Below, piece by piece: positions 1-42,994 of a stretch of DNA of 42,994 nucleotides. The position numbers and the translations under genes are program-made. The number at the start of each line of letters is the position of its first letter. Within the stretch, counting starts at the first letter, position 1. The stretch comes from a bacterium (GTDB lineage Bacteria > Patescibacteriota > Saccharimonadia > Saccharimonadales > SZUA-47), in assembly GCA_030430915.1 (NCBI GenBank), contig JAUIKH010000003.1, positions 1-42,994 on the forward strand. The letters are read 5' to 3'. The notes beneath the pieces were generated by a model. The model was given only the letters and a program-made list of their open reading frames with translations. It was not told the DNA's origin and searched no databases.

Positions 1-888
1 GGCACGGAAGGTACAGATCTAGGTGATGAGCTGTCTATGGCTTATGCCCAACGCGACTCCTTAAAATCTATTTTAGAGGGAGCTCAAGAAACTGTAAAAG
101 GGCTTGAATCTCAGCTTAAAAGCACGCATAAGCAAGCAAATAATGTAAAAGGGGAAATCCTTGATGCCAAAGATGAAAAAGCATTAAATCTTCTACATGA
201 GATATCACCTGACCCAACTGATTGGTTTACAGATGAAGCATATAGAATTTATGTATCAAGAGAATACGATAGATTAACTAGCGGCTATAACTGGAAACAG
301 AAAAAACTCAACCAATTAATCACAACTAGAGAGTTAATCGGGCAGGACGTAAACAAAGATAATCCTAAATATCTACAAATAAACGATAGTAGTAGAAGCT
401 GGTTGGGGAGAGTTGTTTCCCCAATTTTTGTTAAGCCAGAAGATAAAGATATTGCTAAAAAAGAAAGAAGACTAGGGTTAGGGGTCATATCAACTGGATC
501 TATCAAAATTTCGGATAACTCAATAGTGTCATCTAGTATTAGCGGTAATCGTGGAGGAGAAACAGGCACAGAGAGTCTAGATGCAAACTTGTTTGAGTAT
601 TCTAGTCGTGAAAATCGAGTTTTGAGCGCGCAAGAAGTCATAGAGCTTGATTGCTTGCAGATTACTGACCGTATGCTGGAAAAAGAACGAAGAAAAATAC
701 GAGACGAAGCCCCAAACTCTACCAAACAAATGCTGAAAATAGCAACTGCAAGGGTTGCCTTAGGTCTCCCTGCCGTTACTCAGGATGAAAGAGAAAAGAT
801 ACAAAGATTGTTTATGAATTATTCATCAGGAGAGCTGCTTAATATTATTAGTATTGAATTCTCCTTACATGGTAATCTAAAAAAATGA
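1..888 (+). CDS. Hypothetical protein, probably 5'-truncated by the window edge
   Basis: Frame 1 is open from position 1 through ATG 37 to the stop at 888. The N-terminal part is helical/coiled-coil-like; no recognisable motif. Confidence 0.65.
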   Translation, partial: GTEGTDLGDELSMAYAQRDSLKSILEGAQETVKGLESQLKSTHKQANNVKGEILDAKDEKALNLLHEISPDPTDWFTDEAYRIYVSREYDRLTSGYNWKQKKLNQLITTRELIGQDVNKDNPKYLQINDSSRSWLGRVVSPIFVKPEDKDIAKKERRLGLGVISTGSIKISDNSIVSSSISGNRGGETGTESLDANLFEYSSRENRVLSAQEVIELDCLQITDRMLEKERRKIRDEAPNSTKQMLKIATARVALGLPAVTQDEREKIQRLFMNYSSGELLNIISIEFSLHGNLKK

Positions 889-931
889 TTCTTAAATATT
901 GAGTTGCTAAAAGCGATATAATGGTTAGGCT

Positions 932-1789
932 ATGGCTAATAAATATCTCAAACGTTTTAATCTTAAAAAGTTCAAAGCCTTGTTTAGGAATAAGAAGTTA
1001 CTTGTAGTGTTTATGGCACTTTTAACTACATTAGTAATCAGCTCAGCAACATATGCACTAGTTAACAATAATACAGAGCCAGAAGTGGTAGAAGTATCTG
1101 AGCCCACAGAACAACAGGAAGAGCCAGAAGTTGAGTCTGAGGAAGAACCACCAGAAACACCTGCTCCAGTAGAGCTTGAACCTACCCCTAAACCCGAGCC
1201 AGAACCGGTCAGCCCATGGCCGGTTACATTCAGCCTAGATCAGGCTTCTAGTTTAACTGTGGTAGTCAATAAAAAGCACAAACTCCCTAGCAATTATGTA
1301 CCGTCATTGACAGGCGTAGCGGGCGGGCAAATGCGTCCAGAAGCAGCTAGCGCTCTAAACACCATGCTTCAAGCTGCCCAAAACGATGGCGTTCCTATGA
1401 AAATCATTAGCTCTTATCGGTCTTATCCTACTCAAGTAAGTACTTACAACAAATGGGTTAGAATTGATGGTCAGGCTCAGGCTGACCGTTCAAGTGCTCG
1501 TCCGGGCCACAGTGAGCACCAGACAGGTTTAGCAGTAGATCTAGGAGTTCCTAATGGTAACTGTGATTTGTTAATATGTTTTGGCTCCACTGCACAAGGT
1601 CAGTGGCTGGCTACATATGCCCAAAAGTATGGATTTATCGTGAGGTATGAGAGCAACACAGAAGCAATTACAGGCTATCAATACGAACCGTGGCATATGC
1701 GCTATTTAGGAGTATCTACTGCAACGGCTGTAAAAAACAGCGGGCAAACCTTAGATCAATACTACGGTGTAGAAGCCGGTGGCTATTAA
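932..1789 (+). CDS. Membrane-anchored M15B family carboxypeptidase (VanY/LdcB-like)
   Basis: N-terminal TM helix, Glu/Pro-rich linker, motifs SYRS, SARPGHSEHQTGLAVD (SxHxxGxAxD) and YEPWH. Confidence 0.9.
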   Translation: MANKYLKRFNLKKFKALFRNKKLLVVFMALLTTLVISSATYALVNNNTEPEVVEVSEPTEQQEEPEVESEEEPPETPAPVELEPTPKPEPEPVSPWPVTFSLDQASSLTVVVNKKHKLPSNYVPSLTGVAGGQMRPEAASALNTMLQAAQNDGVPMKIISSYRSYPTQVSTYNKWVRIDGQAQADRSSARPGHSEHQTGLAVDLGVPNGNCDLLICFGSTAQGQWLATYAQKYGFIVRYESNTEAITGYQYEPWHMRYLGVSTATAVKNSGQTLDQYYGVEAGGY

Positions 1790-1802
1790 TAAATAGTTTA
1801 GT

Positions 1803-3623
1803 TTACGATTTGGCGGCTCGTTTTCTTTTATTATGATCTAACTCTTTTTTTCGTAATCTCAAGTTTTCCGGTGTTACTTCTAATAATTCGTCGTTCTCAA
1901 TAAAATCTAGGCACTGTTCTAGGCTTAGTTTTGTGTATGGAGTCAACTGCACGACTCCATCAGAGCTAGAACTTCGCATATTAGTCAAATGTTTTTCTTT
2001 ACAAACATTAACCTCCAAATCATCACCGCGAGTGTTTAAGCCAACTATTTGGCCAGCGTAAACTGTTTGTCCAGCATCTACGTAGAGCTCGCCTCTACTT
2101 TCTGCATTTTGCAAGGCATACGGTGTAGTTGTTCCGTTTTCCCATGCTACTAATACTCCATTACGCAGCTGGTCTAATGAGCTACTTATCGGTGCGTATG
2201 AGTCCAGTAGAGTATTCATAATAATTGTGCCTTTTGTGGCTGTTAACAACGAGTTTCTAGCTCCTAGCAGCGATCTAGTTGGAATTTTATAAATTAGTTT
2301 AGTAATATTTTTGTCGGTGCTAAACTGGTCCACAAGTTCTGCTTTTCGGCGTCCAAATTCCATTTGCACAGAGCCCACGTGTTCAGCTGGAATTTCCACA
2401 ATTACTTCTTCTACCGGTTCTTTTTCTTGGCCATCTATAGTTTGAGTTACAACTTGAGGTCTACCTACTTCGAATTCAAATCCTTCACGCCTCATGGTTT
2501 CTATCAAAACAGATAAATGTAACTCACCCCTACCAGCAACCAAAAAGCCAATTCCTTGTTCCGTTATCTCTAACCCAACATTTGTTTCTAATTCTTTTTT
2601 CAACCTTTCACCAATTTGTCTAGATGTGTTAAATTCTGCCTCCTTACCTTTAAGCGGACTCGTATTAGGACCCAAATATATTTGTAAAGTTGGTTTTTCT
2701 ACTTCTATTGATGGCAAAGCTTCAGGGTTATCAAGGCTAGTGATCGTGTCACCTATTTTGGCATTAGGCAGACCAGTCACAGAGACAATATCACCTGCAA
2801 CTGCGCTGTCTACCTCAATAAATTTTAAGCCAATTGTTCGATAGATTTTATCTATTTTGCCCTTGTCTATTTGGCTATCATGACATAGAGATACAGGAGA
2901 ATTCTTGCTGACTTTACCCCGCTCTACTCTACCAACAGCATATTTTCCTTGAAAACTATCATATCTAAGCGATGAAACAAGCATCTGTAAATCACCTTCT
3001 GTATCAACATTTGGCCGGCTAACATCTTTAATAATAGACTCAAAAATTACTGTTAAATCTGCGTTCTCATTGATATTTTTTGGGAACTCGCTCCAAGCTT
3101 TGGATTCTCTACCTATAGCGTAATAAATTGGATAATGTAACTGATCTTCGTGTATAGCTAGTTCTAAAAATAGATTGTCTAATTCATCTTTTACTTCATT
3201 AACACGGGCAGCTGGTTTATCAATTTTGTTTATAACGACTATAGGTTTTAGTTCAAGCTGCAAAGCCTTACTGAGCACGAATTTGGTTTGAGGCATTGGG
3301 CCTTCTTGAGCATCAACGACTAAAATGCAGCCATCTGCCATTCTTAGTGTACGTTCAACTTCACCTGAAAAATCTGCATGTCCTGGGGTGTCAATTATAT
3401 TAATCCGATAGTCCTTCCAGTCTACGGCGGTAATTTTGGCTGTTATTGTAATACCACGCTCTTTTTCTTGATCTCCACTGTCCATTATTAATTCTTGACT
3501 CATTTCGGCCTGGTTACTTCTAAAAGTATTAGATAGCTTTAATAAGCCATCAACTAACGTTGTTTTACCATGGTCAACATGAGCAATTATCGCAATGTTG
3601 CGAATATTTTCATTCTCTTTCAT
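1803..3623 (-). CDS. typA: Translational GTPase TypA/BipA
   Basis: [43 protein letters not shown] and ELLEVTP motifs. Confidence 0.97.
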
Positions 3624-3634
3624 AAAATCAATTA

Positions 3635-3643
3635 ATTATAACA
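3635..3643 (-). promoter_or_regulatory. Extended -10 promoter for typA
   Basis: TGtTATAAT ends 11 nt upstream of the ATG. Confidence 0.55.
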
Positions 3644-3741
3644 TGAAATTGGCAAATTACACCTTTAAACTTCTTGTGTTAAAAGTTCAAAACACATATA
3701 CTTATTATTGAATACAACTAAGTATAAAATAGAGGTAAATC

Positions 3742-4947
3742 TTGAAAGTATTAATGCTCGGTTGGGAGCTGCCTCCTCACCATGTTGGGGGTATGGGGGT
3801 TGCATGTTATCAAATGTGTAAACAACTAGCCAATACCGGTGTTGATATTGATTTCGTTTTGCCCTACACTGCGGATTTTAATATTCCATTTATGAACATT
3901 ATTCCAACAAGTGATCGATCATATGAGGATTTAAAATTTGCTGGTGGTGTATATGATGCAAAAAACTTTGGCACAAGAAAATCAAATGCATTGAATCAAG
4001 CTCTAGACTTATCTAAACAGCATAATAAATACGCTTTATCTGTTGAGAGCATAACAAAGTATGCTGAGTTCGATATAATTCATGCTCATGAATGGTTAAC
4101 TTTTAAAGCTGCGATGGCTGCAAAAGCTGTAAGCGGAAAGCCAATGATAGCTCATGTTCATGCTACACAATTTGACCAATCTGCTGGAGGCTATGGAAAC
4201 CCTGAAGTACGTGAAATCGAATATGCTGGATTAATGATGGCAGATGCTGTATTTTCTGTAAGTCAACATACTAAAGATGTACTAATTCGTGAGTACGGAA
4301 TACCTGAATCGAAAATACATGTTGTTCACAATAGCATGGAGATTAACCCAGAAGTAAATGAAGCTAGTAATTTATATAGATATCTAGAGATAATGAAGTC
4401 CAAAGGTTATAAAGTTGTAGTTAATTCAGGACGTAAAACTATTCAAAAAGGGCTTACTCATTTACTAGATACAGCTAAAAGAGTTGTGGAGAAAAACCCT
4501 AAAGTCTTATTTTTATTAGTTGGAGGCGGAGAGCAAGAAGAAGAATTATTAGAAAAAGCGGCTTATTTGGGCATATCAAAGAATGTTATATTTGCAGGCT
4601 GGATGAATGGCACTGGCAAGGCTTGGCGAGATTCATTCAAGATTGGAGATATTTTTGTAATGCCTTCAGTTTCAGAGCCCTTCGGATTAGCAGCACTAGA
4701 AGCAGTTGGCTATGGTACACCTACTCTAGTTTCTAGACAATCGGGAGTATCTGAAGTTTTAAGAAATTCTTTAGTATGTGACTATTGGGATACAGACATG
4801 ATGGCAGATATGATTTTAAATGTTGTAGAAAATGATAGTTTGAGGTCGGAGTTATGGCAAAATGCATATAACGAATATAAAGATTTGTCTTGGGAAAAAT
4901 CCGCAAATAAAATGAATGGTCATTACTGTTCCTTGGTCGGGGTTTAG
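3742..4947 (+). CDS. GT4 family glycosyltransferase (glycogen synthase-like)
   Basis: MLGWELPP..GGMG N-terminus, HAHEWLT and PSVSEPFGLAALEA (EX7E); TTG start preceded by GAGG. Confidence 0.9.
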   Translation: MKVLMLGWELPPHHVGGMGVACYQMCKQLANTGVDIDFVLPYTADFNIPFMNIIPTSDRSYEDLKFAGGVYDAKNFGTRKSNALNQALDLSKQHNKYALSVESITKYAEFDIIHAHEWLTFKAAMAAKAVSGKPMIAHVHATQFDQSAGGYGNPEVREIEYAGLMMADAVFSVSQHTKDVLIREYGIPESKIHVVHNSMEINPEVNEASNLYRYLEIMKSKGYKVVVNSGRKTIQKGLTHLLDTAKRVVEKNPKVLFLLVGGGEQEEELLEKAAYLGISKNVIFAGWMNGTGKAWRDSFKIGDIFVMPSVSEPFGLAALEAVGYGTPTLVSRQSGVSEVLRNSLVCDYWDTDMMADMILNVVENDSLRSELWQNAYNEYKDLSWEKSANKMNGHYCSLVGV

Positions 4948-4949
4948 CT

Positions 4950-6161
4950 ATGTCAAAGCAAATCGTTCTTTATCTACATGCTCATCAGCCCTTCAGGATT
5001 AAACCGTATTCAGTGTTTGATGCTGGTATTGATCACATGTATTTTAACGAAGAAGCGGATAATAATGAGGCAAATAATAGATTTATTGTAAATAAAGTTT
5101 CCGATAAGTCTTATATGCCAACAAATGAAGTACTAATTAGATTATTAAATAGGCATCCCGAGTTTAAATTGAGTTTGTCAATCACCGGAACACTGATTGA
5201 GCAATTAGAGATGTGGAGGCCAGATGTACTGGAAAGCTTCAAGATGCTAGTAGGTACAGGACAGGTAGAAATATTAGCTGAGACATATTATCACTCTTTG
5301 GCGTTCTTTTATTCCCGAAGCGAGTTTGAGCGACAAGTAGAAAAACATAAAAGAAAAATTTATGAAGTATTTGGTTTAACTCCAACAGCATTTAGAAATA
5401 CCGAGCTAGCTTACAATAACGACTTAGCTTATTGGGCGGATAAAGCAGGCTATAAAGCAATAATAGCTGAAGGTTGGGATTCTGTTCTTGGCTGGAGATC
5501 TTCGAATTACATGTACAGGCCAACTCATACTGAAAATATTAAATTACTATTAAAAAACTATAAATTAAGTGATGATGTAGCCTTTAGATTTTCTAATCAA
5601 GGTTGGTCTGAATGGCCATTAACTGCTGAAAAGTACTGTCATTGGATAAATGAAAGTAATAAAAATGATGAAATAATTAATCTATTTAAAGATTATGAAA
5701 CTTATGGAGAGCATCAGTGGGCAGACACTGGAATATTTGATTTTCTTGAAGCGTTGCCAGCAGAATGGTTAAAAACACCAGGCAATGGATTTAAAAAAGT
5801 ATCAGAAGCAGCAGAAATGTTTGAAGCCAAAGATAGGGTTGACATGCCTCATACTGTGACGTGGGCTGATAATGAGAGGGATCTTAGTGCCTGGTTAGGA
5901 AATCCAATGCAAGTTGATGCTATAAACACCCTGTATTCAATGCAAGATAAAGTTTTGGCTACAAATGATAAAGAGATAATAGCTGACTGGGAAAAACTAC
6001 AGACGAGCGACCACTTCTACTATATGTGTACAAAATGGTTTAATGATGGAGATGTACATGCTTACTTTAGCCCTTATGATTCACCCTATAAAGCTTTTAT
6101 GTATTTCATGAACACGTTTAGAGATTTGCAGGCAAGATTAGCGCAGAAAGGAACAATGTAG
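4950..6161 (+). CDS. GH57 family glycoside hydrolase (alpha-amylase-like)
   Basis: HAHQP, ETYYHSL, FRNTEL, DYETYGEHQW and LQTSDHFYYM motifs. Confidence 0.92.
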   Translation: MSKQIVLYLHAHQPFRIKPYSVFDAGIDHMYFNEEADNNEANNRFIVNKVSDKSYMPTNEVLIRLLNRHPEFKLSLSITGTLIEQLEMWRPDVLESFKMLVGTGQVEILAETYYHSLAFFYSRSEFERQVEKHKRKIYEVFGLTPTAFRNTELAYNNDLAYWADKAGYKAIIAEGWDSVLGWRSSNYMYRPTHTENIKLLLKNYKLSDDVAFRFSNQGWSEWPLTAEKYCHWINESNKNDEIINLFKDYETYGEHQWADTGIFDFLEALPAEWLKTPGNGFKKVSEAAEMFEAKDRVDMPHTVTWADNERDLSAWLGNPMQVDAINTLYSMQDKVLATNDKEIIADWEKLQTSDHFYYMCTKWFNDGDVHAYFSPYDSPYKAFMYFMNTFRDLQARLAQKGTM

Positions 6162-6162
6162 G

Positions 6163-8091
6163 GTGGCTCGAAGTGCAATTTTGGGTAATGGTGGACTAGC
6201 TGTCGGAATTGATGAAAATGGACTGGTTCATGATTTTTACTATCCATACGTAGGTTTAGAGAATTTGAACTCTGCAAGAATATCTAATCACAAGATTGGA
6301 GTATGGGTGGATGGTGAATTTTCTTGGTTAGATAATGGTGACTGGAATAATTCAATTGATATGGACGAATTTATGATAGTAAATTCAATACATATAAACA
6401 CGAGACTAGGCATTAAACTATCACTAAAATCATTCGTGGATCACGAATTTGATGCATTTATACGTAGTGTTTCTGTTGAGAATATGTCAGTTGCTGATAA
6501 AAAAGAAGTTAGAGTATTTTTTCATCAAGTTTTTCAAATTAGTAGCGGTGGAAGAGCTGATACAGCTCTATATTCACCTGATGGACATTACATACTAGAT
6601 TATAAAGGAAGATGCTGTCTGCTAATAAAAGGAAAAACTGAGAGTGGATCAGACTTTGATCAATACGCTGTTGGAAACTTTGGTATGGAGGGCAAAGAAG
6701 GCACTTATAAGGATGCAGAAGACGGTGAACTTTCAATGAGCAATGTTGAGCATGCAGGTGTGGATTCCGTAATAAGGTTTAAAGTAGATATTGAGCCAAA
6801 AAGCACGAAACTAATAAATTACTGGGTTATTGCTGCTGATTCACAGTACGAAGCTAGAAAAATAAACTTATCGGTTATAGACAAGATACCTGAGCGTATA
6901 ACAAAGCAGGAAGTATACTTTAGAAACTGGCTAAGTCCTGCAAAAAACCAGATAGATAAACTGGAAGAAAAGCACAAAAAAATTCTAATATATTCATTAT
7001 TAACAATAAAAGCTCATACTGATAAAAGGGGTGGAGTTATAGCATCATGTGATTCGTCAATATATAATTACGGTAGAGACTACTATAGTTATGTTTGGCC
7101 AAGAGACGGAGCGTTTGCTTTATGGCCTTTGATCAGACTCGGGATGTTCGAGGAAGCTAAACAATTCTTTTTATTCTGTGCCGATATTATGTCACCATAC
7201 GGCTACATGCTGCACAAGTATCAGCCGGATAAAGCGATAGGCAGTACTTGGCATCCGTTATTACACAATAACCACGCAGAATTAGCTATACAAGAAGACG
7301 AAACAGCATTAATTATTTTTATGATTGGTGAATATTTAGATTATTCTGATGATTTAGACTTCGTTAAGTCTTTATATGCAAAAATGATCCAACCTATGGC
7401 AAACTTTATGACTAAATTTATTGATGAACAAACTAACTTGCCACATGCTAGCTATGACTTATGGGAGCAGAAATTTTTGACAACCACCTTTAGCACAGCA
7501 GCTACTTATAAATCACTTGTTGTTGCATCCAAAATTGCTAATAAATTGAACCATAAAGAAGACTCTGAATTATGGGCAAAAACTGCAATAAACATTAAAA
7601 AGCAAGTAAACGCTTTTTATGATATTGACAGACAATCATTTAGAAAAGGATTTTTATTGTCTGAAGAAAATTCGTTAAAATTTGATAATACACTAGATAT
7701 TTCTAGTTTTTACGCAAGTTTCACTTTCGATTTTGTATCTTCTAAGGATCAAATACTCAATACGGCAAAAAGGATTGAAGACGAATTGTTAGACATATCC
7801 CCTTCTGGCGGAGTTTGTCGTTATGAGTACGATGATTACTTCAAGAATGAGAATAATCCTTACAAAGGAAACCCCTGGATAATAACTACTCTATGGATGT
7901 CTCAGTACTACAATCGAGTAAAAGAAACGGATAAATCTATAAAGTATTTAAACTGGGCAATTGAAAAGTCAAGCAAATCAGGTGCATTATCCGAGCAAGT
8001 CAATACTGTAAATAGTTCTAGCGTTGGGGTTACTCCACTTGTATGGAGTCACGCTGAGCTTGTAAATACAATACTTGATATATACCAATAA
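6163..8091 (+). CDS. GH15 family glucoamylase-like hydrolase
   Basis: YSYVWPRDG, QEDETA, YDLWEQ, LSEQV and PLVWSHA motifs; GTG start directly after the GH57 stop. Confidence 0.9.
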   Translation: MARSAILGNGGLAVGIDENGLVHDFYYPYVGLENLNSARISNHKIGVWVDGEFSWLDNGDWNNSIDMDEFMIVNSIHINTRLGIKLSLKSFVDHEFDAFIRSVSVENMSVADKKEVRVFFHQVFQISSGGRADTALYSPDGHYILDYKGRCCLLIKGKTESGSDFDQYAVGNFGMEGKEGTYKDAEDGELSMSNVEHAGVDSVIRFKVDIEPKSTKLINYWVIAADSQYEARKINLSVIDKIPERITKQEVYFRNWLSPAKNQIDKLEEKHKKILIYSLLTIKAHTDKRGGVIASCDSSIYNYGRDYYSYVWPRDGAFALWPLIRLGMFEEAKQFFLFCADIMSPYGYMLHKYQPDKAIGSTWHPLLHNNHAELAIQEDETALIIFMIGEYLDYSDDLDFVKSLYAKMIQPMANFMTKFIDEQTNLPHASYDLWEQKFLTTTFSTAATYKSLVVASKIANKLNHKEDSELWAKTAINIKKQVNAFYDIDRQSFRKGFLLSEENSLKFDNTLDISSFYASFTFDFVSSKDQILNTAKRIEDELLDISPSGGVCRYEYDDYFKNENNPYKGNPWIITTLWMSQYYNRVKETDKSIKYLNWAIEKSSKSGALSEQVNTVNSSSVGVTPLVWSHAELVNTILDIYQ

Positions 8092-8157
8092 AAAAACTAA
8101 TACTCTGGAAAAAAATGATGATTTTTGATAAAGTGTTACGGTAACATTTTAAAGTAA

Positions 8158-8234
8158 GCCGATATAGCTCAGTTGGTCAGAGCAGCTGTTTTGTAAACAG
8201 CGGGTCGTGGGTTCGAATCCCTCTATCGGCTCCA
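8158..8234 (+). tRNA. tRNA-Thr(UGU)
   Basis: Acceptor stem GCCGATA/TATCGGC, anticodon arm GCTGT-TTTGTAA-ACAGC, TTCGAAT T-loop, encoded CCA. Confidence 0.96.
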
Positions 8235-8242
8235 TTTAATTT

Positions 8243-8328
8243 GCAGGGTTAGTGAAGCGGTCAAACACGATAGACTGTAAATCTATTGGCATTCGCCTTC
8301 GTAGGTTCGAATCCTACACCCTGCACCA
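8243..8328 (+). tRNA. tRNA-Tyr(GUA)
   Basis: Acceptor stem GCAGGGT/ACCCTGC, anticodon loop CTGTAAA, long variable arm GGCATTCGCC, encoded CCA. Confidence 0.96.
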
Positions 8329-8352
8329 AAATACTTACGAAGTGCATAAATT

Positions 8353-8427
<75 letters not shown>

Positions 8428-8435
8428 ATAAGTTA

Positions 8436-8464
8436 TTGAAATAATCATTATAATCTGTTAGAAT
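8436..8464 (+). promoter_or_regulatory. Sigma70-type promoter for rpmG
   Basis: TTGAAA-17 nt-TAGAAT with TG extension, 9 nt before the ATG. Confidence 0.55.
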
Positions 8465-8473
8465 CTATTAAAT

Positions 8474-8680
8474 ATGGGAAAGAAGTCAGAAAAGCGTAAA
8501 ATTGTCGGATTAGTCTGTGAAGAGACTGGGCATCGCCATTATTACACTAGAAAAAATACTCAAAATACACCAGACAAACTTCGGTTAAAGAAGTATAATC
8601 CTGTTTTAAGAAAACATACTTGGTACGTTGAGACTAAGAAAAACTTAGGAAGAAATGAAGTAAAGCCTCGAAAAGGCTAA
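8474..8680 (+). CDS. rpmG: 50S ribosomal protein L33 (zinc-free type)
   Basis: YYTRKN..NTPDKLRLKKYNPVLRKHT; only one Cys. Confidence 0.95.
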   Translation: MGKKSEKRKIVGLVCEETGHRHYYTRKNTQNTPDKLRLKKYNPVLRKHTWYVETKKNLGRNEVKPRKG

Positions 8681-8684
8681 TACT

Positions 8685-9338
8685 TTATGCTACAACTCTT
8701 TTAGATCTTTTTACTTTAGTTTTTCTATTCTTTGTTACTTTAAATCTTTTAAGTCTAGTTTCTATTCTTTTAGCATCTTCAAGCCTGTCAACAGAAATAT
8801 AAGCATGATAAAGTAGGTTGAGTGATTCTCTGCTTGGTTCCAGCTCTACTGCTCTCTCTAAAGAAGTTACAACCTGTTTATTGTTATTAAGTTTTTCCTG
8901 GACTTTAGCATACGCTATGTGTCTTGCTGCCATGTTTTCTTCTAGTTTAAGTGCTTGATCAAATGCAGTACCAGCTTTTTCATAATTTTCTGTTTCGTAA
9001 TATATAAGTCCTAGATTGTGTAAACTTGAAGCAGATGGCTCTATACTACTTGCAATTTCAAAACAGTCAATTGCGTCTTTAAACTCTTTTTGTTTAGCAT
9101 ATAGTATTCCGAGTCTATTGTAGGCAGCGGCATTTTTTTTATCGATATTTAGTATAGTCAGTAAGGCTTTTTCAGCACGTGTAAATCTATTATCTTTCAT
9201 TCCTTGATGAGCAATATCCCATAAACCACTTAGTTTATCGCTGATTTTCATTGGTATAGGAGATAATTCAGTACTTCTAGGCGTACTACTGACGTATGCA
9301 AGCAAGGCAAATGCGCAAATAAGAAGTATAGAAAACAT
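8685..9338 (-). CDS. Membrane-anchored TPR-repeat protein
   Basis: N-terminal hydrophobic segment, TPR units (AYNRLGILY, SLHNLGLIYY, AFDQALKLE) and a basic tail. Confidence 0.85.
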   Translation of the reverse strand: MFSILLICAFALLAYVSSTPRSTELSPIPMKISDKLSGLWDIAHQGMKDNRFTRAEKALLTILNIDKKNAAAYNRLGILYAKQKEFKDAIDCFEIASSIEPSASSLHNLGLIYYETENYEKAGTAFDQALKLEENMAARHIAYAKVQEKLNNNKQVVTSLERAVELEPSRESLNLLYHAYISVDRLEDAKRIETRLKRFKVTKNRKTKVKRSKRVVA

Positions 9339-9345
9339 TAAAGAC

Positions 9346-9354
9346 AGTATAACA
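9346..9354 (-). promoter_or_regulatory. Extended -10 promoter giving a leaderless TPR transcript
   Basis: TGtTATACT ends 7 nt upstream of the ATG. Confidence 0.55.
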
Positions 9355-9375
9355 TTAGTTTATTTATAGAAATAA

Positions 9376-10185
9376 TCATAGTTCAACACAAAGTCTTAAA
9401 AAAATTAATTTGGTACTTACTCCGTTTTCGAACAGATATCTACATCTATTGACTACAGATAGTTTTTTTGCCCATTTTTTGACATCACTAACAGATGATC
9501 TATGTATTGCAGTTTCTGTCATTATTTTTAAGTCTTTCAATAGACTATTGAGATCATCTTTGTTTTGATATGATTTTTGAAACTGAAGACGTCTTGAAGT
9601 GTTCACTGCCAAAAATTCTTTTGAATTTTTAATTGTTGGTAGTGCGTTTTCAGGTCCATTATTTAATATATCTTCATAAAGCAGTGCTTGACCACCTGAT
9701 AGTAAGTAAGCCAATTCAGATTTCTCATTACCAGGTTCTATACTGCTTTTGCTAATCGGTAATACTTTGATTTTTTTACATCTGGAACCGATCGTAGTTA
9801 GTAGTCTAGATACACCGTCAACCTGAAATATGATACATGTTTTATCAACTGGCTCCTCAGTAATTTTTAACAGACTGTTTTGTGCTTCAATTCCCATGGC
9901 TTCTGCATTTAGTAATATTGCCACTCTACCCACTTTTTCTTCGGTTATTATTTTTGAGCTTAAAAATTTATTTAACTCCCTAGAGTCGTCTATGCTAATT
10001 GTGTTTTTATCATTTGGCTTTATAATTATCAAATTAAGTCTGTTAGCTACACCTAGTAACTCTATGGCAAGATCTATTGCAATTTTTTGAGCACCCGATT
10101 CTTTACTGCCATCAAGCACTATATTTCCATGAGGCTTTTTTACAAACCCATCTATTTGTTTTTTAGTAATACCGTTAATAATCAT
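9376..10185 (-). CDS. holB: DNA polymerase III delta' subunit-like protein
   Basis: TISIDDSR, AEAMGIEAQNSLLKITEEP and LLTTIGSRC (SRC motif); degenerate P-loop; no Cys zinc module. Confidence 0.8.
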   Translation of the reverse strand: MIINGITKKQIDGFVKKPHGNIVLDGSKESGAQKIAIDLAIELLGVANRLNLIIIKPNDKNTISIDDSRELNKFLSSKIITEEKVGRVAILLNAEAMGIEAQNSLLKITEEPVDKTCIIFQVDGVSRLLTTIGSRCKKIKVLPISKSSIEPGNEKSELAYLLSGGQALLYEDILNNGPENALPTIKNSKEFLAVNTSRRLQFQKSYQNKDDLNSLLKDLKIMTETAIHRSSVSDVKKWAKKLSVVNRCRYLFENGVSTKLIFLRLCVEL

Positions 10186-11054
10186 TATGTTTTATTGATT
10201 GCCTCGTCAAATTCTTTTGGAATTTCGGACTTAAAAGTTTTCTGGCCGTATTTCGGTATCTCTATCTGTAAGCTAAATGCATGTAACATTAACCTGTCAT
10301 TTGCTTTGCCTCCATATAGCAAATCCCCAACTATGGGATGACCTATGTACAATAGGTGTATTCGTAGTTGATGCGTTCTACCTGTTTTAGGCACCAACTC
10401 TAATAAAGAGTGCCTATCGGTTGTTTTTTTGGTTTTATAGTATGTCTGTGCACTTTTGCCTTCTTTAGAGACCATAAACTTTTTAGGATTTTTGGCATTA
10501 CGAATAATTGCTGCATCTATAAGTGCTTCATCATGATCTGTTTTACCCTCTATAATCGCAATATATTTTTTTATAACTTTTCTGTCGTGAAATTGATTTT
10601 GTAGTATTTTTAGGGTTTTTTCATTTTTTGCGCATATCATGACTCCACTCGTTGCTCTATCTAGCCTATGGACAATTCCAGGTCTTTCACCTGTCATATC
10701 GCTAACTCTATCTCTAATAAAGCTAGCTACTGATGCTTCCTGCCAAAATTTCCCTCGTGCATGAGAGATAATTCCGGCAGGTTTATCTATAACAATTACA
10801 TTCTCATCTTCATAAATTATTGGCAACTCTATAACCTCAGGCTTAGCCTGTAGAGGTCCTAAATCATACTCTAAAGTTGTACCAGGTTTAACCCGAAATC
10901 CTGGCTCAATTGCTTCATCGTTAATTTTAATAAGATTTAAATCAAACAACTTCTTTAAGGCGGCTCTAGAATATTCTGGTAATTGTAAAGATAAAAACTT
11001 ATCGGCTCTTATAAATTTAGAGTCTACTGGCAATGTCGTATACTGTTTGCTCAT
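10185..11054 (-). CDS. RluA/RluD family pseudouridine synthase
   Basis: N-terminal S4-like domain, IDKPAG, IVHRLDRATSG, TGRTHQLRIH and LMLHA motifs. Confidence 0.93.
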   Translation of the reverse strand: MSKQYTTLPVDSKFIRADKFLSLQLPEYSRAALKKLFDLNLIKINDEAIEPGFRVKPGTTLEYDLGPLQAKPEVIELPIIYEDENVIVIDKPAGIISHARGKFWQEASVASFIRDRVSDMTGERPGIVHRLDRATSGVMICAKNEKTLKILQNQFHDRKVIKKYIAIIEGKTDHDEALIDAAIIRNAKNPKKFMVSKEGKSAQTYYKTKKTTDRHSLLELVPKTGRTHQLRIHLLYIGHPIVGDLLYGGKANDRLMLHAFSLQIEIPKYGQKTFKSEIPKEFDEAINKT

Positions 11055-11167
11055 TTTTCTAGTGGTTTAAAAGGCAATAATATAATATCGCCAATGAATT
11101 TTGCCACCTTATTTATTGGCCAAAAAATTGACTTACTTTCCTTATTTTGACTGAATTCTTTATTCAT
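11051..11167 (-). CDS. 38-aa small ORF absent from the ORF track (MNKEFSQNKESKSIFWPINKVAKFIGDIILLPFKPLEK)
   Basis: Fills the trpS-rluD gap exactly, with an ATGA overlap at each end. Confidence 0.6.
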   Translation of the reverse strand: MNKEFSQNKESKSIFWPINKVAKFIGDIILLPFKPLEK

Positions 11168-12186
11168 CTAAGCCCCACTGCTTTTTGAACTTTGTACATT
11201 GTTTCTTTAGCTTGCTGATTCATTTTGGTTTCTGAATTTTCCAATTTACTAATAACTTCATTCTCTTCAACTTTTTTATAATTCGATTGGAAATCAGCTA
11301 GAAATTCACAAACGAAGTCTGCTACTTCTGTTTTTAGGTCTCCGTATCTAGTGTGAGATTCATATTTAGCGCATATTTTTTCAGTAGTACTGCCCGAAAA
11401 AGCTGCCAAAATATTAATTAAGTTACTGATGCCTGGTTGACTTTCAAAATTATAATTAATCGAGTTTAGACTATCGGTGGTTGATGACATTATTTTTTTT
11501 CTTGCTTCTTCTGGAGTGTCTGATAAGTATATTACTCCTTTGCTAGATTCTGAGGACTTACTCATCTTGACTCTTGGGTCAGTAAGGTCTCTAATTCTGA
11601 GTCTGGCTTGACTGTTTTCAAACTCCGCTTGTTTTTCTTCTGGCTCTGGCAACTGAAAAATATCACCAAATTTATTATTAAATCGTAGTGCTATATTCCT
11701 AGTTAACTCTACGTGCTGCGTTTGATCTGCTCCTACTGGGACGTATTTAGCACCATACAGGAGTATATCTGCAGCCATAAGTACAGGATAGTCAAACAGA
11801 CCAACGCTAACGTTTTTTTGATTTTCTGACTTACTTTTAAACTGAGTCATCCTACTCAATTCACCAAAGTATGTAAAGCTATTTAATATAACTGTTAGCT
11901 CACTGTGGGCAGGTATAAAGCTTTGTCGATATATATAGGTATTATCATTTTCTAAATCTAAACCTGCAGCTACAAACAGCTTTGCGTTATTTATAGATCT
12001 TTTGTAAAGTAGCGAATGATCTACTGGGGTTGTAAAACTATGAAGGTCGGGTATAAATAAATTTATTTGAAAATCATTTGAATAACGTTTTTGTAGATCT
12101 ATAATTGGCTTAAGTGATCCTAAGTAATTTCCAATATGCAAATCATTATTTGAGCGAATTCCTGTAAGTATTACTTGTTTAGTCAT
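11164..12186 (-). CDS. trpS: Tryptophan--tRNA ligase
   Basis: HIGN, YPVLMAADILLY, VPVGADQTQH and KMSKS motifs. Confidence 0.97.
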   Translation of the reverse strand: MTKQVILTGIRSNNDLHIGNYLGSLKPIIDLQKRYSNDFQINLFIPDLHSFTTPVDHSLLYKRSINNAKLFVAAGLDLENDNTYIYRQSFIPAHSELTVILNSFTYFGELSRMTQFKSKSENQKNVSVGLFDYPVLMAADILLYGAKYVPVGADQTQHVELTRNIALRFNNKFGDIFQLPEPEEKQAEFENSQARLRIRDLTDPRVKMSKSSESSKGVIYLSDTPEEARKKIMSSTTDSLNSINYNFESQPGISNLINILAAFSGSTTEKICAKYESHTRYGDLKTEVADFVCEFLADFQSNYKKVEENEVISKLENSETKMNQQAKETMYKVQKAVGLR

Positions 12187-12247
12187 ATGTATTTACCATT
12201 ATAACCTTTAAGTTCATTGTTAAAAAGTATATTACATTAACTCTTTT

Positions 12248-12433
12248 TTAAGTTTCATTCTGATGTGCTAGGTATATTATAGCTTCAGCACAAAATCTTT
12301 GAGGTGATCTATGGTCTTCAAAACCCATACTAACTTTATTTTTTTTGATTTCCTTTAAAGCCTCTTGTTGTGATATTAATGACTCAACTTGTGATATTTC
12401 AGCCTCAATTAGACTGTTAGTGGCATTTTTCAC
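12248..12433 (-). CDS. Hypothetical 61-aa protein
   Basis: GTG start with an AAGGAG Shine-Dalgarno 10 nt upstream; directly follows the terminator. Confidence 0.55.
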   Translation of the reverse strand: MKNATNSLIEAEISQVESLISQQEALKEIKKNKVSMGFEDHRSPQRFCAEAIIYLAHQNET

Positions 12434-12454
12434 TGTTATCTTTCTCCTTGAATT

Positions 12455-12481
12455 AAAAAACCGCCTCTTTTGAAGCGGTTT
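12455..12481 (-). terminator. Intrinsic terminator (candidate attenuator)
   Basis: Minus strand AAACCGCTTC-AAAA-GAGGCGG-TTTTTT. Confidence 0.85.
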
Positions 12482-12501
12482 GAAAATTCGTTATATTAAG
12501 T

Positions 12502-12582
12502 TTATCTTGAACGCACGTAGCAAACCGCTAATACATGGCTTTTAAACCAATATTGCATAAATGTGTTTACTACCTTATTCAT
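12502..12582 (-). CDS. Putative 26-aa leader peptide MNKVVNTFMQYWFKSHVLAVCYVRSR
   Basis: ATG lies 6 nt after TATAAT; the ORF contains a 9-nt segment complementary to the terminator 5' arm. Confidence 0.55.
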   Translation of the reverse strand: MNKVVNTFMQYWFKSHVLAVCYVRSR

Positions 12583-12588
12583 AATAAT

Positions 12589-12617
12589 ATTATATATCTA
12601 TACAATATAAATTACAA
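12589..12617 (-). promoter_or_regulatory. Sigma70-type promoter downstream of rpsI
   Basis: TTGTAA-17 nt-TATAAT. Confidence 0.65.
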
Positions 12618-12632
12618 GTTTACGAAAAAACA

Positions 12633-13028
12633 CTATCTCTTTGTAAATTGTCTCTGTTTTCTAGCGCCTTTAAGACCAAATTTCTTTCTCTCACGCTCTC
12701 TTGGATCCCGTCCAAGAAGGTCAGCTTTTTTAAGAGTTCCTTTTAGGCTTTCATTTTTTTCTGTCAAAGCTTTAGATATACCTAACTTAATTGCATCAAC
12801 TTGCGAGGAATGACCTCCGCCGCTTACCACAACACTAACATCGTATTTTTTGTCACCTATAACTCTAAATGGAGTTTCTAACTCGTTTAATAGTTTTGCA
12901 CTATTAGAAAAATAATCACTGGCAAGCTTATTATTGATTGTAATAATCCCTTTTCCATTAGTAACTCTAACTCTTGCTGTAGAGCTTTTTCTTCTACCTA
13001 AGGCATATGTGTAATGTGTATCTGCCAT
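12633..13028 (-). CDS. rpsI: 30S ribosomal protein S9
   Basis: GRRKSSTARV, SGGGHSSQ and RERERKKFGLKGARK..QFTKR. Confidence 0.97.
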   Translation of the reverse strand: MADTHYTYALGRRKSSTARVRVTNGKGIITINNKLASDYFSNSAKLLNELETPFRVIGDKKYDVSVVVSGGGHSSQVDAIKLGISKALTEKNESLKGTLKKADLLGRDPRERERKKFGLKGARKQRQFTKR

Positions 13029-13471
13029 TATTTCTTACCTTTCTTTAGATCAAGTATTGTGGGTTTTTGTGCTGAATGATTATGTTCTGCACCACTATAT
13101 ATCTTCAATCTTTTTAGTCGACCGTCACGTAATTTATTTACAGGTAGCATACCTCTGATTGATTTTTCTATTACTGATTCAGACCCTAGCGACATTTGTT
13201 CTTTAAGTGTTCTTGATTTAATTCCACCAGGATAACCAGTATGTCTATAGTAGACTTTATCTTCTAGCTTATTGCCCGTTATCTTAAGTTTATCGGAGTT
13301 AATAATGACTACAAAGTCACCGCAATCTATGTGTTTAGTAAAAGTTGGTTTACCTTTACCTGTTAGTAATTGAGCGGCTTCAGTTGATATTCTGCCTAGA
13401 GTATTTTGTGAAGCGTCAATAACATACCATTTTCTACTAATTTCAGATGGTTTTGCGCTGTACGTTTTCAT
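13028..13471 (-). CDS. rplM: 50S ribosomal protein L13
   Basis: WYVIDA, DCGDFVVIIN and YYRHTGYPGG. Confidence 0.97.
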   Translation of the reverse strand: MKTYSAKPSEISRKWYVIDASQNTLGRISTEAAQLLTGKGKPTFTKHIDCGDFVVIINSDKLKITGNKLEDKVYYRHTGYPGGIKSRTLKEQMSLGSESVIEKSIRGMLPVNKLRDGRLKRLKIYSGAEHNHSAQKPTILDLKKGKK

Positions 13472-13896
13472 TATTTACTCACTTTCTTGGTGTTATCTGC
13501 TTTTTTTACAGCTTTTTCTGGTTTAGCCTTAACAGAAAGATCATCAACAAAAGATACTTTTGCTAGCTGAGCATTATCACCTCTTCGTTGATCAGTTTTC
13601 TCAATTCTTAAGTGTCCACTGTTACGAGCACTAAGTTTAGGAGCTATTTCATCTACTAATTTATGAGCAGCTTCAAGTGTCATTAGACTAGAAATTATTT
13701 GTCTTCTGCTGTGAAGGCTATTCTTTTTAGCTTTTGTAATTAGCTTCTCTACATATGGTAAAACTTCCTTGGCCTTAGAAACAGTTGTTTCAATAGATTC
13801 ATTAAGAATTAAACTATCTGCTAATGATTTAATCAAAGCATTTCTCTGGTCTTTTTCTCTGCCAAATTTTCTTCCTTTGTATCCGTGTCTATGCAT
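13471..13896 (-). CDS. rplQ: 50S ribosomal protein L17
   Basis: MHRH..RKFGR, IETTVSKAKE and RRGDNA. Confidence 0.96.
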   Translation of the reverse strand: MHRHGYKGRKFGREKDQRNALIKSLADSLILNESIETTVSKAKEVLPYVEKLITKAKKNSLHSRRQIISSLMTLEAAHKLVDEIAPKLSARNSGHLRIEKTDQRRGDNAQLAKVSFVDDLSVKAKPEKAVKKADNTKKVSK

Positions 13897-13897
13897 T

Positions 13898-14842
13898 TTA
13901 TAGCTCCAGTTCAGCTAGCTTCTCTCGAACTTCATCAAGCGCCTTGCTCCCAAATCCTTTCAAGTCCTTCAACTCAGCATCGGTTAAGCTGAATAGATCC
14001 TTAAGGTTTTGGATGTCGTTATTTATTAGCGCATTTGTAGTTCTTGCTGAAAAATTTAAATCTTCAATTGATGTGGTTAGGCTGTCTTTTTCATCTTCCT
14101 CGGCATTAGTTAATGTTTCAGCTTGAGCATCGGCAAGCATAGAGAGTGCTTCCACTCTTGTTTTGCCAGCTAGCGCTTCGTACTGATTTATTAATATTGC
14201 GTTAGCTTCTTCAAAAGCATCTCTAGGTTCTATAGATCCATCAGTTTGCACTGTGATTATCAATTTATCTAGATCAGTCATTTGCCCAACACGTGTATTT
14301 TCAACTTTGTACCTTACTCTTAGTACTGGACTAAAAATTGCGTCTAAAGATATAAAATCGCTACTTTTTTTATGAGAAGTATTGTCAATCGTCTGATATC
14401 CTCTCCCAGTTTCGATTACTAATTCACCTTTAAATGAAACGCCGGACTTGTCAATTGTTGCAATATAATGATCTGGATTTACAATTTCTACTTCTGAATT
14501 TGTTTTAATATCAGCAGCAGTTATTTCACCTTTTGACTTTTTCTCAATTGCTAAGGTCTGAGGCTCTTCACTATAAACTTTAAAACGCACGCCTTTTAGG
14601 TTTTGCATTATGTCTACCATGTCTTCTTTAATTCCGTCTATGGCAGTGAATTCATGAGTTACTCCTTCTATTCTAAAAGAAGTAATAGCTGCGCCAGATA
14701 TACTTGAAAGCAATACTCTACGAATACTGTTGCCTAAAGTCATACCATATCCTGCATGCATAGGCTCTACAACAAAGGTAGAAACATTGCTATCTTCATC
14801 AGTTACGCTTGTAATAGTTGGTGTATTAATGTGTTTTGACAT
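13898..14842 (-). CDS. rpoA: RNA polymerase alpha subunit
   Basis: GYGMTLGNSIRRVLLSS and an alpha-CTD. Start moved to ATG 14842, which has a GGAGG SD and avoids overlap with rpsD. Confidence 0.97.
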   Translation of the reverse strand: MSKHINTPTITSVTDEDSNVSTFVVEPMHAGYGMTLGNSIRRVLLSSISGAAITSFRIEGVTHEFTAIDGIKEDMVDIMQNLKGVRFKVYSEEPQTLAIEKKSKGEITAADIKTNSEVEIVNPDHYIATIDKSGVSFKGELVIETGRGYQTIDNTSHKKSSDFISLDAIFSPVLRVRYKVENTRVGQMTDLDKLIITVQTDGSIEPRDAFEEANAILINQYEALAGKTRVEALSMLADAQAETLTNAEEDEKDSLTTSIEDLNFSARTTNALINNDIQNLKDLFSLTDAELKDLKGFGSKALDEVREKLAELEL

Positions 14843-14861
14843 TCTTGTTCTTTCCTCCACC

Positions 14862-15479
14862 TTATCTCGAGTAGTACTCGACAATTAATTGTTCGTTAAT
14901 ATCTGGTTCAGCTTCTTCTCTGCTAGGAGCTCCACTGACATTTATCGTTAACTTTTTACGATCGACTTTTATCCAGCTAACAATATTCTCTGCTGGTGGG
15001 CTAGTTTCATCAATTCTCTTAAAGTAATCAGTATTTAAGCTATGTTTCCTTACAGTTAGCACGTCTCCTTGTTTAAGTCTAAGAGAAGGGACATCAAATC
15101 TCTTACCATTCAACATAAAATGTCCATGTGTAACAAGCTGTCTTGCTGCTCTTCTGCTTGGAGCTAGTCCGGATCTGTAAACAACGTTGTCAGCTCTTTG
15201 CTCTAGCAAACTAAGTAAAACTTGTCCTGATTGTCCTCTACTTCTGCTTGCCTCTTTCATTAAGTTTGAGAACTGTTTTTCTAACAGCCCATAAAGTCTT
15301 TTAACCTTCTGTTTTTCTCTAAGTTGTAAAGAGTATTGACTAGATTTCTTTCTATATTGACCTGATGCTGCCTGGCCAGGTGGAGTTGAGCGCTTTACTA
15401 AAGCCTTGTGTGCCTTAGGATGCAATGCATAGCCTTCTCTACGGCTCATTTTTACAATTGATTGTGTATCTCGTGCCAT
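14862..15479 (-). CDS. rpsD: 30S ribosomal protein S4 (Cys-free)
   Basis: QLREKQKVKRLYG, ARQLVTHGH and EQLIVEYYSR. Confidence 0.97.
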   Translation of the reverse strand: MARDTQSIVKMSRREGYALHPKAHKALVKRSTPPGQAASGQYRKKSSQYSLQLREKQKVKRLYGLLEKQFSNLMKEASRSRGQSGQVLLSLLEQRADNVVYRSGLAPSRRAARQLVTHGHFMLNGKRFDVPSLRLKQGDVLTVRKHSLNTDYFKRIDETSPPAENIVSWIKVDRKKLTINVSGAPSREEAEPDINEQLIVEYYSR

Positions 15480-15481
15480 TA

Positions 15482-15916
15482 TTAGTTTCTCCTAGCCTTT
15501 TTTGGTCTAACGCCTCCGTGTGCAACAGCGGTAACATCTTTAATGCTCTCAACAGCGATGTCTAGATTAACTAAAGCTCTAATTGCGGTATCTCTACCTT
15601 GCCCAATACCCTTTACATAAACATCCACTTTACTAACTCCGTACTGTTGCTTTGCAGCATTTGCAGCCTTTTCTGACGCAATTTGTGCTGCGTATGCTGT
15701 ACCTTTTTTAGAGCCTCTAAAGCCGCAGGCTCCTGCACTTGATTGTGTTAAGACAGCCCCTGTTTGGTCTGTAAAGCTAATTATAGTGTTATTGAAAGTT
15801 GCTTGTATATGAAGCTGGCCATAAGCTACTGTTTTTTTGCTCTTCTTTCTTTTTTTAGCTTTAGTAGCTACTGGAGCGCTTATATCTGTAGTTTGTTCTG
15901 ACATTTTATTTACCAT
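15482..15916 (-). CDS. rpsK: 30S ribosomal protein S11
   Basis: IQATFNNTI and GFRGSKKGTAYAAQ; the true start may be ATG 15904. Confidence 0.96.
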   Translation of the reverse strand: MVNKMSEQTTDISAPVATKAKKRKKSKKTVAYGQLHIQATFNNTIISFTDQTGAVLTQSSAGACGFRGSKKGTAYAAQIASEKAANAAKQQYGVSKVDVYVKGIGQGRDTAIRALVNLDIAVESIKDVTAVAHGGVRPKKARRN

Positions 15917-15921
15917 ACTCC

Positions 15922-16308
15922 TTAAGTCTTAGAAACAGCTTTTTTAGCTGTTCCTCCAACAGTTACTTTCTTACCACGTCTTGTTCTAGCATTTGTTTTA
16001 GTCCTTTGGCCTCTAGTTGGTAGATTATTTGCATGTCTTTGGCCTCTGTATGATTTTATATCTTTAAGTCTTTTGACATTTGTTGTTACAACACGTTGAA
16101 GTTCGCCTTCTACTATATATCTTTCATTTATAACGTCTTGAATTCTAGAAATTTCACTATCAGTTAAATCTTTAGTCCTTACTGTGGGCGAAACACCAGC
16201 TTTCTCTATAATGTCGTTGCTTGTTTTTTTGCCAATACCATATACGTATCTAAGAGCATATAGGATCTGCTTTTCATTAGGTATAGTAACACCTGATATT
16301 CTGGCCAT
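15922..16308 (-). CDS. rpsM: 30S ribosomal protein S13
   Basis: MARISGV and LPTRGQRTKTNARTR. Confidence 0.97.
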   Translation of the reverse strand: MARISGVTIPNEKQILYALRYVYGIGKKTSNDIIEKAGVSPTVRTKDLTDSEISRIQDVINERYIVEGELQRVVTTNVKRLKDIKSYRGQRHANNLPTRGQRTKTNARTRRGKKVTVGGTAKKAVSKT

Positions 16309-16309
16309 A

Positions 16310-16426
16310 CTAACCCTGCCTTTGCTTATGTTTAGGCTTATATTTGTTTATAACGTAAAGACGCCCTTTACGACGTACTAACTTATCGTCAGGACTTATC
16401 TTTTTTACACTTGCACGCACTTTCAT
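16310..16426 (-). CDS. rpmJ: 50S ribosomal protein L36 (zinc-free type), absent from the ORF track
   Basis: Translates to [38 protein letters not shown] and sits between infA and rpsM. Confidence 0.97.
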
Positions 16427-16541
16427 CCTTTAGAAATCTCCTTTTGTAGGACTGAATTAAATTATTTCATTTAATTCATGCGGATTGGTTATTTTATAAC
16501 CAACACACTGCTTAAATTTATAAATTTGTAGCATAAATATG

Positions 16542-16763
16542 CTAGCTCTTGCGATAGGTGATTCTTCCCTTAGTAAGATCATAAGGGGTCAACTCAACTG
16601 TCACAGTGTCTCCTGGAACAATGCGTATATAATGTTTACGCATTTTGCCAGCGACATGGGCTATAATTTGATGGCCGTTTTCAAGTTCTACTTTAAATTG
16701 AGTGCCTGGTAGAGTTTCTACGATCACCCCTGATAACTCAATTACTTCTTTCTTGTCTGCCAT
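16542..16763 (-). CDS. infA: Translation initiation factor IF-1
   Basis: [27 protein letters not shown]. Confidence 0.97.
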
Positions 16764-16782
16764 AAATTATATTCAAAGATGA

Positions 16783-16791
16783 ATTATAACA
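16783..16791 (-). promoter_or_regulatory. Extended -10 promoter for infA
   Basis: TGtTATAAT in the secY-infA gap. Confidence 0.5.
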
Positions 16792-16816
16792 GAAAGAAGT
16801 CAGTTAACCAAATATT

Positions 16817-18292
16817 TTATTTCTTTTTTCTTCTTAATTTCAGTCTGGATTTTTTTGGCTTACTTTTTTTGTCTTCTCCTTCAAAGTAGTCAGGAGAAGA
16901 ATAATCGTCGTATGTGACCATAAGAGCTCTTGACTCAACTTGCCTTAGTGTCTCTAGGGCTACCGCAACTAAGATTAGAACAGAAGTTCCGCCTACAGTT
17001 ATATTTGTGTTTAAGAAAATTTGGGCAATTATTGGACCCAAAGCAATTAAACCTAAACTAATACTTCCAAATAAAGTAAGTCTATTAACAATTGTCTTCA
17101 GATACTTTTCTGTATCGTTTCCTGATCTAATACCTTCAATAAAGCCTCCTTGTTTTTGTAAGTTTTCGGCTATTTCTTTAGCGTTAAAAGTAATTCCTGT
17201 ATAAAAATATGTGAACATAACTATAAGCAAAAAGTATGTTATTGGATATATATATGGTGTAAGTCCAGGCTGAGCAAAAGATTCAGAAGTAGGTGTTTGA
17301 AACCAAATTACTAAATTATTTCCAAGTTCGCTCATCCATTCCGTTGAAGATGATGCCATAATTTGACCAACGAAGCTAGGAACACTCAAAAACGCTACAG
17401 CGAAGATTATAGGTATGACCCCTGCTGTAATCATTTTTACAGGCAGTACAGTAGTTACGCCGCCGTACGCTCTATTTCCTTGGACGCGCTTGGCATAATT
17501 TATTGTTATCTCACGCCTTGCTTCATTTAATTTAACTACTGCCCAAGTAGTAAAGAGTACAAATAGTAGTAATATTATAGCTATAACTAAGGACTCAGTT
17601 CTATAGTTAATTGTTCTTCCCAGAATTGTTACTGTTTCTTCTCCAGAAAAAACACTGTTCACAATAGACGCAATTGTTGATGGTAGCTGCGATACGATTC
17701 CAGCTGTAATAAGTAGACTTATGCCGTTACCTACATTTTGTTCTGTAATGAGCTCTCCAAGCCACATAAGTATCATTGCTCCACCTGTTAGGGCGGCAAC
17801 CATTAATACCCAGTTTCCTAAATTTGCATTTGCTGTAATATCAATTCCAGATATTTGTTGTGCTTGCTGTCTAATTAAAACTATCGCACCAACAGACTGT
17901 ATTATCGCAAGTGGAAGAGTTAAAATACGAGTTATTTGGTTTATCTTCTTACGACCGTATTCACCTTCTTTATTGAGAGTCTCTAGTTTAGGTATAGCTT
18001 GAGTTAAAAGCTGCATTATAATACTGGCGTTTATATATGGTCCTAGCCCAATAAGCATTATTGAAAAATTAGCTAGTGCACCACCAGATAGTACGTCTAA
18101 AAAGCCCAATAGCTGAGTATCTTGAGTGGCTGTAAACAATGTATCTAGTAATTCTTTAAGTGTTGTAGGATCTGCTAGAGGTATAGGAATTTGTGCCAAT
18201 ATACGAAATACGACAATCATGCCAAACACAGCGAATATACGTTTTCGCATATCTTCGTGTCCAAAAGAACGCCATATTATTTTCCAGTTCAT
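16817..18292 (-). CDS. secY: Preprotein translocase subunit SecY
   Basis: LGPYINASIIMQLL, GNGISLLI, AGVIPIIFA and GGTSVLI; about 10 TM helices. Confidence 0.97.
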   Translation of the reverse strand: MNWKIIWRSFGHEDMRKRIFAVFGMIVVFRILAQIPIPLADPTTLKELLDTLFTATQDTQLLGFLDVLSGGALANFSIMLIGLGPYINASIIMQLLTQAIPKLETLNKEGEYGRKKINQITRILTLPLAIIQSVGAIVLIRQQAQQISGIDITANANLGNWVLMVAALTGGAMILMWLGELITEQNVGNGISLLITAGIVSQLPSTIASIVNSVFSGEETVTILGRTINYRTESLVIAIILLLFVLFTTWAVVKLNEARREITINYAKRVQGNRAYGGVTTVLPVKMITAGVIPIIFAVAFLSVPSFVGQIMASSSTEWMSELGNNLVIWFQTPTSESFAQPGLTPYIYPITYFLLIVMFTYFYTGITFNAKEIAENLQKQGGFIEGIRSGNDTEKYLKTIVNRLTLFGSISLGLIALGPIIAQIFLNTNITVGGTSVLILVAVALETLRQVESRALMVTYDDYSSPDYFEGEDKKSKPKKSRLKLRRKKK

Positions 18293-18329
18293 TTTTCCCT
18301 CATGAATACATTGATTTTAAGTATATCAG

Positions 18330-18338
18330 TTTGAAGAG
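18330..18338 (-). promoter_or_regulatory. Internal extended -10 promoter for secY
   Basis: TGaTATACT in the rplO-secY gap. Confidence 0.5.
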
Positions 18339-18361
18339 TTTCTCAACAAACTTTTAGAAAA

Positions 18362-18832
18362 TTACTTATCTTCGTTTTCAGTTTTTTTTGTAGATTTAGG
18401 TCTTTGAGTTTTCTCAAAGCTTCCACCGGCTTTAGTTATTGCCTCAATTGCCCCTTGCGATGCTCCCTGTAATTTAACCTGCACTTTGGATTTTAGTTCA
18501 CCTCTAACAACTACTCTGGCTTGCTGGTCAGGACGGCTTAATACTCTAGCTTCATAAAGTGTAAAATTATCAACAACACCTTTAAAATCATTTAATTTCG
18601 CAGTTGTTACCGTGACAGGTTGCTCTCTAAACTGTTTAAAGCCTCTTAGCTTTGGTATACGTGATATTAACGGGTTTTGACCACCTTCAAATCCAGGTTT
18701 TCGTCCACTGCCAGCTCTTGCTCTTTGACCTTTAGTACCTCGACCTGCTGTTTTACCTTGACCTGCGGAAATACCTCTACCAACTCTTTTAGATTTTTTG
18801 TCCTTTTTAACATTTAATTCATTATACTTCAT
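18362..18832 (-). CDS. rplO: 50S ribosomal protein L15
   Basis: RVGRG..GKTAGRGTKGQ and FEGGQNPL. Confidence 0.97.
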   Translation of the reverse strand: MKYNELNVKKDKKSKRVGRGISAGQGKTAGRGTKGQRARAGSGRKPGFEGGQNPLISRIPKLRGFKQFREQPVTVTTAKLNDFKGVVDNFTLYEARVLSRPDQQARVVVRGELKSKVQVKLQGASQGAIEAITKAGGSFEKTQRPKSTKKTENEDK

Positions 18833-19365
18833 TTAGCAGACTCCTTGGGCTTTTTTTCTGATTTTTCTGGCTTTACCTTATCCGCACTTTTTTTATGCCA
18901 TTTTTCTTTTGGTTCTATGGCTTGTAAGGCGCTAACTGTTGCATATGCAATATTGATTTTATTGTTAGATCCAAAAGATTTTGACAAGATATTGCTAATT
19001 CCAGCAACTTCTAACACGACTCTAACGACTCCTCCAGCAATCAAACCAGTACCTGGTGCAGCAGGTTTTAGCATAATTCTTGCTCCGGAAACTTTTCCAA
19101 TTTGTTCATGCGGAATTGTTCCGTTATTTACCGCTATCTCAACGACATTCTTTTTAGCAATATCTGTAGCTTTTGAAATAGCTGCAGTTACATCTGCACC
19201 TTTTGCTACCCCTACACCAACCTTTGACTTACCGTCACCTAAAACAACCAGCGCTCTGAATCTAAATCTTCTACCACCCTTTACAACTCTAGCTACACGA
19301 TCTATAGAGACAACTCTTTCATCATATTGCTTCTCTTCTTTTGGTATTCTTGAATCTCTTGCCAT
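18829..19365 (-). CDS. rpsE: 30S ribosomal protein S5
   Basis: RVARVVKGGRRFRF and PAAPGTGLIAGG. Confidence 0.97.
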   Translation of the reverse strand: MARDSRIPKEEKQYDERVVSIDRVARVVKGGRRFRFRALVVLGDGKSKVGVGVAKGADVTAAISKATDIAKKNVVEIAVNNGTIPHEQIGKVSGARIMLKPAAPGTGLIAGGVVRVVLEVAGISNILSKSFGSNNKINIAYATVSALQAIEPKEKWHKKSADKVKPEKSEKKPKESAK

Positions 19366-19367
19366 AA

Positions 19368-19721
19368 TTAAAACTCCAGACCATTCTTTCTTGCTGCTTC
19401 AGCAAAAGCTTTGATTCTACCATGATACTGTCTAGAACCACGATCTAACACCACTTTATTTATTTTTTTGCTTGAAGCTTCTTTAGCTATTTTCTCACCA
19501 ATTTTTTCTGCCTTTTCAGTCATAGTACCACTTACTTTACTACCAATGGTTGTTGCTGATGCAACTGTAGAGTGAGTTTCGTCATTTATTATTTGCGCAG
19601 ATACATTAGTTGCACTTATTTTAACGCATAGTCTTGGTCTGTCATTTGTACCCTTTGTTTTAGAGCGCGTTCTACGCTGTCTTGCATCTGTATTTACTAT
19701 TTTTTTCAGTCTATCATTCAT
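19368..19721 (-). CDS. rplR: 50S ribosomal protein L18
   Basis: RPRL, AQIIND and YHGRIKAFAEAARKNGLEF. Confidence 0.96.
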   Translation of the reverse strand: MNDRLKKIVNTDARQRRTRSKTKGTNDRPRLCVKISATNVSAQIINDETHSTVASATTIGSKVSGTMTEKAEKIGEKIAKEASSKKINKVVLDRGSRQYHGRIKAFAEAARKNGLEF

Positions 19722-19724
19722 ATA

Positions 19725-20261
19725 CTACTCCTTACCTGACTTTCCACTCTTTCGAAGAATTCTTTCATCAGCATACTTAATACCTTTACCTTTGTATGGT
19801 TCTGGTTTTTTGAATGATCTAATATCCGCAGCCACCTGTCCAACAAGCTGTTTGTCTATACCAGATATTTCAATTGAATTTTTCTCTACTTTTGCTTGCA
19901 CCCCTTGTGGTATCTCATAATTTATTTCGTGAGAAAAACCTAAGCTCATCTTTAAAGTAGTGCCACTTAAAGATACTCTAAAACCTACACCATTTACCTC
20001 TAGTTTTTTCGTAAACCCATCAGTAACACCAATGACCATGTTATTTACTAATGTTCTAAAAAGTCCGTGCTTAGAACGGTGCTCTTTTTCATCAGAATCT
20101 CTAGTTACCGTTGCTATGTTGTTATCAACTTTAATTTTAATTCCAGGCATAGTGAACTGTTTTAATGTTCCCTTTGGACCTTTTACCTCTACGAAATCAT
20201 CATCGACAGTGATTGTCACGCCACTTGGTATCAAGATTGGCTGTTTTCCTATACGACTCAT
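19725..20261 (-). CDS. rplF: 50S ribosomal protein L6
   Basis: MSRIGKQP and PEPYKGKGIKY. Confidence 0.97.
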   Translation of the reverse strand: MSRIGKQPILIPSGVTITVDDDFVEVKGPKGTLKQFTMPGIKIKVDNNIATVTRDSDEKEHRSKHGLFRTLVNNMVIGVTDGFTKKLEVNGVGFRVSLSGTTLKMSLGFSHEINYEIPQGVQAKVEKNSIEISGIDKQLVGQVAADIRSFKKPEPYKGKGIKYADERILRKSGKSGKE

Positions 20262-20280
20262 TATTTATCCTTATATTCCT

Positions 20281-20676
20281 TTAATAAACCTTACAAATTA
20301 CTTCACCACCAAGTTTTTTTGACTTAGCTTGCGTGCCGGTCATAATACCTTTTGAAGTAGATACTATTACCATTCCGCGCCCTTGTTTTACAGTCGGTAT
20401 GTCTTTAACCTTTGAGTATACTCTTCTACCTGGCTTACTCACTCTAGATATTTCAGTTATTGGAGAGTTAGAGTTTTCTTCGATTACTTTAAGTACCAAT
20501 GACTTTTCAATACCAGAGCCTTCGACTTTAGAGCTAACAATATATTTGTTCTCAGCTAATATCTCTGCTACAGATTGCTTTATTTTGCTGTGAGGCATAG
20601 CAACCTGTTCTTGTCTAACGGCTAGTGCATTTCTAATTCGTGTAAGCATGTCTGCTATTGGATCTGTTGAAACCAT
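20281..20676 (-). CDS. rpsH: 30S ribosomal protein S8
   Basis: DPIADMLTRIRNA, SKPGRRVY and STSKG. Confidence 0.97.
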   Translation of the reverse strand: MVSTDPIADMLTRIRNALAVRQEQVAMPHSKIKQSVAEILAENKYIVSSKVEGSGIEKSLVLKVIEENSNSPITEISRVSKPGRRVYSKVKDIPTVKQGRGMVIVSTSKGIMTGTQAKSKKLGGEVICKVY

Positions 20677-20685
20677 ATCTACTCC

Positions 20686-20955
20686 TTACCAACTACTCTT
20701 TGTTATACCAGGTATTTCGCCCTTTACGGCATGTTCTCTAAATGAAATTCTCGATAACCCAAACCTTCTCATGTAAGCTCTAGGTCTTCCTGTCTCACTA
20801 CAACGGTTAGTTTTCCTAGTTGGGCTACTATTTCTTGGAAGTAAGTGTAGACTTTCGTAATCCCCGGCAGCCTTAAGCTCAGCTCTTTTATCGGCATATT
20901 TATCTATCATTTTTTTACGCTTTGCATCTCTAGCAACTATTGATTTCTTAGCCAT
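20686..20955 (-). CDS. rpsN: 30S ribosomal protein S14 (89-aa zinc-free type)
   Basis: [19 protein letters not shown] and PGITKSSW; a single Cys. Confidence 0.97.
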
Positions 20956-20957
20956 AT

Positions 20958-21551
20958 CTATCTCCCTTCTTTCATAAACGGCATGCCAAATTTTTCTAGC
21001 AGTGCTTTTGCATGCTCTTTTTCTTTGGCTTCAATAACAAAATTAACTTGTAACCCGTGAGGAGTTGTTGTCTCTTCAAATGATAGCTCTGGGAACACAC
21101 TTTGATCTGTAAATCCTATGCTAAAGTTTCCTTGTCCGTCGAATGATTTATTTGATACACCGTGAAAGTCACGAAGCCTTGGTAGAACAATGTTTATTAC
21201 TCTATCCATAAATTCATACATTTGTTCGTCTCTAAGAGTCGTCATTGTTCCGATTTTGTTACCTTCTCGTAATTTGAATGTTGCAATCGATAACTTAGCG
21301 GTTCTTTCAATAGGTTTTTGTCCAGTTATTTTAGCTAGTGTATTGTTAGCTACTTCCATTAACTTCTTATCGTCTTTTGCTCTACCTAGTCCAACATTTA
21401 CTACAATTTTAGTTAATTTAGGTGCTTCATTAACGTTTTTTAAACCAAGTTCTTTAGTTAATTCTGTTATGTATTTTTCCTTATACATAGTCTTTAACCT
21501 AGCTGTATAGGAAGGTTTACTAGCTTTAGATTTAGTTTCTTTTACAGCCAT
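20958..21551 (-). CDS. rplE: 50S ribosomal protein L5
   Basis: [15 protein letters not shown] and LPRLRDFHG. Confidence 0.97.
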
Positions 21552-21883
21552 TATTTTACTTCCTTTCCGTTAAGTTTATAAACTCTTACTTTATTGCCTG
21601 ATTTATCAAATTTATAACCAATTCTGCTAGGTTTTTTTGAGCTTGGTTCAATTATTGCCACATTGCTTACTGGCAGTGGTTTAGTTTTTTCAACAACTCC
21701 ACCTTGAGGATTTTGTTCAGTCTTTTTTAAGTGTCTTTTCACAACATTAATGTTTTCTACTGTGACCATATTGGTCTTGGGGTGGGTAGAAACAATATTT
21801 CCTGTTCTGCCCTTTTCTTTTCCAGTTAAAACGACGACTTTATCGCCTTTTTTTAGTCTTATTTTGTATACATCATTACCCAT
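21551..21883 (-). CDS. rplX: 50S ribosomal protein L24
   Basis: KKGDKVVVLTGKEKG (KOW motif). Confidence 0.96.
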   Translation of the reverse strand: MGNDVYKIRLKKGDKVVVLTGKEKGRTGNIVSTHPKTNMVTVENINVVKRHLKKTEQNPQGGVVEKTKPLPVSNVAIIEPSSKKPSRIGYKFDKSGNKVRVYKLNGKEVK

Positions 21884-22251
21884 TATAGAACCTCCGGTGC
21901 AAGACTAACTATCTTAGAGTAGCCTAAATCTCTTAATTCACGTGGCACAGGTCCAAAAATTCTAGTTCCTCTAGGAAGCTTATCGTCACCAATAATAACC
22001 GCTGCGTTATCATCAAACTTTATTGTTGAGCCATCTTTTCGTCTTACAACATTTTTTGATCTTACAACTACGGCTTTAACTACAGATTTTTTCTTAACAG
22101 TTCCATTAGGTGCTGCAAATTTAACACTCGCAGTAATTATATCTCCAACTTTTGCGTAGCGCTTTTTGGACCCACCAAGAACTTTAATGCATAAGATTTC
22201 TTTTGCACCGCTGTTGTCGCATACTGCTAGTCTAGATTCCGCTTGGACCAT
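21883..22251 (-). CDS. rplN: 50S ribosomal protein L14
   Basis: [15 protein letters not shown] and [10 protein letters not shown]. Confidence 0.97.
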
Positions 22252-22556
22252 TACTCTTCTCCCTCTTCAGTTTTGGTAGCCGTTATAGCCTCAACGGTAT
22301 CTTCTTTTGATATGGCAGCTTTTGATACTATTCTTTCAAGTTTCAGTCTTTTACGTGCTGAAATTGGTCTGACTTCTTTAGCTTCTACAAGATCTCCGAC
22401 TTTTGCTTCGTTTTTTTCATCATGAGCAATGTACTTTGTAGTACGGCTATACTGCTTTTTATATAGTGGGTGTGTTTTACGCTCAGTTACAGATAGAACT
22501 ATAGTCTTGTCTGCCTTGTCTGAAACTACTGTGCCAATTATTGTTCTTTTAGCCAT
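22251..22556 (-). CDS. rpsQ: 30S ribosomal protein S17
   Basis: [17 protein letters not shown] and RPISARK. Confidence 0.97.
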
Positions 22557-22559
22557 AAT

Positions 22560-22763
22560 TTAAGCCTTTTCCTTTGCTAAATATTCTCCGAGAACTGTTA
22601 GCATCCTAGCTAATTCTCTTCTTTTAATTCGTACTATTCTAGTATTTTGAACTTCCCCCATATGAATACGTCGCTTCATTACAGAGATTTCATCACGAAG
22701 CTCTGAAGTTTTTTTGACTAATTCTTCAGGCTTCATCTTTCTGATATCTTCCATTTTTAACAT
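22560..22763 (-). CDS. rpmC: 50S ribosomal protein L29
   Basis: Position in the S10 operon and RRELARMLTV. Confidence 0.93.
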   Translation of the reverse strand: MLKMEDIRKMKPEELVKKTSELRDEISVMKRRIHMGEVQNTRIVRIKRRELARMLTVLGEYLAKEKA

Positions 22764-22775
22764 GCTAGTAACCTT

Positions 22776-23189
22776 TTAAGCTTCCTCTCTAACTAGAAAT
22801 CTAGTTTTAACAGGTAGTTTATGGGCTGCTAATCTCATTGCTTCGCGCGCCTGCTCTTCAGTAACTCCACCCATTTCAAACATGATTGTTCCTGCTTTGA
22901 CTTTAGCTGCAAAATATTCTGGGTTACCTTTACCGCCACCCATTTTTACATCTTGTGGCTTTTTGGTAACAGGTGTGTGTGGAAATATTCTTATCCAAAT
23001 TTGTCCACCTCTTTTTGTGTACCTAGTCATTGCTTGACGAGCTGCTTCTATTTGACGGCTAGTAATTCTCTCATTAGACATTGACTGTAATGCAAATGTG
23101 CCATGTGCAATAACATTATTGCTTGTAGCTACTCCTTTATTCCTGCCTTTTCGGACTTTACGGAACTTTGTTTTATTTGGGACTAACAT
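22776..23189 (-). CDS. rplP: 50S ribosomal protein L16
   Basis: QIEAAR, WIRIFP, MGGGKG and AAHKLP. Confidence 0.97.
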
Positions 23190-23819
23190 CTAGATAGCCT
23201 CCCCTTTGTGAATCCATACCTTAACACCGATAACACCAGCTGGTGTTTTAGCGCCAACATGAGCAAAATCTATATCAGCTCTTATTGTATGTAGCGGCAC
23301 AGTTCCTTCAACAAGCTTTTCACGACGGGACATTTCAGCTCCATTTAAACGACCTGCTACTTCTATTCTTATTCCTTTAGCGCCAGATCTCATAGTGGCT
23401 GCACTTGTCATTTTAACTGCCCTTCTAAAAGCGATTCTTCGTTCAAGTTGGTTTGCAATATTTTCAGCAACTAATTTTGCATATAGTTCAGGTTTCTTAA
23501 TTTCTTCTATATTAACTCTGACTTCATGACCATAGATTTTCTGAATCTTTTCCTTCAGTTCATTTACACCAGCACCGCCTCGACCAATAACAACACCTGC
23601 TTTCGCTGTTTGAATAGTTACTGTTACTAGGTTCGGAGATCTTTCAATTTCCACCTGGTTTATAGCAGCTCTAGAGCCTAACTTTTCATTAATATATCGT
23701 CTGACTTCCAAATCTTGAGTTAAGTATTTAGCGTAGTCATTCTTTTCTGCAAACCATTTACTACGCCACTTTTTATTGACCTGGAGCCGCATGCTTATAG
23801 GATTTACTTTTTGACCCAT
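23190..23819 (-). CDS. rpsC: 30S ribosomal protein S3
   Basis: MGQKVNP, GRLNGAEM and GVIGVKVWI. Confidence 0.97.
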   Translation of the reverse strand: MGQKVNPISMRLQVNKKWRSKWFAEKNDYAKYLTQDLEVRRYINEKLGSRAAINQVEIERSPNLVTVTIQTAKAGVVIGRGGAGVNELKEKIQKIYGHEVRVNIEEIKKPELYAKLVAENIANQLERRIAFRRAVKMTSAATMRSGAKGIRIEVAGRLNGAEMSRREKLVEGTVPLHTIRADIDFAHVGAKTPAGVIGVKVWIHKGEAI

Positions 23820-24220
23820 TATTTGCTCTCCTTTTTAGTGACTTTAGTTGAAGCTTTAGCAGGTTTAGCTTTTTTAGGTTTAACTTCACCGCTAACAATT
23901 ACTCTAATGTGACTTGTCTTTCGCTGAAATGGTAGTGCTCTACCATGTGCTGCAGGTCGGTATCTTTTGATTCTTGGTCCAGCAGTAACTGCTATTTCTG
24001 AAATAACTAAACTGTCTTCTTTAAGCTTATTATTATGGATTGCATTTGCTTTTGCACTAGAAATTACTTTATAGACAGCTTTTGATGATCGTCTTGGAGT
24101 GTGTTGTAGAATAACTAATGCATCTTCAACTGTTCTGCCACGAACCAAAGAAGCAACAACAGAAACTTTTCTCGGACTCTGACTGATACCTTTTGCTATT
24201 GCTTTTACTTGGGTACTCAT
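23819..24220 (-). CDS. rplV: 50S ribosomal protein L22
   Basis: SPRKV, SAKANA and RKTSHI. Start moved to ATG 24220, just after the rpsS stop. Confidence 0.96.
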   Translation of the reverse strand: MSTQVKAIAKGISQSPRKVSVVASLVRGRTVEDALVILQHTPRRSSKAVYKVISSAKANAIHNNKLKEDSLVISEIAVTAGPRIKRYRPAAHGRALPFQRKTSHIRVIVSGEVKPKKAKPAKASTKVTKKESK

Positions 24221-24221
24221 A

Positions 24222-24488
24222 CTATTTAGCCAACTTTCCACCGTGTCGACGGAATTTTCTTGTTGGTGCAAATTCGCCCAATTTATGACCAACCATATTT
24301 TCTGTAATAAATACCGGAACATGTACTTTGCCGTTATGTACTGCTATTGTGCGACCCACAAATTCCGGTGGTATAGTGGATGATCTAGCCCAGGTTTTTA
24401 CAACTGAACGGTCGTCACTACCTAAAGCAGATACTTTTTTAGCAAGTTTAGGGTCTATAAATGGTCCTTTTTTCAATGATCTACTCAT
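24222..24488 (-). CDS. rpsS: 30S ribosomal protein S19
   Basis: RSLKKGPF and [13 protein letters not shown]. Confidence 0.97.
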
Positions 24489-24489
24489 A

Positions 24490-25347
24490 TTATTTCCTCT
24501 TTGCCTCGTGGCGTGTTCTTACAATAAACTTATTTGACTTGCTTTTACGGCTTCTGGTTTTATAACCAAGTGTTTTTTGTCCCCAAGGTGTTCTAGGGGC
24601 TGCACCATGGTTTACACCACCACCAATACCATGTCTTCCACCATCACCACCACCATGCGGATGATCGGCAGCATTCATAACAACACCTCTAACTGTTGGT
24701 CTTATGCCCATCTTTCTTTTTCTACCAGCTTTACCGTATTTAACGTTTTGATGTTGAATGTTTCCTGCGTTCCCAATCATAGCCATTGAATCAGAAAGTA
24801 TCATTCTAACTTCACCACTAGGAAGTTTAACTTGGCAATATTTTTCGTCTTTAGCGACTAATTGAGCTCTGTTTCCAGCACTTCTAACTAGTTGTGCACC
24901 ACGACCAGGAGTAAGTTCTATCGCAAATATAGTACTTCCGTTTGGAATTCTATTGAGTGGCAAACGATTTCCTACTTTAATTGGCGCTTCTTTGCCCGAC
25001 TCTACCTTAGCTCCAACTTTAAGTTTTTCTGGAGCAATTATGTAATGGTATACATTGTTATCATCTTTAATACGGGCTATATTGGCAGTTCTACCTGGAT
25101 CGTATTCAATTTGTTCGACTACTGCTTTAGTTCCTTCAGCAAGATTAAAGTTTATTTGACGTATATGCCGTTTAACTCCACCACCTTTATGCCTAGTCGT
25201 TATGCGACCTTTATTATTTCTACCTGCTGTTATTTTTTTAGGTTTAAGCAGTGATTTAACAGGTTTTTTAGCTGTTATTTCTGAAAAATCACGTGTTGTC
25301 ATGCCTCTTCGGCCAGGAGTAGTTGGTTTTAGGTTTTTAACTGCCAT
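24490..25347 (-). CDS. rplB: 50S ribosomal protein L2
   Basis: [17 protein letters not shown] and DHPHGGG. Confidence 0.97.
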
Positions 25348-25350
25348 ATT

Positions 25351-25731
25351 CTACTTCTCGCCTTTCTTAGAGTCTTTTTTAGCTTTCTTGTCAGCTACTT
25401 TCTCTAGCTTCTTATTAGTCTTTTCAGCCTTCTCTTCTGCTTCTTGAACAGCAGCAAAAATTGGAATACTTTGGCCTTCTTTTAAGGTCACGTAGGCCTT
25501 CTTCATGTCTGAGCGTGTGCCATTTTCATATTTGCGGTTTCGGTAAGCTCGTTTTTTCTTGCCTTTTTGATTAACAACGTTCACTTTGATCACATCTACT
25601 TTATAAGAATCTTCAACTGCTTTAGCAATTTCTTGCTTATTTAGCTTTGATTCCACAATAAAAACAAACACACCACTTTCACTTATTGCATAAGTTTTTT
25701 CGCTCATTCTAGGACGCAGTACGGTTGACAT
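25351..25731 (-). CDS. rplW: 50S ribosomal protein L23
   Basis: SEKT and KKAYVTL; long Lys/Glu C-terminal tail. Confidence 0.95.
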   Translation of the reverse strand: MSTVLRPRMSEKTYAISESGVFVFIVESKLNKQEIAKAVEDSYKVDVIKVNVVNQKGKKKRAYRNRKYENGTRSDMKKAYVTLKEGQSIPIFAAVQEAEEKAEKTNKKLEKVADKKAKKDSKKGEK

Positions 25732-26381
25732 TATTTAGCCTCCTTAGAAGTTGCTTTTGGTGATAGCCAGTCATTGATAATTTCTAATGATTTTTGACTA
25801 ATAACTATTGAATCCGCGTTAAGGATGTCATATACATTTAGGTTCATTGCGTATACAACCTTAACTTTTTTCAAGTTCCTAGTTGCTCTGTCTGATAAAT
25901 CATCTTTTTGACTAATAACTAATAGTACGTTGTTTTTTGCGTTAATCTTTTCTAAGAATTTAGAAGTTTCAGATGTTTTACCTTTTTTACATTCAAAAGT
26001 TTCAATTACAATTACATTGTCTTTGTTTACGCTTAAAGCTTGTTTAATAGCCTGTCGTTTAGCTTTCGTAGGAAGTTTTTTAGTATAATTTTCATTGCCT
26101 AGTGGGCCGAAAGTGATACCACCACCTCGCCATATAGGAACTCTTATTGAACCGAATCTTGCTCTACCTGTTCCTTTTTGCTTCCAAGGCTTTTTGCCTC
26201 CACCCCTTACTTCACCTCGTTTAAGAGTTTTTGAAAGATTTTCTCTTCCATTTGCCATATAAGAAACATAAGCCTGCTTTAATAAGTCGTGATTGCTAAC
26301 ATCAACATCAAATATAGACTTGTTTAGTTTTGCAGCAGTTGTAGCCTTATTTCCAGATTTAGTAAAAGTAGGTGTAGACAT
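25731..26381 (-). CDS. rplD: 50S ribosomal protein L4
   Basis: GGGKKPWKQKGTGRAR and WRGGGITFGP. Confidence 0.97.
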   Translation of the reverse strand: MSTPTFTKSGNKATTAAKLNKSIFDVDVSNHDLLKQAYVSYMANGRENLSKTLKRGEVRGGGKKPWKQKGTGRARFGSIRVPIWRGGGITFGPLGNENYTKKLPTKAKRQAIKQALSVNKDNVIVIETFECKKGKTSETSKFLEKINAKNNVLLVISQKDDLSDRATRNLKKVKVVYAMNLNVYDILNADSIVISQKSLEIINDWLSPKATSKEAK

Positions 26382-27001
26382 TAGTTGACTCCTTTCACTA
26401 AAACTATACTGTTTTTGGGTCCAGGCACTGCACCCGTTACTGCAATTATTCCTTTTTCAGAATCTACTATTGATACTTTTAGGTTTTTTACAGTAACTTT
26501 TTCAGCCCCCATTCTTCCGGGCATTTTTTTGCCTTTAAAAATTTTTTGAGGATACATAGATCCTATTGAGCCAACTTTTCTGACGTTTCCATTTCCACCA
26601 TGAGTCACTCTTTGACGGCTAAAATTGTGGCGCTTAATGGTTCCTGCAAAGCCTTTACCTTTGCTAGTACCTGTAACGTTAACCACATCTCCAATTGAAA
26701 AAACCTCTGCCGTAAGCTTGCTGCCTACTTTGAGGTCTTCTGGTAATTCTAGATTTTCTGTTCTAAATTCTTTAACTATTTTAGGTGTAATTTTTGATTT
26801 TTTAAAATGATTTTCTTGCGCTTTATTAATCCGCTTTACATTTTCAAAACCGAGTGCAACAGAATTATATCCGTCGTTATCCTTAGTTTTTATTTGTGTT
26901 ACGACACATGGACTAGCGGAAAGCAGTGTGACAGCAGAAACTACACCATCGTCTTGGATAGTACTTGTCATGCCAATCTTTCTTGTTATTAGAGCTTTCA
27001 T
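26381..27001 (-). CDS. rplC: 50S ribosomal protein L3
   Basis: KIGMT, SKGKGFAGTIKR and GAVPG. Confidence 0.97.
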   Translation of the reverse strand: MKALITRKIGMTSTIQDDGVVSAVTLLSASPCVVTQIKTKDNDGYNSVALGFENVKRINKAQENHFKKSKITPKIVKEFRTENLELPEDLKVGSKLTAEVFSIGDVVNVTGTSKGKGFAGTIKRHNFSRQRVTHGGNGNVRKVGSIGSMYPQKIFKGKKMPGRMGAEKVTVKNLKVSIVDSEKGIIAVTGAVPGPKNSIVLVKGVN

Positions 27002-27155
27002 AGTTTGCTATGGAGTAATTACTCCTAAGCCTTTCTTATATTTAAATTTTTATTACCGCACGGATTTATTATGTTTGACATAAAAATGCTTGGTATAAGG
27101 TAGTTTCCTTTTTAGGACTAGCCTTAATACCAAGAAATAAAGCGATATTCATTAC

Positions 27156-27185
27156 AGATTAACACAAAATATTAACAGATGTCAA
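27156..27185 (-). promoter_or_regulatory. Promoter for the rplC operon
   Basis: TTGACA-18 nt-TAATCT with TG extension. Confidence 0.55.
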
Positions 27186-27203
27186 TATGTTGCAAATTCT
27201 ACA

Positions 27204-27467
27204 TTAAATTTGGACTATTAAGCCCATTGGCAACCAAAAACCTACAAAAGTCGCAAGTAGCAACAAGGCATATTCTATTTTTCTATCAATTTGAAAGTGA
27301 TCATGAGAAGCAAAGAATAGCCCAATTAGTAATCCAACCGGAATCGGTACTGACCAATCAGGTAAACTTTCGATTCTCAACCACTGTGACCCTACAATAA
27401 GATATAGAACAAGTTTTAGAAAATATGCTTGATCTGTTTCATTATTTTTTTGTTTTCTTTTGCTCAT
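27204..27467 (-). CDS. Small hypothetical membrane protein (about 3 TM helices)
   Basis: Hydrophobic segments plus SHDHFQIDRKIEYA. The likely start is ATG 27467, 8 nt after TGcTATTAT. Confidence 0.75.
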   Translation of the reverse strand: MSKRKQKNNETDQAYFLKLVLYLIVGSQWLRIESLPDWSVPIPVGLLIGLFFASHDHFQIDRKIEYALLLLATFVGFWLPMGLIVQI

Positions 27468-27497
27468 TATTGCTAATAATAGCATAATTTCTTATGC

Positions 27498-27526
27498 TTG
27501 TCGGATTATTATTTATACTTTAAGAT
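27498..27526 (+). promoter_or_regulatory. Promoter for the opposite-strand orphan
   Basis: TTGTCG-17 nt-TAAGAT, 7 nt before the in-frame ATG 27534. Confidence 0.5.
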
Positions 27527-27533
27527 GAGTATT

Positions 27534-28130
27534 ATGAGTAAAATGGACGTTCCTTTTGATTTTCCTAGACCTGAACCAGAAGAAGCCAACCTAAGTCCTG
27601 AAAATTTAGATATTTCTGCACTAGAAGGAGGTGAAATCTTTAGAGGATTTGAAACCCCACAAGCAGTTGACAAATTTATTAGTAAGGTAGGTCAACAAAT
27701 AATTTCACTAAGTAACACTGGCGGTATTGGTAACTTCTCTTTAGTTGAAAACGCTTCAGTTGGTGGAAGACAGAAAGCAAAAAACAGTATAAGATCAGTT
27801 TCTTCTCTTTTAGAACAAAAGCATTTATCTGTTTATGACATAGACAATTTAATAGTAAAAATTGGTAATATCACAAAACACAGCGATAGATACAGATGGT
27901 CAGATTACGATAATAAGGTGGTAGATACACAGCTGTATATCGGAGCAAGTCTTTTAAGTAGTTTAAGTGATAGAGAAGATAGGATAATTGGATATGGTGG
28001 AACTAGGTTAACAATAGGTTTTGACAGATACTCACGCGACAGAAAAAACACTAGAACAAACTGGAATCCGTATAGTTTATTGACAGCAGATCATAAGCTG
28101 AATGTTTTCCCCGGAAAAGTTGATTGGTAG
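27534..28130 (+). CDS. Hypothetical protein, opposite in orientation to the r-protein cluster
   Basis: About 198-aa ORF filling the gap; no recognised motif; start chosen from the promoter position. Confidence 0.7.
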   Translation: MSKMDVPFDFPRPEPEEANLSPENLDISALEGGEIFRGFETPQAVDKFISKVGQQIISLSNTGGIGNFSLVENASVGGRQKAKNSIRSVSSLLEQKHLSVYDIDNLIVKIGNITKHSDRYRWSDYDNKVVDTQLYIGASLLSSLSDREDRIIGYGGTRLTIGFDRYSRDRKNTRTNWNPYSLLTADHKLNVFPGKVDW

Positions 28131-28146
28131 CAACAAATGTTTATTG

Positions 28147-28563
28147 TTACATTTTAATTTCAGCGTCGCACCCAGCAGGCAAACTAAGATTCATTAATGA
28201 ATCTATCGTCTTTGGTGTAGGCTCAAATACATCAATTAAACGCTTGTGAACACGCATCTCAAATTGTTCTCTACCTTTTTTGTATACATGAGGGCTTTTA
28301 ACAACAGTGAAAGTAGTTTTTCTGGTAGGTAGTGGAATGGGCCCTGCAATACTTGCACCGGTTCGTATTGCCGTATCGACTATTTGTTTCGCAGATTGAT
28401 CAATAATTTTATGATCATAAGATTTTAGTCTGATTCTTATTCTTTGCTTGCCAGGCTTAATTGTAGCTTTTTCATCTGCTTTTTTAGTAGGGCTAGGTTT
28501 TTTCACTGTTTCTTTAGTGGTTTTAGCAGATTTTTTAACTGCTTCTTTCTTGGCTTCCGCCAT
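28147..28563 (-). CDS. rpsJ: 30S ribosomal protein S10 with a Lys-rich N-terminal extension
   Basis: [18 protein letters not shown] and [14 protein letters not shown]; AAAGGAG SD. Confidence 0.97.
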
Positions 28564-28677
28564 AATGATTTACTCCTTTGGTATGTAACATTAATCTGAT
28601 GATATATAGATCATTCAAAATAACTTTTAGTCATACGCTATTATTTTGATAAATAAACTATAACACTTTATTAAGTA

Positions 28678-28710
28678 TAAAAAAAGTCCGAAATTTTCCG
28701 GACTTTTTTA
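28678..28710 (-). terminator. Intrinsic terminator after tuf (potentially bidirectional)
   Basis: AAAAAAGTCCG-8 nt-CGGACTTTTTT inverted repeat. Confidence 0.85.
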
Positions 28711-28729
28711 TTATTATGCTGTTTTTTAA

Positions 28730-29914
28730 TTACTTGGTAATTTTAGTAACTACTCCAGCACCTACAGTCCGTCCGCCTTCACGGATGGCGAATCGTAAAC
28801 CTTGATCCATAGCAATTGGAGCAAGAAGTTTTACCTTAAACGTGACTGTGTCACCAGGCATAACCATTTCTTTATCAGCAGGAAGCTCAACCTCACCAGT
28901 TACGTCAGTTGTTCTGAAGTAAAACTGTGGTTTGTAGCCCTTAAAGAATGGTGTGTGTCTACCGCCTTCTTCTTTTGTAAGTACATAAACTTCTGCATCA
29001 AACTCTGTATGAGGTGTTATTGTTCCTGGCTTTGCTAGAACTTGTCCACGTTCTATATCATCACGTTCAATTCCACGAAGCAAAATACCAGCGTTATCTC
29101 CAGATTGACCTTGATCTAAAGATTTTTTGAAGGCTTCAATACCTGTAACTACTGATTTTTTAGTGTCTCTGATTCCGACAATTTCTACTTCATCATTAAC
29201 TTTGATGATTCCAGTTTCAATACGTCCAGTTGCTACTGTTCCACGTCCTTTGATTGAGAATACATCTTCTATAGGCATTAGGAAATCTTTATCAAGCTCT
29301 CTTTTCGGCTCTGGAATGTAATCATCCATAGCTTTAATAAGTTCCATAATACTTTCTTGATACTTATCATCACCTTCAAGAGCTTTTAGTGCTGAACCTT
29401 TGATTATTGGTGCGTTATCACCATCAAATTCGTACTTAGATAATAGTTCTCTTACGTCCATTTCAACAAGCTCAACTAGTTCTTCGTCTGCCATATCCAT
29501 TTTATTTAGGAATACAACAATTTTTGGAACGCCTACTTGTTTTGCTAGCAATACGTGTTCTCTAGTCTGTGGCATAGGGCCATCAGCAGCTGAGACCACC
29601 AAAATAGCTCCGTCCACTTGAGCCGCGCCTGTGATCATGTTTTTAACATAGTCTGCGTGACCAGGCATATCTACGTGAGCGTAGTGTCTGCTGTCTGATT
29701 CATATTCTTGGTGAGAAGTTGCAATAGTTATACCGCGAGCTTTCTCTTCTGGTGCTTTATCAATTGCATCAAATGCAACTGCTTTATTTACGTCGCTTGG
29801 AAGCTTTTTAGCCAAAGTAGCTGTAATAGCTGCTGTTAATGTTGTTTTACCGTGGTCGACGTGACCCATTGTACCAACATTTACGTGTGGCTTGCTTCTA
29901 TCAAAATCTGCCAT
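28730..29914 (-). CDS. tuf: Elongation factor Tu
   Basis: [22 protein letters not shown] and [10 protein letters not shown]. Confidence 0.98.
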
Positions 29915-30027
29915 TTTATCTCCTAATGGTTAATTTTAAATTAATAATTATGTTCGCGATCCATATTGCTAGTTATCAAAAATATTTGATTACACTAGAG
30001 CAAAGCCCTCACGCGAGTTACTCTGTT

Positions 30028-30057
30028 ATTATAACAGTTAACTCAAATATTTATCAA
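30028..30057 (-). promoter_or_regulatory. Dedicated promoter for tuf
   Basis: TTGATA-18 nt-TATAAT with TG extension. Confidence 0.65.
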
Positions 30058-30075
30058 GCCAAAAAGTAATATTAT

Positions 30076-30309
30076 TTACCTATTTAAAGGGCAATATGAA
30101 ATTGTTATTTCGTTGCCTAAAATTTTCCTTGATAACCAATTTTTTCTTTCTTTTGTAACTTCTATTGGTCCATCGCAATTTTTTGGGCACTCAGTATCTA
30201 AAGTCTTATTAGGTATTGTTAAGTTTATACTTAAAGGACTTGCTGTTGTGTCTATAGTTTTATTATTTTTTTCTGCTACAGGACAATGATTAATTTTATC
30301 TTGTTCCAT
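30076..30309 (-). CDS. Hypothetical 77-aa protein with four Cys
   Basis: Starts 9 nt after the fusA stop with an AAGGA SD; fills the gap up to the tuf promoter. Confidence 0.65.
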   Translation of the reverse strand: MEQDKINHCPVAEKNNKTIDTTASPLSINLTIPNKTLDTECPKNCDGPIEVTKERKNWLSRKILGNEITISYCPLNR

Positions 30310-30318
30310 GACTAATCC

Positions 30319-32406
30319 TTACTTTGAATTTTGAGCAATTATTGCTTCCGCTACGTTATTTGGCACATCTGCATAGTGATCTAATTCCATAGATGAGCTA
30401 GCCCTACCCTGCGTCATTGACCTTAAGTTTGTGGTGTAACCAAACATTTCTCCCAATGGTACAAAAGCAGTTATTTCTTTGACATTGGCAGGAAGATCTT
30501 CCATGGTTTCAACACGTCCACGTTTAGCATTAAGATCGCCGATTACGTCTCCCATAAATTCTTCTGGAGTTACTGCTACGACTTTCATGACAGGTTCCAA
30601 AATAACAGGAGAAGCTTGTTTTACTCCAGATTGTAGAGCCATTGAACCTGCAACTTTAAAGGCCATTTCTGAAGAGTCAACATCATGGTATGAGCCATCA
30701 TAAAGTTCTGCTTTAATATCTACCACCGGATACCCAGCCAAAACACCATTGCTCATAGCTTCGACTATTCCCTGCTGAACAGGCTTTATATATTCTTGAG
30801 GTACGGCACCACCTTTTATTGAATTTATAAACTCAAATCCTTTACCAGCTTCATTTTGAGATAGTCTTAACCAAACATCACCATACTGACCACGTCCACC
30901 AGACTGTTTAATGAATTTACCTTGTACTTCAACACCGTCTTTTCTGATTGTTTCACGATATGCTACCTGGGGTGCACCGATATTGGCCTCGACCTTAAAT
31001 TCTCGTTTCATTCTATCAACTAAAATTTCTAGATGAAGCTCACCCATTCCACTAATAACTGTCTGGCCTGTTTCATCATCAACTTTTACTCTGAATGTTG
31101 GATCTTCTTCGGCTAATCTTTGTAATGCTATGCTCATTTTTTCTTGATCAGATTTAGTCTTTGGCTCAATAGCAATGCTTACAGGAGGTTCAGGAAAGTC
31201 AATAGACTCTAAAACAATTGTGTTGTTTGGATCACACAAAGTATTTCCTGTTGTAGTCTTTTTCAAACCCACAATAGCAGCAATATCACCAGCTTCGACT
31301 TCTTGCACTTCTTCACGTTTATCTGCTTGCATTCTAACAATACGCCCAATACGCTCTTTTTCACCATTAGAACTATTTACTACATAAGACCCAGCTTTTA
31401 GTACGCCTGAATAAACTCTGAAATATGCCAGTTTTCCAACAAATGGATCAGATGTGATCTTGAAAGCTAGACCGGATAGTGGCTCATCAACTGATGGTTT
31501 TCTCTCGATTTTGTCTCCAGATTTAGGGTGTTCACCCCATGTTGAGCCTCGATCTACGGGACTTGGCATTAACTCATTGATTAGGTCTAATACTTTTTCA
31601 ACAATCACTCCACGACCATCGCCACCGGTAACAGCAAAAAACTTACCGCTTAAGACTGCAGAACGAATAGCTTGCTTTATATCATCTTCACTAAGACCTT
31701 CTTCGCCTTCTTCAAGATATTTTTCTAAATACTTTTCATCTTCTGCAACAGCATTTTCAATCAAAAGACTGCGATAACGTGCAGCTTTTTCTTTCATGTC
31801 TTCAGGTATTTCTCCTTCAACAAGCTCTTTATCAGCAAAATCTTTATAGGTGTAAGCTTTCATATTTACTAGATCAATAACACCATTAATACTTTGCTCA
31901 AAACCAATTGGTAGGTGAATTGGGAAAGCTGCTTTTGTAAGTCTATTGTGAATACTATCTAGTGACGCGTAGAAATCACCACCTGTTTGGTTAATTTTAT
32001 TTATAAAGCAAATTCTAGGTACTTCATATTTATTCGCTTGACGCCAAACGGTTTCAGACTGTGATTCAACACCCATTTTACCGTCGAATACAACAACGGC
32101 ACCATCAAGTACACGCAATGACCTTTCGACTTCAACAGTGAAATCAATGTGACCAGGTGTATCAATAATGTTTATCTGATGTTCTTTCCAATAACAAGTT
32201 ACAGCAGCTGATACGATAGTAATACCTCGTTCACGCTCTTGAGCCATCCAGTCTGTAGTTGTCTCTCCTTCATGAACTGCGCCGATTTTGTGGCTTAATC
32301 CCGTTCTATATAGAATTCCTTCAGTAGTAGTGGTTTTACCAGCATCTATATGAGCTATAATCCCAATGTTTCTAATTTTTCCTAGTGGTGTTTTCTTTCC
32401 TGCCAT
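30319..32406 (-). CDS. fusA: Elongation factor G (atypical G4/G5 motifs)
   Basis: [38 protein letters not shown]; position in the str operon. Confidence 0.98.
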
Positions 32407-32407
32407 A

Positions 32408-32692
32408 TTATCTTTCTGAATTAATTAATATTTCGTTAGCTATATCTATTATATTATCTCTATCAATATTTTTTGCTGGCTCTCCTAATGCATACTTAGA
32501 AAATCTATTTTCATAATGACGCATTAGTAACCCGGACGGTAAATAAACTAGTCTTAAAGCCATATGACCAAGCGCTGCGATAGGTGAAGCTGGTCCATAA
32601 TAGAGTGTTTCTTGGATGCCATCGTGTCTATTAAAATTTTGTGCAAATCTCGAAGCAAGTCTTTCTGCCTTTTTATCAAATTCATCAACCAT
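32408..32692 (-). CDS. Hypothetical 94-aa protein between rpsG and fusA
   Basis: ATG 32692 lies 10 nt after the rpsG stop, and the stop lies 1 nt before the fusA ATG. Confidence 0.65.
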
Positions 32693-32702
32693 GAAAATAT
32701 GT

Positions 32703-33179
32703 CTATCTCGCAAAGTGAGCAAAGGCTCGGTTAGACTCTGCCATCTTATGCGTATCTTCTTTTTTCTTGAAGGCTGTACCTGTCTCATTGTAAGCATCAG
32801 CCAGTTCTTGAGCTATTCTCTCACTCATTGGCATACCTTTTTTAGACCTTGCGGCAGCTACAAACCACATCATTGTAAGATGTTTTTGTCTTTGACCTTT
32901 AACTTCAAAAGGTATTTGATAGTTAGCTCCACCTACTCTTCGAGACCTAGTTTCCATATAAGGAGTAACATTCTTGATAGCTTTATCAAAAACTTCTAAA
33001 GGATTATCACTTTTTACTTTTTTTGCTGCACTTTCCATGGCATCGTAAACGATTCGTTCTGCTAATTGTTTTTTACCGTTTAGCATTACTCTATTAATTA
33101 GTCTTTGGACCATTTCTGAGTTGTATTTTCTATCAGGTAATTTTGGTCGAACTAAAGCTTTTGTAGTTTTCCTAGGCAT
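32703..33179 (-). CDS. rpsG: 30S ribosomal protein S7
   Basis: RSRRVGGANYQIP and HKMAESNRAFAHF. Confidence 0.97.
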   Translation of the reverse strand: MPRKTTKALVRPKLPDRKYNSEMVQRLINRVMLNGKKQLAERIVYDAMESAAKKVKSDNPLEVFDKAIKNVTPYMETRSRRVGGANYQIPFEVKGQRQKHLTMMWFVAAARSKKGMPMSERIAQELADAYNETGTAFKKKEDTHKMAESNRAFAHFAR

Positions 33180-33181
33180 TT

Positions 33182-33595
33182 TTATTTACCGTCCTTCTTA
33201 GTGCCATATTTTGAACGGCCTCTTTTACGTCCTTCTACACCTTGAAGGTCCAATGAACCTCTAACAACATGGTAACGAACACCCGGTAGATCTTTAACTC
33301 TTCCGCCTCTAATTAGCACTACAGCATGCTCTTGTAAATTATGGCCTTCGCCACCAATATAAGCCCATACTTCGTAGCCGTTATTTAAACGAACACGAGC
33401 TACTTTACGTAGTGCTGAGTTAGGTTTTTTAGGAGTTTTAGTTGTAACTTTTATGCATACACCTCTTTTTAACGGAGAAGCTTTGTCATAGTTTGTTGTG
33501 TTTAGATTGTTCACCACCTTATGCAGGGCTGGTGACTTACTTTTTGGTTTAGCTGATTTTCTTGGCTTTCTAACCAATTGATTAATTGTTGGCAT
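33182..33595 (-). CDS. rpsL: 30S ribosomal protein S12
   Basis: [20 protein letters not shown] and [10 protein letters not shown]. Start moved to ATG 33595 (AAAGGA SD). Confidence 0.98.
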
Positions 33596-33698
33596 AAATT
33601 CCTTTCTTAGTTTTGCAGTTTTCTGCTTCATGGGTCCAGTGCCTTATGCCTAGTACTAGATTATTCCACGGCTCGAACTGCATTTAAATTAATACTTT

Positions 33699-33707
33699 AT
33701 TTTAACA
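33699..33707 (-). promoter_or_regulatory. Extended -10 promoter for the str operon
   Basis: TGtTAAAAT directly after the rpoC stop. Confidence 0.45.
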
Positions 33708-33710
33708 GAT

Positions 33711-36700
33711 TTATTCTGCTGTGACAACTTCCTGATCCTCTACAACAACGTCATCTTCGAATTCATTGTTTTCAAATTCTTCTACTTCATCTTCATCACT
33801 ATCATCTTTTACTCCAGTTCCGACAGGGATTTTTCGACCAAGTATGACATTCTCTTTCAACCCAAACAGATTATCTACTTTACCGCTAGTAGCTGCTCCA
33901 ATTAGGACTCTTGTAGTATCTTGGAAGCTGGCCGCGCTTAGGAAAGAATCAGTTGAAAGACTAGCTTTTGTAATACCTAGTAGTAGCTGATTGTATCTAA
34001 TTAGCTGTTTTCCCTTATCAGATAATTTTTGGTTGATTTCTAGTACTGACTGCTTACTAACAATGTCACCTGTGACTAATTCACTATCCCCAGGCTCATC
34101 AACTTGAACTCGGCTAAACATTTGACGGACTATTATTTCCAAGTGTTTATCAGCAATATTTTGTCCTTGAGCTGCAAAAATGCTTAGAACTTCATTCATT
34201 ATGTATCTTTGTGTGTCTTCAGGTCCTGAATACTTCATTAATTCTTGAAGATTTAGTGAACCGTTGGTCAGTCTATCTCCAGCAACAACACTATCGCCAT
34301 CCTTTACTGTTAGCTGCTTATATCCAGGGATTTCGTATCTTTCAGATCCTTGTTTTCCTGGTGTTATAACCAGTTTATTTCCTTCAGCAATATCAACCAC
34401 ACCATTTATAGGTGATGTAACTACGTCTGATCCATCATCTTTACTTGCTAACACTTCGCCAGTTTGAACGGTGCTTCCAGATGCAACACGAACAATTTGA
34501 TCTTTAAGATTAATTTCCTTAACTTTTTTCTCCTTAGGAGCTATTTGTACAATGTACTTATCACCTTCTTCCCAAGTACTAACCACACCATCAACTTCTG
34601 AAAGAAAAGCCTGACCTTTAGGAGTTCTAGCTTCGAATAACTCTTCAACACGTGGAAGACCTGTGGTGATATCTTCACCAGCTACACCACCAGAGTGGAA
34701 AGTCTTAAGTGTTAACTGAGTTCCAGGTTCTCCGATACTTTGAGCCGCTATAACACCAACTGGGTGATACAGGCTGACTAATTGACCTGTCGCTGGGTCA
34801 TCACCATAACTTTTTTGAGGAATGCCTTTGACAGAAGGAACGGATAATACACTCATTATTTTCACACCATCAATTTTCTCATCTTTATCGATTGCTTCTG
34901 CTATATCTTTTGTGATTAGTTCACCTTTTTTAACATGACCAGGTACATCTACAGCTGAATATCTACCTTCTAATCTTGAACCGTAGGATACTCCAATATA
35001 TTCTGCACCTTTTCTGTAATGTGCAAATCCTGGGTCATCAATATCCTCATCAGTAGTGAACACATCTTGTGATACATCTACTAATCTTCTTGTTAGATAA
35101 CCTGAATCAGCTGTTTTCAAAGCAGTGTCAATCATACCCTTACGAGCACCACGTGTAGCTGTAAAGTATTCTAGAGGTGTAAATCCGTACTTATAGTTAC
35201 TGGTAATTGGTAGCTCGATTGCTTTACCGGTAGCATCTGTTACAACACCCATCATTCCGACTGCTGTCATAACCTGTCCAATGTTACCCCTAGCACCTGA
35301 GTTAACAGCTGTAGACATTGAACTATCTTCTTTAATGAACTGTGCAGCAATTGTATTTTGGACTTCATTTGTTGCTTTCATCCAGTTGTCAACTGTCAGT
35401 TTGTACCTTTCACTATCAGTGATGAATCCTTGATCATACTGATCACTGATTTCTGCTGCTTTCTTTTCACCCTCATCAATTATTTTTTGCACGCCATTAA
35501 CTTCACTGAAGTCATCCATTCCCATTGATAGACCAGACCTAGTAGCAAATTCAAATCCGACTCGTTTTAAATTGTCAGCTATAACAGCAGCGTGTTCTTG
35601 ACCATACTTATCATGAACCTGTGCTAAAACATTTTGTAGCTTTTTCTTAGTCATTTCAGAATCTTGAAATTCAAAATCATCAGGAAATATTTCGTTAAAT
35701 ATTAGTCTACCTAAAGTTGTCTCTCTTACTTCACCTCTGAAAGGAACTCTGACCTTTGTTTGAGCGTTAATTTTACCTAGATCTCTAGCCATTATTGCTT
35801 CTGCAATTGAGCCGAATTCTACATCATCCTTCTTTGATGCGCCTGGCTTATCATATGTTAGATAATATGCACCTAAAACAATATCTTGTTCTATGTGTAA
35901 TATTGGCGAACCATCTGCAGGTTTTAGCAAGTTCTTATTACTTGCCATTATATCTCTAGCCTCTGCTTGAGCTTCATCAGATAAAGGCAAGTGAACAGCC
36001 ATTTGGTCACCATCAAAGTCAGCGTTAAAACCTTTACACACTAGTGGATGAAGCTGAATAGCTTTACCTTCGATTAGTTTTGGCTGAAATGCTTGGATAG
36101 ACAATCTATGAAGACTTGGAGCTCTGTTTAGTAAAACGTATTTTCCTTTAATCACATGATCCAAAGCATCCCAAACAGGTGTTTCACCCAATTCAATCAT
36201 TCTAGTTGCACTACGAATGTTATGTGCGTAATCTTGCTCAATTAAATGACCTATAACAAATGGTTTGAACAGTTCTAGTGCCATCATTTTTGGTAATCCA
36301 CATTGGTCAATACTCAATTCAGGACCTGCAACAATTACTGAACGACCGGAATAATCTACACGCTTACCAAGAAGATTCTGTCTAAATCGACCTTGCTTTC
36401 CCTTAAGCATATCGCTTAGTGACTTAAGTCTTCTTCTCTGACCTGTAGAAGCAATAGCTCTACCAGATCTGGTTGAATTATTGTCAATTAACGCATCAAC
36501 AGCTTCTTGAAGCATTCTCTGCTCGTTTCTTCGAATTACTTCAGGTGCGTTTAAATCTATTAGTTTTTTAAGACGGTTGTTACGATTTATAACTCTTCGA
36601 TATAAATCATTTAAATCACTTGTTGCAAATCTACCACCAGTTAATTGGACCATAGGCCTTAGGTCTGGTGGGATAACAGGAAGTACAGATACACACATAC

Positions 36701-37574
36701 TTGTAGGTTTTATGCCTGCTCTATCCATACTTTCAAGCAGTCTTAATCGTTTCATTAATTTCTTACGACGCTGACCTTTTGCTTCTTCAACTTCTTCTTG
36801 AAGAGTAGTTATTAGTTCAGTCATATCTACCTGTCTTAGAAGAGCCTGTAGGGCTGTACCGCCCATTCCTACTTCAATAAGTTCTGAAACTGGATCAGGT
36901 AAGTTTCTATACTCTGATTCGGAAATTAGCGCTTGTTTCTCTAGGCTAGTCAATTGATCTTTTAGTTCAGCAAAATCAGCTTCAATTTCTTCGATTTCTT
37001 TGGTCTGCATCTTAGCCAGCTCTTTAAGGTTGGCTCCTTCAAGTTGTGATTCACCTTCATATCTTGACTTAACAGCCTCTTTAGCTGCTGCGAATTCAGC
37101 TTCTTTATCAGCTAGCAGCTTGTCACGGCCTTCTGTATCAACGCTGATAATTACATAACTTGCAAAATACGCTACTTTTTCTAGATTTTTAACTGTCATA
37201 CCAAGAAGAAGACCAATCGCACTTGGCGTACCTCTTAGAAACCATATGTGAGCTACAGGGGCAGCCAGCTGTATGTGACCCATGCGTTCTCGACGTACAA
37301 TGCTTTTAGTAACGACTTCGCCTTTTTTATCTACAGCTGCTTCACGACTTCTAACCCCTTTAAACTTAGCATCATGAGGGTTGATATCTTTAACCGGGCC
37401 AAAAATTCGCTCACAAAACAGTCCATCTCTTTCAGGTTTTTGAGTACGATAATTTATTGTTTCTGGCTTTGTAACTTCTCCATGGCTCCAATCAAGAATA
37501 TCATCTGCGCTTGCAACTGACAGTCGCACTGCATCAAAATCTGTAATGTTGATTCCGCTTGAATAATTTTTCAT
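33711..37574 (-). CDS. rpoC: RNA polymerase beta' subunit
   Basis: NADFDGD, KTADSGYLTRRLVDV and QSIGEPGTQLT; acidic tail. Confidence 0.98.
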   Translation of the reverse strand: MKNYSSGINITDFDAVRLSVASADDILDWSHGEVTKPETINYRTQKPERDGLFCERIFGPVKDINPHDAKFKGVRSREAAVDKKGEVVTKSIVRRERMGHIQLAAPVAHIWFLRGTPSAIGLLLGMTVKNLEKVAYFASYVIISVDTEGRDKLLADKEAEFAAAKEAVKSRYEGESQLEGANLKELAKMQTKEIEEIEADFAELKDQLTSLEKQALISESEYRNLPDPVSELIEVGMGGTALQALLRQVDMTELITTLQEEVEEAKGQRRKKLMKRLRLLESMDRAGIKPTSMCVSVLPVIPPDLRPMVQLTGGRFATSDLNDLYRRVINRNNRLKKLIDLNAPEVIRRNEQRMLQEAVDALIDNNSTRSGRAIASTGQRRRLKSLSDMLKGKQGRFRQNLLGKRVDYSGRSVIVAGPELSIDQCGLPKMMALELFKPFVIGHLIEQDYAHNIRSATRMIELGETPVWDALDHVIKGKYVLLNRAPSLHRLSIQAFQPKLIEGKAIQLHPLVCKGFNADFDGDQMAVHLPLSDEAQAEARDIMASNKNLLKPADGSPILHIEQDIVLGAYYLTYDKPGASKKDDVEFGSIAEAIMARDLGKINAQTKVRVPFRGEVRETTLGRLIFNEIFPDDFEFQDSEMTKKKLQNVLAQVHDKYGQEHAAVIADNLKRVGFEFATRSGLSMGMDDFSEVNGVQKIIDEGEKKAAEISDQYDQGFITDSERYKLTVDNWMKATNEVQNTIAAQFIKEDSSMSTAVNSGARGNIGQVMTAVGMMGVVTDATGKAIELPITSNYKYGFTPLEYFTATRGARKGMIDTALKTADSGYLTRRLVDVSQDVFTTDEDIDDPGFAHYRKGAEYIGVSYGSRLEGRYSAVDVPGHVKKGELITKDIAEAIDKDEKIDGVKIMSVLSVPSVKGIPQKSYGDDPATGQLVSLYHPVGVIAAQSIGEPGTQLTLKTFHSGGVAGEDITTGLPRVEELFEARTPKGQAFLSEVDGVVSTWEEGDKYIVQIAPKEKKVKEINLKDQIVRVASGSTVQTGEVLASKDDGSDVVTSPINGVVDIAEGNKLVITPGKQGSERYEIPGYKQLTVKDGDSVVAGDRLTNGSLNLQELMKYSGPEDTQRYIMNEVLSIFAAQGQNIADKHLEIIVRQMFSRVQVDEPGDSELVTGDIVSKQSVLEINQKLSDKGKQLIRYNQLLLGITKASLSTDSFLSAASFQDTTRVLIGAATSGKVDNLFGLKENVILGRKIPVGTGVKDDSDEDEVEEFENNEFEDDVVVEDQEVVTAE

Positions 37575-40500
37575 TTATTTGTCCTCCTCAATCTCTACGA
37601 GTGTTTCTTTAGTCTCTTCAGCTCCTTCAATTATCATTTCAGACTCCCCATCAATGTCTGGCTGCTCATCTTCAACATCATCAGATGATGGAGTGTCTTC
37701 GGAAACATCAACAGATGAAACCTCATCTTCCGGTAAATCAACAGTAGGCATGTGATCTGCCTCATCTTTTATATTCTTTGAAAGTAAGTCTTCAGCATCT
37801 AATACTTCTTTTTCATCAACAACTAAGTCCACCTTCAAACTAAGACCTTGTAATTCTTTAACGAGGACATTGAAGCTTTCTGGCACCTTAGGTCCAACTA
37901 TCTCTGTTCCCTTAATTATGGATTCGTAAGCTTTGCTTCTTCCATAAACGTCGTCAGATTTCAGTGTTAACATTTCTTGTAGTGTATTTGCAGCTCCGTA
38001 TGCTTCTAGAGCCCACACTTCCATTTCTCCAAACCTTTGACCACCATTTTGAGCTTTACCTCCAAGAGGCTGCTGTGTAACCATTGTATAAGGACCGGTA
38101 GATCGAGCGTGTATTTTATCAACAATCATATGGTTCAGCTTAATCATATACATTGAGCCAACAGTTGTTCTCTCTGAGAATGCCTCACCAGTTCGCCCAT
38201 CATAGAGCTGTTGTTTACCATCGTCAGGCAATCCAGCTTCTGTTAGTAATTCACGTATTTTTTCTATTGGCACTCCATTAAACGAAGGGCTTGCTATGTT
38301 TATGCCTAATGCTTTTGCTGCCATACCTAGGTGAGTCTCGAATAGCTGACCAATATTCATACGACTTGGAACTCCGAGCGGATTCAACACGATATCAACA
38401 GGAGTACCATCTTCAGAAAATGGCATATCTTCTTGTGGAAGAATTCTAGCTATTACACCTTTATTTCCGTGACGACCACCTAACTTATCTCCTACTGATA
38501 TTTTCCTCATCTGAGCTACAAATACTTGAATCTGCATGATCACGCCTGCTTTTAGCTCATGGCCATTAGCTCTTGAAAATACCTTTACACCAACTACTTT
38601 TCCGTGTTTACCATTGCTCATTCTTTGAGATGTATCACGAACCTCTTTAGCCTTTTCACCGAAAATTGCTCTTAGAAGTCTTTCCTCACTTGAAAGTTCC
38701 TGCTCTCCCTTAGGAGTAATTTTTCCTACCAAGATATCGCCTGGGTGAACATCTGCACCAATTCTAACTATTCCATCTTCATCAAGATGTCTTAATGCAT
38801 CTTCTGAAACATTTGGTATGTCACGAGTAACAATTTCTGGACCGAGCTTAGTTTCTCGAACTTCTGTCATGTAATCTACGATATGTACTGAAGTTAATGT
38901 GTCATCTTCAACCAATCTTCTAGATATAACTACAGCGTCTTCAAAGTTATATCCGTGCCATGGCATGAATGCAACTTGTAAGTTTTTACCCAATGCTAAC
39001 TCACCGCCTTCGATGGACATACCTTCAATTAGTATGTCGCCTTCCTTAACTTTGTCACCTGTATCTACAACAACTTTTTGATTAATTGATGAGCCCTCAT
39101 TACTTCTTAAGAAGTGCAGTGGAGTATATGTAGCTTTTCGTTTTTTGTAAGCTACGACTACTTTACCAGCGTGGGCTTCAACGACTTCTCCGTCATCCTC
39201 AGCTACCACTACTTGCCCAGAATTTCTTGCTGCAATACCTTCCATTCCTGTACCTACATGTGGAGCTTCAGGCTTGATAAGGGGCACGGCTTGCCTTTGC
39301 TGGTTGCTTCCCATCAAAGATCTATAAACATAGTTTTTTTCTATAAAAGGTATTAATCCAGCACTAGAACCTATAATCTGTCTTGGTGCAGCATCAATAT
39401 AGTTAACATCATTAGAGTCAACTTCAGCTGCTATTAATTGTCTCCTAGCACTTACTCTTGAATTAGCAAAATGTCCTTCATTGTCAATTTCTTCGCTAGC
39501 ATTCGCTATTACAGCTTTTTCTTCATCTGCAGCATCTAAAAATTCGATTTCTTTTGTAACGACTGCTTTAACTGGCCATGTTTTACGTTCTTTTACAGCT
39601 TCTAGTTTCTTTGCATCTGCTTTAGATATTTCTTGATTCTTTTTGACAATTACTTTGCCTGATTTGTCCTCAAGATTAACAGCAGCTATATGACCTGCAG
39701 AATTTTTAGCAGATACTGCATTTATAACTTTTCTATAAGGCGTTTCCATAAAGCCATAGTCATTAATCCGTGCGTACATTGCCATATTTAGTACTAGACC
39801 AATGTTTGCACCTTCTGGAGTCTCTACAGGACAAATTCTACCGTAGTGAGTTGCATGTGCGTCTCTAACTTCAAATCCAGCCCTTTCTCTTGAAAGTCCT
39901 CCAGGACCCATAGAGCTTAGACGTCGTTTATGAGCTAACTCTGATAATGGGTTAATCTGATCCATAAATTGAGATAGTTGTGAGCTGGCAAAGAATTCTC
40001 TTACCGCAGCAACAATTGGCCTTGCATTTATAAGCTGACCAGGAGTAACTGTTTCAATCTCACTCATTGACATTCTATCTTTTGCGTTTCTTTCCATACG
40101 CAGTAGACCTATTCTAAATTGTCTCTGGACAAGTTCACCAACCAATTTTATTCTACGATTTGCCAAGCTATCAATATCATCTGGTTCGTCTTGCGTAACA
40201 TTTAATCTTATTAATTCTGCAATAACTGCAACTAAGTCTTCTGTCCGCATTACTCGATTTTCTATAGTGTTAGGGACCTTCAAATCTAGTCGTTTGTTCA
40301 GTTTGTATCGTCCTACACGACTGAAATCAAATCTCTTGTAATTGAAAAACATATTTTCTATAAGGCTTCTTGCATTATCTACTGTTGCAAGGTCCCCCGG
40401 TCTAAGCCTTCTATAGACTTCAATTAGTGATTCATTAACACCTTTGGCTGGATCTTTTTCAAGAGTAGCTGTAATGTAGCTATCTTTAGCACTATCAACA

Positions 40501-41141
40501 TGCTTAAACTCATCACGCATTTGTTGTTCTGTAAGACCAAATGCTCTTAATAACGTTGTAACGGGTATCTTTCTTTTGCGGTCTATTTTTACAAATATTG
40601 CACCAGAAGTTGATGTTTCAAATTCTAACCAAGCACCTCTTCCTGGTATAACTTTAGCTCCGTAGTAGTTTGTTCCACCTGACTGATTAGCAGTAAAAAA
40701 TACACCTGCGCTTCTGATTAACTGACTTACCACTACACGTTCTGCGCCGTTAATGATAAATGTTCCACGAGAGGTCATCCAAGGATAGTCACCTAGGTAA
40801 ATTTCTTGATCTTTAACTTCACCTGTGACTTTATTTGTTAGTTCAACTACTGCCTTTAGAGGGGCATCATATGTGACGTTATTTTCACGAGCTTCTACCT
40901 CAGTCATCTTAGGATCTTCAAAGTGATAGTCCTTAAACCTAATACTAAGTTTTGTGCCTGTGTAGTCATCAATAGGGCTTATTTCTGATAGTATTTCGCC
41001 CAAACCTTCTTCTACGAACCACTGAAACGATTTATTTTGGTGGTCTACAAGATTTGGTAGATTAATTATTTCTTTTTTTTCTGTGTAGTATTTTCGTTCT
41101 TTAATGTTATTTTTTCTAGACAATTTCGCAGATTTCGCCAT
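37575..41141 (-). CDS. rpoB: RNA polymerase beta subunit
   Basis: SQLSQFMDQ, GDKLGGRHGNKG and GGQRFGEMEVWA; acidic tail. Confidence 0.98.
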   Translation of the reverse strand: MAKSAKLSRKNNIKERKYYTEKKEIINLPNLVDHQNKSFQWFVEEGLGEILSEISPIDDYTGTKLSIRFKDYHFEDPKMTEVEARENNVTYDAPLKAVVELTNKVTGEVKDQEIYLGDYPWMTSRGTFIINGAERVVVSQLIRSAGVFFTANQSGGTNYYGAKVIPGRGAWLEFETSTSGAIFVKIDRKRKIPVTTLLRAFGLTEQQMRDEFKHVDSAKDSYITATLEKDPAKGVNESLIEVYRRLRPGDLATVDNARSLIENMFFNYKRFDFSRVGRYKLNKRLDLKVPNTIENRVMRTEDLVAVIAELIRLNVTQDEPDDIDSLANRRIKLVGELVQRQFRIGLLRMERNAKDRMSMSEIETVTPGQLINARPIVAAVREFFASSQLSQFMDQINPLSELAHKRRLSSMGPGGLSRERAGFEVRDAHATHYGRICPVETPEGANIGLVLNMAMYARINDYGFMETPYRKVINAVSAKNSAGHIAAVNLEDKSGKVIVKKNQEISKADAKKLEAVKERKTWPVKAVVTKEIEFLDAADEEKAVIANASEEIDNEGHFANSRVSARRQLIAAEVDSNDVNYIDAAPRQIIGSSAGLIPFIEKNYVYRSLMGSNQQRQAVPLIKPEAPHVGTGMEGIAARNSGQVVVAEDDGEVVEAHAGKVVVAYKKRKATYTPLHFLRSNEGSSINQKVVVDTGDKVKEGDILIEGMSIEGGELALGKNLQVAFMPWHGYNFEDAVVISRRLVEDDTLTSVHIVDYMTEVRETKLGPEIVTRDIPNVSEDALRHLDEDGIVRIGADVHPGDILVGKITPKGEQELSSEERLLRAIFGEKAKEVRDTSQRMSNGKHGKVVGVKVFSRANGHELKAGVIMQIQVFVAQMRKISVGDKLGGRHGNKGVIARILPQEDMPFSEDGTPVDIVLNPLGVPSRMNIGQLFETHLGMAAKALGINIASPSFNGVPIEKIRELLTEAGLPDDGKQQLYDGRTGEAFSERTTVGSMYMIKLNHMIVDKIHARSTGPYTMVTQQPLGGKAQNGGQRFGEMEVWALEAYGAANTLQEMLTLKSDDVYGRSKAYESIIKGTEIVGPKVPESFNVLVKELQGLSLKVDLVVDEKEVLDAEDLLSKNIKDEADHMPTVDLPEDEVSSVDVSEDTPSSDDVEDEQPDIDGESEMIIEGAEETKETLVEIEEDK

Positions 41142-41284
41142 TTACTCTCCTACTCATCTCGCACATGAGCATTGTTAATTTTACATTAATATATATTTAG
41201 TGAAGACACTACTAGTGGCCTTATTCCGTGTTTTATCATAGGATAAATAACACAACTCACGTGTATACTACTTCTTAACATAGT

Positions 41285-41313
41285 ATTTTCTCGTACTAGG
41301 AGCTGTTTGTCAA
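41285..41313 (-). promoter_or_regulatory. Possible rpoBC promoter
   Basis: TTGACA-17 nt-GAAAAT; the -10 box is weak. Confidence 0.35.
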
Positions 41314-41325
41314 ATACTAAATCAA

Positions 41326-41919
41326 CTATTTTATAACTTTATCAGCTATTCCGTACTTTACTGCTTCCTCAGCATCCATCCAATAATCTCGATCAACATC
41401 TTTCTCGATTCTTGATAACTTTTGACCAGTATTCTTAGCTAGAATGCTATTTAGTAATTTACGTATTTTTATACTTTCTTTTAGGTCTATCTCCATATCA
41501 CTAACTTTTCCGCGTGTACCACTTGATGGTTGGTGAATCATTACTTTAGCATTTGGTAATATCGCTCTTTTACCTTTAGTACCTGAGCTAAGTAAAAATG
41601 CGCCCATGCTAGCTTGGAGTCCAATACCCATAGTTTGGACATCATTTTTTATATATTTAATCGTGTCATAAATTGCCATCCCATCATAAACGCTGCCGCC
41701 TGGACTGTTTATATATAAATATATGTCTTTTTTGGCATCTTCGTTTTGCAAGAATAGTAACTGTGCAACGACTAAATTTGCAGTGTGAGAATTAACATCT
41801 GTTCCTAAGAATATTATTCTATCTTTTAAAAGTCGACTATAGATATCAAAAGCACGTTCTACGCGACCATCATTTTCAATTACGGTTGGTATCAAAATTG
41901 AGTTTTTTGGTTCTTTCAT
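41326..41919 (-). CDS. clpP: ATP-dependent Clp protease proteolytic subunit
   Basis: [30 protein letters not shown] and DRD. Start moved to ATG 41919. Confidence 0.97.
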
Positions 41920-41925
41920 AAGTCG

Positions 41926-41955
41926 AGTATACTCGGTAAGCTTAGCACTCGTCAA
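41926..41955 (-). promoter_or_regulatory. Sigma70-type promoter for clpP (leaderless)
   Basis: TTGACG-18 nt-TATACT, 6 nt before the ATG. Confidence 0.65.
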
Positions 41956-41968
41956 GTATGAGTGCTAA
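41942..41968. promoter_or_regulatory. CIRCE element (HrcA operator)
   Basis: Exact TTAGCACTC-N9-GAGTGCTAA consensus. Confidence 0.93.
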
Positions 41969-42994
41969 TTACTTCTTTAGGAAATTTATTGTTTTTTCTG
42001 TTCTCAGTCTTGCTGCAATCTCTCTTTTGTTTTCATTTTTATCTAGTTCAGCCTGCATTTTTTCATCTTTATACTGACTTTTTAGCTGTTCTAAGCGCGT
42101 TTCTAGCTCTTTATCTGTAACAACTATACCTTCTTTGTCTGCAATTTCACTTAGCACCAACCCAGCTTTAACTCTGCGTTCAGCCTCAGGAACTATCTCT
42201 TTTTTAGCATATTCTTCTTCACTCATGCCTGAACTAGCGATATATTCATCGTAAGTCATTCCTCTTTGTACAACATTTTGCCTTAGCTCTTGTTTAACAG
42301 CCTCTACTTGTTCGTTAATTAATACCTCCGGTATTTTAACCTTGGTTTTATCTGATATTTCATTTACTAGCTCTGATTCATAATCCCGCTCAACTTTTTG
42401 ATCAGCTTCAGCTTGAAGCTGTTTTTTAATATCAGCTTTTAGTTGGTCAAGTGACTCGAATGGACCAATAGTTGAGGCAAATTTATCATCAATTTTTGGT
42501 TTAACTATTTCATTTAACTTGTTGAGCTTTACTTTGAAATTCACCTTTTTGCTTTGCAGAGCTTTTGCGCCATAATCTTTAGGAAATGTAACATCAAAGC
42601 TTTTTTCTTCACCTACTTTCATTCCCTCAATATTTTCTTCAAATCCAGGTATGAACGTCTTTGACCCTATTACTAAGGGGTAATCTTTCCCATCGGCACC
42701 TTTGACGGCTTCACCTTTGGTGTCTGTACCTTTAAAATCAATTACAGCTTCATCATCTTTTTTTGCAGCTCGATCAACCTTTTTTTTATCTGCCGATCTA
42801 GTTCTTAGGTTTTCCAATACTTGGTTTATTTCATTTGCAGCAACTTTTATAGGCTTGCGTTTAGCGCTTGTCTTTTTGTAGTCTGGCAATTTAATTTCTC
42901 CAACTACAGGTATCTCTAGCACTATTTCTAAAGTACTGAATGGGACAAACTTTTTTACTTCTACTTTAGGTTGTTCTACAGGCCTTAGATTGTC
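41969..42994 (-). CDS. tig: Trigger factor, 5'-truncated by the window edge
   Basis: FKBP domain (IDFKG, FIPGFEENI, VTFPKDY) and C-terminal domain. The frame is open to the window end and the gene lies upstream of clpP. Confidence 0.95.
   Translation of the reverse strand, partial: DNLRPVEQPKVEVKKFVPFSTLEIVLEIPVVGEIKLPDYKKTSAKRKPIKVAANEINQVLENLRTRSADKKKVDRAAKKDDEAVIDFKGTDTKGEAVKGADGKDYPLVIGSKTFIPGFEENIEGMKVGEEKSFDVTFPKDYGAKALQSKKVNFKVKLNKLNEIVKPKIDDKFASTIGPFESLDQLKADIKKQLQAEADQKVERDYESELVNEISDKTKVKIPEVLINEQVEAVKQELRQNVVQRGMTYDEYIASSGMSEEEYAKKEIVPEAERRVKAGLVLSEIADKEGIVVTDKELETRLEQLKSQYKDEKMQAELDKNENKREIAARLRTEKTINFLKK

Follow-up and report, generated by a model that had tools for sequence, protein, structure and literature searches.

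A probable ribosome-mediated transcription attenuator with a leaderless, aromatic leader peptide upstream of trpS in Saccharibacteria

The region upstream of trpS in a genome of the order Saccharimonadales is best explained, in our judgement with good confidence, as transcription attenuation of the classical, ribosome-mediated kind, the leader peptide being made from a leaderless mRNA. The element lies on the minus strand of the window, i.e., the whole 42,994-nucleotide stretch of DNA analysed (contig JAUIKH010000003.1 of assembly GCA_030430915.1, positions 1 to 42,994), and its anatomy, conservation, reading frame, spacing, and covariation are directly supported. The parts found in the window are the following:

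12633..13028, minus strand: rpsI, for which no terminator of its own was found within the window
12612..12617, minus strand: -35 hexamer TTGTAA of the promoter P1, read from the sequence
12589..12594, minus strand: -10 hexamer TATAAT of P1, 17-nt spacer from the -35 hexamer, ending 6 nt 5' of the leader ATG
12502..12582, minus strand: leader ORF, ATG at 12582-12580, 26 codons and TAA, reading MNKVVNTFMQYWFKSHVLAVCYVRSR
12565..12573, minus strand: segment 1 (GTAGTAAAC), partner of GTTTGCTAC (12525-12517), 9 bp, in the MFE structures
12544..12552, minus strand: regulatory codons TAT-TGG-TTT (Tyr11-Trp12-Phe13) with the sole Trp codon of the leader, 12549-12547
12517..12529, minus strand: segment 2, of which 12529-12521 pairs with segment 3 and 12525-12517 with segment 1
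12472..12482, minus strand: segment 3, both the 5' arm of the terminator and the 3' arm of the antiterminator
12455..12467, minus strand: segment 4, the terminator 3' arm (12467-12458) running into T6 (12460-12455)
12444..12449, minus strand: Shine-Dalgarno sequence AAGGAG of orf61, 10 nt 5' of its GTG at 12433, read from the sequence
12248..12433, minus strand: orf61, predicted small three-helix protein, the first gene behind the attenuator
12198..12203, minus strand: -10 hexamer TATAAT of the promoter P2 of trpS, 11 nt 5' of the trpS ATG
11164..12186, minus strand: trpS, tryptophanyl-tRNA synthetase of 340 aa (Pfam tRNA-synt_1b, E 8.9e-57)

P1 matches the consensus at 10 of 12 positions, and the promoter, the ATG 6 nt behind it, the upstream ORF, and its Tyr-Trp-Phe run with the only Trp at codon 12 all lie where a previous, sequence-only reading of this DNA had placed them. 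The 9-nt complementarity proposed there is exact, AGCGGTTTG (12529-12521, minus strand) being the perfect reverse complement of CAAACCGCT (12482-12474) in the 5' arm of an intrinsic terminator (12481-12458, minus strand; 10 pairs followed by T6). It also exceeds chance: the 2:3 duplex of the window is matched by about 1% of 200 mononucleotide shuffles, and for 62 further terminators with perfect stems in this genome the upstream complement of the 5' arm does not exceed 6 nt, compared with 9 nt here. The scan that yielded these terminators provides a control set only, and it misses the terminator of the attenuator itself, whose stem includes a G-U pair and whose loop is long when perfect pairs alone are considered. 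A further 9-bp helix between segments 1 and 2, absent from the earlier reading, overlaps the antiterminator arm by 5 nt, which makes this a four-segment element with the helices 1:2, 2:3, and 3:4; about 1% of shuffles equal this 1:2 duplex. Folded as a whole, the 151-nt region has an energy of -42.9 kcal/mol (z -6.07), a value reached by none of 200 shuffles. Folding of the separate conformers, in line with the switch proposed, gives -14.2 kcal/mol for the terminator hairpin 3:4 (z -5.43), -17.8 kcal/mol for the leader hairpin 1:2 (z -2.93), and -13.1 kcal/mol for the antiterminator conformer 2:3. Since the terminator conformer is favoured at equilibrium (-18.0 kcal/mol), antitermination would have to be kinetic.

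The attenuator belongs to a family that is widespread in Saccharibacteria. With the covariance model R1, 25 of 31 genomes of the same family gave a match (E<=0.01), and R2, an order-level model built from relatives, gave one in 88 of the 151 genomes sampled from this order, representing 68 of 121 genera (E<=1e-4). Model R2 found the element in none of 41 trpS loci from outside Saccharibacteria, as against 11 of 39 loci of the Saccharibacteria type; weaker relatives occur in other orders and classes. A single TrpRS protein used as a query for related loci gave no match, and alignment A6 retrieved relatives. In the 869-kb genome, a search for similar modules, which the sequence-only reading had envisaged, returned no second copy of the attenuator, and trpS, too, is the sole copy found. 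No Rfam family reached its threshold at 11900-12900 (7 matches at E<=10). Phe_leader (RF01859) gave 20.6 bits (E 1.1) at 12452-12509 only, below its gathering score of 55 bits. The window is absent among the matches to Trp_leader (RF00513; gathering score 41 bits) at E<=10, and the leaders of three relatives match this family below threshold, at 28.7-32.1 bits. T-box leaders are the usual regulators of aminoacyl-tRNA synthetase genes in Gram-positive bacteria, and the element resembles them in that uncharged cognate tRNA would raise expression through antitermination; it differs in being an ORF-bearing element of ca. 130 nt with proposed sensing via the ribosome instead of tRNA binding. A T-box was rejected as a candidate, with no match at E<=10 in 11900-12900 nor at E<=0.1 in the loci of 7 relatives.

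The comparative set consists of 60 distinct leaders, the matches of the order-level model totalling about 100 places. In alignment A4, which like A5 was fitted to the covariance model and holds relatives that are not independent of one another, 89.4% of the cells of the antiterminator 2:3 are paired, compared with 25-66% when the partner is slid, and double changes occur in 4 of its 7 pairs. The terminator is paired in 96.9% of cells, with 12 double-change cells among 37 distinct sequences, and was also recovered independently by RNAalifold. The 2:3 duplex is better than 95% of shuffles in 54 of the 60 leaders, the 1:2 helix in only 23, its register varying between sequences. In single-sequence folds only, an extension of segment 2, TGTTCTGTGCGTTC, pairs with the linker 5' of segment 3; such an extended antiterminator could account for the conserved C-S-V-R-S codons.

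The leader peptide is conserved as well. Its codon for Trp stands at the aligned column in 57 of the 60 leaders, a near-invariance that is partly circular because the covariance model was seeded with TGG-containing leaders. Phe or Tyr precedes it in 56 leaders and follows it in 56, and the five codons from W-3 to W+1 hold a mean of 3.63 aromatic residues, compared with a genome background of 8.1% for F+Y+W. The homologous leaders are 14-29 codons long and their conserved core is [F/Y]-W-[F/Y]-T. In 54 of 60 leaders the W is codon 11 or 12 (range, codons 9-14), and 59 of the 60 nevertheless keep ATG and W in one frame. Promoters of sigma-70 type with a score of 8 or more out of 12 precede the leader ATG in 43 of 60 cases, compared with 12 of 298 random ATGs; in these relatives the -10 box lies 4-10 nt from the ATG, most often 7. 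The antiterminator arm (GGCGG) starts 20-22 nt past TGG in 55 of 60 leaders. The earlier reading had located this arm at the 'AV' codons, and the pairing stands; the codons themselves are not conserved as peptide, the same GGCGG being read in frame 2 in 38 leaders, in frame 1 in 14, and in frame 0 in 8, so that it is evidently kept as RNA. Taken over the relatives, conservation, frame, spacing, and covarying terminator and antiterminator pairs bear out the claim of a leaderless Trp leader with a terminator/antiterminator switch upstream of trpS. What the switch senses, on the other hand, had to be redrawn. The Trp codon is conserved as the reading supposed, but the sensor appears to be the aromatic run [F/Y]-W-[F/Y] rather than Trp alone, as suggested by the conservation of the whole run together with the presence of the family upstream of prephenate dehydratase and DAHP synthase genes. 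In the window the leader has just one Trp codon, which counts against attenuation.

The constraints on frame bear on a translation-independent RNA switch binding a ligand, a tRNA, or a protein, with the ORF incidental. Conservation of segment 2, the terminator, and the string TGGTTTAC at the nucleotide level would suit such a switch. It would leave without explanation the ATG-to-W frame held despite changes in length, the promoters that place the ATG at the 5' end in 43 of 60 leaders, the enrichment of aromatic codons, and the excess of synonymous codon differences in frame 0 (19.2%, compared with 8.0% and 12.5% in the other frames, over 167 non-independent pairs). Moreover, no T-box or riboswitch family matches at E<=10, and leaders of 14-29 codons leave little room for an aptamer, which makes this explanation highly improbable.

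Selection on the peptide itself raises another alternative, in which [F/Y]-W-[F/Y]-T would be a nascent-peptide arrest motif sensing a small molecule in the ribosomal tunnel, for example a host metabolite or an aromatic amino acid in free form, instead of tRNA charging. Of the 60 leaders, 45 retain a Thr behind W-F and between them use all four Thr codons for it, which points to selection at the peptide level that a hungry-codon sensor does not need; the narrow placement of W at codon 11 or 12 and a pair of leaders from one genus with identical N-terminal peptides at 85% nucleotide identity point the same way. However, by eye the 60 peptides share no C-terminal residue and no fixed distance from W to the stop, the residues 5' of W vary between F and Y, and the spacing of 20-22 nt suits a ribosome paused on the aromatic codons. 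The targets are genes of biosynthesis and charging, which one would expect starvation to induce, and ACN may owe its conservation to a small hairpin, GGU-UUAC-ACC, that appears in single folds. We regard arrest of this kind as quite improbable. TnaC-type arrest, in which termination is Rho-dependent and a conserved Trp lies at a set distance from a Pro-stop at the C-terminus, was rejected: only 2 of 60 peptides end in Pro (by eye), the position of the stop relative to segment 2 ranges from -7 to +31 nt across the leaders, a 38-nt spread, and the terminator is intrinsic.

In the attenuator that we prefer, transcription from P1 would begin at or adjoining the ATG and the ribosome would load onto the 5' end of the mRNA. 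With charged tRNA-Tyr, tRNA-Trp, and tRNA-Phe in ample supply, the ribosome would pass codons 11-13 and segment 2 and reach the stop; segment 2 would then be occupied, kept from segment 3, or recaptured by segment 1, so that the 3:4 hairpin and the T-run could form and RNA polymerase would terminate at about 12455. The stop codon of the window's leader lies 25 nt past the start of segment 2, so a terminating ribosome would leave the core of segment 2 uncovered, and the mechanism thus needs either steric separation or re-formation of 1:2. With an aromatic codon in the A site of a stalled ribosome, the leading edge would stand just short of segment 2, which begins 20 nt past TGG, and the same ribosome would keep segment 1 away. 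Unoccupied segment 2 would pair with segment 3 once the latter is transcribed, the terminator would be blocked, and orf61 would be transcribed; with no terminator past orf61, transcription would proceed into trpS. Where transcription starts, that the ribosome stalls, that kinetics decide between the helices, and any effect on the level of TrpRS are steps that we infer from the arrangement of the parts. A search of sequencing runs for this stretch listed no RNA run.

The terminator probably has a second task. As rpsI has no terminator of its own in the window, that of the attenuator would also end rplM-rpsI transcripts, a caveat already voiced in the sequence-only reading that thus remains pertinent. 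On these transcripts the ATG would be internal and devoid of a Shine-Dalgarno sequence, the default 1:2 plus 3:4 structure would form, and the same hairpin would close the ribosomal-protein operon. Carried to its extreme, this would leave a chance ORF beside an operon terminator, the more so as AT-rich DNA is rich in promoter-like sites (19 found, compared with 11.8 expected). Alternatively, the ORF could be a macrolide-sensing leader owing to its terminal R-S-R; macrolide-sensing leader peptides have a conserved R/K-x-R/K (+x+) arrest motif at the stall site. Conservation across the family contradicts both. In several relatives, as judged by eye, rpsI is followed by a separate hairpin and T-run, and only then by promoter, leader, and attenuator, and the other 59 leaders all end differently from R-S-R, typically in ...SVRS, ...SVRL, or ...FRVFA (by eye). 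The antibiotic caveat of the earlier reading, resting on a motif confined to the window, therefore falls, and this pair of explanations is hardly credible.

The genes located 3' of the leaders are small ORFs together with trpS, or genes for prephenate dehydratase (PDT), DAHP synthase, and others; some look exporter-like or racemase-like, as judged on N-termini alone. trpS is found downstream of 41 of the 60 leaders within the sequence examined. In another class, two adjacent Trp codons occur in a leader located 58 nt 5' of a class I W/Y synthetase gene. An ORF of at least 50 aa starts no more than 60 nt from the T-run in 57 of 60 leaders; two of the remaining three show, by eye, a 32-codon ORF. 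In the window this gene is orf61, described earlier as an orphan. It is instead the best of 6459 genome ORFs when compared with a profile of the small ORFs of 10 relatives (E 0.021), and it appears to be a member of a small-protein family recurrent at this position. Its AlphaFold2 model has three helices (pLDDT 90.3). Searches gave no match in Pfam, nothing at E<=0.001 in the PDB with Foldseek (best E 3.7), and no usable match in the protein atlas, and 36 small ORFs likewise had no match in Pfam.

trpS itself has a conserved promoter of leaderless type. A -10 box matching at 5 or more of 6 positions lies 6-12 nt 5' of its ATG in 24 of 27 loci, compared with 4.0% of 3451 ATGs, and a perfect TATAAT in 15 of 27, compared with 1.1%; the TATAAT before trpS, noted as a caveat in the earlier reading, is hence both real and general. 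Most loci have no Shine-Dalgarno sequence 5' of trpS, and the promoter is kept in loci devoid of a leader, e.g., in rpsI-trpS gaps of 39 and 50 nt. It follows that the attenuator can add only read-through to trpS. This, together with the ORFs of at least 50 aa near the T-run, makes it possible, though we lean against it, that the attenuator governs only the Shine-Dalgarno-bearing orf61, trpS being transcribed independently from P2 as a leaderless or near-leaderless mRNA. However, the stretch from orf61 to trpS showed no terminator, so read-through transcripts would include trpS; the element retains its position and orientation 5' of trpS, a Trp codon in the sensor suits feedback on TrpRS, and the two-Trp leader of the other class precedes a synthetase gene. 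Control of trpS by the attenuator would accordingly consist in read-through, which may add little TrpRS.

Trp auxotrophy is plausible, as the sequence-only reading had supposed: in this 99.1%-complete genome, searches for Trp_syntA, IGPS, and Chorismate_bind gave no match, whereas all 14 control genomes matched. The primary target of the attenuator may even be the small proteins of the orf61 type encoded between leader and trpS, as starvation-induced modulators of TrpRS, tRNA-Trp, or aromatic uptake; they would be anti-TRAP-like and would form a CPR-specific scavenging layer accompanied by conservation of the [F/Y]-W-[F/Y]-T peptide. We hold this to be unlikely.

As proposed, the element is an attenuator of a classical kind, and the surprise lies in where it is found and what it would control, not in the mechanism. 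E. coli trpL has tandem Trp codons and a leader led by a Shine-Dalgarno sequence. The window's element resembles it in the short leader ORF with a Trp codon, the four predicted segments, the intrinsic terminator, and the regulatory codons placed ca. 20 nt ahead of segment 2, and differs in the single Trp within a mixed F/Y/W run, the leaderless start, and the location before a small ORF and trpS instead of Trp biosynthesis genes. A ribosome-dependent attenuator whose transcript begins at the ATG of the leader ORF is described for Sinorhizobium meliloti trpL in the relevant passages of PMC7298713. It shares the leaderless leader peptide with the window, whereas its target in that alphaproteobacterium is trpE(G) biosynthesis, and the released attenuator RNA and peptide act in trans. 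Passages of PMC1262725 report classical attenuators predicted 5' of trpS and leuS in Streptomyces, along with the E. coli pheST leader, so the Streptomyces precedent invoked earlier is in print, as a prediction. The likeness is that a leader-peptide attenuator precedes the gene of an aminoacyl-tRNA synthetase and reports the charging of that enzyme's tRNA; the phylum is different, and in the window trpS has a promoter of its own and is separated from the leader by a small ORF. Experimental work on the attenuation of Streptomyces trpRS1 reportedly exists. In the portions of the literature consulted, trpRS1 is cited for indolmycin resistance. Leaderless polycysteine short ORFs in mycobacteria tune the downstream operon to amino-acid supply, according to the relevant part of bioRxiv 10.1101/834739. 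They are likewise leaderless and rich in one kind of codon, that for cysteine, unlike the aromatic codons of the window. A literature search found no description of such an attenuator in CPR bacteria.

In Saccharibacteria, as in other reduced episymbionts of the CPR, gene regulation is to our knowledge almost unexplored. The attenuator represents a widespread, sequence-defined cis-regulatory family in Saccharibacteria, many of which very likely sense the supply of aromatic amino acids by ribosome-mediated attenuation, to judge from comparative sequence data; it indicates that aromatic aminoacyl-tRNA supply is monitored via the ribosome itself. The family defines a small regulon comprising trpS-linked small proteins, prephenate dehydratase, DAHP synthase, and the exporter-like and racemase-like genes. 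The leaderless leader and the -10 box right before trpS suggest that this clade uses leaderless initiation as a matter of routine, and the element may provide the few Saccharibacteria that can be manipulated genetically with a natural module for inducible expression. Should the small proteins prove to be the primary target, the system would be a CPR-specific regulation of scavenging from the host and not a plain copy of enterobacterial attenuation.

On the minus strand of the window the genes are ordered rplM, rpsI, trpS, a 38-codon ORF and a rluD-like gene, with 446 nt between rpsI and trpS. The genome (869 kb in 63 contigs) is 99.1% complete. The nearest TrpRS in named records come from Candidatus Saccharibacteria or Saccharimonadales (top identity 64%), and the nearest in the compared relatives' genomes, none of the same genus, is 62% identical. 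The rpsI–trpS neighbourhood is common to many relatives, with a gap of 39 to 1420 nt. In the window it comprises the following features:

12617-12612 and 12594-12589, minus: leader promoter, TTGTAA, 17-nt spacer, TATAAT (promoter scan, 10/12)
12582, minus: leader ATG, 6 nt past the -10 box
12582-12502, minus: leader ORF of 26 codons (ORF reading)
12549-12547, minus: sole Trp of the leader ORF, codon 12, with Tyr and Phe either side (ORF reading)
12573-12565 and 12525-12517, minus: helix 1:2, GTAGTAAAC (codons 4-6) with GTTTGCTAC (MFE fold)
12529-12521 and 12482-12474, minus: antiterminator arms (2:3), AGCGGTTTG exactly complementing CAAACCGCT
12481-12458, minus: terminator (3:4), a 10-pair hairpin then T6 (terminator scan)
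12433-12248, minus: orf61, a small ORF between the attenuator and trpS, with AAGGAG 10 nt upstream
12203-12198, minus: trpS -10 TATAAT, 11 nt before the trpS ATG at 12186

The GTTTGCTAC arm of helix 1:2 overlaps the antiterminator arm in the MFE fold of 12590-12440, and thus the element has the full four-segment layout of leader hairpin (1:2), antiterminator (2:3) and terminator (3:4). This fold (-42.9 kcal/mol, z -6.07) is equalled by 0/200 shuffles. Folded alone, the leader hairpin has -17.8 kcal/mol (z -2.93), the antiterminator -13.1 (z -2.09) and the terminator -14.2 (z -5.43), and when all segments are present together the terminator conformer is favoured (-18.0 kcal/mol). As a chance control, the genome was scanned for perfect-stem terminators and a complement of the 5' arm was sought 15-85 nt upstream; it is 9 nt long in the element versus at most 6 nt in all 62 control terminators. 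The sequence-only reading had placed the promoter, ATG, ORF, Trp codon 12, complementarity and terminator exactly where they are found; the MFE fold adds helix 1:2, absent from it.

A search of the window's genome finds the element once; in many relatives two or three copies stand in tandem ahead of trpS. In several relatives' loci a short ORF ending in ...[F/Y]WFT....AV... is followed by GGCGGTT, a complement to the 5' arm of the terminator, AACCGCC-loop-GGCGGTTTTTT, that comes next. A covariance model of 11 relatives' sequences, comprising the terminator pairs only, has matches in 25/31 genomes of the same family (E<=0.01). A model rebuilt from 39 model-aligned matches finds the element, at E<=1e-4, in 88/151 genomes and 68/121 genera of the order (77/131 genomes at least 90% complete), in 28/151 genomes of the class (8 outside the order, 36-51 bits) and in 12/151 of the phylum (10 outside the order, 36-50 bits). 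At E<=0.01 it matches 11/39 named Saccharibacteria-type trpS loci, with 1.6 kb upstream covered, and 0/41 named trpS loci from other phyla. Unpublished genomes G019 and G007 are the source of 2 of the 11 seeds (loci L003 and L004) and of 2 of the 60 leaders treated in the next paragraphs, and G062 is included in the order tally; no claim depends solely on unpublished genomes. Loci from other orders or classes of the phylum (L088-L097, 36-50 bits) contain short ORFs with aromatic runs, then terminators; in one (L091) a pair of adjacent Trp codons lies 58 nt ahead of a class I W/Y synthetase gene, and others are followed by GCS2/amidoligase-like, M20 peptidase and AstE/AspA-like genes. Attenuation by aromatic leader peptides may be widespread in the Patescibacteria.

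That the leader is translated is indicated by 60 distinct order-level leaders, coding for peptides of 14-29 residues. The distance from ATG to TGG is divisible by three in 59/60, with the Trp codon at position 9 (2 leaders), 10 (3), 11 (32), 12 (22) or 14 (1). The aligned column is TGG in 57/60, preceded by F or Y in 56/60 and followed by F in 50 and Y in 6; codons W-3 to W+1 hold on average 3.63 aromatic residues, versus 8.1% F+Y+W in the genome's long ORFs. Thr comes next in 45/60, in all four codons (ACC 28, ACA 11, ACG 4, ACT 2). Among 167 equal-length leader pairs, which are not independent, the synonymous share of differing codons is 19.2% in the leader frame versus 8.0% and 12.5% in the other frames. 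A sigma-70-like promoter (at least 8/12) whose -10 ends 4-10 nt ahead of the ATG (mode 7) precedes 43/60 leaders, versus 12/298 ATGs drawn at random from these loci. The 17 leaders without it are mostly second or third tandem copies inside operons, and some carry, as judged by eye, an AAGGA-like stretch instead. Another type of leader, ...[F/Y]W[Y/L/I]....SWRY(C), with two Trp codons and usually no promoter of its own, occurs as second or third tandem leader (L047, L046, L006, L022, L012, L045, L049) and has the same GGCGG in a different frame; it is followed, upstream of trpS, by an ORF of 86-90 aa and/or a protein of ~195 aa, which from its N-terminus alone we take to be racemase-like.

Helix pairing was counted on an alignment of 37 distinct rows. 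The terminator is paired in 96.9% of cells versus 25-65% in slid controls, with 12 double-change cells, in alignments fitted to the model's terminator and thus favouring this helix; RNAalifold recovers it independently. The antiterminator, for which the alignment of segment 2 used sequence alone, is paired in 89.4% of cells versus 25-66%, with double changes in 4/7 pairs (8 cells). Compared with 200 mononucleotide shuffles, the duplex energy of helix 2:3 has p<=0.05 in 54/60 leaders (mean z -3.4) and that of helix 1:2 in 23/60, both being at about p 0.01 in the window. Segment 2 starts 20-22 nt past TGG in 55/60 leaders, while its GGCGG is read in frame 2 (..AV.., 38 leaders), 1 (..WRY.., 14) or 0 (..GGLF.., 8). 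Since the nucleotide distance is kept but the reading frame is not, the A-V codons, whose complementarity had been noticed from the sequence and is indeed conserved, are conserved as RNA, and the aromatic run as coding sequence. The full-length MFE fold is a long antiterminator in L007, L010 and L005; in it the codons after segment 2 (C-S-V-R-S) are paired with a linker, ..TTGAAAAT..GAAGA, that is conserved ahead of segment 3. Such a long antiterminator would account, at the RNA level, for the conservation of the peptide tail.

Conservation, frame, spacing and helix pairing in relatives thus agree with the attenuator interpretation. They support a genuine attenuator of the classical leader-peptide type, leaderless, widely conserved and apparently tuned to aromatic codons, and its being ribosome-mediated is very probable. 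The mechanism proposed below is deduced from this geometry and from what is established about attenuators. A ribosome shields roughly 13-15 nt downstream of the A-site codon. Stalling with an aromatic codon in the A site would leave segment 2, at +20, just free, and the ribosome body would hold segment 1 off it; segments 2 and 3 would then pair before segment 4 is transcribed, permitting read-through. An unimpeded ribosome would continue across segment 2 as far as the stop codon, whose position in the 60 leaders ranges from 7 nt ahead of the segment 2 start to 31 nt past it. There it would cover segment 2 or part it from segment 3, or alternatively 1:2 would re-form behind it; with segment 2 unavailable to segment 3, the terminator would form. 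Because the terminator conformer is more stable with all segments present, the choice of helix must be kinetic, as in classical attenuators.

As to the signal, the Trp sensing originally proposed is amended: the putative sensor is the aromatic run, not Trp alone, and any of its three codons may be the one that matters in vivo. Trp_syntA, IGPS and Chorismate_bind, each matched in 14/14 control genomes, were not found in the window's genome, so the organism is probably a Trp auxotroph, as already suspected. Tblastn with two relatives' DAHP-synthase-like proteins gave no match in this genome. Its prephenate dehydratase gene, on contig 40, has no leader and carries TACAAT 8 nt before the ATG, resembling the trpS arrangement. 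A sensor of charged tRNA-Trp (and Tyr, Phe) would make physiological sense.

The caveat that trpS has its own TATAAT proved real. In 24/27 relatives' loci (from the set L002-L030) a -10 hexamer (at least 5/6) lies 6-12 nt before the trpS ATG, perfect TATAAT in 15, versus 4.0% (1.1% perfect) of 3451 ATGs of the same loci, and trpS mostly has no Shine-Dalgarno sequence; trpS thus appears to have a promoter of its own and a leaderless or near-leaderless mRNA. Such mRNAs may be common in the clade. No terminator was found between orf61 and trpS, and hence the attenuator can add read-through transcripts to trpS; on this arrangement, it can apparently do only that. Whether the element materially regulates TrpRS is evenly balanced. 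No terminator of rpsI itself was found in the window by the terminator scan, and the attenuator hairpin presumably also ends rplM–rpsI transcripts, on which the internal leader ATG has no Shine-Dalgarno sequence; several relatives have, by eye, an rpsI terminator ahead of the leader promoter. Beyond trpS, the 38-codon ORF (11051-11167, minus), without a Pfam match, is matched by tblastn at the equivalent position in five relatives' loci (L006, L015, L017, L018, L022; E 1e-7 to 2e-11) and is probably a real conserved small protein. In six relatives (G001, G011, G017, G020, G034, G035) the match to TrpRS itself is split in two inside a single open frame of 280-433 aa, which points to an in-frame insertion near residue 120-130 of the enzyme.

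Downstream genes were classed by the first ORF (at least 50 aa) to start no more than 60 nt from the T-run: 38/60 leaders have a small one (up to 110 aa), 19 a larger one and 3 none, although two of these three have, by eye, a 32-codon ORF of the same type. A TrpRS gene follows 41/60 leaders in the available DNA, many loci stopping after 1.5 kb. Among the larger genes are those for prephenate dehydratase (PF00800, E 1.8e-50 and 1.3e-38) and for a member of the DAHP synthase family (PF00793, E 5.7e-12); others are presumably LysE-like, racemase-like and dehydrogenase-like, judging from N-termini only. None of 36 small ORFs at leader loci, nor orf61, matches Pfam. orf61, at first regarded as an orphan, is not one: its frame ranks first among 6459 genome ORFs, if only at E 0.021, against a profile of ten relatives' small ORFs from which it was excluded. 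Its AlphaFold2 model (11-sequence alignment) is a confident three-helix structure (pLDDT 90.3, pTM 0.72) with no PDB fold match (best E 3.7). In some relatives a second, unrelated type occupies the same position, Cys-rich (C...C..C patterns), 72-101 aa long and without a Pfam match (L046:1128-1403, L047:1188-1490, L048:1242-1484, L040:499-714).

None of 4227 Rfam families matches the window at threshold, the best being Phe_leader (20.6 bits, gathering score 55); Trp_leader and T-box give no match in it at E<=10, and three relatives' leaders score 28.7-32.1 bits with Trp_leader (gathering score 41). The mechanism itself is not new, being classical attenuation, and attenuation of Streptomyces trpRS1 has reportedly been studied experimentally. 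For Streptomyces, classical attenuators have been predicted ahead of trpS and leuS (PMC1262725). The trpL transcript of S. meliloti starts at the leader's ATG (PMC7298713), and in mycobacteria short leaderless ORFs rich in cysteine codons (polycysteine) are reported to work as attenuators (bioRxiv 10.1101/834739). None of the papers found in full-text searches on Saccharibacteria, TM7, CPR and Patescibacteria describes such an element in this group. As far as this literature goes, it is the first cis-regulatory family to be defined in Saccharibacteria, and its interest extends to the uncharacterised small proteins that it would gate.
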